Assembly: GCA_034521595.1 (NCBI GenBank)
Contig: JAXHMG010000003.1
Location: 2,336,001-2,400,000, forward strand
Source of the DNA: Gemmatimonadota bacterium
GTDB lineage: Bacteria > Gemmatimonadota > Gemmatimonadetes > Longimicrobiales > Gaopeijiaceae
DNA length: 64,000 bases
Direction of reading: 5' to 3'
Shown here piece after piece: positions 1-64,000 of the stretch. Made by a program: the position numbers and the translations under genes. The notes beneath the pieces are model-generated. The model ran no database searches, was not told the DNA's origin, and saw only the letters and a program-made list of their open reading frames with translations. Positions within the stretch are counted from its first letter, which is position 1. The number at the start of each line of letters is the position of its first letter.

Positions 1-1019
1 ACCGTCATCTCGTTCAGGGTGAGGGTTCCGGTCTTGTCCGTGCAGATGATGGTCGCGGATCCGAGGGTCTGGACGGCGCCCAAATGTCGGATCAGGGCAT
101 TCCGTTTCATCATGCGCCGCATGCCGCGAGCCAGCGCGACCGTGGCGACGATGGCGAGTCCTTCCGGGATGGCGGCCACCGCCAACGCGATCCCTGTCTG
201 TACCATCATGACCAGGTTCCTGCCGGCCAGGATGCCGGCCGCGACCACGACGCCGGCAACCACCACCGTCAACCAGACGAGCTTCCGGCCCAGCCGGTCC
301 AGGCGTGCATCCAACGGAGACTCGTCGTTCTCGTCTCCCACCATCGAAGAGATGGCACCGAGCTCGGTGTCCATGCCGGTTTTCGCCACGATCCCCGTTC
401 CGCGCCCCCGACGTACGGTCGTGCCGCGATAGACCATGCATGAACGGTCAGCCAGCGGGACGCTCTCCTCGAGCGCTTCGGTCTCCTTGTCGACAGGGAC
501 GGACTCTCCGGTAAGTGACGATTCGTCGACCTGAAGTCCCTCCGCTTCGATCAGGCGCAGATCGGCGGTGACCACGTCGCCCTCGGAGAGCAGCACCACA
601 TCGCCGGGAACCAACTCCCGGGCCGCCACCGTCCGTGTCGCACCGTTCCTTCGTACGCGGGCCCCTGCTTGGCCCATCTTCCGTAGCGACTCCATGGAGC
701 GCATGGCACGGAGCTCCATCCAGAAGCCGATCGCGGTATTCACGACGAGCACGCCGCCGATCGCCACGGCCTCCGCGACGTCGCCGAAAGCAAGGGCGAC
801 CCCACCGGCCACGGCCAGAAGCAGCACGATCAAGCTTTCGAGCTGGTTCCACAGGATCGCGAGGAGGCCTCGTCGCTCCCGCACCTGCAAGCGGTTCCAC
901 CCGAAGCGATCGCGGCGCTCCTTCACCTCTCGGTCCGATAATCCTTCGTCCACCGAGACGTCGAGCGCCTTCTTCAGCTTCGCCGCCTGGAGCGTCCAAG
1001 GGTGCTCCGGAATTTCCAT
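1..1019 (-). CDS. Cation-translocating P-type ATPase (P2-type), 5' part; runs off window start
   Basis: Absent from the ORF track because it has no stop in the window. Manual translation from ATG at 1019 (MEIPEHPWTL...) gives in-frame LTGES, IPEGLAI and DKTGTLTLNEMT motifs. Confidence 0.95.
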   Translation of the reverse strand, partial: MEIPEHPWTLQAAKLKKALDVSVDEGLSDREVKERRDRFGWNRLQVRERRGLLAILWNQLESLIVLLLAVAGGVALAFGDVAEAVAIGGVLVVNTAIGFWMELRAMRSMESLRKMGQAGARVRRNGATRTVAARELVPGDVVLLSEGDVVTADLRLIEAEGLQVDESSLTGESVPVDKETEALEESVPLADRSCMVYRGTTVRRGRGTGIVAKTGMDTELGAISSMVGDENDESPLDARLDRLGRKLVWLTVVVAGVVVAAGILAGRNLVMMVQTGIALAVAAIPEGLAIVATVALARGMRRMMKRNALIRHLGAVQTLGSATIICTDKTGTLTLNEMT

Positions 1020-1380
1020 ACTCAATGGCTTCGCTCGACGACTTCGATTCGTGCATCCGCGGTACTTCCCACCCACGGAACCGGTTTGAACACCACCACC
1101 GGATGGAGGACCCTCAATCCGGCATCGGGGCCCCCTCCATCAGCCGGAAGGGTCCCACATCCTGCAGGGAAGCTCAGCTGGCTCACGTCCGGGTTGGTCG
1201 TTGTAGGTGGCAACAGAGCCGTGACCTCGTAGCAGCAGACTCCGGGGACCCGACTGATGTCCTCGTGCGCGTCGCAACGCTCAGCATATCGTAACGCCTT
1301 TGGGCTTTCGCTGTGGCCCGGTGGTCGACACGGGCGCACTGCGCATATACGGGGATGCGAAACGGTGTGAGATTTCTCTC

Positions 1381-2823
1381 ATGCATATCCTCGTCACCGG
1401 TGCGACCGGATACATTGGCGGCCGCCTCGTGCCGAAGCTCCTCGCCGCCGGACACCAAGTCCGCTGCCTGGTCCGGTCCGAGGCCAAGTTGCGTGGCCGC
1501 GACTGGAGTGACCACCCGAGCCTGGAGATCTTGGAAGGCGATGCGGCCGACCCCGCATCCCTGGACCGGGCTCTCGAGGGCCAGGAGGTAGCCTATTACC
1601 TGATCCACTCGATGGTCGTGGCCGGTGGGGAGTACGCGGACCGCGACCGGATACTGGCCGAGAATTTCGCCCAGGCCGCAGAGCGTCAGGGCACCGCGCG
1701 CATCCTCTATCTCGGGGGGCTCGGCGAGACCGGAGACGGCTTGAGTGAGCACCTCGCTTCTCGCCGCGAGGTCGAAGAAGCGCTCGCCTCCACCAACGTA
1801 CCGGTCACGGTGCTCCGGGCCGCGATGATCATCGGCTCGGGATCGGCCTCTTTCGAGATCCTGCGCTATCTGGTGGAGCGGCTGCCGGTGATGGTCACGC
1901 CCCGGTGGGTACATACCGAATGCCAGCCCATCGCCGTTCGCAACGTGCTGCACTTTCTGATCGCCTCCCTGGATACGCCCGAAACCACGGGCCGGACGCT
2001 CGACATCGGCGGACCCGAGGTTCTCCGTTATGTGGAGATCATGCGCATCATGGCGCGCGCTCGCGGTCTGACGCCGCGGGTCATCGTTCCGGTGCCGGTG
2101 CTCACGCCCCGGCTGAGCTCGCTCTGGATCCATTTGGTGACCCCGCTCTCGTCACATATCGCGCGGCCCCTGGCGGAAGGTCTGCGCAATCGGGTCGTCT
2201 GTCAGGACGACGAAGCGGTCCGCCTCATGCCACAACGGCTTCTCACCGTCCGCGAGTCGATCGACGCCGCCCTGGGCCAGCTGGCCCGCCAGAAGGTGGA
2301 GACGGCGTGGAGCGATGCCGGCGTCATGCCTGGGGATCCCGACTGGGCGGGTGGAACGACGTTCACGGACCATCGCACGATCGACGTGGACGCGCCGCCA
2401 GATCAGATCTTCGCCGCCATCTGCCGTGTCGGGGGCGGACACGGCTACTACGCTGCAGCGTGGTTGTGGCGGATCCGGGGGGCCGTGGACCGCCTCATTG
2501 GTGGACCAGGCCTGCGCCGCGGACGGCGAGATCCGGAGCGTCTCTCTGTCGGAGACGCGCTCGATTTCTGGAGGGTCCAGGAGGTCTCGCCTGGCCGAGC
2601 CCTCCGCCTCCGCGCGGAGATGAAGGTGCCCGGGGAAGCCGAGCTTGCCTTCATCATCCATCCGCCCGAAGCCAACCATCCGCTCACCCGCGTCGAGCAG
2701 ACTGCGCGGTTCAAACCGAAGGGGCTCCTCGGGCTTGCGTATTGGTTCATGGTGGCCCCGATGCACTCGATCGTCTTCCAGGGTATGCTGGAGGGAATTC
2801 GGCGGCGCGCTGAGCGGGCGTAA
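1381..2823 (+). CDS. NAD(P)-binding SDR family protein with C-terminal DUF2867 (YbjT-like)
   Basis: Starts MHILVTGATGYIGG (Rossmann); YYLIHSM and HLASRREV; C-terminal GDALDFWRV...LRAEMKVPGEA...GLAYW typical of DUF2867. Confidence 0.9.
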   Translation: MHILVTGATGYIGGRLVPKLLAAGHQVRCLVRSEAKLRGRDWSDHPSLEILEGDAADPASLDRALEGQEVAYYLIHSMVVAGGEYADRDRILAENFAQAAERQGTARILYLGGLGETGDGLSEHLASRREVEEALASTNVPVTVLRAAMIIGSGSASFEILRYLVERLPVMVTPRWVHTECQPIAVRNVLHFLIASLDTPETTGRTLDIGGPEVLRYVEIMRIMARARGLTPRVIVPVPVLTPRLSSLWIHLVTPLSSHIARPLAEGLRNRVVCQDDEAVRLMPQRLLTVRESIDAALGQLARQKVETAWSDAGVMPGDPDWAGGTTFTDHRTIDVDAPPDQIFAAICRVGGGHGYYAAAWLWRIRGAVDRLIGGPGLRRGRRDPERLSVGDALDFWRVQEVSPGRALRLRAEMKVPGEAELAFIIHPPEANHPLTRVEQTARFKPKGLLGLAYWFMVAPMHSIVFQGMLEGIRRRAERA

Positions 2824-3140
2824 ACTCCCCGGCGACGACCTTCGTTGGATCAACGAGCGAATCGCTTCCGTGTTTCAAGGAGGCTTCGAGCTGCTCGCCA
2901 CGGGAAGACGGGGCGGCAATGTATGCGCCACGACGGGGGTGAGCCACCCTGTATCCGAGAGCCGGAATCTGGATTCGAACACCACGCGAGCTTATACCGG
3001 CTGAACGTATGATTCATACCCGTATTCCCGCGTGCGACCGTCCGATGTCTTCCACACCACCCCATTTTGCCAGTCCAGCCCGGGATCCCTCACGTCCGGA
3101 CCGCCCGGTGAGTGCAGCCGTCGAGCCCGCGACCCAGCCC

Positions 3141-3347
3141 CTGAAGCCCCTGGCCGGCATCCCTACGCTCCTGCTCTGGGGCATGCAGGACCGTGCGTTC
3201 GGCCCGGAGGATCTGGCGCGCTGGCGCGACGCGCTCCCCCGGGCCGACGTCGTCGAATTTTCCGAAGCCGGGCACTTCGTGCAGGAAGAGGCGCCGGACG
3301 AGGCCATCGCCGCGATCCGGCGGTTTCTGGCTTCGATCCTGAGCTAG
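3141..3347 (+). pseudogene. C-terminal remnant of alpha/beta hydrolase (haloalkane dehalogenase-like)
   Basis: PTLLLWGMQDRAF...AGHFVQEEAPDE carries the catalytic His region; no nucleophile-elbow N-terminus upstream. Confidence 0.7.
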
Positions 3348-3433
3348 CAGCCCGTGGTAGGCTGTCCCGATTCAGGGTCGGCGCGGCGGAAGCGCCCCGT
3401 CGGGACGTAGCGGTTCCACCGCGCGAGATCCGG

Positions 3434-3919
3434 TCAGGATCGGGGAGGCGTGACCGCCGCGGGTGCGCCGCGAATCCATCCGACGAAATCCACTGGAGCA
3501 GGCTCCACACCCGCCTGCCTCAGCAACAAGTTGACCTTCCCTCGGTGATACTGCCCGTGAAGGGCCACGTGGAGCAAGATGTCGCCGACCGAGGTCTCGA
3601 ACGAGGCACCGGCCGAGTTGGTGTAGCGCACCGGCCGGTCCAACCACGCCTCGTCGAGCCCTCCGAGATACGCCGAGAATGCCGAGGCCAGCCGTTCCCG
3701 CAACGTGTCGACCTCGTCGGGCGGGAGGTCGGGCCACACTGGCGCCATGGGCTCGCGCCCCTCCAACCGCGCCAGCCAGGTCTCCTCGGCACCCAGCACA
3801 TGCGTGTACTCCAACCACGCCTCCCGGAGGTCCGGACGACGGCAGAGGTTTTCGTATAAGGCTCGGTCGGCCCAGACCATGAAGTCGTGGAGTCGGCGCA
3901 ACTCTCGAATACGGCTCAT
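3434..3919 (-). CDS. DinB family protein
   Basis: HVLGAEETWLARL and ILLHVALHGQYHRGKV His motifs; start MSRIREL at 3919. Confidence 0.9.
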   Translation of the reverse strand: MSRIRELRRLHDFMVWADRALYENLCRRPDLREAWLEYTHVLGAEETWLARLEGREPMAPVWPDLPPDEVDTLRERLASAFSAYLGGLDEAWLDRPVRYTNSAGASFETSVGDILLHVALHGQYHRGKVNLLLRQAGVEPAPVDFVGWIRGAPAAVTPPRS

Positions 3920-4191
3920 CGGACACTCCGTTGCAGGTTGCGGGTGGGGCTCATCCGCCGTGTCGACGCGCAGTGTACATTCAACCGCTACCCTCCCTCC
4001 AGACATGGACGCAACCGGGTGGAAGTCATCGCCCGAGTCGAAGGGAACCTTCCGGAGCTCTCGTGGGGCGTGGGCTTGGAGGGAATGGGGCGACGGCTTA
4101 ATACTGGGGTCACATCCGGCACCCGAACGCGGTCGGCGTGTACGCTGGAAGCACGACGAACGTCGGATCACCACGAAGGGAGGAGAACACC

Positions 4192-4671
4192 ATGGGTTTC
4201 GCCCTATCAGACATGCAGGTCCGGTCTTCGGCCTTCGACGACCGCGAGCGCATTCCCCGGAAGCATACGGGAGAGGGCGACGACGTCTCTCCGGCAATCG
4301 AATGGACGAGTGCCCCGGACGGCACCCGGGCGTACGCCGTCATCTGCCATGACCCTGATGCGCCGCTCTGCAAGCCGGGGAGCTACGGATTCGTGCACTG
4401 GGTCCTCTACAACATCCCCGGCTCGGTGAAGGGCATTCCGGAAGGTGGGGGTGAGGAGTATACCACAGGGCAGACCGATTTCGGACGGACCGGATACGGC
4501 GGGCCGATGCCGCCCGAAGGCCACGGCCCGCACCATTACTTCTTCTGGGTGCTCGCGCTCGATCGTGAGCTCGACCTCCCACCCGGACTCACGATGGAGC
4601 AACTCCTGGAACAGGTGGAGCCCCACGTGGTCGGCATGAACAGGCTGGTAGGAACCTACGAGCGGAGCTGA
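4192..4671 (+). CDS. YbhB/YbcL family (PEBP/Raf kinase inhibitor-like) protein
   Basis: HDPDAP, FVHWVLYNIP, GYGGPMPPEGHGPHHY; strong RBS GGAGGAG before ATG at 4192. Confidence 0.93.
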   Translation: MGFALSDMQVRSSAFDDRERIPRKHTGEGDDVSPAIEWTSAPDGTRAYAVICHDPDAPLCKPGSYGFVHWVLYNIPGSVKGIPEGGGEEYTTGQTDFGRTGYGGPMPPEGHGPHHYFFWVLALDRELDLPPGLTMEQLLEQVEPHVVGMNRLVGTYERS

Positions 4672-4780
4672 TTCGCCGCGGCTCCCCGGCGCAACGATGA
4701 GAACGGCACGAACGCCCCCTTACCCTCGTCGCGGGTGAACGGCCCACGACCCCACGCCAACAGTACGATGGGAGCCCCGC

Positions 4781-5551
4781 TTGGATCCCGAGCTGCTTCA
4801 CCTCCTGTGGATCACGTTCCTAGCCGCGACGCTGGCCGACGTGTCGATGGTCTTCGGGGTCGCCCCGTTCTTCTTTCTGAAGGACATGTCGGCACGCGCG
4901 GCCGGAACCCTGTCGGCGACGGCCGCGGGGATGATGGCTGCGGCGGGGCTCGTGCAACTCGTCGGCGAAGGGCTCCGGGCGGCGCCCGGGATCCGCGCCT
5001 GGGAAGTCGCGACGGGCCTCGCCCTCGGATCGCTCTTCTATGCGAGCGCTGCCCGGTGGGTGCGAACCCACGAAAGCTTCGACCTTCTCGAGCTGCGGCA
5101 GAGCGGCGGGGTGCAGTCGCTCATGATCGTTGCCGCCATGACGGTACACTCCCTGCCGGAAGGCATCGCTATCGGTGTGTCGTTCGGCTCCGGGGAGGAA
5201 GGGCTGGGAATCGCGGTCGCCTCGGCGCTCGCCGTGCACAACATTCCCGAGGCGATCGCCATCACGCTCGCGTTGCGCGCGAAGGGCGTCTCGACCTGGC
5301 AGTGCATGGGATGGGCGCTGTTCACGAGCCTTCCCCAACCTCTCGCCGCACCCTTCGCCGCCTGGTTCATCTGGATCTTCGAGCCGCTGCTTCCCTTCGG
5401 CATGGGGTTCGCGGCCGGCGCCATGACCTTTTTGGTCGTAGACGACCTCCTGCCCGAAGCGCTGGACGAGATCGACAAGACGCGCACCGCCTCCGCGTTC
5501 ATGGTCGGAGTGGTCGCCATGATCGTGCTCGGCCGGCTCGTCGGGATGTGA
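4781..5551 (+). CDS. ZIP family (ZupT/GufA) divalent metal transporter
   Basis: HSLPEGIAIG and HNIPEAIA motifs, FAAGAM, about 8 hydrophobic segments. Confidence 0.92.
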   Translation: MDPELLHLLWITFLAATLADVSMVFGVAPFFFLKDMSARAAGTLSATAAGMMAAAGLVQLVGEGLRAAPGIRAWEVATGLALGSLFYASAARWVRTHESFDLLELRQSGGVQSLMIVAAMTVHSLPEGIAIGVSFGSGEEGLGIAVASALAVHNIPEAIAITLALRAKGVSTWQCMGWALFTSLPQPLAAPFAAWFIWIFEPLLPFGMGFAAGAMTFLVVDDLLPEALDEIDKTRTASAFMVGVVAMIVLGRLVGM

Positions 5552-5743
5552 GGCGCTCGGGGTGCCGGGTTCGACCCGACGCTCCCTCCGGCACCCTCCT
5601 CGTGCGGCTCGGTCTAACGTTCACGCGAACGCGCACGTCTATTCCAGCATACGGGCCCGGCGTGACTCGACGGTGCGAGCGTCATGGGGTCACGAGCACA
5701 GCACCAGCCGAGTGCCTTCAACCAACGAGCCCCAAGAAGACCC

Positions 5744-8158
5744 GTGACACGTACGTTCCCTTTCGCATCCTCGCTGATCTTGGCGATCTCGCTTCTGACG
5801 CTCGGATTCCCGGGCTTCCTGAGCGCCCAGACGGCCCAAGTAACAGGTGTCGTGCGGGACGCGAACACCGGGGAACCGATTCCGGGCGCTTCCGTCACGC
5901 TCGTACAGCTCGACGACACGACCAACACGCGAACGGTTTCCGCGAACGCGCGTGGGCGAGCTCTCTTCGTGGGTGTTCCGCCCGACAGGTACCGGGTGCG
6001 CGTCACGAGCATCGGATACGGCCCTCGGGTGCTCGACGAGGTCGAGGTCGCGCCGGACTCACGCCACGATCTCGGCACGGTCGGGCTCACGGTCGAGGCG
6101 TTCGAGCTCGACGCTCTCGACGTTACCGCCGAGCGGTCGGCGGTGACCTTCGAAGCGGACCGGACGGCATACGACATCACGGCCATGCCCTCCGCGCAGG
6201 GGAGCGCGGCCGCCGACCTGCTCCGCAACATGCCGGAGCTCGAGGTCGACCTCGACGGACAGGTGTCGATGTACGGCTCGGCGACGGAGATCTACATCGA
6301 CGGACGGCCGGCACCGATGGACGGCATGTCCCTGTCCGTGTTCCTGGAGCAGTTCCCGGCCGAGAACATCGAGCGCATCGAGGTCATCGACAGCCCCTCG
6401 GCCCGGTACGGCGCCCAAGGATCCGGCGGGATCGTGAACATCGTGCTGCGGGAGGGGGTCGAGCTCGGGCTCACCGGGCTCGCTTTCCTCAACGGCGGGA
6501 CACGAGGCGAGCTCGGAGCCGGCGCGCGGGCGACCCTTCAGCGCGGGCCGTGGACGGTGAACAGCGGCCTGAACGCGAATCGCTCGAACCGTGAGTCTTC
6601 GTCCTTCGACCTCCGGCAGAACCTCGTCGCGGACCCCACGACCTTCCTGCGACAGGAGTCGATCTCCGAGCGGTCCGGGCGGTCCGGGAACCTGGATCTG
6701 GAGGTCCGCTACCAACCCACCGAAAGGGCACGGTTCTGGGTGGAGGGCCGCGTGAGCGGCCGTGACGACGGGTCGGAAGGGGCGACGACCACGACGCACA
6801 TGGACGAGAACCAGGATCCCACGTCGGAATATCGTCGCTCGTCGTCTCTGGATGCCGGGAACGTCACCGGCCGGATCGGTACGGGGTTCACCTACGAGTG
6901 GGAACGGAGGCGACACGAGCTCGAGATCGAGCTCGACATCGACGCCGACCGGACCCGTGAGGACACCCGTGAAGAGCTCGACATGCTCGATCCCGGCGCG
7001 ACCGGGGGCCCGCTGCCCGCGGAGCTCACGCTCGAGGAGGAACGACAGCGTGAGAGCGAGATCCGTCTCGACGTGGACTACGTGCGCCCCTGGTCCGAGG
7101 ACGGACGGGTCGAGATGGGATACCGGCTCGAGACCAACCGGGATGAGAGCGACCGGCTCCTCGAGCTCCGCGACACGGACCAAGCCGGGATCCCGACCGC
7201 GTCGAACCTCGGATTCGATCACGCCCAGACCTTCAACGCACTCTACCTGACGCTCCAAAGACAGCTCGGGCCCCTGGGCGTTCAGCTAGGTCTGCGGGGC
7301 GAGCACTCGGACACGCGCTTCGAAGTGCCGACGGGCGAGGCGTTCGAGAACGACTACTTCAGCCTCTTCCCGAGCGCGAGCCTGTCCGCCCGCCTCGACC
7401 AGGAGCGCCAGCTCCGGCTGTCCTACTCCCGCAGGATCGGGCGGCCGTCGACCTCGGTGCTCAACCCCATCGATCGCTCCACGGATCCGCTGAACCGTCG
7501 GGTGGGCAATCCGAACGTCGATCCGGAGTACACGCATTCCCTGAGCCTCCACGCCATCTGGTCGACCCCCTTCGGTCGCCTCCGGCTCTCGCCCTACTAC
7601 CGCCGGACGGACGGAGGATGGGCCGAGATCACGTCGGTGGACGGCGATGGCATCTCCACCCGGACATGGGACAACGTCACGTCGGAAGAGCGCTACGGCG
7701 CTACCCTCACCGCCTGGCTGCCACGCGGGGAGCGGGTGAGTGGTTTCGTGAGCGTCGGAGGGAATCGCACTGCCCGGGACGCCAGTAATCTCGCCGATCG
7801 TTACTCGAGTAGCTCGCTTCGCTGGCAGACGCGCGTCAGCCTGGAAGCGATGGTGACGGAGAAGCTGAGCGTGGAGAGCCGGAGCTCCTACCGTCCTGCT
7901 GTCGACCTGCCCCAGGGACGCTCGGACGCCCAGATATCGACCGACTTCGGCCTTCGCTATCGGTTCCTGGACCGGCAGGCCTCGCTCCGCATGGCGTTCG
8001 AAGATCCGCTCGGCCTACGGGAGTCCTCCCGCGAGATCCGAGACCTGACACACGTGCAGATCGGACGCAGCTCGGAGAGCAGCAGGAGCATCCGCTTCAG
8101 TGTCTCGTACGCATTCGGGGGAGGGGGAGCGATGCGCGGCAGGGGTCGGCGGCGGTAA
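5744..8158 (+). CDS. TonB-dependent receptor / outer-membrane beta-barrel with N-terminal carboxypeptidase-regulatory-like domain
   Basis: Signal peptide, VTGVVRDANTGEPIPGASV, plug motif IERIEVIDSPSARYGAQGSGGIVNIVL, GNPNVDPE, terminal SVSYAF strand. Confidence 0.9.
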   Translation: MTRTFPFASSLILAISLLTLGFPGFLSAQTAQVTGVVRDANTGEPIPGASVTLVQLDDTTNTRTVSANARGRALFVGVPPDRYRVRVTSIGYGPRVLDEVEVAPDSRHDLGTVGLTVEAFELDALDVTAERSAVTFEADRTAYDITAMPSAQGSAAADLLRNMPELEVDLDGQVSMYGSATEIYIDGRPAPMDGMSLSVFLEQFPAENIERIEVIDSPSARYGAQGSGGIVNIVLREGVELGLTGLAFLNGGTRGELGAGARATLQRGPWTVNSGLNANRSNRESSSFDLRQNLVADPTTFLRQESISERSGRSGNLDLEVRYQPTERARFWVEGRVSGRDDGSEGATTTTHMDENQDPTSEYRRSSSLDAGNVTGRIGTGFTYEWERRRHELEIELDIDADRTREDTREELDMLDPGATGGPLPAELTLEEERQRESEIRLDVDYVRPWSEDGRVEMGYRLETNRDESDRLLELRDTDQAGIPTASNLGFDHAQTFNALYLTLQRQLGPLGVQLGLRGEHSDTRFEVPTGEAFENDYFSLFPSASLSARLDQERQLRLSYSRRIGRPSTSVLNPIDRSTDPLNRRVGNPNVDPEYTHSLSLHAIWSTPFGRLRLSPYYRRTDGGWAEITSVDGDGISTRTWDNVTSEERYGATLTAWLPRGERVSGFVSVGGNRTARDASNLADRYSSSSLRWQTRVSLEAMVTEKLSVESRSSYRPAVDLPQGRSDAQISTDFGLRYRFLDRQASLRMAFEDPLGLRESSREIRDLTHVQIGRSSESSRSIRFSVSYAFGGGGAMRGRGRRR

Positions 8159-8184
8159 GAAGGCCGCTCGCCCCACGAGCGGCA

Positions 8185-10017
8185 TCACCCCAACGGCACC
8201 TCCGTCGTGTGCGTGCCGCCCTTCTGACTCGTGTAGGTCAACGTGACGGTGCCGCTCCCGCTCACGATCCAGCTCACCGTGACGTCCCCGAACCCCGGGA
8301 CGCCTTCCTCCACGTGGAGCGTGGACGCGTCACCGTCCACGAGGTCGATCCGGTCACGTAGCTCACCGGCGGCGAGCCCTCCGGCTTGCACCGTCGCCCC
8401 CGAGAGCGACACCCGGTCGGGCAGACCCGCACGGTACATGCGGGCGGCGTCGCTCCGCGTGGGGATCACGCGCTCGTTCCGCATGGTCGCCGTGACCCTG
8501 TATGTGTCCCCCCGGATCGGCTCGACCTCGACCTCGCCCCAATCGAGCAGGGGCATGTGGTCGGCGTGAAAGAGGGCGAACATGGCGTTCCGGTGGGCGA
8601 GCTCCTGAAGCATGAACGGGGGCGTGGTGCGCCCGAACCACTTCGACGAGAAGCCCCCGATCTCGACCTCGCCGAGCGTCGGGTGCTCGAACGGGGTCCA
8701 GTCCTTGAAGCGCGCGCCCATGCTCAGCCGGTCGTTGAAGAAGAGCTCCTGTAGCTCCTCCGGCTCCGGAGCGTCTTCGTCCCAGGCTTCGCTGTAGAAC
8801 TGGTTACTCGACCAGAGCTCGTTGGTGAAGCTGATGACGCCGAGCGCGTCGTGCGCCCAGTCGAGCGTCCCGCCGTACACCGTGTAGAGGTCCCGCCAGA
8901 TGTTCATGTACCGGTAATACGGCAGCATGAGCTCCCCACGCGTGCCGATGTACTCGTAGATCTCGGCGTCCGCGTCGGAGTACTCGCCGGTTCCCTTGTA
9001 GTACTCGGAGCCCGGACCATAGAGGATCATCCCGCCCGAGTTATGCCAGGACTGCGCGGCCGCGATGTTCGGATGGCTCTTCAGCCACTCGCCCACGGCC
9101 CGGGTTTCGGGCCAGGAAAACGGGTACCGATACGCACCGCCCTGGACATGGGAGGGCTGCCAGTCGGAGGGGAAATCGCGGTTCATGTCGTATCCGCCGC
9201 GGGCGTCTTCCCCACGCTCGCCGTCCCCGTCCGTATCCACGGCCTCGCGCCCGAGGAAGATGTAGTCGCCGCGCTCCCCCTCCGGCGCTTCCACCATCAG
9301 TCGAGGGTCGACCGGGCTCTCCACCAGGTCTCCGCGCCCGGGCACGTGCTTGCGCATCATCCGGATCTCACCGTCGCCGTCCAGGTCATCCGGATTGTCC
9401 TCGTTCGCGCGACCATCCAGGTCGGAGTCCCACTCCGCCATTCCCGAGCGGGACGGTCCCCCCGTGTCCATGAAGTTCTGCCGCCCGTCGGGGTTCATCG
9501 TCGGGATGATGTAGAACACCCGCTCGTCGACCAGCTCCCGCACGGCGGGAATGTGGTCGTAGTTCTCCATCAGGAACCAGATGAGGTAGAGGTTGACCTC
9601 CAGTCCCTGGATCTCGTTTCCGTGGATGTTTCCGTCCACGTAAAAGGCGGCCTTCGACGTGTGCGGCCCGGTCTCGGGGTTGTTGATCGTCACCGCCCAA
9701 AGCTCCCGGCCCTCCACGGAAGTACCGGCGCTCTCCACCGTGAGGAAGTCCCCGTACGCGTCCTCGAGCCGCTCGAGCGCGTCGGTCAGGTCCTCGTGGT
9801 CGTAGTAACGATCGAAGCGGAGGTCGACGCGCGGCTCCCGGTCCGGGAACGCGAACATGCCCGACCCTCCGGTCTGGGCTTCGGCCGTTCCGACCCCGAG
9901 GGCCGGCAGCGCGGCCAGCGCGAGGCCCAAGGCCATACCCCATGCCACGGCGACTCCGCTTCCCGACACGAACCGGCCCGCGGCGTGCATCCGGAGTGCT
10001 CCATGTGAATGCCTCAT
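8185..10017 (-). CDS. Secreted M14 family zinc metallocarboxypeptidase (catalytic residues intact)
   Basis: GNIHGNE (HxxE), NPDG, NRDF, SWHNSG (third Zn His), FTNELW (catalytic Glu); DxDGD Ca-binding loops; signal peptide. Confidence 0.92.
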   Translation of the reverse strand: MRHSHGALRMHAAGRFVSGSGVAVAWGMALGLALAALPALGVGTAEAQTGGSGMFAFPDREPRVDLRFDRYYDHEDLTDALERLEDAYGDFLTVESAGTSVEGRELWAVTINNPETGPHTSKAAFYVDGNIHGNEIQGLEVNLYLIWFLMENYDHIPAVRELVDERVFYIIPTMNPDGRQNFMDTGGPSRSGMAEWDSDLDGRANEDNPDDLDGDGEIRMMRKHVPGRGDLVESPVDPRLMVEAPEGERGDYIFLGREAVDTDGDGERGEDARGGYDMNRDFPSDWQPSHVQGGAYRYPFSWPETRAVGEWLKSHPNIAAAQSWHNSGGMILYGPGSEYYKGTGEYSDADAEIYEYIGTRGELMLPYYRYMNIWRDLYTVYGGTLDWAHDALGVISFTNELWSSNQFYSEAWDEDAPEPEELQELFFNDRLSMGARFKDWTPFEHPTLGEVEIGGFSSKWFGRTTPPFMLQELAHRNAMFALFHADHMPLLDWGEVEVEPIRGDTYRVTATMRNERVIPTRSDAARMYRAGLPDRVSLSGATVQAGGLAAGELRDRIDLVDGDASTLHVEEGVPGFGDVTVSWIVSGSGTVTLTYTSQKGGTHTTEVPLG

Positions 10018-11717
10018 CGGTCCTCTCCTCCTCCCAGCGTGACGGGCACCGTGATCGAGCCACCCGCCCGCTCGGCGAACACCTCTATCGCGGCGGAAAC
10101 GCCGGGCTCTCCCGTCACGAGCCAGCTGAACTCCGCTCGCCCCCCCATCCCTTCGATTCTGGGGATCTGGTGTTGCATGTCGTCACTCAGGAGGTCCAAG
10201 TCGTCGTTCGGCACGAGCCGCACGTTGATCGGCCGGTTGAACCGGATGCGCTCAGCCAGATCGAGCTGAGTCGGGAAGTACGCCTCGTTCGCGAGCGTGG
10301 CGGTGATCCGCCACACACCCTGGCCTCGGGCTTCCACCTCGACATCGACCACCTCCACTTCCGGAAGACGGTTCCCCAGCCACAGGGCGAACTCCGCGTG
10401 CCGGTCCAGAAGTCCGTCGAGCTCCGATGCCGGAGGATTGACGCGCGCATTGGGCGCGAACCCTCCGACCTCCACCTCGCCGAGCTGCGGATGCGTGGCG
10501 GGCCTCCAATCCACGTAGCCGTCCACGCCGACCGAATCGAACAGGGCCAACCAGCGCGCATCGACCGGCTCGGAGCCGGCCGGTGGGGACCAGACGGGGG
10601 TCGTGAAGGACGGCAGGCCCATCTGGTAGTACGCGAACTGCGGGAAGGAGCCACCCTCATTGGGCGCCCCCTCGCCGCTCAGGCCCGTCAGCTCCCGGAA
10701 CCGCTCGCTCACGTACTCGAAGTACGGCCGGTCGTCCGCCGTCAGATTCGTCGGCACGCGAGGCGGGTTACCGGTCACCGCGGGCGGAGGTTGGCGGTCC
10801 TCCGGAGTGGGTGAGCGCAGATTGTCGAACGCCGAGAAGGTGAGCACCGCCGCAATGTTCGGGTGCTCGAACACGAAGTCGACCAGCGCCCGCGACTCCA
10901 CCTCGCTGACCATGTGCGGGCCCACGTGCGGCTCGAAGTACTGGTACTCGTGCTGGAAGTTCAGGTTGAGATTCACGCCGTCGCCGCCCAACGGGACGTA
11001 CGCGTCCAGGCTGTCGGGATGGATGCCCTCGGCCATCACCTCGTACACGCCGCCCTCCTCCCGGGCGGGCATGGCTTCCCGCAGGAGCCGCGGGTCTTCT
11101 TCGCGCTCCACCAGCTCGCCTTCCGGAGACCGTACACGCATCCGCGTCACGAGTCCGTCGCCGTCCAGGTCTCGACCGAACTCACGCGCATTGAGGCCAC
11201 CCCGCGCCGTGTTTCCCTGGTACGGCTTGTACGCCGTCTCATGGCTCGGGAGCGTGAAGACCAACTCGGCGCCGTCCGGGTTCGCGCGGGGGATCAGATA
11301 CACCGTCCGGGTATCGAGCATGTTGGTGACGGCGTCGTCGGAACCGTACGCATCGAGGAGCCGTTCCGCGACCCGGAGCACGGCGTGGGAGCCGGCCACC
11401 CGGTTCGCTTCGAGGTTGCCCACGACGAGGAGCGCCGGGCGCTGGTCCAGCGCCCGTCCCGACTCGGAGCCGAGGGTGAGGAGCCACACGTCACGCCCGC
11501 CCTCGGAGCGCGCCAGGCTCGAGACACGGGCCAGCTCGTCGCCTTCGTCGGCGAGCTCGTCCACCGCGGAAGTGAGCGCTTCGTAGTCCATGTACGCGTC
11601 CGCGGACTGTGCGCCCACGGCGGCCGGCATCCAGCCGGCCACTAGAGCGGCAGCCGAGGCTCTGACCGCCCAGGTGACCCAACCGCCCCCCCTTCCCCTC
11701 ACGACCGATCGTACCAT
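10014..11717 (-). CDS. M14 family peptidase homologue lacking catalytic residues
   Basis: Same fold motifs (YLIPRANPDG, DLDGDG, HPQLGEVEVGGF), but HxxE is replaced by LEANR, NR by NL, the third His by S and the Glu by P. Its stop overlaps the next start (ATGA). Confidence 0.85.
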   Translation of the reverse strand: MVRSVVRGRGGGWVTWAVRASAAALVAGWMPAAVGAQSADAYMDYEALTSAVDELADEGDELARVSSLARSEGGRDVWLLTLGSESGRALDQRPALLVVGNLEANRVAGSHAVLRVAERLLDAYGSDDAVTNMLDTRTVYLIPRANPDGAELVFTLPSHETAYKPYQGNTARGGLNAREFGRDLDGDGLVTRMRVRSPEGELVEREEDPRLLREAMPAREEGGVYEVMAEGIHPDSLDAYVPLGGDGVNLNLNFQHEYQYFEPHVGPHMVSEVESRALVDFVFEHPNIAAVLTFSAFDNLRSPTPEDRQPPPAVTGNPPRVPTNLTADDRPYFEYVSERFRELTGLSGEGAPNEGGSFPQFAYYQMGLPSFTTPVWSPPAGSEPVDARWLALFDSVGVDGYVDWRPATHPQLGEVEVGGFAPNARVNPPASELDGLLDRHAEFALWLGNRLPEVEVVDVEVEARGQGVWRITATLANEAYFPTQLDLAERIRFNRPINVRLVPNDDLDLLSDDMQHQIPRIEGMGGRAEFSWLVTGEPGVSAAIEVFAERAGGSITVPVTLGGGEDR

Positions 11718-11959
11718 GCTGTTCACGTCCTTCCGGGAATGACCGATACACCCGCGCTCGGTCGGCGCGGTCCGTAGCGTCCAGCTTGTAAGGTGTGGGT
11801 CAGGCGGAACAGACGCCAGCGAAACGAGCGACGGATCGCCTTTCGGTGGCACCCGAGCGCACGCTCGATCCCCGGACTCCCGCAGGCTCCCCTCACGCGC
11901 TCGGCACCTTCTTGCCGACCTCCGGCGCGCCGCGCATCCTGAATCCATCAGCTGACAGC

Positions 11960-12232
11960 CTAGCAGCCCGTGGCAGAAGTCTGGTGGGTCGCGCACGAGG
12001 GTCTTGCGGATATCGTACAAGGAAGAGCGACGAATGCGATGCCGAAGCATGGGGAGGAGCTATGACGTACGATGCCGCAACCCCTCGTGCCCTTCGGTTG
12101 GGCGGCACGGCCCCATCTCCGTCGTTGCCACTCCTCGACGTAGCTCAGGGCTATGCCTTCGTCGTGTCGCCTAGGGTCTGGGGCCGTGGCGCTCCCAACG
12201 CGACCCACCAGACTTCTGCCACGGGCTGCTAG
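11960..12232. mobile_element. 273-bp MITE-like element with perfect 34-bp inverted ends that include terminal CTAG
   Basis: ctagcagcccgtggcagaagtctggtgggtcgcg at 11960-11993 and its exact reverse complement at 12199-12232; no transposase; internal hairpins. Confidence 0.8.
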
Positions 12233-12243
12233 GAGACACCGCG

Positions 12244-13098
12244 ATGAACACGTCCCGAACCACGTCACGCAGCATCTTCCTCACCGGAGGCACCGGATAC
12301 ATCGGGAGCGCCGTGGCGCGGGGTCTGGCTGCGGCGGGCCACCACATACGAGCGCTCGCGCACCACCAAGGCGCGGTCGAAGCCTTTGAGAAACAGGGAT
12401 GGGAGCCCGTGCGAGGAGGGCTCCGCGACCTCGACATCCTCGCTTCCGCGGCCCGCGAAGCGGAGGCCGTGGTGCACGCCGCGAACACCGGCGACGAGAA
12501 GGCAGCCGAGGTGGATGACGCGGCCGCCCGCATGTTCCTGGACGCGCTGGACGGTAGCGACCGTGTCTTCATCTACACGAGCGGAGTCTGGGTGCTCGGC
12601 CCCGGCACGGCGGACGAGCGCTCCGAGCCGGACCCCATCGCCCTCGCCACCTGGCGGGCGCCGCTGGAGCACGAGATCCTGCAGGCGAAAGACCGGGGCG
12701 TCCACACGGTCGTCTTGCGACCGGGCGTCGTCTGGGATGGCGGCGGGGGCCTCCCCGGCATGCTCGGACGAGAGGAGCTCCCCGTCGTCGGTGACGGCAC
12801 GCAGCGGTGGCCGTTGGTGCATCTGGACGACCTCACGGACCTCTACCTACGCGCGCTCGACGCACCCGCAGGCTCGATCCTGCACGGGATCACGGACACC
12901 GCGACCATGAACGAGATCGCGGCCTGGGCACGAGTCGAGGCCGGGCGTGCCGGACCGGCCCCATCCGTCGGCATGGAGGAAGCGCGATCCACCCTCGGAG
13001 CGTTCAGCGAGGCCCTGGCTCTGGACCAGGTGGTCGACGCGGAAGCCACGCGTCGCCTCACGGGTTGGGCGCCCCGGCACACGTTCCCCGCACCGTGA
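12244..13098 (+). CDS. NAD-dependent epimerase/dehydratase family (atypical SDR)
   Basis: IFLTGGTGYIGS, FIYTSGVWV, WPLVHLDDL. Confidence 0.9.
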   Translation: MNTSRTTSRSIFLTGGTGYIGSAVARGLAAAGHHIRALAHHQGAVEAFEKQGWEPVRGGLRDLDILASAAREAEAVVHAANTGDEKAAEVDDAAARMFLDALDGSDRVFIYTSGVWVLGPGTADERSEPDPIALATWRAPLEHEILQAKDRGVHTVVLRPGVVWDGGGGLPGMLGREELPVVGDGTQRWPLVHLDDLTDLYLRALDAPAGSILHGITDTATMNEIAAWARVEAGRAGPAPSVGMEEARSTLGAFSEALALDQVVDAEATRRLTGWAPRHTFPAP

Positions 13099-13122
13099 AG
13101 GCGCCGTGTTCAGCGTGGTCGC

Positions 13123-15201
13123 TCAGACCAGGTCCCGGAGGATCGTCTCATCCCAGTTCCGCGTATAGACCCGCCTGTCGCCCTCGAACGCGTCCAGGCT
13201 GGCCCAGATGTGGAAATGGGTGGGCGTGGAGGTGAGCACGGTTCGGGTCTCGGTCCGGACGGACCACCCCTTCCGACGTAGCTCCCAGCTCCATCGAGCC
13301 TCCCCGCACACGCTGTCGAAGTCGTCCGCCACCGACGAATACTCCTCTTCGGCCCGCACCCGGTGGATCAGGTCGGCATGGGGGAGCCGGTAGGTGCCCG
13401 GGTCGTTCACCACCTCCAGGGTCGACGCGTCGGTGGCCAGGTCTCGGTGCACGAACCAGTTGTGCTCCGGGGGCTCGACCATCTTTTTGGCCAACGGTCG
13501 CGCACCCTCCGGATGTCCGAACGCCGGAAGGCTGGAGTCCTCCGGACGTTCGGGACGCTCGGGGAGGCGAAGCACGCTCGTTCCGGTCCGGACGTGGAGC
13601 GTCGCGGGCTCGGGCGGAGGCCAGGCCAGGGGCCAGTACGACGTGGAGATGGCCAAGCGAATCCGGTGGCCGGAGGGGAATGACTGGGCGACCTCGTTCA
13701 TCCGCACCGTGACCCGGTAGTAACGACCGGGCTCGACGGGCTCGGGCTCCTCACTGCCGTCCCTGTGCGTCAGGTTCAAAAGCCCGTACGTGATCCGCGT
13801 GGCCTTGCCGTCCGGGCGGATGTCGGAAAGGCGTACGGCGACCATGGCGACGGGCCGGTCGGAGGTGAGGTCCAGCTCCAGCTCCGGCGCCCCCAGAATG
13901 TCGAATCCCTCGTCCAGCGGGCCGGTCTGAAACACCAGCGCTCCACCGTCCTCCTGGCGCTGGTCGTGGGCCAGGTCGGGCCCCGCCGCGTAGGAGCACC
14001 ACTTGCCGGCGAAGAGGCCGGTGGTAAGAGGGGACTGGATCGCGATGTCCCTGACGTCCACCCCGTCCGGCGAAGCTGCCCCCTCCTCTCCCTCGTCGCT
14101 CGCGGGGACCAGGTGAACGCCGGGAGCCAACCGGTACCGGCGGTCCCGGATCCGGGGCGATGGCCAGGCGTCCTCGGCCACCCAGTGTCCCGGCCGGTGA
14201 TCGTAGGAGGTGGTGGGCGGAACGCTGTCCTGCATCCAAGCCCGAAGCATGGGCTCACGGTCGATTTCGTTCTCTTCGTTCCGCAGCCATCGGTCCCACC
14301 ACCGAACCGCCTCCTGGAGGAACCCGATAGCGGGACCCGGAACCCCGAGATGCGGATATTTGTGGCTCCAGGGACCCACCAACGCCTTCCGCGGAACATC
14401 CAGGTTCCGGAGAAGCCGAAACACGGCGTTCGAGTATCCGTCAGCCCATCCGCTCACGGCGTAGACGGGTACCTGGATCGCCCCGTAGTCCTCGCACACG
14501 GAGCCATGCTTCCAGTAGTCGTCCCGACGCTGATGCCGAAGCCATTTCTCGAGCCAGAGGCCACTTCCGTCCAACCGCTCCCGCCACATCTCCCGCCAGG
14601 CGGGACCCACGATCTTCGGGTCCGGTGGCAGGCTGTTGAAGGCGAACATCGTCGAAGCCCACGACAGGTTGTCCCCGAGGAGGCATCCTCCCATGTGATG
14701 GATGTCGTCGGAGTACCGGTCGTCGGTGGAACAGACCGTGATGATCGCCCCCAGCTCCGGAGGGCGGAGGGCCGCGACCTGGAGCGCGTTGAACCCGCCC
14801 CAGGAGATCCCCATCATCCCCACGGACCCGCTGCACCAGGGTTGTTGGGCGATCCAGCGGAGCACGTCCAAAGCGTCTTCCTGCTCCTGCCGGAGGTACT
14901 CGTCCTCCAGGACGCCCTCCGAGTCCCCCGAACCGCGCAGATCCACCCGCACGCCGGCATAGCCGTGCCCGGCGAAGTAGTGGTGAGCGATCGAGTCCTG
15001 CCTCGCCTCCACATCCCGCTTCCGGTAGGGGATGTACTCGAGGACCGCCGGCACCGGGTCCGCCTCGGCTCCCGCGGGAAGCCAGAGCTTGGCCGCCAGC
15101 CGGGTCCCGTCCGGCAGGGGGATCCAGACATTCTCAACGACCCGAACCTGGTGGGGGAAATCGGTCACCGGCCGGAGAAGGGGCGTCTCGGTGTCGGTCA
15201 C
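13123..15201 (-). CDS. CocE/NonD family hydrolase (peptidase S15 / alpha-amino acid ester hydrolase-like)
   Basis: LEYIPYRK, DLRGSGDSEG, GISWGG nucleophile elbow, GWADGY, VGPWSH, C-terminal PepX-like domain. GTG start overlaps the upstream stop (GTGA). Confidence 0.93.
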   Translation of the reverse strand: MTDTETPLLRPVTDFPHQVRVVENVWIPLPDGTRLAAKLWLPAGAEADPVPAVLEYIPYRKRDVEARQDSIAHHYFAGHGYAGVRVDLRGSGDSEGVLEDEYLRQEQEDALDVLRWIAQQPWCSGSVGMMGISWGGFNALQVAALRPPELGAIITVCSTDDRYSDDIHHMGGCLLGDNLSWASTMFAFNSLPPDPKIVGPAWREMWRERLDGSGLWLEKWLRHQRRDDYWKHGSVCEDYGAIQVPVYAVSGWADGYSNAVFRLLRNLDVPRKALVGPWSHKYPHLGVPGPAIGFLQEAVRWWDRWLRNEENEIDREPMLRAWMQDSVPPTTSYDHRPGHWVAEDAWPSPRIRDRRYRLAPGVHLVPASDEGEEGAASPDGVDVRDIAIQSPLTTGLFAGKWCSYAAGPDLAHDQRQEDGGALVFQTGPLDEGFDILGAPELELDLTSDRPVAMVAVRLSDIRPDGKATRITYGLLNLTHRDGSEEPEPVEPGRYYRVTVRMNEVAQSFPSGHRIRLAISTSYWPLAWPPPEPATLHVRTGTSVLRLPERPERPEDSSLPAFGHPEGARPLAKKMVEPPEHNWFVHRDLATDASTLEVVNDPGTYRLPHADLIHRVRAEEEYSSVADDFDSVCGEARWSWELRRKGWSVRTETRTVLTSTPTHFHIWASLDAFEGDRRVYTRNWDETILRDLV

Positions 15202-17900
15202 GCTTCCGCCGCCCCCGGGGCCGGCTCGGAGGCCACGGGCTCGATATCGAAGGGCAGCTCGGCCACGCACCACCGGTAGCGTTCCAGCAGCTCCCGCTGG
15301 TTGCGAGCGCCGACGTAGACGATGGCGAGGGCATAGCTGTAGCTGTCTTGCTCGAAGAGCTCCGAAAGCCGCATCCCTGGCGCGACCTGTAGCTGAACCA
15401 CCGTGCCCGGGATCCGCTCCTCCACGGCCCGGATCGTTTCCGGATCGGGCACGCTACGAACGATCCCGTCCTGGAATCGCCGGATGAAGAACGTGGCAGC
15501 CCTGGCGAACGCCCCTTCGCGACTCGGGATTCGAGGCTTGCGACCGAGCCCGATCTCGACGGGCACCTGGTGGTTCGTCACCCCATCCACCTTCTCGAAT
15601 AGGTCACTGTGATGTTGGGCTACCCGGGTATTGATCTCCACGAGTCGGATCACGTCCCGACGCTGGTCCCACTCGAACTCCATGTTGAAGGCCGAGTGGT
15701 CGAAGCCGACCTGCTCCAAAATCCGCCGTCCCACGTCGACCATCCGACTTCTGACGCTCGTGGGGAGGAGGGTAGGGTACTCGTAACGGGCGAACGTGGA
15801 GCGGTTGCGCTCCCGGATCGAGTCCACGATTCCGTGATACCCCATCTCCCCCTGATACATCCATCCTTCCAGGGTGCACTCCCGTCCCGAGATGATCTCC
15901 TCGGCAATGCAGTAATGTCCGTCCACCCCCTCGACCTCCGGCGGAAGGTCCGCCTGCTCGAGGACGAAATTGAACGGCTCGGCGATTTGGCTGATAGCAG
16001 CGCGGATCCTCGCGATGGCCCGGGCAAGGTCCTTGCGGTTCCCGATCCGGAAGCCCATTTGGGAAGCGACGCTCTTCACGGGCTTGATCCAGAAGGGGTA
16101 CGGAAGGGGAATGTCGGCTACGGACGCGTCGTCGAAGGGATTCACCGGGGCGAAGGCCGGCACGTGCTCGGGGATCGCCTTTTTCTGTTCGAGCCGGCTC
16201 CAGTACTTGTGCTCGCAGCGGAGCACGCTCTCCAGCGTGGGGGATCGCACCCCGAAGCGCCGGCAGAGAATGGGAAGCATGGTGCTGACGGGAAAATCCA
16301 TGTACCCGACGACGGCGTCGATCGGCCCATCGAACGCCGAGAGTCGACGCTCGGCCCGGCGTAGATAGTCGGGGAGATCGTAGTTCTTGGGCTCCTCCAG
16401 GAGACTGTGGAACGTGCAGTCGGCGGCGCTGTCGAGCCGTTCGAGCTTCGTGCGATTGAACTCGTTGAGTCCTACGAGGAAGACATTCCTCTTCCGCTGC
16501 GCACCTTCCGCCGGGGCAGGTTCGTCCTCCCTGCGGTGTTCCTTGACCCGGGTGCTCACCACATGTCGGCTCCCGCGGGTCGCTTCCTCCCAGCCGAACG
16601 TCCCACCCGTCGCCTCGTCCAGGAACGTGAATGGAAGGGTCTCCGTGACCGTTCGGTGGCGCTCCATGAGCTCGCGCTGGCTCCCGGCCCCCAGGTGGAC
16701 CCTGGCGTAGATATAGCTGTAGCTGTCCTGGTCCTGGGGATCCATCTCGGAGAGCCGCATCCCGGGCTCGAGCGGTACTTCGACGACCGTCCCCGGCAGT
16801 TCTTCGGCGAGTCGATCCAGCTCCACGGCCGTGGGGGTCCGGATGGCGCGGGCGTCCCGGAAGCTGCGGAGAAAGAACTTCCCCGCCCGGTTGAACGTGC
16901 CACCCCCCTTCGTCCATTCGGGTCGGCGTCCGAGGGCCAGATCCACCGCCACCCGATGGTGCGGCGCTCCGTCCACCTTACTGAAGAGATCCCCGTGGGA
17001 CTGAGAGATCCTCGGATTGATCTCGAGCAACCAGATTCGATCCCGGGCAGCGTCCCAGAAGAGCTCCATGTTGAAGGGAGCGTCGTCGAGCTCAATCCAC
17101 GAAACCACCCGACGGGCCAGCTCGATCATCCGACCCTGGACCGCCCGGGGCAGCCGCGAGGGGTATTCGTAGCGCGAGAAGGTGGACCGATTCGCATGCC
17201 GGATCGAATCCACCACGCCGTAGACCTCCACCTCGCCCCGGTGAACGAATCCCTCCAACGTGCACTGTGACCCCGAGATGAGTCCCTCGGCCACGCAGTG
17301 GAGGCCGCCTACCTCCGCGATCTCCGCCGGCAGCTCCGCCCGCTCCAGGAACGCGTTGAACGGCTCTCCCAGGTCCCCGATCCCTTCCCGGATCGCCTTG
17401 ACGGCATCCCGCAGGTCGTTCCGGTGTCGGATCCGGAAGCCGAGATGCGAGGCGAACGACTTCACGGGCTTCAACCAAAAGGGGAAGTCGAGCTCGATCG
17501 CCGCCACGGCCTCGTCGTCGAACGGATCCACGGCGACGAACGGCGGCACGTGGTCCGGAGCCGCCGCCCGCTGCTCCACCCGGCTCCAGTACTTGTGCTC
17601 GCAGCGAAGGACGCTTTCGTAGGAGGGGCCCCGGAGACCGAACCGCCGACAGAGCAGGGACACCATCAGACTCACCGGAAAATCCCAGTAGCCGATGATC
17701 GCGTCGGCCCCGCCCGGGGTCTCCGAGATGATCCGGCTCGCCTCTTCCAGGCGCTCCTCGAGAGGGAAGCCGCGGAAAGCGGTCACCTCGTCGAGGCTCA
17801 GCAGGGGAAGGAAGCGAAGGTCCCGGTCGCCCGCACTCAGGGTCTCCAGCTTCTCGTGGTTGAAGTCGTCGAGGCCGACGACGAAGATGTTTGCCGGCAT
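15198..17900 (-). CDS. Tandem (double) ATP-grasp domain protein, 900 aa
   Basis: Two homologous halves, each with CEHKYWSR, PFW(L/I)KPVKS, (A)E(G/E)(L/I)ISG, FNME and EIN(P/T)R. Confidence 0.88.
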   Translation of the reverse strand: MPANIFVVGLDDFNHEKLETLSAGDRDLRFLPLLSLDEVTAFRGFPLEERLEEASRIISETPGGADAIIGYWDFPVSLMVSLLCRRFGLRGPSYESVLRCEHKYWSRVEQRAAAPDHVPPFVAVDPFDDEAVAAIELDFPFWLKPVKSFASHLGFRIRHRNDLRDAVKAIREGIGDLGEPFNAFLERAELPAEIAEVGGLHCVAEGLISGSQCTLEGFVHRGEVEVYGVVDSIRHANRSTFSRYEYPSRLPRAVQGRMIELARRVVSWIELDDAPFNMELFWDAARDRIWLLEINPRISQSHGDLFSKVDGAPHHRVAVDLALGRRPEWTKGGGTFNRAGKFFLRSFRDARAIRTPTAVELDRLAEELPGTVVEVPLEPGMRLSEMDPQDQDSYSYIYARVHLGAGSQRELMERHRTVTETLPFTFLDEATGGTFGWEEATRGSRHVVSTRVKEHRREDEPAPAEGAQRKRNVFLVGLNEFNRTKLERLDSAADCTFHSLLEEPKNYDLPDYLRRAERRLSAFDGPIDAVVGYMDFPVSTMLPILCRRFGVRSPTLESVLRCEHKYWSRLEQKKAIPEHVPAFAPVNPFDDASVADIPLPYPFWIKPVKSVASQMGFRIGNRKDLARAIARIRAAISQIAEPFNFVLEQADLPPEVEGVDGHYCIAEEIISGRECTLEGWMYQGEMGYHGIVDSIRERNRSTFARYEYPTLLPTSVRSRMVDVGRRILEQVGFDHSAFNMEFEWDQRRDVIRLVEINTRVAQHHSDLFEKVDGVTNHQVPVEIGLGRKPRIPSREGAFARAATFFIRRFQDGIVRSVPDPETIRAVEERIPGTVVQLQVAPGMRLSELFEQDSYSYALAIVYVGARNQRELLERYRWCVAELPFDIEPVASEPAPGAAEA

Positions 17901-18065
17901 GACGGACGTTTACCTCCCGGGTGGAAACGGATCCTGCGAACGGCGATCCTGACCCTCCGCAACTTGGCGGGCCGCTCGTCGATTTGCCAGCTTCGACCGT
18001 CGGGAACGAGCCGCGCGACGCTCCGTCACTCGCCGCCGCCCTAGCGTCGTCCGGGTCACCCGACG

Positions 18066-18470
18066 CGCCTCCCTCGACGCGGTAGCCACGCGCGCGGTTC
18101 GGGACGAGCGCGTGGTCGGTGCAGTAGGTCGTCGACTCGAGCTCCAAGGGTACGAAGAGGTGCTCGTTCAGGTAGCCGCCGTACGGCCGGCCGCTCACCC
18201 GCTCAATCACGAGGCCCAGGAGGAAGTAGCCCGAGTTGCTGTACGCGAAGCGCGTCCCCGGTGCGAAGTCGGAGGGCTCGTCGGCGAAGATCGCCATGAG
18301 CTGCTCCGGCGACAGCTCGAGCGTCATCGTCTCGCACCACTCCTGCAGCGTCGTGACGTTGCGGATGCCGGCCGTGTGGTTGAGCAGATTCCGGATCGTC
18401 ACCTCGTGGCCCCGGGTCGGGAATTCGGGGACGTACTGCGTGACGGGATCGTGGAGGGAGAGCTCCCCTC
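18066..18470 (-). pseudogene. Internal fragment of class C beta-lactamase-like serine hydrolase
   Basis: [53 protein letters not shown]; SxxK N-terminus and C-terminus missing. Confidence 0.8.
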
Positions 18471-18735
18471 CTCCACCTTGTGGCGGACATCGATCGGGAC
18501 GGGGCCTTCGCATCCCTCGTCGGCACATGGAGCCTCCTTCCACGTGAGGACCGGAAGCGGCTGGGAGGCTTCGTCCTCAATCGCTTCCGTGGCGATCCCG
18601 CTCTGCTCGGCCGGTGCCGTCGGTGTCGTCCGCTTCCTTCAGATCGCGACCTTCGACGACGTGCTTCCCCTCGACAAGGCTCCGGGCAGCGATGGAGGGG
18701 TCGCATGGGACCAGATCGCCTCAGAATTGACGTAG
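18471..18735 (+). pseudogene. cobQ: Remnant of cobyric acid synthase
   Basis: [17 protein letters not shown]...[14 protein letters not shown] resembles the CobQ DIDRGG..NKFRGD motif; after a frame change [18 protein letters not shown] resembles CobQ IAV.RLP.ISNF.DF.PL. Confidence 0.72.
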
Positions 18736-18780
18736 GGGCGAAGGTGGCCGCCTTGGTTCAGGCCGTGGTCCCCACATGAA

Positions 18781-20211
18781 TCAGAGCGATTGCAGGAATG
18801 AGAGCAAGGCTTCACGCTCGCTCGTGGTCATGGACCGGACCGCTTCCCGGGCGGCCTCGGCCTCGCCTCCGTGCCAAAGAACGGCCTCCAAGATCCCGCG
18901 GGCCCGGCCGTCGTGCAGAAGCCGAAATGGGCCATTCACCGTGCGCGTCAGGCCCAGGCCCCAGAGGGGTGGGGTCCGCCACTCCTGGCCGTTCGCTTCG
19001 AAGTCCGAACGTCCGTCCGCGAGTGCCGGGCCCATGTCGTGGAGCAGGAGATCCGTGTACGGATAGATGGTCTGGTTCGAGACCTCGGGCACGCCCTCCA
19101 GGGATCCCGTCTCGAGCCTCGGCACGTGGCACGATGCGCAGCCGGCTTCGACGAAGAGCTCCTCGCCACGCCGAACCTGCGGGGAATCGAGATCTCTCGG
19201 CGCGGGAACAGCCAACGTCTGCACGTAGAAGGTCGCGGCCTCCAACTCCTCGTCGTCCAGCTCCGGGTCGTCGTCCCGGCCGTCGTCTCCCAGGGCGCCC
19301 AGGCTGGCCTCCGACGCGAAGACCGTCGTCGTAACCCCCATGTCTCCCACGTACGCCGCCGCAGTCTGCTGGAGCAGCGTGGGCTGGTTTGCCTTCCAAC
19401 CGAACCGTCCCACGGCGAGTCTCTGGCTGACTTCGTCCCAGACCCGGTTGACCCGGCCCGAGATCCCGTCTCCGTCTCGGTCGTCGGGATCGGCGAGGTC
19501 GAGGAGCGTACGCTCCGGGACTGCCTCCAGGAGCCCGAGTCCGAAGACCGGTCGCGGCATCCTCGGCGATAGATACAGATCTGCCGGCAAAGCCGTGAAG
19601 GGAGCGGCAAGCGTGAAGGTGGGTCGCGTGAGCGTCATCGTCGTGCCGTCCCCCAGCGTCAGGGTCGTATCCCGCTCCTCCACCACCACCCGGGCCTCGA
19701 CGTCGACGCCGATCACGGCCTTGTCCTGGATTTGCAGACCGAATCCTTCGACCGGCACAGGCCCGCCGTGGGGCCCGGTGCCCGGCCGGCTCACGCGAAT
19801 CAACAGACCCGCGAGATCCCGTCCGTCCCGTGTGTGGCAGCGGATGCACGACGCCTGGTTGAACACGGGCCCCAGGCCTGGATTGAGATCGGCCGGCGGA
19901 GTCACGAAGGTCTGCTCGAAGGCGAGGTCCCCGTCGAGGTGCAGATCCAGTCGCTCCCCGACGAGATTGGGCGCGGGCATGGAGAAGGCGAAGCTCGTCG
20001 CATCCACGACCGTGGTCGCCCCACCCGCCCGGCTGCGCTCCCCCTCGCCGCTTGCGCTCCCGTCATCGACCCCAGGGCCCGTGGCATCGGCGCAAGACGA
20101 CAGGAGCGTCATCACAACAGCGACCGCGAGGGTCAATGCAAGAGGCCGACTGGCCGCCTCGCTCACCCGTCCCATCGAACGTCCCCCTGAAGCGCTACGC
20201 TCCTTCGCCAC
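18781..20211 (-). CDS. Di-heme oxidoreductase (DHOR/DUF1111) family lipoprotein
   Basis: CIRCH and CASCH heme motifs, GLGLLEAV, GRFGWKA, DLLLHDMG, EWRTPPLWG, LLHDGRAR; lipobox LSSC. Confidence 0.93.
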   Translation of the reverse strand: MAKERSASGGRSMGRVSEAASRPLALTLAVAVVMTLLSSCADATGPGVDDGSASGEGERSRAGGATTVVDATSFAFSMPAPNLVGERLDLHLDGDLAFEQTFVTPPADLNPGLGPVFNQASCIRCHTRDGRDLAGLLIRVSRPGTGPHGGPVPVEGFGLQIQDKAVIGVDVEARVVVEERDTTLTLGDGTTMTLTRPTFTLAAPFTALPADLYLSPRMPRPVFGLGLLEAVPERTLLDLADPDDRDGDGISGRVNRVWDEVSQRLAVGRFGWKANQPTLLQQTAAAYVGDMGVTTTVFASEASLGALGDDGRDDDPELDDEELEAATFYVQTLAVPAPRDLDSPQVRRGEELFVEAGCASCHVPRLETGSLEGVPEVSNQTIYPYTDLLLHDMGPALADGRSDFEANGQEWRTPPLWGLGLTRTVNGPFRLLHDGRARGILEAVLWHGGEAEAAREAVRSMTTSEREALLSFLQSL

Positions 20212-20230
20212 CCGCTACGTCTCCCTGGCT

Positions 20231-21331
20231 TCAGAGTTCCGACACGGCCGGCGCAATCTCTTCCTCCAGGATCTGGAGGATCTCCCGCACAGCCTCCTGA
20301 GCCGCTTCCGCTTCTGCGGTATGGTCGAAGATTGCATCTCTGAACGGCTCAGGCACAGCCTGGATAGCAGAAATCGCGGCATCGACCTGATCAACGAAGC
20401 GCTGACCGAGGTCGCCGTCAAGATCTCGAATTAGCTCATCGACACCCATGCCCTCGGATCCACCGTAGTCGCCCGTGTAAATGTTGCGGATGCTTTCGAT
20501 ATTGTTCCGGAAGTCGGTCAGCGAGTTACCGCTGAAGCGCGACTCTACGGGAAACACGCTCTGCTGTGCCAACGGATCGTTGATCTTGCCGTTCGCCACC
20601 TCGTCGGCGATCACGATCATCCCGTTCACCAGCTCCTGAACTCCTGCCTTCTCACTCTGCCAGATCGTGCTGCCGTCGCCCGCCGAGGAAAGCTCCGCCG
20701 CGAAGTTGTCACCACCGGGATCCCATGCCGTGTTCAACGCGGTGGCGTCGGCTTCGAGCGCCTGGGTGGCGGCGATGAGGTATTCGAACTCCCGATCGGT
20801 GAAGTCTCCGGGAGCCTTGGATCCGTCCACGCCCCACAGAAGGAACTCGATGGTGTGGAAGCCCTTGAGCGTTCCCTCGAGGCCGGCGACGAATCCCTGA
20901 GTCAACTCCTGGTCACCTTCCAACACCGCCGCTAGGTCGACTTCGTTGACGGGCCAGGAGTCCAAGGCCGGATCCAGCCCCTGTGTGTCCACTGGACCGA
21001 ACAGGAAGCTCTCGGACGACTCCCATGGAACCCGAGTGGCCCGCCAGGCCGATCGGGCGGCCTCGAGATTCGCTTCCGTGGTGGCGTCCCGAAGTGCGAC
21101 GACCGCGTCCAGTAGACCCTCGGACGCAAGGTCCAGATCTGCGTAGGTCGCCAGGATCACATTGTCGGCCTCGTTCTGGAGAATCGGCCGCAGATCAAAG
21201 GCCTCTTCTTCGGGGTCGGGTCCGACCCCGTCGTCCGAGGAACACGCTCCGATTCCGAGCACGCCGATCGCCAAGAGCAGGAGGAAGGGAAGGCGCGAGC
21301 ACGTGTGTCGCAGGGATTCAATCTTTGTCAT
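20231..21331 (-). CDS. Imelysin family (IrpA-like) iron-binding lipoprotein
   Basis: GFHTIEFLLW (GxHxxE), WESSESFLFGP, ESRFSGNS; lipobox IGAC. Confidence 0.92.
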   Translation of the reverse strand: MTKIESLRHTCSRLPFLLLLAIGVLGIGACSSDDGVGPDPEEEAFDLRPILQNEADNVILATYADLDLASEGLLDAVVALRDATTEANLEAARSAWRATRVPWESSESFLFGPVDTQGLDPALDSWPVNEVDLAAVLEGDQELTQGFVAGLEGTLKGFHTIEFLLWGVDGSKAPGDFTDREFEYLIAATQALEADATALNTAWDPGGDNFAAELSSAGDGSTIWQSEKAGVQELVNGMIVIADEVANGKINDPLAQQSVFPVESRFSGNSLTDFRNNIESIRNIYTGDYGGSEGMGVDELIRDLDGDLGQRFVDQVDAAISAIQAVPEPFRDAIFDHTAEAEAAQEAVREILQILEEEIAPAVSEL

Positions 21332-21407
21332 TTGAGTCTCTCTTAGTTCGCTTGCTCAGTGAGTTGTCTGCAGCGGATCTTGTAAAATCGAGTTCAGGGC
21401 GTCGTCG

Positions 21408-22691
21408 CTACCCTCCGTCCGACTCTCCTTCGAAGCCGAACTCGAACCCCAGGCCGATGGAGAACGTCTTCTCCACCTCGTCGGTGCCGAGTTCCCGGTG
21501 AGAGAATTCCGTTTTGAACGTCACCTGCCGAATCAGATGGTAGTTGAGCCCCACGGTGTAGGCGGTACGCTGCCAACGGGGATTGTCGAAGACGTCGCCC
21601 TCCACCTCGGCCATCGAGTCGTAGCGCTCGATGCGTCCGAAGAGGTCCAGGCGCTGATCGGTGGCGTCGGCCAGCGACAGCAGATCGAAGCCTGCTTCCG
21701 CGTAATATCCGGAGGCCGCGCTCCCCACCGGCGTCCGCTTCACGTTGAGGTTGTTGGAGAGATTCCGATTGGCCTGCGACACGTCGTCGGAGTTCTCCAG
21801 CGTTCCGTAAAGCCCGAGGGCCCGGACGGTCCATGGACCACGTTCCAAGGTGGCGTGCACCGAGCCCACGGTGACCGGCGCGTCCACGGCGAGATCCGGC
21901 TTGGGCCGGTTGTCCGTCGTGTTGCCGCGGTAGCCGTCAAGCCCGAGCTCCACCCCGGGGGCGAGCCGGTATTCGAGCCGACCCGCCACGGCCAGGTTCT
22001 CCGCATTCACCGTCTCGAAGCGTGTCTGGTGTCCCCGCACGATCCAGCTGGCCGACGAGAATCCGGTTGCGTCGAGGCCGTTCACCACCGAGAGCGTGTA
22101 TGCCCACCGTTCCGTAGCGCCGAGACTCCCGAACAGCTGGATACCGTTCTCGTACCAATTGGTCGGCACGAGATTGACCTCGGTCTCGGAGCGCGTGGTC
22201 CGGAAGTATTCCCGGGGCTCGTCATGGACCGAGGCGATTCCGAACGGAACCTTCAACCGCCCAACCCTGAGATTGAGCCAGGGCTTCAGGTCGATCCGTA
22301 CGTTGAGCTGCTCGAGCAGGACCTCGCCGCCGGCCTCGACCTCGGTCTCGAATTCGCCAAACTCCTCGAACTTGTCGAACTCCTTCGTGACACCCGTGCC
22401 ACCGTGCTCGAACTCGATCTCGGCGTCCAGCCGGATTCCGTTGCCGAAATCGTAACCGGGATAAAGGACGAGGCGCTCCACATCCATGGCGCTCCGCCGT
22501 TCGGGATCGGTGTCCCAGTCGAAGGCGAAGTAGTTCACCACTCCGTAGCCGCTGAGGGACCAACTCCCCGAGTCGTCCTCTACCGATTCCTGCTGAGCAA
22601 CAATCCCGTCGACCGAAACCGCCAGCCCGAGGACGGCCGCCGCGACCGCCAGTCCGCATACACGTTCCATGGACGACGGGCGGTTGATCAT
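21408..22691 (-). CDS. Outer-membrane porin-like beta-barrel of an iron-uptake operon
   Basis: Signal peptide, AEIEFEHGG motif, alternating beta-strands, first gene downstream of a Fur-like box. Confidence 0.75.
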   Translation of the reverse strand: MINRPSSMERVCGLAVAAAVLGLAVSVDGIVAQQESVEDDSGSWSLSGYGVVNYFAFDWDTDPERRSAMDVERLVLYPGYDFGNGIRLDAEIEFEHGGTGVTKEFDKFEEFGEFETEVEAGGEVLLEQLNVRIDLKPWLNLRVGRLKVPFGIASVHDEPREYFRTTRSETEVNLVPTNWYENGIQLFGSLGATERWAYTLSVVNGLDATGFSSASWIVRGHQTRFETVNAENLAVAGRLEYRLAPGVELGLDGYRGNTTDNRPKPDLAVDAPVTVGSVHATLERGPWTVRALGLYGTLENSDDVSQANRNLSNNLNVKRTPVGSAASGYYAEAGFDLLSLADATDQRLDLFGRIERYDSMAEVEGDVFDNPRWQRTAYTVGLNYHLIRQVTFKTEFSHRELGTDEVEKTFSIGLGFEFGFEGESDGG

Positions 22692-22742
22692 CTTGAAGCC
22701 TCAGGCATGACTGGAGAAGCCCCGTATTATGGTGTAAATATT

Positions 22743-22760
22743 AATGAGATCCATTCTCAA
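22743..22760. promoter_or_regulatory. Fur-like box upstream of porin-imelysin-DHOR operon
   Basis: aatgagatccattctcaa (TGAGA-N5-TCTCA inverted repeat) in an AT-rich patch about 50 bp upstream of the 22691 start. Confidence 0.75.
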
Positions 22761-23206
22761 CTATGGCGCCACACTAAGGGCGCCGATCACGACTGTCAAG
22801 GCTACAGGCTCACGGGGTCCTCCACGGGTCGTTCACGTTCTATACGTGAGATATCGAGTGTGCGTATGGCCTCGGATACCGGCTCCTACGACTTCGCCCG
22901 CTCCAAGAGCTCGCCCCTAATGGGAGGACTCGTGCGGGTCTGATGGCCGGGGATGCTCGGGGGCTCGGAGGTGGCGAAGGCTCAGCCGCAGGACCCCATG
23001 GTCGGTCGGAACCGGAGCGAGGCGGAGCTGCCTGAAGGCACACGAGATGATTCGCATCTCACCGTATCGCCGCGTTCGCGTCACGAGCCGGGGTCGGAGA
23101 AGGGATCCTGGAGGAATCCTGCTCCCCTTCTCTGGTCCGGCGCCGCGGCGGGCAAACCGTGCCCGGGGAACTTTGCCGGCTCTCCAAACATTACGAGGCT
23201 GGAGGC

Positions 23207-23578
23207 GTGAACGTTCGGCCGGGAGGCATCATCCACCACCACCGGAGAAGGACCGAGGCGAGCCGCCGGACCCTGGGTACCGTCCTGGCCGGCGCGTACG
23301 TGTTCCTCCTGGTGGGCTTGCCCCTACTCCATCACGCGCCGACCCACGGCGCGCTCTCGGCCGACCACTACCACGTCCCGGACGGGACGGCGAGCCACGA
23401 CCATGCGGGGTGCGTCCTTTTCTGGAACTCACCACCGTCGACGGCAACCGAGATTTCGTCGAAGCTTCCGGCTCCGCCCCCCGAGAGCCGACCGATCCTG
23501 CTGGTCGACGCTCCGCCGACCGCCGGTCGCTCGATCCAGCGGGCTCATCCTCCCCGAGCGCCGCCGCGCATCTCCTGA
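23207..23578 (+). CDS. DUF2946/CruR-like His-rich leader protein with C-terminal RAPP arrest motif
   Basis: Basic N-terminus plus hydrophobic segment, His cluster HHAPTH..HYH..HDHAGC, Pro-rich linker, ends PPRAPPRIS; directly upstream of a TonB receptor. Start codon uncertain. Confidence 0.75.
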   Translation: MNVRPGGIIHHHRRRTEASRRTLGTVLAGAYVFLLVGLPLLHHAPTHGALSADHYHVPDGTASHDHAGCVLFWNSPPSTATEISSKLPAPPPESRPILLVDAPPTAGRSIQRAHPPRAPPRIS

Positions 23579-23674
23579 CCCGGACCCGACCGACCGTCAC
23601 CTGACGGGGCGCCGCCGCGCTGGGCTTCGAGCCCGGCCGCAGCGCATCCCACCGTCCGTATACAGGAGAGATGC

Positions 23675-26122
23675 ATGAAGCCCTTCGCCATTCGCAACGG
23701 GGGGTGGGCGTGCGCCGCCCATCTCCCGACGACCCTCGCGCTCGTCCTCGTCGTCGCGGCATCCGTCTTCGTAGCCCCCGCCACTGCCCAGGACCGCGAA
23801 CAGCCCGGCGGGACCCTCATCGGAACCGTCACCTCGGAAGGGGGCCAGCCCCTGGGACAGGCGGACGTCCACGTTCCGGCCCTCGGCCGACAGGCCTTGA
23901 CCGACGCCCGGGGCAGCTTCCGGATGACGAACGTGCAGCCGCGCACCGTGCGCGTGCGCTTCGACCGCATCGGCTACGAATCGGCGGTCCGGGAGGTGAC
24001 GGTCTCGGCCGGCGAGGTCACCCGGGTCGAGGTGACGATGCAGACCCGGCCGATCGAGCGCGAGGAGATCGTGGTGACGGGCACGCCCAGTGCGGCGAAC
24101 CCCATGGAGACGACCCAGGACGTGGACGCGGTGGCGGCCCCGGAGCTGGCCCGCTCGCGGAGCGCCTCCCTGGGCAAGGTTCTGGAGGAGCAGGTGCCCG
24201 GGGTGGCCAACATCAGCACCGGCTCGCAGGCGGGCAAGCCCGTTCTCCGGGGCCTGAGCGGCACCCGGGTGCGCACCCTCCAGAACGGCATCGCCCAGGA
24301 CTTCTTCCAGTACGGAGTTCGCCACGCCACGCCCACCTCCCTGGCCCAGGTCGAGCGCGTCGAAGTGGTGCGGGGAGCCTCGAGCATCCTCTACGGCTCC
24401 GACGCCCTTGGTGGGGCGGTGAATATGATCACCAAGGACCTGCCTAGCGCTCCCGAGGGCCAGACCCGGATCGGAGGTGATGTCGAGGGGCAGTTCTTCT
24501 CCAACAACGAAGAGCGGGCCGGGCTCGTGGATCTCCACGCCGCCGGCGACCGCTTCGGCGCGCGGGCCGGGGTCGAGGTCCGGAAGGGTGACGACCTGAA
24601 GACGCCCGAGGCGCCCACCTTCTTCCGCGACGATCCGCGGACCGGAGTGGGCGGCGACCCGAAGTACGCCGGCGAGGTGCCCTTCACCAACTTCGAGCAA
24701 TGGTCCGTGTACGGACAAGCCGGGCTCCGGGGCGACTTCGGCAAGGCCGAGCTCTTCATGAACCACTGGTCGAACCGGCAGAACTTCCTCCTCCCCATGG
24801 GGGGGCCGGTGGGCAGCGAGGATAACCCGCCGGTGGGGCTCGGGCAGGAGTTGGGCCAGACCAACGTCGCACTCTCGGGCAACCTGGCCAGCGGGGGGGT
24901 CGTGCTGAAACCCACGCTGAGCTTCCAGCGCGCCACCCGGCAGGCGGCCACGCCGGGCGCCACCTTCGAGGCGGATCCGGACTTCCCCGTCGACCTGGCC
25001 AAGAACTCCTACACGGCGCGCTTCGAGCTCCTGCACCCGACCGTGGCCTCGCTGGACGGCACCCTGGGTGCGGAGGTCAACTACCAGGACACCGAACAGC
25101 GGGGCCCGGTGGAGTTGGAGCCGTCCTCGGAGATCCTGAACGCGGCGGTCTTCGCCTTCGAGGAGCTGGGGCTTGGCGACCTGACCCTGTCGGCGGGAGT
25201 CCGCCTCGACGTGCGCGACCAGGAGGCGGTGCCCAACGATCGCACGACCGACCCGGAGTTGCTCGAATCTACCTTCACCGAGGTCTCCGGAGGCCTGGGC
25301 TTCAACTACGAGCTGGTGGACGGTCTGGCGCTAGCCGGCAACGCGAACAGCGGCTTCCGGGCGCCGGCCATCTTCGAGCTCTATGCCAACGGGGTGCACG
25401 GGGGCGTGGCGGCCTTCCAGCGCGGGAGCCCGGAGCTCGACTCCGAGCGCTCCTTCAGCGGCGACCTGGCGCTCCGGGCCCGCACCGGACGGGTGTCGGG
25501 CAAGGTCACAGGCTACGTGAACCAGATCCAGGACTTCGTCTTTTTGGAGAACACGGGCGAGCGGAGGGAATCCGACGGTCTGCCCATCTTCTCCTCGGGG
25601 CAGACCGACGCCACCATCCGCGGGGTCGAGGGCAACGTGGAGGTGTCCACCTTCGGCGGGATCGACGTGGGCGGGAGCTTCTCGTTCCTGGACCACGAGG
25701 GCGACGGCCTTTCCGATCCCGAGGGCGGCGACGAGGACGGCCCACTTCCCCTCATCCCGGCCGACCGGCTCTCGGGCTTCGTGCGAGCCACCGCTTCGGC
25801 ACTGGGTCCTCTGAGCTCGCCCCGGCTCCGCTTCGACGTCCGGCACGGCTTCTCCAAGGACGCCGCCGGCCGCATCGAGCCCTTCTCTCAGTTCGACGAC
25901 CTCCCCTTCGGCACCGCCTCCACCGACGCCTACACTCTCTTCGACGTCGAAGGGTCGGCCACTCTGGAAATGGGCGAGGTTCCCGTCTCGCTGAGCCTGG
26001 CGGTGGAGAACCTGTCCGACGAGGTGTACCGGCAGTTCCTGGACACCTACAAGGGTTACGCGCTGTCGCCGGGCCGCAACGTGAAGCTCACCGTCAGCGC
26101 CCCTTTTCACGTGCTGCGATAG
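23675..26122 (+). CDS. TonB-dependent receptor, probable transition-metal (ZnuD-like) uptake
   Basis: GKPVLRGLSGTRV, VEVVRGASSILYGSDALGGAVN, FRAPAIFELYANGVH, PGRNVKLTV; RBS AGGAG. Confidence 0.9.
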   Translation: MKPFAIRNGGWACAAHLPTTLALVLVVAASVFVAPATAQDREQPGGTLIGTVTSEGGQPLGQADVHVPALGRQALTDARGSFRMTNVQPRTVRVRFDRIGYESAVREVTVSAGEVTRVEVTMQTRPIEREEIVVTGTPSAANPMETTQDVDAVAAPELARSRSASLGKVLEEQVPGVANISTGSQAGKPVLRGLSGTRVRTLQNGIAQDFFQYGVRHATPTSLAQVERVEVVRGASSILYGSDALGGAVNMITKDLPSAPEGQTRIGGDVEGQFFSNNEERAGLVDLHAAGDRFGARAGVEVRKGDDLKTPEAPTFFRDDPRTGVGGDPKYAGEVPFTNFEQWSVYGQAGLRGDFGKAELFMNHWSNRQNFLLPMGGPVGSEDNPPVGLGQELGQTNVALSGNLASGGVVLKPTLSFQRATRQAATPGATFEADPDFPVDLAKNSYTARFELLHPTVASLDGTLGAEVNYQDTEQRGPVELEPSSEILNAAVFAFEELGLGDLTLSAGVRLDVRDQEAVPNDRTTDPELLESTFTEVSGGLGFNYELVDGLALAGNANSGFRAPAIFELYANGVHGGVAAFQRGSPELDSERSFSGDLALRARTGRVSGKVTGYVNQIQDFVFLENTGERRESDGLPIFSSGQTDATIRGVEGNVEVSTFGGIDVGGSFSFLDHEGDGLSDPEGGDEDGPLPLIPADRLSGFVRATASALGPLSSPRLRFDVRHGFSKDAAGRIEPFSQFDDLPFGTASTDAYTLFDVEGSATLEMGEVPVSLSLAVENLSDEVYRQFLDTYKGYALSPGRNVKLTVSAPFHVLR

Positions 26123-26166
26123 TCCGCCGGCCGCGAGCCCGCCGACCCACAACCGGAGCCCACAGC

Positions 26167-26580
26167 ATGACTAGACACCGTCAGCGAATGGCCATCGCGA
26201 GCCTGGCGGTCGCCACCGCACTGCTCGCGACCGCGTGCGATCGCGGCCCCGGACCGCAGAGCATGGAGGTCACCGCGACCGCGTACACCATGCGGGAGGC
26301 GGAAACCAAGCAGGGCAACATCGGACTCGCCGCCTGGGGCGACCAGTTGGAACCGGGCATGAAGTCGATCGCCGTTTCGCGCGATCTCATCGACGAAGGC
26401 CTCGATCACATGACGGAGGTGCGAATCGAAGGACTCGAGGGCACGTACATCGTGCGTGACAAGATGAACGAGCGCTGGGAGAAGAAGATCGACATCTTCA
26501 TGGGCACCGACGTGGAGGCCGCGCGCGAGTGGGGCGAACGCCAGGTCACCATCCATTGGATCAACCCACCCGACCAGTAA
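26167..26580 (+). CDS. 3D domain-containing lipoprotein
   Basis: Lipobox ATAC; VTATAY, IAVSRDL, VRDKM, KIDIFM. Confidence 0.85.
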   Translation: MTRHRQRMAIASLAVATALLATACDRGPGPQSMEVTATAYTMREAETKQGNIGLAAWGDQLEPGMKSIAVSRDLIDEGLDHMTEVRIEGLEGTYIVRDKMNERWEKKIDIFMGTDVEAAREWGERQVTIHWINPPDQ

Positions 26581-26652
26581 ACACGATCGCTCCGGCGAGG
26601 AATCCGCGCCGGAGCGGCGCCGTGCTCGCCCGCTACGCCCCCGACCGGCCGA

Positions 26653-28662
<2,010 letters not shown>

Positions 28663-28769
28663 ACTTGCAAGGTAGGACGCCGGCGACGCGTGAGAAACCC
28701 CCCGACCGGTCCACCATTGAGATCGGGTGGCCGTCCCCGCGACGACCGTGCGCTACTGGGATGGGCGCG

Positions 28770-29228
28770 TCAGGGTGCGGGTACGACGGCCCGTACCTCG
28801 CCGCCGTCGGATCCGTCTGTTCCCGTCCTCGATGTGCCCTGAAGAGCTTCCGAGAGAACGTAGATGCCGAAGAGGCTCGCCACGGTGGCCGTCGCGGTGC
28901 GCCACCAGGAGACGGTGCGGGCTTCCGCAGTGGCCACCGACGTCGCCGGGATGGTGAGCGCCCACGAGCCGGCCTGGAAGGAATTCCCCGACGTGGCGTG
29001 CAGCGAGCGCGCGCTCAGTATCCAGGAGTCGGAGGTGCGCTCCACCAACGAGCCTTCGACGCGGCCCACGTCGTGCGCCGTGTACCCGGAGACGTCGAAG
29101 CTCCGGGGAGGGTCGAGATGCACGCGGACCGGTGTGCCCTCCGCGACGGCCGGATCGGCCTCGGACAGGGGCACGTAGTGATAGCAGCCGCCGAATACGA
29201 GCAGCACGACAGTGAGCCCTACGTACAT
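28770..29228 (-). CDS. Hypothetical lipoprotein
   Basis: MYVGLTVVLLVFGGCYHYVP lipobox-like N-terminus; C-terminal hydrophobic helix after SWWRT. Confidence 0.65.
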   Translation of the reverse strand: MYVGLTVVLLVFGGCYHYVPLSEADPAVAEGTPVRVHLDPPRSFDVSGYTAHDVGRVEGSLVERTSDSWILSARSLHATSGNSFQAGSWALTIPATSVATAEARTVSWWRTATATVASLFGIYVLSEALQGTSRTGTDGSDGGEVRAVVPAP

Positions 29229-29370
29229 GTGAGCTCGACGCCGCACCGGGACGACCTCCTCGGAGAATTTCACTCCGCTCTCCAGGTTACCAGGGACGGA
29301 AACCGGTCTTAAGACGTGCGCGCTGGTACCCTCGAAGCCCGGCCGGAGTTCGCGTGGGCGGGGCCTGCTG

Positions 29371-31920
29371 TCACTGCCGCGAAAGCCCCGGACGGGGTCC
29401 GCTTCGAATGGCGGTCCCCGCCCGGGCTGCTAGCTCCGGCAGCGTGAGGTCGACCGCGTCGCGCGCATCGGCGATATTCTCCACCGCCGCTTTAATCCGG
29501 GTACCGGAGCTCACTTCGTACTCGAGACCGGCACCGAAAACGACGTACCCATCGGTCCCCTGGCCGGCCGGGATGTCTCCCTGACCGGCGACCGTCCTCA
29601 TCGCCGAAGTACCGGAGGCCGTAATCCGGCCCGTCCACGCCCCGCCTTCGATGCCCCCGGAGGCGAAGAACTGGTGGGTCGGGAGGTACGGAAGGTGATC
29701 GCCCTCCTCTACTTCGCCCCAGGGCCCGAAATCGCTTTCGAACCCGGCCTCGAAGGTCGCACGCGTGAGGGTATAGGTGGCGCGTAGCGGAAGGCGCCAC
29801 GCCTTCTCCGGATCCAGCTCCAGCTGCGTGCCCAGCGCGACCTCGACGCCCATGGTGTTCACGGCCCCGCCGTTGAAGACCTCGTTGTCGCCCTCCCCGC
29901 CCACGGAGAGCGTGGCGGTACCGAGGATGTTGTCGTAGTCGCTGAAAAAGCCCGTGACCTCGACGGAGTTGGTCGGACCGAGCGACCGAAGACCCAACTC
30001 GTAGTTCACGCTCGACTCGGGTTCGGTCTCCTCATCGGCCCCCGGCCCCGCAGGCCCGAACCCTTTGTGAACGCCTCCGTAGAGTTGGAACCGGGACTCT
30101 ACATCGTAGAGCACGCCGACGCCCGGTATCCACGCCGATATCGAGTTGCCACGCTCCCCCGTCGGACTCGTGCGCGCCTCATCGCCGGCCGCGAACGCGA
30201 CACGCTCGAGATCGATCGACTCGTAGCGCACGCCCGGAGCCACGGTCAGGTCGCCGACCTCGATGCGGTCCATGAGATGGAACGCCCACGCGGTCGCCGA
30301 GCTGATCCGGTTCGCCTGAGAGCCCGGAGCGCCAGCGGTCTCGAGCGTCATCCGGCCGTTGTCGATCGAGTACAGATCCTCGTGCTGGAAGCGGTCCTCA
30401 TCGTCTTCATGGTACCTTACCCCGAGCTCGAGATCGTGGGCCACCTCCCCGCCGAACGTCGCGCCCAGAAGCGTTTGAGCCCCCTGCGAGCGGTACTCAC
30501 GGTTGTTCGCGCGCACGTTCAGAGCGCCGACGCCGTCCTGGGAACCTCGGAGGAGCGCCATCTCCGTCGTGAACGCCTCGGGGTTCGAAAGCACGCCCGA
30601 GATCGACGTGCCGTTCACGGAGCCCAGCTTGTACCAGTTCCGTGCGAAGTCGTTGCGATACAGCGTCGTCGTGAGATCGATTCCGGTCGGGAAGCGGGCG
30701 AAGTGCCGGAGCTGCACTTGCTGATGATCCGCGTTCATCACGTCCTGCTGCGACCCGGCGTACCGGCGGAGGGGCGAAGCGGCGAAATCCGCCTCGGTCA
30801 ACCCCAGATACGTCTCGTCGGAACGCTCGTCGTAATACCCGAGCTTGAGCTCGAGCTCCTGATAGGTGGACGCGTCCAGAGAGGAGTTCACCCGCACCTT
30901 CCCGACATAGTCCTGTATGTCGAACCCGGTGTCTCCCCCGGAGTCGAGACGCTTGAAACCGTCCGACCGCGACTGATAGGTCTCGAACATCCAACCGACG
31001 TGCTCGTGTGCGTTCCCCACACGCGCTCGAAGCTGACGGGTGTCGTTCGTCCCACCGGAGCCGTCGACCATGACCGAAAACCGGTTGGGGATCGGCGTCG
31101 ACACGAGGTTCAGCGCCCCGCCGATCGTCGACGGACCGTAACGGATCTGACTCGAACCCTTCCGTACCTCGATCGCGTTCATGCGTCCGGCGACCGGAAA
31201 GTAGTAGGCTGCGGGCGCGGCGTAGGGCGCCGGTGCGATCAGCACGCCGTCCTCCATCAGCGTGATCTTCGAGCTTCGCTCCACCCCCGTCCCGCGGAAG
31301 CCGATGTTCGGGCGCAGCCCGTAGCCATCTTCTTCTTGAATGTTGACGCCCGGGACCTCACGGAGGAGAGCGTGCACGTCATCGTAGACCACGGGCCGCT
31401 CCTCGATGGACTTCGGTCCCACCACGTGGACCGACCCCGGTACACGACTCCGGTCGATCCCCTCGGAAAGCCGGGTCCGACTCATGAGCACGAGCAGCGG
31501 ATCGACCGACACCGGTGCGGCGTCGAGCGATACGTCCGGACGGCTTACGGCGTTCCTGCGCACGTCGACCGTGCGCTCCAGGACGGAATGGCCGATGAGG
31601 TGGAAGCGCAGTGTGTACGTGCCGACCTCGACCCGGTTGAAGAGAAACCGTCCCTGCTCGTCCGAGAGAACCGTGCGTCCGGCATCCACCAACTCGACGG
31701 ACACACCGCTGAGCGGCGCTCCATCCTCCTCGGCCCGAACCGTGCCACTCACCACTCCGTGACCGGCGTCCTGGGCCGCGGCATCGCCGACCGCGAGCCC
31801 CACCGCCAAGAAGACGGCGAGCAGCGTGTTGAGGGCTCCGATGCTCGTCCGTGACGACGCGCATGCGCCTAAGCTCGCCGCGAGTGCCCTGACGCTTCCG
31901 AACAAGTGCCACCCTTTCAT
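29371..31920 (-). CDS. FecA-like TonB-dependent iron receptor; C-terminus appears degenerate
   Basis: EEDGYGLRPNIGFRG, MEDGVLIAPAPYAAPAAYYFP, IEVRKGSSQIRYGP; ends ...RPGLSRQ with no terminal aromatic beta-signal. Confidence 0.88.
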   Translation of the reverse strand: MKGWHLFGSVRALAASLGACASSRTSIGALNTLLAVFLAVGLAVGDAAAQDAGHGVVSGTVRAEEDGAPLSGVSVELVDAGRTVLSDEQGRFLFNRVEVGTYTLRFHLIGHSVLERTVDVRRNAVSRPDVSLDAAPVSVDPLLVLMSRTRLSEGIDRSRVPGSVHVVGPKSIEERPVVYDDVHALLREVPGVNIQEEDGYGLRPNIGFRGTGVERSSKITLMEDGVLIAPAPYAAPAAYYFPVAGRMNAIEVRKGSSQIRYGPSTIGGALNLVSTPIPNRFSVMVDGSGGTNDTRQLRARVGNAHEHVGWMFETYQSRSDGFKRLDSGGDTGFDIQDYVGKVRVNSSLDASTYQELELKLGYYDERSDETYLGLTEADFAASPLRRYAGSQQDVMNADHQQVQLRHFARFPTGIDLTTTLYRNDFARNWYKLGSVNGTSISGVLSNPEAFTTEMALLRGSQDGVGALNVRANNREYRSQGAQTLLGATFGGEVAHDLELGVRYHEDDEDRFQHEDLYSIDNGRMTLETAGAPGSQANRISSATAWAFHLMDRIEVGDLTVAPGVRYESIDLERVAFAAGDEARTSPTGERGNSISAWIPGVGVLYDVESRFQLYGGVHKGFGPAGPGADEETEPESSVNYELGLRSLGPTNSVEVTGFFSDYDNILGTATLSVGGEGDNEVFNGGAVNTMGVEVALGTQLELDPEKAWRLPLRATYTLTRATFEAGFESDFGPWGEVEEGDHLPYLPTHQFFASGGIEGGAWTGRITASGTSAMRTVAGQGDIPAGQGTDGYVVFGAGLEYEVSSGTRIKAAVENIADARDAVDLTLPELAARAGTAIRSGPRPGLSRQ

Positions 31921-31945
31921 GATGAGCTCCACCCTGCCGCAATAG

Positions 31946-31963
31946 TTGAGAATGACTTTCAAT
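31946..31963. promoter_or_regulatory. Fur-like box upstream of FecA-like receptor
   Basis: ttgagaatgactttcaat (TGAGA-N5-TTTCA), closely matching the reverse complement of the 22743 site. Confidence 0.75.
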
Positions 31964-32022
31964 ACCGTCCAGCAAGAAAGGGCGGTCGGACCGATATGTC
32001 AATAACCCGGCCCGGACTGAAC

Positions 32023-32064
32023 GCGAAGAGGCCCGGCCGGCGTACGCCGGCCGGGCCTCTTCGC
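32023..32064. terminator. Perfect 42-bp palindrome, probable terminator of the DUF4168-like gene
   Basis: gcgaagaggcccggccggcgtacgccggccgggcctcttcgc is its own reverse complement; lies about 25 bp past the stop at 32089. Confidence 0.65.
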
Positions 32065-32088
32065 CCTTCTTCGATGTAGCGTCGATGC

Positions 32089-32490
32089 TTACAGGTTGCC
32101 GGACCCGTCAGCCCCCGTCAGCTCCTCGTAGACCGCCTCGAACTCCGCGCGCAACTCCTCGTCGGAGTTGAGGATCTGAGTGATCGCGCTGTAGCGCTCC
32201 ACGGAGAGCCCGTGCTCGTCGAGAATCTGGGTCATCCGGTCGTTGGCTTCCTGCTGCAGCGCATTCGCCTCCTCCGCGTTCTCGGCAGCGGCGAGCTCCG
32301 GACTCATCTCGGCACGCACTTCACCGATCGCGACGTACGCCTCCGCGAAGGTCTCGAGCTCGGCCTGGTCCGGCATGTTCGGACCACCTCCGGCACCACC
32401 CTGCGGCGCCTGTGCGCTCACGTGGGCCGGAGCCAGCGCCATGAGAAGGGCGAGCGTGGTGCCGGTCAAGCTCCTGGTCAGGATCTTCAT
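32089..32490 (-). CDS. DUF4168-like secreted helical protein
   Basis: Signal peptide; ELETFAEAY...LQQEANDRMTQILDEHGLSVERYSAI; RBS GGAGA. Confidence 0.8.
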   Translation of the reverse strand: MKILTRSLTGTTLALLMALAPAHVSAQAPQGGAGGGPNMPDQAELETFAEAYVAIGEVRAEMSPELAAAENAEEANALQQEANDRMTQILDEHGLSVERYSAITQILNSDEELRAEFEAVYEELTGADGSGNL

Positions 32491-32546
32491 TTCATCGTCT
32501 CCTTGGACGTCCTGGGTCCGATTCGGATGTGCGCTCGACACTAGTG

Positions 32547-32562
32547 GCAACCTTCGTTCCAA
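32547..32562 (-). promoter_or_regulatory. Sigma54 -24/-12 promoter of the DUF4168-like gene
   Basis: Minus strand TTGGAACGAAGGTTGC (GG-N10-GC, near consensus TGGCACG-N4-TTGC); a sigma54 activator gene is adjacent. Confidence 0.8.
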
Positions 32563-32731
32563 CCTCGGGCCAACGTGGCCTGGATCCTGCTGAAGTCATT
32601 GCGGCACAGGGGACTTGAGCGACGGATGCTGCGGCTTCGGGCACTCCTGGCACGTCCCCCGAGGCCCGCAAGACTGTATCGATGTGACACATGCGCCATT
32701 ATACTAGGAGAGACATGAGCCCGGAGGACCG

Positions 32732-34339
32732 ATGACCGACACCAGAGGAGCGACGCAAGACGAATCCGGCGACGCATCGGACCTGGACCTGGGAGAAGCC
32801 GTCGAACCACCGGGATCCACCGGGCAGGTCTTCAGCCTCCGTACGGCCCTGGTGCTCCGCGTCTTGGTGCCGCTTTTCCTCGTGCTGGGCGGCGCGGTCT
32901 TCTGGTTGCTCCACACCGTCGAAGACGAGGCGGAACAGCGACTCAAGGACGAGGTCGAGCTCGTCAGCCGAGCGCTCAGGCTCCCGCTCGTGCATGCGAT
33001 GGAGCGTGACCGGCCGGGCACGGTGTCCGAGGCGCTCCGTTCCGCGCTCCGCATCGGACGAGTGTACGGCGCGTACGTATACGGCCCCGACGGCGAGATC
33101 CTGGCGTCGTTCGGTGGCGCCCAACCCGAAGGCCCCCCAGACCGTATTGACGAGCTCGTGGAAGTCGGCGACCGCACGGGGGAGTTCGGGTCCTTGGCGG
33201 GGCGCCGGGTCTATTCGTCCTTCGTCCCGCTCACGGACGAGTGGGGCCGGGGTCTGGGCCTGCTCCAGGTCACGAGACGACAGAGCGATTTCGACGAGTA
33301 CATCGCGGGCCTCCGCTTCCGAGCGCTCGGGTTGCTCCTGCTCGGGATGGCCGTCGTGACCGTGCTGGTCCTCCACGGCCACCACGCCGCCGTAGGTGGA
33401 CCGCTGGCTCGCCTCAACTCGAGCATGTCCCGCGTGGGCTCCGGCGACACGGAGCACCGGGCCGAGCCCACGGGACCGGAGGAGCTCGCCACCCTCACGA
33501 GCACGTTCAACGAGATGTTGGACCGACTTCAGGAGGCCGCCACCGAGCTGAACGAGCGCCGTCGTCAGCAACAGGCGCTGCAGAGCGAGCTGGCGGCTGC
33601 CGAGAAGCTCGCCGCCATCGGTGAGCTCGCCTCCGGCGTGGCGCACGAGCTGGGGTCCCCCCTCAGCGTCGTGGACGGACAGGCGCAACGGCTCCTCCGC
33701 CAGCCGAGCTCGGGCGCCGACGCTCGGACCGAGCTCGAAACCATACGGGCCCAGGTGCGCCGCATGGAGTCGATCATCCGGCAGCTCATGGACTTTGGAC
33801 GCACCGAGACGGGGCGCCGCCGCGTCACCTCCTTCGAGCAGGTCGTACGCGGAGCCATCGGGGCCGCCGCCGAAGTGGCCACCCGCACCGGCACGACCAT
33901 CGAGGCGGGTCACATGGGGCCGGGCGTGTCACTCCGACTCGAAGCTCGCCGGGTGGAGGAAGCGATCACCAACCTGCTCCGAAACGCCTGTCAGGCCACG
34001 CCCGGCGGGACCGTCCGGATCGGATACGAGCGGATGCCGACCCACGTGCGCCTCACGATCGAGGACGACGGACCGGGCATCCCCGAGGAGATCCGCACTC
34101 GGATCTTCGAGCCGTTCTTCACGACGAAGCCGTCCGGCGAAGGGTCGGGCCTCGGACTCGCCGTGGCGCACGGCATCGTCGAAGAGCACGAGGGGCGGAT
34201 CGACATCGATCGGTCCCCCCTTGGTGGAGCCCGGTTCACCATCCACCTACCGGACGCCGTGAACGACGCGCACGATGCGGAGGAGACGACCGAGCGCGTG
34301 GGCGCGACGGACGGCGCGACCGGGAGAGATGGATCGTGA
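32732..34339 (+). CDS. Sensor histidine kinase (2 TM, HAMP; NtrB/ZraS-like)
   Basis: GVAHELGSPL H-box, NLLRNA, DDGPG, FEPFFTTK, GSGLGL. Confidence 0.95.
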   Translation: MTDTRGATQDESGDASDLDLGEAVEPPGSTGQVFSLRTALVLRVLVPLFLVLGGAVFWLLHTVEDEAEQRLKDEVELVSRALRLPLVHAMERDRPGTVSEALRSALRIGRVYGAYVYGPDGEILASFGGAQPEGPPDRIDELVEVGDRTGEFGSLAGRRVYSSFVPLTDEWGRGLGLLQVTRRQSDFDEYIAGLRFRALGLLLLGMAVVTVLVLHGHHAAVGGPLARLNSSMSRVGSGDTEHRAEPTGPEELATLTSTFNEMLDRLQEAATELNERRRQQQALQSELAAAEKLAAIGELASGVAHELGSPLSVVDGQAQRLLRQPSSGADARTELETIRAQVRRMESIIRQLMDFGRTETGRRRVTSFEQVVRGAIGAAAEVATRTGTTIEAGHMGPGVSLRLEARRVEEAITNLLRNACQATPGGTVRIGYERMPTHVRLTIEDDGPGIPEEIRTRIFEPFFTTKPSGEGSGLGLAVAHGIVEEHEGRIDIDRSPLGGARFTIHLPDAVNDAHDAEETTERVGATDGATGRDGS

Positions 34340-35739
34340 AGGGAAACGTGCCCAGGGTGCTGGTCGTGGAGGACGAAACGGCGCTTCGCGATCTCCTCCG
34401 CGACGAGTTGAAGGACGACGGGCTCGAGGTCGTCACCGTCGAATCCGCTGAAGAGGCGGTCGCCCCGCTATCCTCGGAGCGCATCGACCTGGTGGTCAGC
34501 GACCTGCGCCTTCCGGGCGCGGATGGTCTCGTCCTCCTCGAGCGGACCCGCACGATGGAACGGCCGCCCGCCTTCATCATCATCACGGCGTTCGGAACCA
34601 TCGACCAGGCCGTGAGCGCTCTACAGCGAGGCGCCGACGACTTTCTGACCAAGCCCTTGGACCTCGATCACCTCTCGGTTCGGGTCGCACGGGTGCTCGA
34701 GACGCGACGCCTCCGCCACGAGCTGCTCCGCTACCGGGAGGCCATGGGCGCGCCGGACTTCCACGGCATGGTTGGGCGCAGCAAGGCCATGATGGACCTG
34801 TTTCGCGATCTCGAGCGCATCGCGAGGGGTCACGGCCCCGTGCTCCTGCAGGGAGAGAGCGGAACCGGGAAGGAGCTCGCCGCCAGGGCCATCCACGCCG
34901 AAAGCCCCCGCGCCGGCGAGCCCTTCATGGCCGTGAATTGCGCGGGCATTCCCGAGGCGCTCCTGGAGAGCGAATTCTTCGGTCATGTGAAGGGAGCGTT
35001 CACCGGCGCGACGTCGACGCGGGCGGGACTCTTCCAGCAAGCCGACGGCGGCACGCTCCTGCTCGACGAGGTCGGGGAGATGCCGTCCGGCCTACAGGCG
35101 AAGCTCCTCCGGGTCCTCCAGGAAGGGGAAGTCAAGCCCGTCGGCAGCGACCACAACACACCGGTGGACGTGCGGATCATCGCGGCAACCCACCGCGAGC
35201 TCACGGCGGAGACGAGCGACAGCGAGCAGACCGGGCTCAGGCGGGACCTCTACTACCGCTTGGAAACCTTCCGTCTCGTCGTCCCTCCGTTGCGGGAGCG
35301 AGTGGGCGACGTGGACCTGCTCGCCGCCCGGTTCGTGCAACGGCACGCCGTCCGCCTGGACCGCACCCCTCCCGAGGTCGGGATCGAGTTCCTCGAGATC
35401 CTCCGTGCCTACGACTTCCCCGGGAACGTACGCGAGCTCGAGAATTTGGTCGAACGGGCCGTGACCTTCTGCGAAGGGGGGCGGTTGGAGCCGCGCCACC
35501 TTCCCGCCCGAGTACGAGAGCATACGTCCAGCGCCACTCCGAGTGGAAATGGAGCAGAAAGATCCGAGCTGGGCGCCGCGGGCTCGCTGGTCGCCGAAGA
35601 CGAGATCATGCCCCTCAAGGAGCTCGAACGCCGCTACGTGCAGCACGTCCTCGATCAGGTGGACGGCAACAAGCGGAGAGCCGCCGCCCTGCTCGGGATC
35701 GGTCGCCGCACGCTGTACCGGAAGCTGGACGGGGAATGA
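34336..35739 (+). CDS. Sigma54-dependent response regulator (NtrC/ZraR family)
   Basis: REC domain (SDLRLP), GESGTGKE, GAFTGA, LLDEVGE, FPGNVRELEN, Fis-type HTH. Confidence 0.96.
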   Translation: MKGNVPRVLVVEDETALRDLLRDELKDDGLEVVTVESAEEAVAPLSSERIDLVVSDLRLPGADGLVLLERTRTMERPPAFIIITAFGTIDQAVSALQRGADDFLTKPLDLDHLSVRVARVLETRRLRHELLRYREAMGAPDFHGMVGRSKAMMDLFRDLERIARGHGPVLLQGESGTGKELAARAIHAESPRAGEPFMAVNCAGIPEALLESEFFGHVKGAFTGATSTRAGLFQQADGGTLLLDEVGEMPSGLQAKLLRVLQEGEVKPVGSDHNTPVDVRIIAATHRELTAETSDSEQTGLRRDLYYRLETFRLVVPPLRERVGDVDLLAARFVQRHAVRLDRTPPEVGIEFLEILRAYDFPGNVRELENLVERAVTFCEGGRLEPRHLPARVREHTSSATPSGNGAERSELGAAGSLVAEDEIMPLKELERRYVQHVLDQVDGNKRRAAALLGIGRRTLYRKLDGE

Positions 35740-35743
35740 CCCG

Positions 35744-38700
35744 TCAGCCGCGTGCCTCCCGCGCGGTCAACGTCGCTTCTTCGACACGCCCACTTGCCCG
35801 ACCGAGCGCGACCTCGACGGTTCGCACCCGGAGCGCCGTCAGCCACAGCCCGATATCGTCGAACCAGGCGTAGAGCGTCGGCGTGAGGGCCAACGTCATG
35901 AGGGTCGACGTCGTCAGCCCCCCGATCACCGCTTGCCCGATCGGCGAGAACATCTGCCCCATTCCTTCGGTGGCCCAGAACGCCATCGGCACCAGCCCGA
36001 ACACCGTCGTGAGGCTGGTCATCAGGATGGGTCGGAGTCGGGCCGTGCATCCCTCCAGCAACGCCGAGCGCCGGTCCATGCCGCGCGCCCGGAGCTGGTT
36101 CACCAGGTCGATCATCACGATGGAGTTGTTGACCACGATGCCGACGGTGATCAAGACCCCGAGGAACGACAGGATGGAGAAGGTGGATCCGGTCAGGAAG
36201 AAGATGAGTCCCAACCCGGGCACGGCGAAGAAGATCGAGAAGTAGATGATGAGCGGCAGGAGGAGGCTCTCGAACAGCGCCGCGAGGATGAGGTAGATCA
36301 GGATGAGCGCCAATCCGCCGGCGGCCATCATGTCGCCGAACTGCTCCTGCTCCTCGGCAAAGCCCCGCCCGAGGTCCCAGCTGTACCCGGCCGGGAGGTC
36401 GAAGGCCGCCATCGCGGCCTGGACTTCCCCGATGACTTCTTCACGCACGGCGCCCGCCGACAGCTCGGCGGACACGCTCACGGAGGTCTGCCGATTCTCC
36501 CGGCGGATGTCCTGCGGCCCCCCGACGACCTGAATGTCCGCCACCGTCGCCAGCGGGACGCTGCTTCCGCCCGGTGTTCCGATCGCGAGGTTCCCCATCT
36601 GCGCGATCGAGACTCGGTTCTCTTCCCGGAGCTGCATGAGCACGTCCACTTCGTCGTCACCCGACCGGAAGCGCGTCGCGACCTCGCCTCGCAAGGCACC
36701 CGACACGGCCCGAGCGACCTGCTCCGAAGTCAAGCCTTGGCGCTCCGCGGCGCGGCGGTCCACCCGCACGCGCACCTCTTCGGTCCCCGAAGCCATCGAG
36801 TTCTCAAGGCTGGTGAGACCGTCGATCCGCGACGCCAGCGTGAGCTCCACGCTCTCGGCCAGGCGTTGGAGCTCGCTCGTGCTCTCTCCGATCAGCCGCA
36901 CCTCGACCCCGGCGCTCCGTCCGAACCCGCGCCGCTGGTTCCATTCGACCCCGGGGATGACGGGCAGTAGCTCCTGAATCTCCTCCGAGACCTGCGCCGT
37001 GGGCTTCTCACCGCCCTCCGAGAACGGCTTCAGGGTCATGAAGATCGACGCGAAGTTCTGTCTCGAGAACGACGACACGGTCTCGATCTCCAGCTCTTCC
37101 TGCCGATCGAGGAGCACCTGTTCCGCTTCCTCGAAGATGGCGCTGCGCTCCTCGAACGTGAGTCCGCGGGGCGTCGTGATCCCCATGCGAATGAACCGAT
37201 TGTCCTCCTGAGGCATGAGCTCCCGCGGAAGGTCGGCGAGAATCCAACCTCCACCCACGAAGAGCGCCGCCGCGAATCCCGCCGTCGCCCACCGGTGGTC
37301 CAACACCCGCTCCAGCAGCCCGCGGTATGCGCCGTTGAGCCGCGTCATGAGCCATCCCGGAGCCGGCATCTCGCCACGAATGAGCCGCACGGCCAACAGC
37401 GGAACCAACGTGAAGGCGACACCGAGCGACGCGAGCATCGTGAACGAGATACTCGTGCCGAACGCGCGAAACTGCGTGCCCATTTGGTTCGGCGGCAGGA
37501 AGAAGAGCGGGGCGAACACGACGATCGTGGTGAGCGTGCCCGAGAAGATGGCCAACCCGACCTCGCCGGCTCCATTCACCGCGGCATCCTCGGGACCATC
37601 GCCCATCTCTCGATGCCGGAAGATGTTCTCGACGACCACCACCGCGTTGTCGATGAGCATACCCACCGCGAGCATGAGGCCCGACAACGTGATGATGTTG
37701 AGCGAGTTCCCCATGACATTGAGGATCGCGACGGTGAAGACCAACGAGACCGGGATCGCGGCCGCTACGATGAGTGTCGGAGTGAGTCGCCGCAGAAAGA
37801 CGATGAGCATGAGCACCGCGAGCGCTCCGCCGCCCGCACCGGCTCCTGCCAAGAGCCAGAGAACCTCGAGGATCCCCTCCGACTGGTCTTGCCAGGTGCG
37901 GAACTCGAGGCCTTCGAGCGCGGGATCGTCCGCCAGGTCGGCGAACGTCTCCTTCACCGCGGTCGCCACCTCGACGATGTTCGCATCGGATTCCTTGTAG
38001 ATTTCCGCTTGGCGGGCGTTCACCCCGTTCATCCGAAAGAAGAACTCTCGCTCGGGAAAGTCGTACGTCACCGTCGCCACGTCCGCGAGACGCACGCCGT
38101 CACTGCCGATGGGGAGCCGCTCCATCTCTTCGACCGACGAGAGCTGCCCTTCCGCACGGACCTGGTACCGGGTGCCGGCGAGCTCGACCTCGCCGGCCGA
38201 GTAGTCCTGGTTCCCACGGCTGAGCGCCTGGCTGATCATCGCGATGGTCACGCCCTGAGCGCGCATCTGGTCCTGGTCGAGGTCGATCGTGACCTCGCGC
38301 GACTCCAGCCCCTGGAAGTCCACCTGCGCGACACCGGGCACCTGAAGGAGCGCCGGCCCGATCCGCTTCTCGGTGAGCTCGGACAATCGGGCGGGATCTC
38401 CACTCCACGCCAGGGCGGCCCGGAGGACCGGTTGCTCGTCCGAGGAGAACCGCCTGAGCGACACCCGCTGCACGTCGTCCGGCAGCTCACTCCGCACCTG
38501 GGAGATCCGCTCCCGAACCTCGAGCGAAGCCAGGTCCATGTCGGTACCCGGCCGGAACTCGAGCTCGACTCTTCCTTGGTTCTGTGATGCCGTGGAGCGG
38601 ATGGCGTCCAACCGCCGCACTGTCCCCAGTCCCTCCTCGAGGGGACGCACGATCCTGCGCTCCACTTCCGAAGGAGACGCATCGGGATAGGGCACGGACA

Positions 38701-38839
38701 CGGAGAGCACCGGACGCTCGAACGTCGGAAACATGTCGAGCCGGATCATGCCCATCGAGACGAAGCCGAGCACGATGACCGACACGACGAGCATTCCCGT
38801 GGTCACCGGCCTTTGAACGGCGAAACGCGGAAGCGACAT
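35744..38839 (-). CDS. RND efflux permease subunit
   Basis: RPVTT start, GMLIDNAVVVVENI, GIVVNNSIV, RLRPILMTSLTT. Confidence 0.95.
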   Translation of the reverse strand: MSLPRFAVQRPVTTGMLVVSVIVLGFVSMGMIRLDMFPTFERPVLSVSVPYPDASPSEVERRIVRPLEEGLGTVRRLDAIRSTASQNQGRVELEFRPGTDMDLASLEVRERISQVRSELPDDVQRVSLRRFSSDEQPVLRAALAWSGDPARLSELTEKRIGPALLQVPGVAQVDFQGLESREVTIDLDQDQMRAQGVTIAMISQALSRGNQDYSAGEVELAGTRYQVRAEGQLSSVEEMERLPIGSDGVRLADVATVTYDFPEREFFFRMNGVNARQAEIYKESDANIVEVATAVKETFADLADDPALEGLEFRTWQDQSEGILEVLWLLAGAGAGGGALAVLMLIVFLRRLTPTLIVAAAIPVSLVFTVAILNVMGNSLNIITLSGLMLAVGMLIDNAVVVVENIFRHREMGDGPEDAAVNGAGEVGLAIFSGTLTTIVVFAPLFFLPPNQMGTQFRAFGTSISFTMLASLGVAFTLVPLLAVRLIRGEMPAPGWLMTRLNGAYRGLLERVLDHRWATAGFAAALFVGGGWILADLPRELMPQEDNRFIRMGITTPRGLTFEERSAIFEEAEQVLLDRQEELEIETVSSFSRQNFASIFMTLKPFSEGGEKPTAQVSEEIQELLPVIPGVEWNQRRGFGRSAGVEVRLIGESTSELQRLAESVELTLASRIDGLTSLENSMASGTEEVRVRVDRRAAERQGLTSEQVARAVSGALRGEVATRFRSGDDEVDVLMQLREENRVSIAQMGNLAIGTPGGSSVPLATVADIQVVGGPQDIRRENRQTSVSVSAELSAGAVREEVIGEVQAAMAAFDLPAGYSWDLGRGFAEEQEQFGDMMAAGGLALILIYLILAALFESLLLPLIIYFSIFFAVPGLGLIFFLTGSTFSILSFLGVLITVGIVVNNSIVMIDLVNQLRARGMDRRSALLEGCTARLRPILMTSLTTVFGLVPMAFWATEGMGQMFSPIGQAVIGGLTTSTLMTLALTPTLYAWFDDIGLWLTALRVRTVEVALGRASGRVEEATLTAREARG

Positions 38840-38896
38840 GTTCACGGACTCCTTCGAGCAGTGCGAGCGTGCACGGGGGTCATGAAGCGACTCAAC

Positions 38897-41800
38897 TCAG
38901 ACCGTTTCGGGCGACGGACCGTCACCCGCCCCCAGAGGACCACCGGGGTGCGGGCGACCCGAAGCACCCGTTCCTTCGGCTCCGTGCTCCGCCGCTTCCC
39001 CGGACGCGACTTTTCGGCGTTCCCCCGGCAACTCCACGACCCTGTACAGCGCCGGAATCACGACCAACGTCAGCAGCGTCGAGAAGAGCAGCCCCCCGAT
39101 GACCGGCACGGCGAGCGGCACCCTGAGCTCGGCTCCCTCACCGGGAATGAGCGCCAGCGGGAGCAAGCCGAGGACCGTCGTCAACGTGGACATCAGAATG
39201 GGTCGGAGCCGCACCCTCGCCGCCTCCACGATCGCCTCGTCGAGCGCGTAGCCCTCCGAGCGCCTGAGAATGTTGACGTAGTCGACCAGGACGATCCCGT
39301 TGTTCACGACGATTCCCACCAACATCACCATACCGATCAGCGCCACCACGGAGATCGAGTGCCCCGTCGCCCACAGCGCCGCCACGGCGCCCGGAAGCGC
39401 GAGAGGAACCGATGCCAGGATGATGACGGGCAGCCGGAAGGACTCGAACTGGCTGGCCATCACCAGGTAGACCAGAAAAACGGCCAGGAGCAGGGCCAGC
39501 TGCATGGAGCGGACCGATTCCTGGAGATCTCTCGACTGTCCGGCGACCGCGACCGTGACGTCCTGTGGTAGCGAGATCCCACCCATGGCGGCTTCGATTC
39601 GCTCGATGGCTCCGGCGAGATCCGTTCCCACCGGACGAGCCTCCACGAGCGCCACCCGTGATCCACCCCGGCGCACGATCTCCGCCGGACCCTCCTGAAA
39701 CCCCAGCTCGGCCACGGCCCCCAGTTGCACCGAGCCACCGCCCGGGATCTCCAACCGAAGCGTCGAAAGGTCCTCCAGCGTGGACCGCTGATTCTCGCGC
39801 GCACGTACGAGGACGGTCAGGTCACGATCGCGCTCGGTGAACTCCGTGGCAGGCGCGCCGCGGACGCGCGCCTGGAGCGCCTCCGCCGCATCGCCGATGG
39901 TGAGGCCCTGCACGGCGAGACGCTCCCGCTCGAACCGGACCGAGATTTCGGGCATTCCCACCCTGCGCTCCTCCTCTACACCCTCGATGCCGGGGATCGA
40001 CCGAAGCGTCTCTCGCACGTCTCCCGAGACCTCGGAGAGAAGCCGGAGATCGTATCCGCGAACCTCGACCTCCACCGGCGCGTTCAACGTGAAGAGGCGG
40101 GGACGGTCGACTCGCACCTGTAGGCCCGGCAGCTCCGAAACGCGCTCGGAAAGCTCGGCGATGACGGTCTCTTCGACCCCCTCCGTCTCGGTGAGTCGCA
40201 CCAGGAGCGTCGCCGCGTGGCGCTCCAGCTCACCGGTACGTCCCAAAGTGCCCGCACCACCCCGCATGCCGACGTTGGTGAACACCTCGTCGACGTCGTC
40301 GAGACCGAGCGCCCGTGACTCCGCCTCCCGCGCGAGCTCCTCCATCCGGGAGAGACTGGTTCCCGGAGCGGCCTCCAGCTCGACGACCAGCTCTCCCTGC
40401 GAAAGCTCGGGGACGAGCGATACGCCGATGCGCGTCATCAACCAGGCGCCTCCGATCAGGCATGCGAGCGCGACGCCGAGAACCACGACCGGTCGCGTCA
40501 CGAGCCTCCGAAGCGCACCGGGATACCTTCCTTCCAGTCGTCCGTACACGCGGTCGAATGCGTTGGCGACCGGCGCCAGGGCTCGGGCGCCACCCGAGCC
40601 TCCGACACGAAGCCCACGAAGCAACGTCCCGGTCGTCCGTGCGATGGCGTTCCCGACGCCCCCCATCCGCTCATCGGGAGTCGCTGCTTTCGCAGGGGCT
40701 TCACCGGCTCCCAAGCGCGCACGGGCACCCTCACCGCGCCCCGCGAGCATGGGGATGAGCGTGAGCGCCACGAACAGCGCCGCGACGAGGGCGAACGAAA
40801 CGGTCCAGGCCTGGTCCCCGAACAGCTGGCCGGCCACGCCCCGAACGAACACGATCGGGATGAAGACGGCCACGGTCGTCAGCGTCGACGCGACCACCGC
40901 CCGGCCGACTCGGTCCGTCCCCGCGCGGGCGGCGTCCATGGGTCCGAGCCCCCGATCCCGCTCCCTGGCTATGGACTCGAGAACGACGATGGCGCTGTCC
41001 ACCAACATACCGACTCCGAGCGCCAACCCGCCGAGGGACATCACGTTCAAGGTGATGTCTCTGGAGAACATGAGGATGAACGTGGCGATGATCGAGATCG
41101 GGATCGCTGTCGCGACGATGAGGGTCGTCGGCAGGTGCCGCAGGAAGAGGAGGAGGACCAGCATGGCGAACACACCGCCGAGCACAGCCGCGGTTCGCAC
41201 GTCGGCCACCGCCCGCTCGATGAACACGGCCTGATCCGTCACGATCACCGCCGAGATCCCTTCCGGCAGCTCCTCCTGCAAAGTGTCGATGCGATCCCGA
41301 ACCGTCCGGGAGAGCGCGACGATGTTCGACCCGGATTCGCGCAGAACCGAGACCTCGACCGCCTCGTTTCCGTTCACGAGCGACAGCGTTTCTCGATCGA
41401 CCGCACCCCGCTCGACCCGGGCCACGTCCTGGAGGAGCACCGGCTGCCCCCCGGCCGTGCCGACGACCACGCGAAGCATCTCATCCACTTCCGTGAACTC
41501 GTTCACGGTCCGCACCACGTACTCCGCCTCACCCTCCTCCAGCACGCCGCCGGCGAGGTTGATGTTCTCCGCATCCAGTCGTGACGCGACCTGTTGGAAC
41601 GGAATCCCGAGCTGGGCGAGCCGGTCCTCGTCGACCTCGACCAGGATCTCCTCTTCCAGCCCTCCGTTGATCCGGACGGAAGCGACGCCTTCGATCCCCT
41701 CGAGGGCTCGCCGCACCTGCTCCTCCGCCACCCAACGCAGCGCGATCAGCTCGTCCCGATCGGCTTCCACGTCCGGATCGAGAGCCCGACTCGCGACCAA

Positions 41801-42220
41801 TGCGAACCGGATGACCGGCTCGGATGCAGGATCGTAACGGGCCAGCGTCGGACGGCTGGCTCCGGGGGGCAGATTGATCAGATCGAGACGTTCGCGCAGA
41901 TCGAGCGCGGCGAAGTCCATGTCCGTGCCCCACCGGAACTGGATCGTCACATCGGACCGACCTGGTCGGGAGCGTGACGTGACCTGCTGAACCCCCTGGA
42001 CGACGGCCACCGCCTCTTCGATGGGCTGAGACACGAGGGTCTCGATCTCCCTCGGCCCGACGCCGGAGTACTCCGTCTCGATCGAGATGGTCGGAAACGA
42101 GAGGTCCGGCAGGAGATCCACCTGAAGCCGCGAATAGGAAACGACCCCGAACACGATCACGGCCACGAACGCCATCGAGACGGCGACGGGCCGGGTGACG
42201 GAAAGATCGACGAGCTTCAC
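38897..42220 (-). CDS. RND efflux permease subunit
   Basis: RPVAV start, GMLVDSAIVVLESI, GIVVNNGIVLVD, RLRPILMSTLTT. Confidence 0.95.
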   Translation of the reverse strand: MKLVDLSVTRPVAVSMAFVAVIVFGVVSYSRLQVDLLPDLSFPTISIETEYSGVGPREIETLVSQPIEEAVAVVQGVQQVTSRSRPGRSDVTIQFRWGTDMDFAALDLRERLDLINLPPGASRPTLARYDPASEPVIRFALVASRALDPDVEADRDELIALRWVAEEQVRRALEGIEGVASVRINGGLEEEILVEVDEDRLAQLGIPFQQVASRLDAENINLAGGVLEEGEAEYVVRTVNEFTEVDEMLRVVVGTAGGQPVLLQDVARVERGAVDRETLSLVNGNEAVEVSVLRESGSNIVALSRTVRDRIDTLQEELPEGISAVIVTDQAVFIERAVADVRTAAVLGGVFAMLVLLLFLRHLPTTLIVATAIPISIIATFILMFSRDITLNVMSLGGLALGVGMLVDSAIVVLESIARERDRGLGPMDAARAGTDRVGRAVVASTLTTVAVFIPIVFVRGVAGQLFGDQAWTVSFALVAALFVALTLIPMLAGRGEGARARLGAGEAPAKAATPDERMGGVGNAIARTTGTLLRGLRVGGSGGARALAPVANAFDRVYGRLEGRYPGALRRLVTRPVVVLGVALACLIGGAWLMTRIGVSLVPELSQGELVVELEAAPGTSLSRMEELAREAESRALGLDDVDEVFTNVGMRGGAGTLGRTGELERHAATLLVRLTETEGVEETVIAELSERVSELPGLQVRVDRPRLFTLNAPVEVEVRGYDLRLLSEVSGDVRETLRSIPGIEGVEEERRVGMPEISVRFERERLAVQGLTIGDAAEALQARVRGAPATEFTERDRDLTVLVRARENQRSTLEDLSTLRLEIPGGGSVQLGAVAELGFQEGPAEIVRRGGSRVALVEARPVGTDLAGAIERIEAAMGGISLPQDVTVAVAGQSRDLQESVRSMQLALLLAVFLVYLVMASQFESFRLPVIILASVPLALPGAVAALWATGHSISVVALIGMVMLVGIVVNNGIVLVDYVNILRRSEGYALDEAIVEAARVRLRPILMSTLTTVLGLLPLALIPGEGAELRVPLAVPVIGGLLFSTLLTLVVIPALYRVVELPGERRKVASGEAAEHGAEGTGASGRPHPGGPLGAGDGPSPETV

Positions 42221-43512
42221 CGGGTCGTGCCCTGATCATCATCCGTGGGCTGCCCACGCTCGGGAGCGGGCGCTCCAGCTCCCGGCTCATCGCCGTCCAG
42301 CAGGTCGAGAAGATCTCCCTCTCCCATCTGCATGATCCGCACGGCCGCGCCCTCCCGCAGGTTGTCCTGCCCGACCACCACCACCGTGTCTCCGGGCTCC
42401 ACACCCGAGCGGATCTCCACCCGGTCTCCCCGCGAGTAGCCCAGCTCGACTTCCCGCTCCTCCGCCTCGCCTCCCCGAACCAGGAAGACCCGTGGTGCCG
42501 CCCCGTCCACGAGCACGCTGGTCCGGGGCAGCGTGATGCGATCCGCGAGGGTCTCCGTCACGAGGTCGACGTTCACGAACTGGCCGGGCCGAAGACGGAC
42601 GCCCGTCGATGCTGCCGGGACCGTCACCGTCACCTGCACCGTACCGCTGGTCGCATCCACCACGGGACGGATGCGCTCGACCACGCCCGAAGTGACCGGT
42701 GCCGCCCCCTCCTGAAGCAGGATCCGCACGGTCTGTCCGACGGCAACCCGGCCGATCTCCCGCTCCGGAATCGAGACGACCGCCTCCAGGCGATCCAGGG
42801 CCGCGAGGCTGAACGCCGGCTCGGACGTGTTCACCTGTTGACCGCGATCAACGTTGCGGTGGGTGACCGTCCCCGTGAACGGAGCTCGCATCGACGCGTT
42901 CTCCACACGAAGTCTTGCGAGTCCGAGGTCCGCCTCGGCGACCCGAGCTTCGGAAACCAGCCGCTCGACTTCCTGCTCGGAAACGAGATCCATCTCTTGA
43001 AGGCGCCTCGCTCGGTTTGCAGCTTCCGTGGCAGCCGCCGCGCGTGCCTCGGCCTGTTCGGCCTGCAGTTGCCATTCGGCCGCGTCGAGCCGGGCGAGGA
43101 CCTGCCCCTCTTCCACGCGATCGCCCTCTTCCACGAGAATATCCACGACGACTCCAGCCTGCTTCGGCACGAGATCGATCCGTTCCCGAGCCCGGAGATT
43201 CGTGGATGCGCGCAGCGTCACCTCCAAGTTCCCCGCTTCGGCGACACGTGCGGATACGGGCGCGGCCCTGGCCGATTCTCCTCGGCTCCCTCCTTGCGGG
43301 CCGCCGGGAGGACCACCACGGCCCCGGGTCTGAGCCTCACTGGCCTCGCTCCCGGAGCCGCACGCCGTGAGCGCCAGCGTCAGGCCCACGAGGAGCGCCC
43401 CTTTCAGCGCGCTCCGAGTATCACGCCCGTCTCTACGAATCATATTTCCTCTCCGGGACGCCGGCGTCCCGCCTGAAGTCGAAGTCACTGGAGCCGTCAT
43501 CTCGACGCTCAC
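42217..43512 (-). CDS. RND periplasmic adaptor (MFP) lipoprotein
   Basis: Lipobox LTAC, VEEGDRVEEGQVLARLD, MRAPFTG, LRPGQFV. Start uncertain (43512, 43500 or 43443). Confidence 0.93.
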   Translation of the reverse strand: MSVEMTAPVTSTSGGTPASRRGNMIRRDGRDTRSALKGALLVGLTLALTACGSGSEASEAQTRGRGGPPGGPQGGSRGESARAAPVSARVAEAGNLEVTLRASTNLRARERIDLVPKQAGVVVDILVEEGDRVEEGQVLARLDAAEWQLQAEQAEARAAAATEAANRARRLQEMDLVSEQEVERLVSEARVAEADLGLARLRVENASMRAPFTGTVTHRNVDRGQQVNTSEPAFSLAALDRLEAVVSIPEREIGRVAVGQTVRILLQEGAAPVTSGVVERIRPVVDATSGTVQVTVTVPAASTGVRLRPGQFVNVDLVTETLADRITLPRTSVLVDGAAPRVFLVRGGEAEEREVELGYSRGDRVEIRSGVEPGDTVVVVGQDNLREGAAVRIMQMGEGDLLDLLDGDEPGAGAPAPERGQPTDDDQGTTR

Positions 43513-45035
43513 CGAATCGGACCGCCGATAAGACCTTCCAAGGCCACGATGGACCGATGGAACTGGTACAACGCCGTGATCTCGTCCCGTTCGGCCTGAG
43601 AGAGATTCGCCTGCGCGTCGGCCACCTCGATGGACGAGGCGAGACCCAGCGCGAAGCGTTCCTGTGCGAGGTCCAGCTCCTCCGTGGACGTTTCACGGAT
43701 TCGCGCCTGTAGCTCGACCGTGCGGCGCGCGGTTTCGACGTTTCTCACCGCGGTCGCCACCTCCGAGCGGAGCCTGAGCTCCTCCGTGCGGACCTGCTCT
43801 TCGGCATTCGACGCCGCGACTCGCGCGGACTCGACCTGATTCTTTCTGGAAAAGCCGGTAAATAGAGGCAACGAGACGTTGAGCGAGAGGCTCAGGGGGT
43901 TCCGGTCATAATCGAACGGGAATCCACTGTTCTCCACACGAACGCTCTCCCGAATCGACGCCTCCACCTCCGAGCGAGTCGGGTCGAGCGCGGTGCAGTC
44001 GCGAGGGGAATCGCCCAACAGCTCCCGGATGCGGTTGTCCTCCAAGCAGGAATCGTAACGTCCGGCCTGGGTGTTGAGCGCCTGCTCGATCAAGGGATCC
44101 AAGGTCCCCGCCTGGAACACCGAGCCGCTGATGCCGGCCGACATTGAGATCGTCGGGAAGAACCGGCTTTGCGCCGTCCGGACGTCGGTCTTCGAAGCCT
44201 CGTGAGAGAGTCGGGAAGCGCGGATGACCGGGTTCCCGTCCAACGCCCTGTCGAGCAGCGCCTCGGAGTCCAGCTCCGGCTCGAAGAGCCCGAACCCGGT
44301 GACCAGATCGACGTCCTCGTCGAGCACCACGCCCACGACCTGAGCCAGCGTGGCCCGCGCCGCGGCCGCATCGTTCTCACTGTTCACGAGCACGACCTCG
44401 GCCTGTGCCTGCTGGACCTCGGCGCGTCGGATATCCAGAGGGGTCGCCACTCCGACTTCGACCTGGGCGGTCGCCTGCTCCACGGTGAGTGTCGTTCGCT
44501 CCAGGGCGTTTCTCGCCTGTACGACCTGCGCGTCCGCCTCGAGCGCCGACAGGTACGCGTTGGTCACCTCGGCGTCGAGTGCGATCCCGGCTCCCCGCAC
44601 GCGGGCTTCCGCGGCACGGGCTTCGGTCTCCGCCTGTCCCGGACGCAGCAAGGATTCACCGCTGAGCGAGTAAGACAGATTGAGCGAGTACGAGGAGCTA
44701 TAGCGGCTCGGCTGCGTGCCCAACACCACGTCCCCGGCGCGGCGCTCCCCCTGACCCTGGTACCCGTAGGAGTTCGAGACGCTCGCGTTGGGCATGAGGG
44801 CGCCTCGTGCGTTGCTCACCGCGATATTCGCGGACCGCACCTGGGACTGCTGGGTCCTGTAGTCCGGGTTATGCTCGCGCGCGAGTCGAACCGCCTCCTC
44901 CAGGGTCAGCGAGGAAGGCCCTTCGGAGAGAGAGACCTGTGCGGAGACGGGCAACGCGAGGGGGGCAGCGCAAACGGCAAGGACGAGAGTCCAGAATCCT
45001 GCGCCGGCTCGGCGCGGGCGTAGAGCGAACGACAT
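43509..45035 (-). CDS. TolC family outer-membrane efflux protein
   Basis: Signal peptide, LTLEEAVRLAREHNP, SLPLFTGF, ERFALGLASSIEVADAQ. Confidence 0.92.
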   Translation of the reverse strand: MSFALRPRRAGAGFWTLVLAVCAAPLALPVSAQVSLSEGPSSLTLEEAVRLAREHNPDYRTQQSQVRSANIAVSNARGALMPNASVSNSYGYQGQGERRAGDVVLGTQPSRYSSSYSLNLSYSLSGESLLRPGQAETEARAAEARVRGAGIALDAEVTNAYLSALEADAQVVQARNALERTTLTVEQATAQVEVGVATPLDIRRAEVQQAQAEVVLVNSENDAAAARATLAQVVGVVLDEDVDLVTGFGLFEPELDSEALLDRALDGNPVIRASRLSHEASKTDVRTAQSRFFPTISMSAGISGSVFQAGTLDPLIEQALNTQAGRYDSCLEDNRIRELLGDSPRDCTALDPTRSEVEASIRESVRVENSGFPFDYDRNPLSLSLNVSLPLFTGFSRKNQVESARVAASNAEEQVRTEELRLRSEVATAVRNVETARRTVELQARIRETSTEELDLAQERFALGLASSIEVADAQANLSQAERDEITALYQFHRSIVALEGLIGGPIR

Positions 45036-45150
45036 CTATGTATTGCTCCTGCGGCACGAGGCCGAAAGGTCCGGAAACGAAAAGCGTAGCGGCACGTCGG
45101 TGGTGACGGATGTAGGAGGGTGACGCCCGAAACGCTCCCATCGTTAAACG

Positions 45151-45167
45151 CCTTACCGATTCCTTAC
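45151..45167 (-). promoter_or_regulatory. Possible OmpR/CpxR-type direct-repeat site upstream of the RND operon
   Basis: GTAAGG-N5-GTAAGG (11-bp period) on the minus strand, about 115 bp upstream of tolC. Confidence 0.4.
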
Positions 45168-45207
45168 GCGCGACACGCCTCATCCCGGAGCCGCGGCCGT
45201 GCTCTGA

Positions 45208-46851
45208 TCAGCTTTCCGACGGGCAGGAAAACCGGAACGTTTGACGCGACCCTTCGGGCGCGGGGATCGCGCCGGACCGATCGAGGTGCACCAACAGCAT
45301 CGGCGACATGCGGGCGACGACTCGAACCATGCCGGGGCATCGGGCCTCCAATCGGTCCAGGGTCGCGCCGTGCATCGTCCCACCCTGCTCGAGCAGGAGA
45401 TACTCCACTCCCGTCTCGAGCCACAGGTGTTCCTGCTCTTCCGGCGTGCCCCAGACCGGGGCGTCCGCGTCGGTCACCGCCGGAGTGAAGAGCCCGCTCG
45501 GCGCGACCGTCCAACCGCCATGAAGGTAAAGCGCGGACCAGAACTCGGGCGCGCCGACGACGGCATCGGAAGGAACCGTCCGTCCCATCGCTTCGACCGC
45601 ACCCGCGAGCCGTTCCGCGCGTATCTCGTACGCGGCCGTGGGCCAGCCCACCGCGATGCGGTGCGCTCCGACGAAGCCGTAGAAGCCGACCCAAGCGGCG
45701 AAAAGCGTCGCGACCACGGACGCGCGACGGCCCGGGCCGATCGAAGAGATCAGGCGGTAAGCCCCGATCCCGAGCAGCGCGACTACGAGCAGGTGGAGGG
45801 GAACCACCAACCTCCGGTCCAGATAGGGCCATGCGAAGAGAAGGCCAGCGTATGCGAGCGCGGACCAGGCCAGGGGAGGGAACCGCCGGACGGCGTACAC
45901 GGCTCCGTACACGGCGAGCGCGAAGAGGGGCAGAGCCGCGGCCCACAGAAGGACGCCCTCCACACGGGGAAGGAGCAGCACGGCGACGCGCTCGAGGACA
46001 CCGACGACATGACCCGGGAGACGAGCGACGAAAGCCCCGGGGTCGGCCAGCGCCTGCTCGCGCATCCAACCGCTGTACGGGCCCAGGAGATCGGAGAGAT
46101 GTTCGGGAACCGCCCGACCCCGCCGCCCCGCCCACGCGCTCCACCCGAACCAGCCGGCCAGCGCGGGCCCGGCGACCCAGAGCCCGGAGCGCACGCCGGC
46201 TCGAAGGGCCATGGCCACGCCGAATGCTACGACGAACGCCATTCCGGCCGCCCGAGTCCCGATCAATAGGACGAGCAACGCTGCGAGAGCGATCCTCGCT
46301 CGGGTGGTCTCCCGGCTCGTGACACCGGGATCGACCGCGCTCGGCCAGAGCAGGAGACACCCCCCCACCATCGCCAGGAAGAGCGGCTCGGAGAGAACGG
46401 CGGAGGACGTTCGCAGCACGTCGCCCGAAACCACGGCCAGCCCCCCCGCCCCGAGCGCGATCCCGAGCGGCGCACCCGTGCTCAGGCGGACGGCTCGAGC
46501 AAGCAACACGCCGGCCAGCGCGAGAAACAGGACGTTGGCGAGCGTGGCGACGAGGGTGACCGGGCCGATGCTCCCGAACAACGCCCAGAGTCCACCCAGA
46601 AAAGCGGGGTATACCGGTGGGAACTTGACGGCCGGGGGAGCCCCCACGACGCCCTGGTACGTAAAGCCGTGCCCTTCCGCGAGCGCCTTCGCGACCATCA
46701 TGTACACGCCGTCGTCGTGCCACACACCCGCCGGAAACGGGCGCCAGGACACCAGGCCCACCGCGAGCACGGCAATACCCAGAACCAAGTAGGGGCGCCA
46801 ACCCTCGCGCTGGAGGTCTTCGTTGACCACGTTGATGCTCGTGAGCCCCAT
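45208..46851 (-). CDS. Multi-TM membrane protein, probable GT-C fold (ArnT/PMT-like) glycosyltransferase
   Basis: First loop WHDDGVY..AKALAEGHG..KFPPVYP, LSEPLF, about 11-12 TM segments. Confidence 0.7.
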   Translation of the reverse strand: MGLTSINVVNEDLQREGWRPYLVLGIAVLAVGLVSWRPFPAGVWHDDGVYMMVAKALAEGHGFTYQGVVGAPPAVKFPPVYPAFLGGLWALFGSIGPVTLVATLANVLFLALAGVLLARAVRLSTGAPLGIALGAGGLAVVSGDVLRTSSAVLSEPLFLAMVGGCLLLWPSAVDPGVTSRETTRARIALAALLVLLIGTRAAGMAFVVAFGVAMALRAGVRSGLWVAGPALAGWFGWSAWAGRRGRAVPEHLSDLLGPYSGWMREQALADPGAFVARLPGHVVGVLERVAVLLLPRVEGVLLWAAALPLFALAVYGAVYAVRRFPPLAWSALAYAGLLFAWPYLDRRLVVPLHLLVVALLGIGAYRLISSIGPGRRASVVATLFAAWVGFYGFVGAHRIAVGWPTAAYEIRAERLAGAVEAMGRTVPSDAVVGAPEFWSALYLHGGWTVAPSGLFTPAVTDADAPVWGTPEEQEHLWLETGVEYLLLEQGGTMHGATLDRLEARCPGMVRVVARMSPMLLVHLDRSGAIPAPEGSRQTFRFSCPSES

Positions 46852-46958
46852 CCTGTGGGTAGCGGTAGGCGCGTCCGGTGCGGTGCCGGTGCACCGAATC
46901 GCGCCGGAACCTATTGGATTCGGCCACAAGGGGCACGCCACTCCACCAAGAGGACCTC

Positions 46959-47849
46959 GTGCACGCCGATCCCGCCCCCACCGACCCCATCTACCGGTTC
47001 ACCGCGCTCGGCCGGCGACTCGACCCCGACGAGCCCACCAACCTCGCGGTCTTGTGGTCGATGCCGGTCGGGGCCCTGATCGTCGCCGTCCTGGCTCCTA
47101 TGCTACCCGGTCTCACGGGGACGCCTCGGCTTCTCGCCGCGGGGGAGGGTGCCGCGGTCGTCCTCGGGACCTGGGCGCTCGGGCGCGAGTTGGCGCCGGA
47201 CGACCCGCGTGCGGCTTTCTTCGCGCTGGCCCTGGGTTTCGCCGTGCTCCTGGCCGTGCCGGACGGGAGCATCGTGCTACTCTTCGCCACCCTCCTCCTC
47301 GTCCGGATCGTGAACCGGTCCGTGGGACTCGCACCCCGCACGATCGACGGCATCTTGGCCATGGTGCTGGTGGGATGGGCCATCTTCGTGACGAAGAGTT
47401 ACGGGGTAGGGCTCGTCGCGGCGGTGGCGTTCGGTCTGGATGCCCGGCTCGAGGGAGGTCGCCGCCGTCAGTGGGGGTTCGCCGGCCTTTGTCTCCTGAT
47501 GGTGGGCATTTTGGCCTCGACCCAGCTATCACGCATACCGCTCCACGCGACCGAAGTCGAGCTCGCGGTCCCCGCGCGAGCAGTCCTGGTCGCGGTCCTC
47601 GTTACGGTCGCGCTCTTCGTACGGACGATCGTGCGTACCGGAACGCTCGCATCGGTCGCCGACGCCACGGCGGAGCCTCTGTCCCCCAGGCGCATCCGGT
47701 TCGGCATGGGCATCGCACTGCTCATGGCCGCCCAAAGCCTGACCCTCGGCGATACGGGAGCCCGGCACGGCGGCTTTCTCTGGGCCTGCCTGGCCGGAGT
47801 GGCCGTCTCGAGCATCGCCCCGCCCGGCACGGGGCCGGACGGGGCGTGA
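46959..47849 (+). CDS. Hypothetical integral membrane protein
   Basis: About 9 hydrophobic segments, WALGRELAPD motif, RBS AGAGG before GTG. Confidence 0.7.
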   Translation: MHADPAPTDPIYRFTALGRRLDPDEPTNLAVLWSMPVGALIVAVLAPMLPGLTGTPRLLAAGEGAAVVLGTWALGRELAPDDPRAAFFALALGFAVLLAVPDGSIVLLFATLLLVRIVNRSVGLAPRTIDGILAMVLVGWAIFVTKSYGVGLVAAVAFGLDARLEGGRRRQWGFAGLCLLMVGILASTQLSRIPLHATEVELAVPARAVLVAVLVTVALFVRTIVRTGTLASVADATAEPLSPRRIRFGMGIALLMAAQSLTLGDTGARHGGFLWACLAGVAVSSIAPPGTGPDGA

Positions 47850-47876
47850 CCTCCAGGGATTCGCCGCTCGACGCGG

Positions 47877-49202
47877 TCAGCTCGGTAGCAGCACACCGTC
47901 GATGACGTGAACCACGCCGTTGGCCGCCGGCACGTCGGTCAGCACGACCTCTACGGTCGCCCCGCTCCCGTCGGTGATGGTCACCGTCGACCCGTCGATG
48001 TTGACCGTGAAGGCACTGCCTTCCTGGGTCGTGACGACCTGCTCGTCGGACAGCGCGCTCGAAGGCACGGTAGTTCCGATGACGTGGTACAGCAGCACGT
48101 CGGTCAGAGCCTGTCCGGACGGCACCGACGAGAGCGCAGCGAACGCTTCGTCCGTCGGGGCGAACACCGTGTAGCCCTCTCCGCCGTTATCTCCGCGCAG
48201 GGTGGCGGTGAGGCTCTGCTGCTCGACGAGCTCCACCAGTGTCTCGAAGCCGTTGAGGGTGGCCACGTCCACGATGTCGGCGTTCTCGGTGAGCACGCCG
48301 TCGATCAGGTGGATGACCCCGTTGGTCGTCTCGATGTCCGTCGCGACGATGCCCGCGCCGTTCACCTTCGGCGTCTCACCGGAAAGGTCGAACGTGACCT
48401 CCGTTCCCTCCACGGTCGTCGCGGTCGCGCCGTCGGCCAAGTCGGCCGCGCGCACATCACCCGCGATCACGTGGTAGGTGAGAATCTTCTGCAGCAGCGC
48501 CTGATTCTCCGGCGCGAGCAGCACCTCGAGCTTGTCCGTCCCGAGCGCCTCGAAGGCCGCGTCGACGGGCGCGAACACCGTGAACGGCCCCTCGCCCTTC
48601 AGCGTCTCGGCCAGGTCACCCGCCACGACCGCATCGACCAGAGTCTGCGTCTCCGCGGTCAAGATCGCCCTCTCGACAATATCGACCGGAGGCACGAGGA
48701 CCCCGCCCACCAGGTGGATGACCCCGTTGGACGCTTCGATGTCGGCCGTCGTCACCTGGACGCCGTTCACGGTAACGGTGCTTCCGCTCACGCCGATGGT
48801 GAGTTCCTCACCCCCGAGGGTGGACACGGTCTGACCGTCGCTCAGGTCGGTGGAGAACGCGGCCGTGCCCTCGACCACGTGGAACGTCAGGATCCGCTCG
48901 AGGAGGTCGGCGTTCGCCGTCTCGAGGAGGGCGGTCACGACGTCGGAGCCGAGCTCCGTGAACGCGCTATTGACCGGTGCGAACACCGTGAAGGGGCCTT
49001 CGCCTTCGAGCGCGGGCACGAGCCCGGCGGACTCGAGGGCGGCGACGAGCGTGCTTACGTCGTCAGTGTCCTGGGCGATCTCGGCGATGTTGTCGAGCCC
49101 GTCGTCGATCGGGCCTGTGGGCTCGTCGTCACCGCAGGCCGCGAACGCGAGCGCCGCGACCGGGACGAAAAGCGTCCGGAGCTTGGGATGGATGGTCGAC
49201 AT
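47877..49202 (-). CDS. Triple fasciclin (FAS1) domain lipoprotein
   Basis: Lipobox FAAC; three TVFAP..AF motifs and three NGV(I/V)H..(D/G)GVL motifs. Confidence 0.95.
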   Translation of the reverse strand: MSTIHPKLRTLFVPVAALAFAACGDDEPTGPIDDGLDNIAEIAQDTDDVSTLVAALESAGLVPALEGEGPFTVFAPVNSAFTELGSDVVTALLETANADLLERILTFHVVEGTAAFSTDLSDGQTVSTLGGEELTIGVSGSTVTVNGVQVTTADIEASNGVIHLVGGVLVPPVDIVERAILTAETQTLVDAVVAGDLAETLKGEGPFTVFAPVDAAFEALGTDKLEVLLAPENQALLQKILTYHVIAGDVRAADLADGATATTVEGTEVTFDLSGETPKVNGAGIVATDIETTNGVIHLIDGVLTENADIVDVATLNGFETLVELVEQQSLTATLRGDNGGEGYTVFAPTDEAFAALSSVPSGQALTDVLLYHVIGTTVPSSALSDEQVVTTQEGSAFTVNIDGSTVTITDGSGATVEVVLTDVPAANGVVHVIDGVLLPS

Positions 49203-49263
49203 GGTTCCCGTTTTGAGTTGGAGAGCGTGCCGCCCCGGTCACCGTGACCGGGTTGCGCCCTCA

Positions 49264-49291
49264 CTACACGGGATGTCGGGGGGGTGACTAC
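49264..49291 (-). promoter_or_regulatory. Putative ECF sigma promoter of the fasciclin gene
   Basis: GTAGTC-N16-GTGTAG; the same motif and spacing occur upstream of the ECF sigma gene. Confidence 0.65.
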
Positions 49292-49334
49292 GACGACGGC
49301 CCGGGAGGGATCCGAAGGAGCACGAGGCTCCGGC

Positions 49335-52145
49335 TCAGAACGCCAAGCGAATCGAAAGTTGGAGCGACGCACCCGGAAGGTGCCGCTCCAGACGGCGGTA
49401 CGACGTCGATCCGTCCTCGCCCACGACGCGGGCGAGAGAGTAGTCGAGCACCTGGCGCGAGCCAACGTTCCGCACTTCGGCTCGCAATTCGGCGAGCGGG
49501 CCTCCAGCCACGCGTCCGAGCCACGACGCACCGAGGTCGAGCTGGTGCAGCGTCGGGAGCGGGTCTCGCCCGGGCACGCCGATCTCGGGCCCGCCGTCGG
49601 TCCCGTGCAGCGTCAGAAAGTCATAGTACGCGCGCCGGAGTCCCCAGGTGCGCCCCCACACCACACCGGATTCGCCCTCGATCGCAAACCCCGCGGCTAC
49701 CGGCAAACGGACAGACGAATCCAGCCGATGGGGCTCGCTCCAGGGGGTCGGCTGGGGGCTGTCGCCGAAGCGTGAAGGGAAGGTGCGTTCGGAGACACTC
49801 CGGTCGTATCCGGCCGCGACGCGCAGTCGCCCGTCCTCCCAGGAAGCACGCACGCCCGCCCCGTAGGCGTCCCCCCGAGAAACGCCGACGAACCGGTCCT
49901 GGTCGACCACGACGACTTCACCCGCGTGGGCGGCCGTTAGCGCGCCGTAATCGAGCGCGAGCACGCGGTCCATCCACTTCCGGTACACCTCGGCCCGCAA
50001 CTCCAGCCTCGGGTCGGGGCGGGCCGCCAGCTCGAGCGCCAGGTGCCGCGCCCTGGCCGGTTCCACGGAACCGTCCGAGGGAATCCAGAAGCGGATCTCG
50101 GGCACGAGCGCGCTCGGCCCTACGCTCGTGAGCTCGAACTGGTCCACGAATTGGCGGTAGAGGCCCCCGGCGAGCTGAAGCGACCACGGACCGAGCAGGT
50201 CCGAGGCAGCGTCGACACGGACCGATCCGCGAGGCTCGACGAAGACGTCGCCTCCACCCACGGCGGTGACACGCGCGCCCCCTTCGAGGACGACGTGCCT
50301 TCCGAGCGTCCATCGATCCTCGACGTACCCCGCGAACCGCCATCCGGCCACTTCGGACTGAAGCGGCAGAACGAATCCGTTATCGAGCCGGAATCGGCTG
50401 TCCACGCGCACCAGCTCCACGCCGCCGGTCAGGAAATGACCGTCACCCGCGGCGAGGTCGCCCGCGAGCTCGGCTCCGATCTCCCGGACCCGATTCCCCT
50501 CGCCGGCACGGGGACGCGCGTCGAGGAGCTCGAGAAGCTCTCGTTCGATCTCCGGAATGCTCGCGGAGCCGGGCTGGTAGCCCACTTGCTCGCCGTCCAC
50601 GAGCCCGTACCGGTGATCGAGCTCGTGCTCGCTGCCCCAGGCCCGGGCACGGAGCGCGCCGCGATCTCCGACCAGCCAGTCCATCTCGACGGTGCTCAGC
50701 ACGTTCGACCAGGCATACCGGTCACGTGTGACCATCAGGCGGTCCAGTGTGCCCGATTCCGGGTCGGTGCCCGAATTGAAGAGCTCGGTGGCGACCCGGT
50801 TCGAACCTCGGTAGAAGGAGGCGCGCAGCGTGCGGAAGCCGGGATAGCGGATGCGCATGGCCGCGTGCACGTCGGAGAAGCCCACATCCGAGCCGTGTCG
50901 GTGCGCGTCGAAGCGGAGGGCGTCGGTCGGACGGTCTCCGTCGTCTCCGAGGAGGCGCCTCGTGATCACGGGATCGACCTGGTTCCAGTCGCGCAGCGCG
51001 TCGTCGAGCGCCGGCTCCCGGTACACGTCCCAGAGGCTTCCCCGGACGGACGCCATGACCCATCCTTCCCCGCCGAGCGCGGTCACGGGTAGCGACACCC
51101 CTCCGGTCACGCTCAGCGGATCGGCGTGCACGGTGAGCCCGCCCTCGCCCATGGGATCCTCGACGCGGTGCTCCACGTCGATCACTCCGCCGGCAAAGCT
51201 CCCCTCGTCGACTCCGAAGCCGGCCTTGTGCACCGTGATCCGGCGGAGCGCCAGCGGGCTGAACGCGCTCCTCGTCCGCCCGAGCGCGACCGGATCGAAC
51301 ACGGGCGCGCCGTCCAGGCGGACCATATGCTCGCCCGGCGCGCTCCCCTGCACGGAGAGATCGGCGAAGAGCGGCCGCCGGCTCACGCCGAGTCCCGAGC
51401 GCGCCTGCGAGGAGACGTCCCCGTCCTCCGGCATCCCCGAAGCGAAATCGGAGGCCGTCCACGAGCCGATGCCCGCGAAGCCACCCACGTGCTCCAGCCC
51501 GTCGACCACGATCGGGTCCAACTCGAGCGCCAGGGGATCGAGCTGGACGCTACGCCGCTGGGTCGACGCGGCTCCGATCTCCACCGACAGCACGCGGGGC
51601 GCGTAACCGATGCGAGAGATCCGGAGCTCGTGCGGGCCCGGAAGCAGCCGGGGCAGGAGAAAGAGGCCGGCACCGTTGGAGAACACCCGACCCGAGCCAT
51701 CCGCGAGCTCGATCGCCGCGGAAGGCACGGGCTCTCCGGTGAGGGCATCGACGATCTCCCCCGCCAGCGTTCCGTACGACGGCAGCTCCTCCGGCTCGGC
51801 GATGACTACGTAGGTGCCCGACGAGAGCTGGTAGAAGTCGAGCCCCGCGCCGTGCACGACGCAGCGTAGAAGCTCCTCGGCCGAGGCGTCCTCGGAACGG
51901 CACACGGTGCGCTTCCCCATGACGACATCCGACGAGTACACCAGGCTGATACCGGTCATGGACACGAGGTCCTCCAGCGCTCTGCCCACCGGAACGTCAC
52001 GCAGGGCCAGGTCGTACGTCTCGGCCTGGCCCGACGCGTCCGCCGCGGAGGTGGCGATCATCAGGCAGCACGAGAGCGCCACGAGGAGCCCCCGGCCGGC
52101 GCAACCGGCACCGCGCGCCCGACCCGGTCTCAGAACAGCTCCCAT
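49335..52145 (-). CDS. TonB-dependent transducer with N-terminal STN signalling domain
   Basis: Start MGAVLRP overlaps the fecR end; STN-like LALRDVPVGRALEDL..GISLVY; carboxypeptidase-regulatory domain; ends IRLAF. Confidence 0.85.
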   Translation of the reverse strand: MGAVLRPGRARGAGCAGRGLLVALSCCLMIATSAADASGQAETYDLALRDVPVGRALEDLVSMTGISLVYSSDVVMGKRTVCRSEDASAEELLRCVVHGAGLDFYQLSSGTYVVIAEPEELPSYGTLAGEIVDALTGEPVPSAAIELADGSGRVFSNGAGLFLLPRLLPGPHELRISRIGYAPRVLSVEIGAASTQRRSVQLDPLALELDPIVVDGLEHVGGFAGIGSWTASDFASGMPEDGDVSSQARSGLGVSRRPLFADLSVQGSAPGEHMVRLDGAPVFDPVALGRTRSAFSPLALRRITVHKAGFGVDEGSFAGGVIDVEHRVEDPMGEGGLTVHADPLSVTGGVSLPVTALGGEGWVMASVRGSLWDVYREPALDDALRDWNQVDPVITRRLLGDDGDRPTDALRFDAHRHGSDVGFSDVHAAMRIRYPGFRTLRASFYRGSNRVATELFNSGTDPESGTLDRLMVTRDRYAWSNVLSTVEMDWLVGDRGALRARAWGSEHELDHRYGLVDGEQVGYQPGSASIPEIERELLELLDARPRAGEGNRVREIGAELAGDLAAGDGHFLTGGVELVRVDSRFRLDNGFVLPLQSEVAGWRFAGYVEDRWTLGRHVVLEGGARVTAVGGGDVFVEPRGSVRVDAASDLLGPWSLQLAGGLYRQFVDQFELTSVGPSALVPEIRFWIPSDGSVEPARARHLALELAARPDPRLELRAEVYRKWMDRVLALDYGALTAAHAGEVVVVDQDRFVGVSRGDAYGAGVRASWEDGRLRVAAGYDRSVSERTFPSRFGDSPQPTPWSEPHRLDSSVRLPVAAGFAIEGESGVVWGRTWGLRRAYYDFLTLHGTDGGPEIGVPGRDPLPTLHQLDLGASWLGRVAGGPLAELRAEVRNVGSRQVLDYSLARVVGEDGSTSYRRLERHLPGASLQLSIRLAF

Positions 52146-53128
52146 CCGTCGGACATTCTCCGGACCTGGAGGCTCTGCTGAGTCGCGAGGTCTCGGAGCA
52201 CCGTTTCGACCCCGGTCAGCAGCGGGTAGTAGGCGGTCACCCGCACCGACTCGTCGACCGAATCCGCCAGGCTCACGTTCCTGCCGAACCGGAGCGCGAG
52301 CTCGTCGACCACGGAGAACAGGGGCTCGTTGGACACGGTCAGGCCACCGCTCCGCCAAGCCGCGATCCGGTCGAGCGCGACCGGCGACGGCGTCAGCTCT
52401 GCGATCCCCTGTGCGACCCGGACCGACTCCCCGGCACCCAACTCGGCCACCGCCTCCGATCCCTCCGCGGCCACGCGAACGCGTCCTTCCTCGACGTCGA
52501 CACGCACTCCGGGCGCTGCCCCCCCGGACTCCGAGCGGGCGCGTACGTTGAACCGGGTCCCGAGCACGGTGACCCGGGCCGCCCCGGCCACGACTTCGAA
52601 CGGCCGGTCGGATCTCGCCACGTCGAAGAACGCTTCTCCTTCCAGACGGACGACGCGCCGACCCTGCGGCACCCCGGGCAGCACGTCGAAGCCCCGGGGG
52701 AACCGCAGGGTCGATCCCGCATTGAGCTCGACGGACGAGCCGTCCGGAAGCGCCGCCACGAGGCGCTCGCCGGCGAGCGCGGCGTGCGTCACGGGAATCT
52801 GCTGCCAGATCGCGACGCCCCCGGCCAACACCACGACAGCCGCCGCTATGCGAAGTCCTGCCGACCGCATGCTCCACCGCGCCCGGCGCCGCCGGGCATG
52901 CCCATCCCACTCGGCATGCCGCGCACCGTCCGTGCCGGAGCGTTCCGTATCGTCACCCCGAAGCGCCAGCTTACGGCTGAGCGCCTCCCAGGCCGCATTC
53001 GTACGCTCGGGCGCCACCGGAGTGTCGTCATCGGCCGCCTCGAGGGCCTTCCAAACGGCTTCGAGCTCGTCCGCGTCCGGCTCGTCCGCGAGGCTGCGCG
53101 GGAATCGATGGTTATCGTGCTTCTTCAT
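52130..53128 (-). CDS. FecR family anti-sigma factor
   Basis: One TM, LPDGSSVELNAGSTL, LEGEAFFDV, VTVLGTRFNV, AAWRSG. ATGA overlap with the sigma gene. Confidence 0.93.
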   Translation of the reverse strand: MKKHDNHRFPRSLADEPDADELEAVWKALEAADDDTPVAPERTNAAWEALSRKLALRGDDTERSGTDGARHAEWDGHARRRRARWSMRSAGLRIAAAVVVLAGGVAIWQQIPVTHAALAGERLVAALPDGSSVELNAGSTLRFPRGFDVLPGVPQGRRVVRLEGEAFFDVARSDRPFEVVAGAARVTVLGTRFNVRARSESGGAAPGVRVDVEEGRVRVAAEGSEAVAELGAGESVRVAQGIAELTPSPVALDRIAAWRSGGLTVSNEPLFSVVDELALRFGRNVSLADSVDESVRVTAYYPLLTGVETVLRDLATQQSLQVRRMSDGWELF

Positions 53129-53751
53129 GAATCCAACAGCGAGGGCTCGTGCGCGCGCACCCGGTCCCGGATGGCGTGCAGAGCTTTGACCAGATGATTG
53201 TTCACGGTTCGAGGCGAGACCCCCATCGCTTCGGCCACCTGCTCGTGCGACAGGCCGTGGAACCGGCTCAACTCGAGGGCCTCCCTCTGCCTCTCGGGTA
53301 ACTCGGCAATCCACCCCCTGAGCCGGTCGGCGAAGTCCTCGCGAGCGAGCTCCTCGTCGGGCTCGGGAGCCGACACCGTCGGAGCCTCGTAACGCTCCGA
53401 GAGGAGCTTCTCCTGCGTCTTCGCGTCCCGGATCCGGTTCAGGCACAGGTTCCGGACCGTTCGATACGCGAAAGCCTTGAGGGACTGTCCGGGATCGATC
53501 CGGGCGCGGCTCTCCCAGAGCCGAACGAACGCGTCCTGGACCACATCCTCGGCCGTGGATTCCGCTACGAACCGCGTCGCGTACCGCACGAGCGGGCCGT
53601 GGACAGCCCGGAAGAACGCCTCCAGCGCCGCCGCATCGGATTCCCGGATCTTCCGTGCCCATACACGGAAGAGGTCGAGATCGTCCGAGGTGCTCGGCTG
53701 CAGGGGATTCACCTGAACGCGGGTTTGGAACCGTGTCGTCGCGTTGAGCAT
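53125..53751 (-). CDS. ECF RNA polymerase sigma-70 factor (FecI-like)
   Basis: AEDVVQDAFVRLW, LPERQREALELSRFHGLSHEQVAEAMGVSPRTVNNHL. Confidence 0.95.
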   Translation of the reverse strand: MLNATTRFQTRVQVNPLQPSTSDDLDLFRVWARKIRESDAAALEAFFRAVHGPLVRYATRFVAESTAEDVVQDAFVRLWESRARIDPGQSLKAFAYRTVRNLCLNRIRDAKTQEKLLSERYEAPTVSAPEPDEELAREDFADRLRGWIAELPERQREALELSRFHGLSHEQVAEAMGVSPRTVNNHLVKALHAIRDRVRAHEPSLLDS

Positions 53752-53781
53752 GGCTTCGGGGCGGAGTGGAGGTCGCCTTGT

Positions 53782-53809
53782 CTACCCACCGGTCGCCGCG
53801 ATTGACTAC
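53782..53809 (-). promoter_or_regulatory. Putative autoregulatory ECF promoter
   Basis: GTAGTC-N16-GGGTAG about 30 bp upstream of the sigma start. Confidence 0.65.
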
Positions 53810-53850
53810 TCGTGGCTCGCCGAGCCACGACGCCCCCCTCACCCCCGAGC

Positions 53851-55158
53851 TCAGCCCTCATCCAGCGCGGCCAGCACATGCTCGATGACCGCATCGAACG
53901 CGCTCCCTTGGATCCAGCGCGTCACGACGACCAGGTCGTGCACCGGATCGACATAGACGATGTTCGCCCCTGCTCCACGATGTGCCCAGGCCTCTTCGGG
54001 CGCGCTCGGATACATCTCGCCGTCGGTATTCAGGAAGTAGTTCATGAACCCGTACCCCGAGTTCGCGGAACCCGGAACCCTCGACCGGTCCACCCAGTCC
54101 TCCGAGACGATCCGCCGGTTCCCCCATCGTCCTTCGTGGAGCGTCAGGAGTCCCAACCGCGCTTGGTCATAAGCGTTGATGAACATCCCGCCGCCCCAAT
54201 GGCTCCCGCCACTCACGACCTGGACACGATGACCGTTCAGATTGATCCACGAGTTCTCGTACCCGTGCCACTGCCAGGTCGTGGACGCTCCGATGGGGGC
54301 CATCACCCGCTCGTGCAACACCTCGGCGAGCGGCTTCCGCCACACCGCGGTGGCGGCCAGCGCGAGAAGGTTCACGCGGGTGTCGTTGTACTCGTAGACG
54401 GTGCCCGGCTCGTTACGCGGCCGGGTGAGCCACGTCGAAGGGTCGCGGTCCGGACGATCCGCCCACTCGGGCTTACCCCAGAGCGTGCCCTCCCAGTCGC
54501 TGGTCTGCCGCAGAAGGTGATCCCAGGTGATCCGGCGATTGTGCTCGGACTCGAAGAGCAGCTTCGGGCGGCGGCCGTCTTGGTCTCCCGGCTCTCCGTC
54601 CCCGTGCTCGAGGACGATCGGAGGCATGTAGTCCCCCACCCGATCGTCCACGCTGCGGATAACGCCCTCATCGACCGCGATTCCTACGGTCGTCGACAGG
54701 AAGCTCTTCGCGATGCTGAACGTCTGATCCACCCGTGCGGGCTCACCCCACTCCGCTACGATGTAGCCGTGCCGGATGACGAGTCCGGTCTGAGGTCCCC
54801 GATCGCCGAATGGACCAATGGCCTCGCCCCGGGGCTCGCGGCCGAACGTCATGTCGTGGTTGAGGCGGAGGTCCCGCGGAGCCTCGGACTCCGACGCGAT
54901 CGCGAGCTCGATGGCATCTTGCAAGGCGTCCGGGTCGAACCCGACCTCCGCCGGCTCGCGTCGCTCCCAGTCGGGGTGCGCGCCGGGGAAGTAGCCCTGC
55001 GCTTCGCCCGCACTCGGGAACGCCACCATCAGGAGGATCAGGGCCATCAAGCCGGCGGGCAGCGTCCGCCTCCAACCCGTGCCTGGCCCGCCCCTCGGCC
55101 GGGGCCCCTCCTTGCTCCGTTTCAGTTCCCCCTGCGCACATTCGACTTCAACCTTCAT
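53851..55158 (-). CDS. Serine hydrolase, beta-lactamase class C-like
   Basis: FSIAKS (SxxK), HLLRQTS, YEYND (YxN), HRGAG; RBS AGGAGG. Confidence 0.9.
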   Translation of the reverse strand: MKVEVECAQGELKRSKEGPRPRGGPGTGWRRTLPAGLMALILLMVAFPSAGEAQGYFPGAHPDWERREPAEVGFDPDALQDAIELAIASESEAPRDLRLNHDMTFGREPRGEAIGPFGDRGPQTGLVIRHGYIVAEWGEPARVDQTFSIAKSFLSTTVGIAVDEGVIRSVDDRVGDYMPPIVLEHGDGEPGDQDGRRPKLLFESEHNRRITWDHLLRQTSDWEGTLWGKPEWADRPDRDPSTWLTRPRNEPGTVYEYNDTRVNLLALAATAVWRKPLAEVLHERVMAPIGASTTWQWHGYENSWINLNGHRVQVVSGGSHWGGGMFINAYDQARLGLLTLHEGRWGNRRIVSEDWVDRSRVPGSANSGYGFMNYFLNTDGEMYPSAPEEAWAHRGAGANIVYVDPVHDLVVVTRWIQGSAFDAVIEHVLAALDEG

Positions 55159-55360
55159 CGCCATCCTCCTCGGAAACGACACCCATGGGCACGCACGGTG
55201 AACATGCGACGGTTCGGGACGTCCCACCAGCGTCCACGTCCGCGCGATCTGCTCCCCTTGGCCGGGCGAGGCGTTACGGGCAGCTTTCGCGAAGCGATCG
55301 GGGGCCGGGTGTGAGGGCTTCGAAACGCGAGCGTGTGACCCCCGTCAAGGAGAGCTCCGC

Positions 55361-57262
55361 GTGAACGACAACCAAGAGCGTGATCCGTCGCGACGAGGAC
55401 CGTCCGACCCGTCCTCGAATCCTCCGGACCCTCGCATGGGGTGCATACGGGGCCTTTTCTGGGCGTTCCTCCTCTTTCTGACCTACACGCTCGTTCGGCA
55501 GTTCACGGCTCCCGCGGCCGACGCGACCACGCTGCCGTACACGGCCTTCACCCAGGAGCTGCGGGACGACAACGTCGTCGAGGTCACCGTCCAGGGAGAG
55601 GAAGTCCGTGGCATCCTGCGCGCGCCCGTGGAATGGGTGGAGGAGGGAGACACCGCCGAAGTCACGGAGTTCGTGACCTACATGCCGTCGTTCGGCGACC
55701 CCGACCTGCTCGCCCGGCTCGACGAAGCCGGCGTCGAGGTCCGGACTCTGCCCGAGCGCGACACGACGTGGATCCAGCTCCTCCTGTGGGGCGTGCTCCC
55801 GATCCTCATCCTCGGTGGGATCATGCTCTTCGTGCTCCGAGGCATGGCCGGCCGCGCCCAGTCGTTTCTCTCGATCGGCAAGAGCCAGGCGAAAGAGCAC
55901 GAGCGTGAGGGACCACAGACGACGTTCGACGACGTGGCCGGCGCTGCGGGCGCGAAATCGGAGCTGCAGGAGATCGTCGCGTTTCTCAAGGAACCCGCCC
56001 GTTTCCACGCGCTCGGCGCGGAAGTCCCGAAGGGTGTCCTCCTCGTGGGACCGCCGGGCACGGGGAAGACGCTTCTCGCCCGGGCGGTCGCCGGCGAGGC
56101 CGACGTCTCGTTCTTCGTGATCACCGGATCGGACTTCATGGAGATGTTCGTCGGCGTCGGCGCCAAGCGGGTGCGTGCCCTGTTCGACCAGGCGAAGGAG
56201 AACGCCCCCAGCATCATCTTCATCGACGAGCTCGACTCGATCGGACGGCAGCGAGGAACCGGGCTCGGCGGGGGGCACGACGAGCGGGAGCAAACACTCA
56301 ACCAGCTTCTGTCCGAGCTCGACGGCTTCGAGCCGGCGGAGAACGTCATCGTCATGGCGGCGTCGAATCGACCCGACATCCTCGATCCCGCGCTCCTGCG
56401 GCCCGGCCGCTTCGATCGCCGCATCAGCGTGGACCTCCCGTCCGCAGGCGAGCGGCTGGAGATCCTTCGCCTGCACGCCCGCGAGCTTCCGCTGGAACCG
56501 GAGGTGGACCTCGATCCCCTGGCGCGGGGCACGCCCGGCTTCAGCGGCGCCGACTTGAAGAACGTGCTCAACGAGGCTGCGCTCGCCGCGGCACGGCACG
56601 GGAAGACCCGCATCGGCCCTGGAGAGATCGAAGGCGCTCACGACCGCATCCTCCTGGGACTCGAGCGAGAGGGGCTCGCCCTCACCGACGACGAGATGCG
56701 GCTGCTCGCGTATCACGAGGGCGGACATGCGATCGTCGCGGCCACCCTGCCGAACACGGACCCGGTCCACAAGGTGACGATCGTTCCCCGCGGACGCGCC
56801 ATGGGCACCACCCACCAACTACCCGAGCGCGAGCGCTATATCTGGCGGCGCGAGGACCTTCTCGACCAGCTCGCGCTACTCCTGGGCGGCCGGGCCGCGG
56901 AAGACCTCGTCTTCGGCACGGTGACCAGCGGCGCGGAAGACGACCTTCAGCGCGCCACGGAGACCGCGCGACGCATGGTGTCGCGGTGGGGCATGAGCGA
57001 CTCTCTCGGACCCTTCTCTTCCGGAGGGCCGGAAGAAGTGTTCATCGGGCAACAGCTCGCCCGCGGCCGGGACCACAGCGAGGCGACCGCCCGCGCGGTC
57101 GACGGAGAGGTGCGGCGGATCCTCGACGACGCCGCCAACCGGGCCCGAGAAACCCTCGAGCAGCACCGTGACGCGCTCGAACAGGTGGTTGCCCTCCTCC
57201 TCGAAAAGGAGGAGGTCTCCGGTGACGAGGTCGCCGAAGCTCTTGGCCGGAAGGACGCTTAA
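55361..57262 (+). CDS. ftsH: ATP-dependent zinc metalloprotease FtsH
   Basis: Two [31 protein letters not shown]. Confidence 0.97.
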
Positions 57263-58032
57263 CCGTCCTTCCCCGCCGCGTCCACGGGCTTTGCCCGCAG
57301 CGTGGCCTTCACCAGATCCCGGTTCAACTGCGCGATGTAGTCGATGCTGATCCCCTTCGGGCAGGCCACTTCACACGCGCCGTGGTTCGTGCAGTTGCCG
57401 AACCCTTCGTCGTCGTGCTGCTCGACCATCGACAGCACCCGCCCTTGCCGCTCGGGCTGACCCTGTGGGACGCTCGCGAGGTGCGCGACCTTCGACGCGG
57501 TGAAGAGCATCGCCGATGCGTTCGGGCACGCCGCGACGCACGCGCCGCATCCGATGCACGTGGCGGCGTCGAACGCCGCGTCGGCCTTGTCCTTCTCGAT
57601 CGGGATGGCGTTGCCGTCCGGCGCGCTGCCCGTCCGAACCGAGATGTACCCTCCGGCTTGGACGATCCGGTCGAAGCCGGCCCGGTCCACGACGAGATCC
57701 TTGATTACGGGAAACGCGTTGGCGCGCCACGGCTCGATCCAGATTTCCTCGCCATCGTTGAAGGAGCGCATGTGGAGTTGGCACGCCGTGGTGAGCGTCT
57801 TCGGCCCGTGCGGCACGCCGTTGATCATCATCCCGCACGATCCGCAGATCCCTTCGCGGCAATCGTGCTCGAATGCGATCGGCTCCTTGCCTTCCTCGGT
57901 GAGCCGCTCGTTGAGCACGTCGAGCATCTCGAGGAACGACATGTGCTCCGAGACGTCGTCCGCCTCGTACCGCTCGAATCGTCCGGTGTCGCGCGCCCCG
58001 TCCTGACGCCACACGTGCAGGGTCAGCTTCAT
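57259..58032 (-). CDS. sdhB: Succinate dehydrogenase/fumarate reductase iron-sulfur subunit
   Basis: [33 protein letters not shown]. Confidence 0.96.
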
Positions 58033-58033
58033 C

Positions 58034-59950
<1,917 letters not shown>

Positions 59951-60012
59951 GGCTGGACGAACCTTTTTCGGCTGGAGTACTCGTGATGAGCCAAGGCGTA
60001 CATCTACGGGCT

Positions 60013-60705
60013 CTACGAGATGACGCCGGCCAGAACCAGCGTCGGGGGCGTGAGAAATCCGACGAAAACGACCACGGCGAACGCGGCCGCGAAGCGGCGG
60101 CGCATGTGGTTGTACTTCGGATGGTTCAAGCCCAGGGTCTGGAAGAAGCTCCACACCCCGTGGTAGAGGTGAAATCCGAGCGCGGCCTGGGCGACCAGGT
60201 ACACTCCGAAGATGAGGGGGCTCTGGAAGGCGCTCACGTAGTTCTGGTGCACCGCTCCAGCCACGAACTCGGGGTGTGCCTGCCCGGTGGTGAAGTGCAG
60301 GATGTGGTAGACGATGAAGAGCAGGAGGATGACCCCGCCCCACCGCATGGTCCGTGAAGCGTAGCTGAGGCTCAAGTCCTGGTTCTTGCCGTACGCCTTC
60401 GGCCGCGCCGCCCGGCTCCGTTGCGAAAGCTGGACCGCGGCCACGATGTGCACCACGACGGCAGCGAGCAACACCAACCGGAAGAGCCAGAGAAACCCGG
60501 CGTGTGGCAGGAGCGGATACCCGAACTCACGCAGGTATTCCGCATACACGTTCATCGGATAGTGGCCCGCTCCATCCACGGGGAACAACATCTTCAAGTT
60601 CCCCACCATGTGCATGAAGACGAACCCGAAGAGCACGACTCCCGAGACCGCCATCAGAACCTTCTTTCCGACGGTGCTACGGTAGAGTGTGGCTACGCGG
60701 CGCAT
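60013..60705 (-). CDS. sdhC: Succinate dehydrogenase cytochrome b558 subunit (5 TM, diheme type)
   Basis: [30 protein letters not shown]. Confidence 0.93.
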
Positions 60706-60852
60706 TACGGCTCCCGTAGGGGTATCGACGCTTTTGGAACAGCCGTCCACGAGACGGACACGGCCCGTAATATGACGCGCGGGACGCTTGTGACAACGGC
60801 CTGCTCGTGAACGTGGCGGTCTCGGTCACTGCGGGAGCGAGCTTCCGGGGTG

Positions 60853-61515
60853 TTATCCGTCCCCGCGCTTTCGCAGAACCCAGGTCGTCATCGCCCGCAT
60901 CCCCTCGACGATCGTCGTCTTGACGGGGTCGAGCGGCTCCGCCCTCAGGTCGGCGGCGAGCCGCCCCAGGTATGCCTCGTCGACCAGGAAACGCTCACTT
61001 CCGTCCGGCAATCGGTGCCGGCGGCCACCGACGTGGACGACGTCATCCTCGATCCCGATCGACGACGCGAGCCTGGAGAAGAACACACCACCCGGTGCGA
61101 GCACGCGCCACATCTCGGCGAGCATTCCTTCGAACGCCGACGCGTCGTCCGCGAAGTGAAGCACCGCGCTGCAAATCACGGCATCGAAGCGACCGTCGGG
61201 GAACGGAAGGTCGGCCAAATCGCCCACCCGGAAGTTCTCGGCCGGCAGGTGCGGCGCGACTTCCGCCGCGAGCTTCTGAATGCGGTCGATCTGCTCGCGG
61301 TTCGAGTCCACGCCGAAGACCTCTCCGCCACATCGCATCAGATACGCGGCATTGCGGCCTCCGCCACAGCCGGCATCGAGGACCCTCATCTCCGGCCCGA
61401 GTCGCCCCCGAAGGAGCTGATCGAAAACGTAGATGTCGATATGCCCGAACGCGGCGAGGAGCTCACGGGCGCCACAGGGCAGGTCGGGGGTGGTCACGGT
61501 GTTCGAACCCTCCAT
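60853..61515 (-). CDS. Class I SAM-dependent methyltransferase
   Basis: VLDAGCGGGRN, FDAVICSAVLHF, RVLAPGG. Confidence 0.92.
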   Translation of the reverse strand: MEGSNTVTTPDLPCGARELLAAFGHIDIYVFDQLLRGRLGPEMRVLDAGCGGGRNAAYLMRCGGEVFGVDSNREQIDRIQKLAAEVAPHLPAENFRVGDLADLPFPDGRFDAVICSAVLHFADDASAFEGMLAEMWRVLAPGGVFFSRLASSIGIEDDVVHVGGRRHRLPDGSERFLVDEAYLGRLAADLRAEPLDPVKTTIVEGMRAMTTWVLRKRGDG

Positions 61516-61589
61516 GGTCGGTTGCGACAGCGGGCGCGCCCGAGGGATCTACGGATCGGCCTCTTCCTTACCCGTGAGCCAGCGCACCG

Positions 61590-62141
61590 TCACACCGCCC
61601 GCGACCGAGCAACGGACGTGATCAATCCACCCAAGACGGCGCATCCCAGCCACGCGGGAATCGTGACCGCCAGAAGATCGCTCCAGAGACCGCCGTGAAC
61701 GAGGCTCCACCCGGAGGTCCAGCCGGCCCACAACGCGAGCACTTCGAGCTGGTACGTGAGCTGAAAGCCCCGCTTCCGGTGGTGGACCGCGAGCCCGGCG
61801 CTCATGAGAACGAGCAGGGCCAGCGCGGTCAGACTCTCATAGTGCGTGGGCCCCGTGAACATCGGGCGGGCTGCCCGGGTCGCCATCCCGAACACGATGC
61901 TCCCCAGCACGATCACGGCGGGGCGTGCCCAGGATCGCGCGGCGGGCACCAATCGGGGAGCCGCGCCGGCGGGCGGCTCCGGCTCGGGCGTCTGTCCCGC
62001 GGCCGGCGTTCGGTCGGGAGCGACGTCCTTCGGTGGGCGCCGTCGCTCTCGCTCCAGGTAGTCCTTCAGGAACACCGCGCCGAGTGAAGAAGCGACCGAA
62101 AACATTCCCGAGATCACCGCGACTGCGACACTGCTGTCCAC
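61590..62141 (-). CDS. Hypothetical membrane protein
   Basis: RBS GGAGG before GTG; N-terminal TM, Pro-rich linker, about 4 TM. Confidence 0.6.
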   Translation of the reverse strand: MDSSVAVAVISGMFSVASSLGAVFLKDYLERERRRPPKDVAPDRTPAAGQTPEPEPPAGAAPRLVPAARSWARPAVIVLGSIVFGMATRAARPMFTGPTHYESLTALALLVLMSAGLAVHHRKRGFQLTYQLEVLALWAGWTSGWSLVHGGLWSDLLAVTIPAWLGCAVLGGLITSVARSRAV

Positions 62142-62239
62142 CGTATCGGCCTCCCTGCGGCCTGACGAGCGGGTCTGCGCATCCGTTACGACCCCAACAT
62201 GCGGAACGCGCGCGAGGCGCGCGAGCATTCCCCTCAGAG

Positions 62240-62420
62240 CACCACCTGATACTGATGTGGGTGATCAGACCCCCGCCACACTCCAGGAGATACGCTCGGT
62301 CACCGACGCGGGTGAAGGCCTGGACGTGTGGGTCGGACCCCGCAGCCCGGAGTGCCGGAACGACTTTCTGCCGACACCACCCCCGTGACCGGTGCCATGC
62401 ACGAGTACGAAGACCGTCAT
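62240..62420 (-). pseudogene. Frameshifted N-terminal remnant of alpha/beta esterase
   Basis: MTVFVLVHGTGHG, then a frameshift to WCRQKVVPALRAAG..FTRVGDRAYL..LITHI; resembles HGAWHGGWCW esterases. Confidence 0.7.
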
Positions 62421-62482
62421 GCTTACCGACCTCGTCATTCGTCGCACTCGCTGTCGCACTACAATGCTGCACGGCTCGAGGG

Positions 62483-62953
62483 TCAGGCGTCTTCCACTGG
62501 CGAACTCGCCGATTGAGTGTGCACCACCTTCCACGCACCGTCGACCCACCGGAAGAGGTACGTTCCATGGCCCTGGTTGTGGATGTCACGCCCGTCGGAC
62601 GTCGTCAGGCGAATGTCCGTGTCGACCACGGCCCACGCGAAGTCCCCCTCGAAGTGCGTCTGAATATTCGAGAACTCGAGCTGTAGCCCCAGCTCGGCTT
62701 CGGGTTCGACGTGGTTCTCCACGAGATCCTGCAGGCCCACGTTTTCTCCACCGCCCTCGAAGTAGCGAGCGCCATCCCAGTCGAGGAAATGCGTGTAGAA
62801 AGGGTCACCGTCACCTTCCTCCCACCCGACCCTTATATCCTCCAAGACCGCCTCGAGAGCGGCGGGATCCTGGTTGGGCGTGTCCACTTCCGAGGTGGCG
62901 CACGCGGCCAGACCTAGGCCCACCAAGACCGCTCCAACAGCACGTTGCTTCAT
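62483..62953 (-). CDS. NTF2/SnoaL-like lipoprotein
   Basis: Lipobox LAAC; GDFAW, GTYLFRWVDGAWKVVHTQS. Confidence 0.8.
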   Translation of the reverse strand: MKQRAVGAVLVGLGLAACATSEVDTPNQDPAALEAVLEDIRVGWEEGDGDPFYTHFLDWDGARYFEGGGENVGLQDLVENHVEPEAELGLQLEFSNIQTHFEGDFAWAVVDTDIRLTTSDGRDIHNQGHGTYLFRWVDGAWKVVHTQSASSPVEDA

Positions 62954-63104
62954 CGGTCCCTCGCATTCTGAGGTTCTCGACTCATGGTCCACGTCCTCTC
63001 CCGTCCACCGTGCGGGGCCACGGTGCGGGCCGCAAGGCAGGTGTCGTGCCCCGCCCGCATATCAGGCGTCACTCTCCGCGACGAGCTCCACGAAATCGAT
63101 TGAA

Positions 63105-63198
63105 GCACCTCCACGGCTTGCCTCAAGCTCATGGCCGCATCGACCGTAACGGGGCTGGATTCCATGACGTCGGAGACCTTCGTTCCAGCGAAGCTCAT
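63105..63198 (-). pseudogene. Possible CBS-domain N-terminal remnant
   Basis: KVSDVMESSPVTVDAAMSLRQAVEVL, after which similarity is lost. Confidence 0.5.
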
Positions 63199-63242
63199 AT
63201 CAGGTCGGGCTCATTTTTTGGGGAACCCGGATGGGCCAAATC

Positions 63243-64000
63243 TCATTCTGCCATGAGGTCTACCAACGATTCACCGTCGTGGATCCTCCTCACCACCTCG
63301 CCCAGGAGCCCGGACACATCCACCACCTCCACCTTTTCCCTGACCAGCTCCGGAGCGAGCCGAAACGGTGGGATGGTATTGGTCACGACGATCCGTTGAA
63401 GCACGGGGTCGGCCACGACCTCTGCCGCTCCTTCGAGGAAGAGGCCGTGCGTGGCCATGGCCACGACCTCCGCCGCACCGGCTTCGACGCAAGCGTGAGC
63501 AGCCCGCTGAATCGTAGTGCCGGTACCGATGAGGTCATCGACGATGACGACCCGGGTTCCCTCGACCTGGCCAACCAATCGATCCCCCGATACGACTCCG
63601 GCACTCCGCTTCTTCTCCATGAAGGCCCGGCCAACAGGGCGCCCCAGGCGTTCTTCCAGCGCTTCCCGGAAGCCTTCCGCACGCTTGACACCTCCCACGT
63701 CGGGCGAGACCACGGACAGGTCCTCGTCCGACATATGGGTTGCGACGTGCCGGACGAGGGACGGGCTTCCCCCGACGTGGTCGGTCCCACAGCGAAAAGC
63801 GTTCTCGAAGGCCGCCGGATTGTGGACCTCCATGGTCACGACCCGATCAACGCCGACGGCTTCGAAGAGCGCGGCCACATACCGGGTGGTTACGGGGTCG
63901 TAGTTCTTGGTTCGCTTATCCTTCCGCGCATAGCACAGGTAGGGAACGACCGCGGTCATCCGGGCCGCGCCCGCATCACGAAGCCCTCCCAGCATGAAAA
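63243..64000 (-). CDS. prs: Ribose-phosphate pyrophosphokinase, 5' end outside the window
   Basis: PYLCYARKDK, VVSPDVGGVKRA, VIVDDLIGTGTT, ATHGLF, VTNTIP. Confidence 0.95.
   Translation of the reverse strand, partial: FMLGGLRDAGAARMTAVVPYLCYARKDKRTKNYDPVTTRYVAALFEAVGVDRVVTMEVHNPAAFENAFRCGTDHVGGSPSLVRHVATHMSDEDLSVVSPDVGGVKRAEGFREALEERLGRPVGRAFMEKKRSAGVVSGDRLVGQVEGTRVVIVDDLIGTGTTIQRAAHACVEAGAAEVVAMATHGLFLEGAAEVVADPVLQRIVVTNTIPPFRLAPELVREKVEVVDVSGLLGEVVRRIHDGESLVDLMAE

Follow-up and report, generated by a model that had tools for sequence, protein, structure and literature searches.

A single-cysteine R[GA]PP leader ahead of a TonB-dependent receptor gene: a candidate metal-sensing relative of CruR and CutF

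The small open reading frame at 23207..23578 on the forward strand of the window (the whole 64,000-nucleotide stretch of Gemmatimonadota DNA analysed here) is a real, conserved gene. It ends in the motif RAPP followed by three residues, and the next gene encodes a TonB-dependent receptor. Judged from its sequence, the product is a divergent relative of the copper-sensing leaders CruR and CutF, and it probably switches the receptor on or off in response to a metal. The reading that we favor, with a probability of roughly 55%, is that the leader belongs to the CruR/CutF class of nascent-chain metal sensors and is exported during its own translation, that its output is masking of the receptor's Shine–Dalgarno sequence (SD), and that metal releases its stall. 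The concepts involved were published between 2022 and 2025 (PMC9426467; PMC9973294; PMC12992588; bioRxiv 10.1101/2025.02.05.636593), and this is not a new kind of system.

As called from the open reading frame list, the leader has 123 codons, from a GTG at 23207 to a TGA at 23576-23578, and reads MNVRPGGIIHHHRRR...LGTVLAGAYVFLLVGLPLL...HDHAGCVLF...RAPPRIS-stop. A basic HHHRRR...RR stretch precedes a hydrophobic segment at residues 23-41 (LGTVLAGAYVFLLVGLPLL, 23273..23329, forward strand), which is the highest Kyte–Doolittle 19-mer at 2.15, aligns with a signal-peptide-like segment in the relatives and would complete a putative export signal. Next comes a His-rich, putatively metal-sensing stretch (23330..23413, forward strand) with HDHAGC at its end and the codon of Cys69 at 23411-23413. 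The RAPP codons, CGA GCG CCG CCG, occupy 23555..23566 of the same strand; Arg117 lies 48 residues past Cys69, and three sense codons separate the motif from the stop. What the initial annotation had stated about the sequence itself is correct throughout: the reading frame, the RAPP motif, gcatctcctg at 23568-23577 and caggagagatgc at 23663-23674. The start codon is uncertain: the spacing between a GGAGG and the GTG is just 1 nt, and 23159 offers an alternative in-frame GTG. Just upstream, an 85-codon frame (22953-23210) ends in a TGA that overlaps the GTG of the leader; its composition is non-coding-like (0.66/0.60/0.73 GC by codon position), and it was rejected as a gene.

The leader's own codon-position GC is 0.70/0.58/0.82, as compared with 0.68/0.49/0.84 in the long genes of the window. 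The RAPP motif taken alone is no more than chance would provide in this 67% GC genome, since it falls within the last nine residues of 52 of the 32,284 open frames of at least 60 amino acids and permuted versions of the motif do so 44-58 times. It is the coding-like composition together with 68 aligned relatives keeping the cysteine, the two prolines and the spacing that establishes the gene as real.

Those relatives were reached through a single link. Searching 1.84 billion representative proteins with phmmer returned one true relative, P0005, at E 6.1e-4 (40% identity and E 3e-11 by pairwise BLASTP); three further matches, P0002 to P0004, are long repetitive proteins and were dropped. A subsequent profile search returned 70 proteins at E<=1e-3. 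That profile includes the window sequence, so its E-values are not independent for the window ORF. Leaving out a fragment without a C terminus (P0068) and a weak match (P0073) gives an alignment of 68 sequences, mostly from Opitutaceae/Rariglobus, whose records carry the name "hypothetical protein". His47, Cys69, Pro119 and Pro120 are invariant across the alignment, and all are present in the window ORF. The terminal motif is RGPP in 54, CGPP in nine and RAPP in two of 65 sequences, three others (P0042, P0048 and P0050) falling outside the regular expression and so going uncounted. Exactly three residues follow the second proline in 61 of the 65, and the distance from cysteine to arginine is 49 in 59 of them. 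The family layout is thus a signal-like segment, a His run, HD[DH]xGC, about 49 residues, PxR[GA]PP, three residues, a stop and then a TonB receptor: in all seven metagenome loci scanned, where matches were confirmed against a typical family member, Plug and/or TonB barrel domains are encoded by the gene that follows. Motif, spacing and synteny are conserved. The initial annotation had staked its reading on conservation of the frame, and the roughly 68 relatives, with their invariant residues and shared downstream gene, show that conservation.

The window ORF is the most divergent member of this family (21-34% identity) and sits in a different phylum. Its terminal motif is RAPP, as against RGPP in 54 of 65, and it is one residue shorter after the cysteine. 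Its receptor is weakly ZnuD-like, at 69 bits to ZnuD, which is its closest solved structure, as compared with 221 bits for the receptor at the family locus L035. A word-indexed search with the single protein recovered only itself (one of 30 candidates); in 60 related genomes it met only weak matches (best 2.4e-4), embedded in long frames of unrelated content, which were treated as noise; and the profile against 300 genomes of the same phylum gave only one weak, stop-containing match. The sole locus from a profile search of genome contigs, L033, lies inside a larger unrelated frame and is a false positive. A paralogue of the leader is present in the same genome, and the second and third leaders of that genome are also only partly recognised.

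CruR is Bordetella pertussis BP2923, a DUF2946 protein leading the operon cruR-crtA(bfrG)-bp2921; its C90 and R139 are 49 residues apart, its RAPP stands three residues from the end, its ribosome arrest is relieved by copper and its output is Rho-dependent termination (PMC9426467). RAPP and RGPP both arrest ribosomes, the CruR stall having Pro-Pro in the P and A sites (PMC12992588). Membership of the window leader in DUF2946 (PF11162), for which the initial annotation had called for an HMM search, is not obtained that way: the leader scores 12.4 bits (E 0.28), short of the gathering cut-off of 23.7, and is not reported in a whole-genome search at E<=10. The kinship emerges at the level of the family. 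Forty-eight of the 68 members match PF11162 weakly (best E 1.3e-4), and the matches finish at the last profile position in all six members with returned coordinates. With hhalign, the family aligns to 14 canonical leaders of the same order at E 6.6e-5 and the window ORF does so at E 2.5e-5. There is no CxxC in the window leader; in HDHAGCVLF the single cysteine aligns with the first cysteine of HCVxCH in the 14 canonical leaders, and the second position is phenylalanine, just as had been proposed when CxxC was said to be replaced by CxxF. The canonical leaders have RAPP plus two or three residues and a cysteine-to-arginine distance of 47-49.

CruR and the window ORF are both exported small ORFs, the former first in its operon and the latter first in a putative one, with RAPP three residues before the stop, the (first) cysteine 49 residues before the arginine in CruR and 48 in the window ORF, and a long GC-rich intergenic region leading to a TonB-dependent transporter gene. 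The earlier suggestion of a CruR-like exported leader heading a TonB receptor stands in that respect, the stall motif and its distance of three residues from the stop being conserved. The window ORF differs in its single cysteine (CVLF), its many more histidines and its Pfam score under the cut-off. No PepSY_TM gene follows the window receptor, whose best solved match is ZnuD and not a copper transporter, and an SD-masking helix is predicted at the window locus whereas CruR uses Rho. In that last respect the parallel drawn earlier does not carry over, SD masking being the mechanism of CutF.

CutF, of the Rhodobacter capsulatus cutFOG operon, is DUF2946-like and acts through an SD-shielding stem-loop (PMC9973294; bioRxiv 10.1101/2025.02.05.636593). 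There, a C-terminal stall of an exported nascent metal sensor controls the shielding helix, and the same logic is predicted here. CutF differs in having CxxxC and a PPP stall motif dependent on EF-P, where the window leader has RAPP and an anti-SD built of its own last codons and stop; its target is a multicopper oxidase switched on by copper, where the window target is an importer. Small ORFs with RAPP or RGPP are reported to be widespread in Gram-negative bacteria, and some have been catalogued upstream of TonB-related genes (PMC12992588). Like ApdA, ApdP, ApcA and SecM (RAGP), the leader is a small secretory or membrane protein that is encoded upstream of a regulated gene and has an R-[AG]-P-P core close to its C terminus. 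Those peptides, where studied by experiment, act as monitors of protein export with sec or yidC genes as their targets, whereas the window ORF precedes a receptor gene and has a His/Cys motif that is conserved and keeps a fixed distance.

The receptor gene (23675..26122, forward strand) encodes 815 amino acids with an N-terminal CarboxypepD_reg domain (6.2e-15), a Plug (7e-20) and a TonB barrel (8.7e-34). Among 40 relatives there is no close receptor orthologue (identity <=32%), which left no basis for comparing synteny in close kin. The 96-nt intergenic region (23579..23674, forward strand) is C-rich and G-poor at its 5' end and contains internal hairpins; Rfam gives only a chance-level lncRNA match there (E 0.026, far under the gathering score). 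No sigma-70-like promoter was found at the locus. The palindrome TGAGA-N5-TCTCA occurs once in the genome, so no regulon can be inferred from it, and the regions upstream of the leader and of its paralogue share no motif of at least 12 nt.

The end of the leader is complementary to the initiation region of the receptor. The anti-SD strand (23566..23585, forward strand) comprises the last codons, the TGA and 7 nt beyond, with the core UCUCCUG at 23571-23577. The SD strand (23654..23674, forward strand) consists of GUCCG, CAGGAGA and UGC and abuts the receptor ATG at 23675; its AGGAG core (23664-23668) ends 6 nt before that ATG and aligns with UCAGGAG sites of related loci. By RNAduplex the two strands form 3+7+5 pairs at -23.5 kcal/mol, and the helix between UCUCCUG and CAGGAGA (23663-23669) is present in the minimum free energy fold. 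The folding proposed in the initial annotation is reproduced in silico, the receptor's GGAG having an unpaired probability of 0.02 and a probability of 0.98 of pairing to the ORF-end region. Against controls from the same locus, the 7-bp run is equalled or beaten in 2.8% of 926 windows, and the duplex energy is as good or better in 7.3% of 662. The window pairing taken alone is borderline; its support comes from the relatives.

Among the relatives, the pairing exists and co-varies between lineages. For 17 RAPP loci, the longest Watson–Crick run that the ORF end can form with an initiation region averages 7.18 for cognate pairs and 5.29 for swapped pairs, and none of 20,000 permutations reaches the cognate value. 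Eight of the 17 are at or below 5% of their own background by run length. Matched changes separate the lineages: UGA|UCC with GGA|UCA, UGA|AUCC with GGAU|UCA and UGA|AAUCC with GGAUU|UCA. Within the same order, canonical DUF2946 leaders show a like arrangement, in which the final codon and stop of a leader pair with the SD downstream of it; the anti-SD with an embedded stop codon thus recurs in relatives of the window leader. Other tests are less favorable. By duplex energy only two of the 17 loci are at or below 5%; RNAalifold on a nine-sequence alignment does not recover the long-range helix; and for the eight closest loci the cognate mean of 8.25, equalled or exceeded in 1,579 of 20,000 permutations, is not significantly above the swapped 7.09. 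The pairing statistic is weak for the Opitutaceae branch, with two of six loci at or below 5% and those two near-identical. The downstream start codons for these tests were picked by eye, one locus (L053) being left out since no downstream start could be assigned, and because the loci are related the tests overstate their independence. The covariation that the initial annotation had asked to be checked is seen in the 17 loci and the matched changes, but RNAalifold does not recover the helix and the comparison among the eight closest loci is not significant.

We infer the stall, the ribosome footprint, the polarity (metal releasing the stall) and the identity of the metal as follows. A ribosome on the leader would stall with Arg-Ala-Pro in the P site and the codon for the second proline in the A site, and would cover the last codons and the stop (23566-23577). 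On free mRNA those bases are predicted to pair with the receptor's SD region (23654-23674); during the stall the SD would be accessible, allowing translation of the TonB receptor, and Rho may in addition be barred from the C-rich RNA by the stalled ribosome. Binding of the cognate metal to the His-rich/HDHAGC stretch, 48-49 residues from the stall site, would release the arrest, whereupon the ribosome would terminate, the helix re-form and the receptor be shut off. Equilibrium folding with a stalled-ribosome mask raises the unpaired probability of the window SD from 0.02 to 0.25, as compared with 0.05 for a control mask. This rise is modest, weaker than the earlier claim that the stall opens the SD; across relatives the outcome is inconsistent, the initiation region opening by at least 0.15 in five of 23 loci and in two of 23 under the control mask.

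A serious minority possibility is that the same leader and stall have a transcriptional output as in CruR, the only studied receptor-linked member, for which this mechanism is published (PMC9426467). The stalled ribosome would block Rho loading at a C-rich site in the 3' half of the ORF and the intergenic region, release of the stall would let Rho terminate ahead of the receptor, and the part of the SD helix would be an auxiliary or incidental one. A Rho gene is present in the genome (637 bits), there is an excess of C over G between about 23420 and 23660 (GC skew -0.18 to -0.26), no intrinsic terminator was found in the 96 nt between leader and receptor or elsewhere at the locus, and the energy-based and masking tests of an SD switch are weak. 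But the C-rich stretch is unremarkable at 67% GC, and a rut site is not callable from sequence. The SD is predicted 98% paired to the ORF end, and if Rho access were all that mattered, the cognate complementarity across lineages and the matched indels would not be expected.

It is unlikely that the leader and SD helix work with the polarity of CutF, such that binding of metal to the exported nascent chain prolongs the stall and receptor synthesis requires the metal or a chelate of it. CutF is a DUF2946 member with an SD-shielding stem-loop and works in that way (PMC9973294; bioRxiv 10.1101/2025.02.05.636593), and the sequence itself does not fix polarity. However, the target here is an importer, the cargo of an uptake receptor generally represses that receptor, and receptor-linked CruR has the opposite polarity (PMC9426467).

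It seems quite improbable that the product does its work in mature form, as a small metal-binding protein that is exported or anchored in the membrane, such as a receptor partner or chaperone, with a non-regulatory RAPP tail. The export signal and the conserved His/Cys motif would suit such a protein, and partnership with the neighbouring gene product would also account for the synteny. Yet what is most conserved is R[GA]PP at the terminus, its spacing of exactly three residues from the stop and the 49-residue distance to the cysteine, which point to a ruler set by the ribosome tunnel and not to a folded domain. The Atlas structure model of the leader is poorly ordered (pLDDT 0.56), with all structure matches of this low-confidence model below TM 0.5, and CruR and CutF are undetectable as mature proteins (PMC9426467; PMC9973294). 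Barely credible is a frame left open by chance in non-coding, GC-rich DNA with coincidental RAPP and pairing, which the chance-level count of terminal RAPP, the other frames open over the same DNA and the near-empty searches of the 60 and 300 genomes would suit, but which is contradicted by homologues in another phylum that share invariant residues, a fixed spacing and the gene that comes next, and disfavored by the coding-like GC3 and the paralogue.

As for the metal, the gene context gives conflicting hints on the non-copper (Zn/Ni/Co) sensor suggested by the initial annotation, ZnuD-like receptors pointing to zinc and neighbours with CusF domains to copper; no His clusters were found in the receptors. 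We hold only tentatively that single-Cys, His-rich R[GA]PP leaders generally are nascent-chain sensors of a metal other than copper, gating translation of an importer through an anti-SD made from their own last codon and stop. On that reading zinc is the most likely ion, since the Opitutaceae receptors are ZnuD-like. A literature search that covered part of the matching literature found no zinc-linked arrest peptide or ZnuD leader, which is not proof of absence.

What is added is a well-delimited family of about 68 clusters, all labelled hypothetical, which lie outside the reach of Pfam. In place of the CxxC that defines CruR the family has a different sensor motif, and yet the 49-residue ruler is kept exactly, which argues that distance, and not the chemistry of a second cysteine, is the constrained quantity. 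The pairing suggests that receptor-linked leaders can use a CutF-type SD mask with the stop codon inside it, and not only Rho. Genome annotation overlooks such leaders or labels them hypothetical, and regulation of the receptor is then wrongly credited to transcription factors alone. If the metal is zinc or another non-copper ion, nascent-chain metal sensing would be broadened beyond copper; if it is zinc, no ribosome arrest peptide before this one would have been zinc-responsive, and zinc acquisition would have a Zur-independent control at the level of translation.

The leader (23207-23578, + strand, 123 codons) was already present as a gene-caller prediction, and the stored protein P0001 is identical to it. 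Its N-terminal part is basic (HHHRRR...RR) and leads into 19 hydrophobic residues (23-41, Kyte-Doolittle 2.15). A His-rich stretch closes with HDHAGCVLF, in which C69 is the only Cys of the leader, and a Pro/Ala-rich linker connects it to the C terminus, RAPPRIS-stop. The TonB-dependent receptor starts 96 nt past the leader at 23675 (+), with AGGAG ahead of it, and has CarboxypepD_reg, Plug and barrel domains. All coordinates in the initial annotation proved correct when the sequence was read again. The GGAGG of the leader is unusually close to the GTG start, at 1 nt (both lie within 23201-23209), and an 85-codon, noncoding-looking frame (22953-23210) overlaps that GTG with its TGA as GTGA. 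The true start of the leader and its level of translation are uncertain. The C terminus of the receptor (26087-26122) reads ...SAPFHVLR and so lacks the final aromatic residue that most TonB receptors carry.

The GC content of the window is 67%, and two further frames are open across the same DNA as the leader. RAPP falls in the last nine residues of 52 of the 32,284 open frames of at least 60 aa in this genome; permuted motifs do so 44-58 times. Since open frames are cheap in this genome and RAPP is as common as its permutations, neither frame nor motif alone is evidence of a gene. The GC by codon position is 0.70/0.58/0.82 for the leader (0.74/0.49/0.91 for its first half), 0.76/0.71/0.60 and 0.70/0.82/0.61 for the other two frames, and 0.68/0.49/0.84 for the window's long genes. 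Phmmer, run exhaustively against 1.84 billion representatives, returned one genuine relative, P0005 (116 aa, E 6.1e-4), which is 40% identical to the leader by pairwise BLASTP (E 3e-11). A profile search starting from P0005 reached 70 proteins at E<=1e-3, every one unnamed or called "hypothetical protein" and none with a precomputed Pfam domain; the named sources are Opitutaceae, Rariglobus or Opitutus. Across the 68 aligned sequences, here called the single-Cys family, H47, C69, P119 and P120 never vary, and HDDxGCAVTLF and PxRGPP hardly do. Among the 65 sequences fitting the motif patterns (3 others did not), 54 end in RGPP, 9 in CGPP and 2 in RAPP as the terminal motif, which in 61 is separated from the stop by exactly three residues. 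Cys and Arg lie 49 residues apart in 59 of the 65, 48 in 2 (one being the window leader) and 50 in 4. The codon composition, the relatives and the invariant residues together show the leader to be a real gene, confirming the original observation.

The initial annotation also proposed that bases at the 3' end of the leader (the anti-SD) mask the receptor's Shine-Dalgarno (SD). The MFE fold does contain this pairing, between UCUCCUG (23571-23577) and CAGGAGA (23663-23669). RNAduplex joins 23566-23585 to 23654-23674 by 3+7+5 pairs (-23.5 kcal/mol), and an alternative 7-bp register, GCAUCUC:GAGAUGC, abuts the receptor start codon. The partition function gives the GGAG core a 0.98 probability of pairing with the ORF-end region and a 0.02 probability of being unpaired. 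Of 926 control windows taken from the locus, 2.8% reach a Watson-Crick run of at least 7; 7.3% of 662 controls have a duplex energy as good, in a test where GC-rich controls pair well with anything, and the 161-nt fold has z = -1.44. The pairing is there, but taken alone its statistics are borderline. Masking the window RNA with a stalled ribosome raises the unpaired probability of the SD core from 0.02 to 0.25, versus 0.05 for a control mask.

The relatives supply a comparison. Eight canonical leaders (DUF2946 type, with CxxC) are each followed by a CarboxypepD_reg receptor whose SD lies within CCGGA(U)(U)UCAGGAG, a sequence that aligns with UCCGUAUACAGGAG of the window. The leader's end in these loci (last codon, UGA stop and the bases just past it) can pair with this SD context, in runs of 7, 6, 8, 12, 10, 6, 9 and 8 bp. 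The A run past the stop and the U run ahead of UCAGG agree in length in three states (UGA|UCC:GGA|UCA, UGA|AUCC:GGAU|UCA and UGA|AAUCC:GGAUU|UCA), with an unmatched base in 3 of the loci. Other lineages pair different words, such as GGUCUGAUC:GAUCAGACC and CUCCUCG:CGAGGAG. For these tests, downstream starts were assigned by eye from SD and signal peptide, L053, a locus with no assignable start, was left out, and the loci tested are kin. Over 17 loci, cognate pairs average 7.18 bp versus 5.29 when swapped, and none of 20,000 permutations reach the cognate mean; by Watson-Crick run, 8 of the 17 rank in the best 5% of their own background, and only 2 pass the duplex-energy control. The pairing co-varies between lineages. 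Within the eight closest loci, cognate and swapped pairs are not separated (8.25 cognate versus 7.09 swapped; 1,579 of 20,000 permutations as good), and RNAalifold on a MAFFT alignment recovered no long-range helix. Under a stall mask (P site -15 to +15), the initiation region gains at least 0.15 in unpaired probability in 5 of 23 loci, versus 2 of 23 for the control mask, and SD-core opening among relatives is mixed. In folds of the Opitutaceae branch, which lacks an SD, the RGP codons (GCGGAC) lie opposite GUCCGC, 10-20 nt ahead of the ATG; the statistic for this pairing is weak, with 2 of 6 loci, near-identical to each other, at or below 5%.

On the 3' side of its P-site codon, a bacterial ribosome protects roughly 12-15 nt. 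If the two Pro codons occupied the P and A sites, these would be 23561-23566 in the window leader, and the shield would reach about 23573-23576, covering most of UCUCCUG. The spacing from PP to the stop would then serve to position the anti-SD, the conserved two or three codons placing the stop-codon anti-SD at the leading edge of the ribosome. The toeprint of CruR, the Bordetella copper leader, places its Pro codons in these two sites (PMC12992588). For CutF, the other copper leader studied, an SD-shielding stem-loop is described, with experimental mutation of the anti-SD (PMC9973294; bioRxiv 10.1101/2025.02.05.636593). An alternative output would be Rho-dependent control. From about 23420 to 23660 the sequence has more C than G, no intrinsic terminator was seen, Rho is encoded in the genome, and CruR, a DUF2946 leader with RAPP and CxxC, controls its TonB transporter through Rho (PMC9426467). 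SD masking and Rho control are not mutually exclusive. The initial interpretation was right in kind, the leader being of the arrest-peptide type, its sensor altered and its SD mask predicted, while the proposed mechanism, polarity and metal are unproven.

On the metal, the hints conflict, since the Opitutaceae loci have a CusF_Ec domain upstream and a ZnuD-like receptor downstream. Zinc is suggested by those receptors, for which NCBIfam NF038289 is the top model by far (347 and 397 bits; cut-off 950) and one of which scores 221 bits against the ZnuD structure in the PDB, by ZnuD being the best solved match, a weak one (69 bits), of the window receptor, and by the loss of CxxC from a leader in which His is abundant. 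Copper is suggested by both studied relatives, CruR and CutF, being copper sensors, and by the gene immediately before the Opitutaceae leaders, on the same strand, whose 386-496-aa protein ends in CusF_Ec (metagenome loci L035:2781-3938 and L041:2422-3909). The window receptor itself scores best on general haem/haemoglobin receptor models (165 bits; cut-off 317), and no His clusters were found in the receptors. Among the papers listed by the literature searches, none deals with a zinc-responsive arrest peptide or a ZnuD leader; in a Caulobacter zur study, DUF2946 genes are among those differentially expressed (PMC4176598).

The surroundings of the pair include a divergent cluster (18781-22691, - strand) of a BBP2/OmpL-like porin, an imelysin (Peptidase_M75) and a dihaem oxidoreductase (DHOR), a typical metal-uptake-associated trio. 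The only AT-rich stretch between this operon and the leader holds an imperfect 7-1-7 palindrome, TGAGATC-C-ATTCTCA (22745-22759), unique in the genome, which we take to resemble a Fur-family operator. At 26167-26580 (+), 44 nt past the receptor stop, lies the gene of a small 3D-domain protein whose N terminus is lipoprotein-like (...LLATAC); it may belong to the same operon, and CruR operons have a PepSY_TM gene in that position. Farther off, a TPP riboswitch (28566-28665, - strand; 59.9 bits, over the gathering score) lies upstream of thiC. The longest thiC ORF call (TTG 28617) runs into it, so the true start is further downstream.

Members of the single-Cys family are encoded in 13 metagenome loci, with a long same-strand ORF directly 3' in 8; Plug and/or TonB barrel domains are in the downstream ORF of all 7 loci scanned (L036 duplicates L035, 4 loci are too short, and the small downstream ORF of L039 was left unscanned). 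Across 301 genomes of its own phylum, the profile matches only the source genome and one weak, stop-containing sequence, and no close orthologue of the receptor was found in 40 relatives (at most 32% identity), the unpublished genome G037 being one of those counted. The same genome encodes a second RAPP leader on contig C2 (L077:2018-2383, minus strand, 122 codons; ...HHDHAFCQLV...GPRAPPAR-stop). It has no Pfam match, resembles the window leader across the Cys-to-RAPP span (BLASTP E 0.001) and lies ~150 nt upstream of another CarboxypepD_reg TonB receptor; in the MFE fold, its last codons pair with the region ahead of that receptor's ATG. A third leader, on contig C3 (L031:1501-1872, minus strand), is PF11162-positive (30 bits). 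Its only Cys is in DHCTHVHG, it precedes a TolC/CzcC-like gene, and it ends in HPPRA-stop instead of RAPPxx(x)-stop. The PPRA-stop ending, which may be a different stall or termination motif, also occurs in two other genomes (L067 and L070).

Kinship to DUF2946 is remote. The leader scores 12.4 bits on PF11162 (cut-off 23.7), was absent from a whole-genome PF11162 search at E<=10, and also departs from DUF2946 in lacking CxxC, so we do not file it as a member. Weak PF11162 matches occur in 48 of the 68 family members (best E 1.3e-4), and the 6 of 6 with returned coordinates end at the last profile position, hence in register with RAPP. A PF11162 search of the same order and one of its families gave 28 loci, 17 with RAPP within the last 14 residues. 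Fourteen canonical leaders align as HDxxxCVxCH...RAPP plus 2 or 3 residues; against these, hhalign gives 64% probability (E 6.6e-5) for the family and 75% (E 2.5e-5) for the window leader. HDHAGCV falls on their HDExHCV, which makes C69 the first Cys of CxxC with Phe in place of the second, just as the proposed CxxC-to-CxxF replacement has it. The first-Cys-to-Arg distance is 47-49 in the canonical leaders and 49 in CruR, as in most of the single-Cys family; for CruR, PMC9426467 gives CxxC at 90-93 and RAPP at 139-142, three residues ahead of the C-terminal end.

Published work describes RAPP/RGPP small ORFs upstream of TonB-related genes throughout Gram-negative bacteria (PMC12992588), cruR as first in >40% of operons of CrtA receptors (PMC12914433), and 2,540 CutF-like proteins in 29 clusters, with Cys, His or mixed motifs, TonB-like neighbours and proposed non-copper metals (PMC9973294; bioRxiv 10.1101/2025.02.05.636593); the single-Cys family might already lie within the cluster logos of PMC9973294. 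Two very His-rich DUF2946 leaders of the same order (L049 and L066; single Cys in SLHDEC, RAPPLV-stop) are followed by TolC-like efflux genes, so leaders of the single-Cys, His-rich type stand in front of efflux systems as well. From its profile kinship and shared spacing, the window leader is remotely homologous to CruR and CutF and is predicted to work like them.
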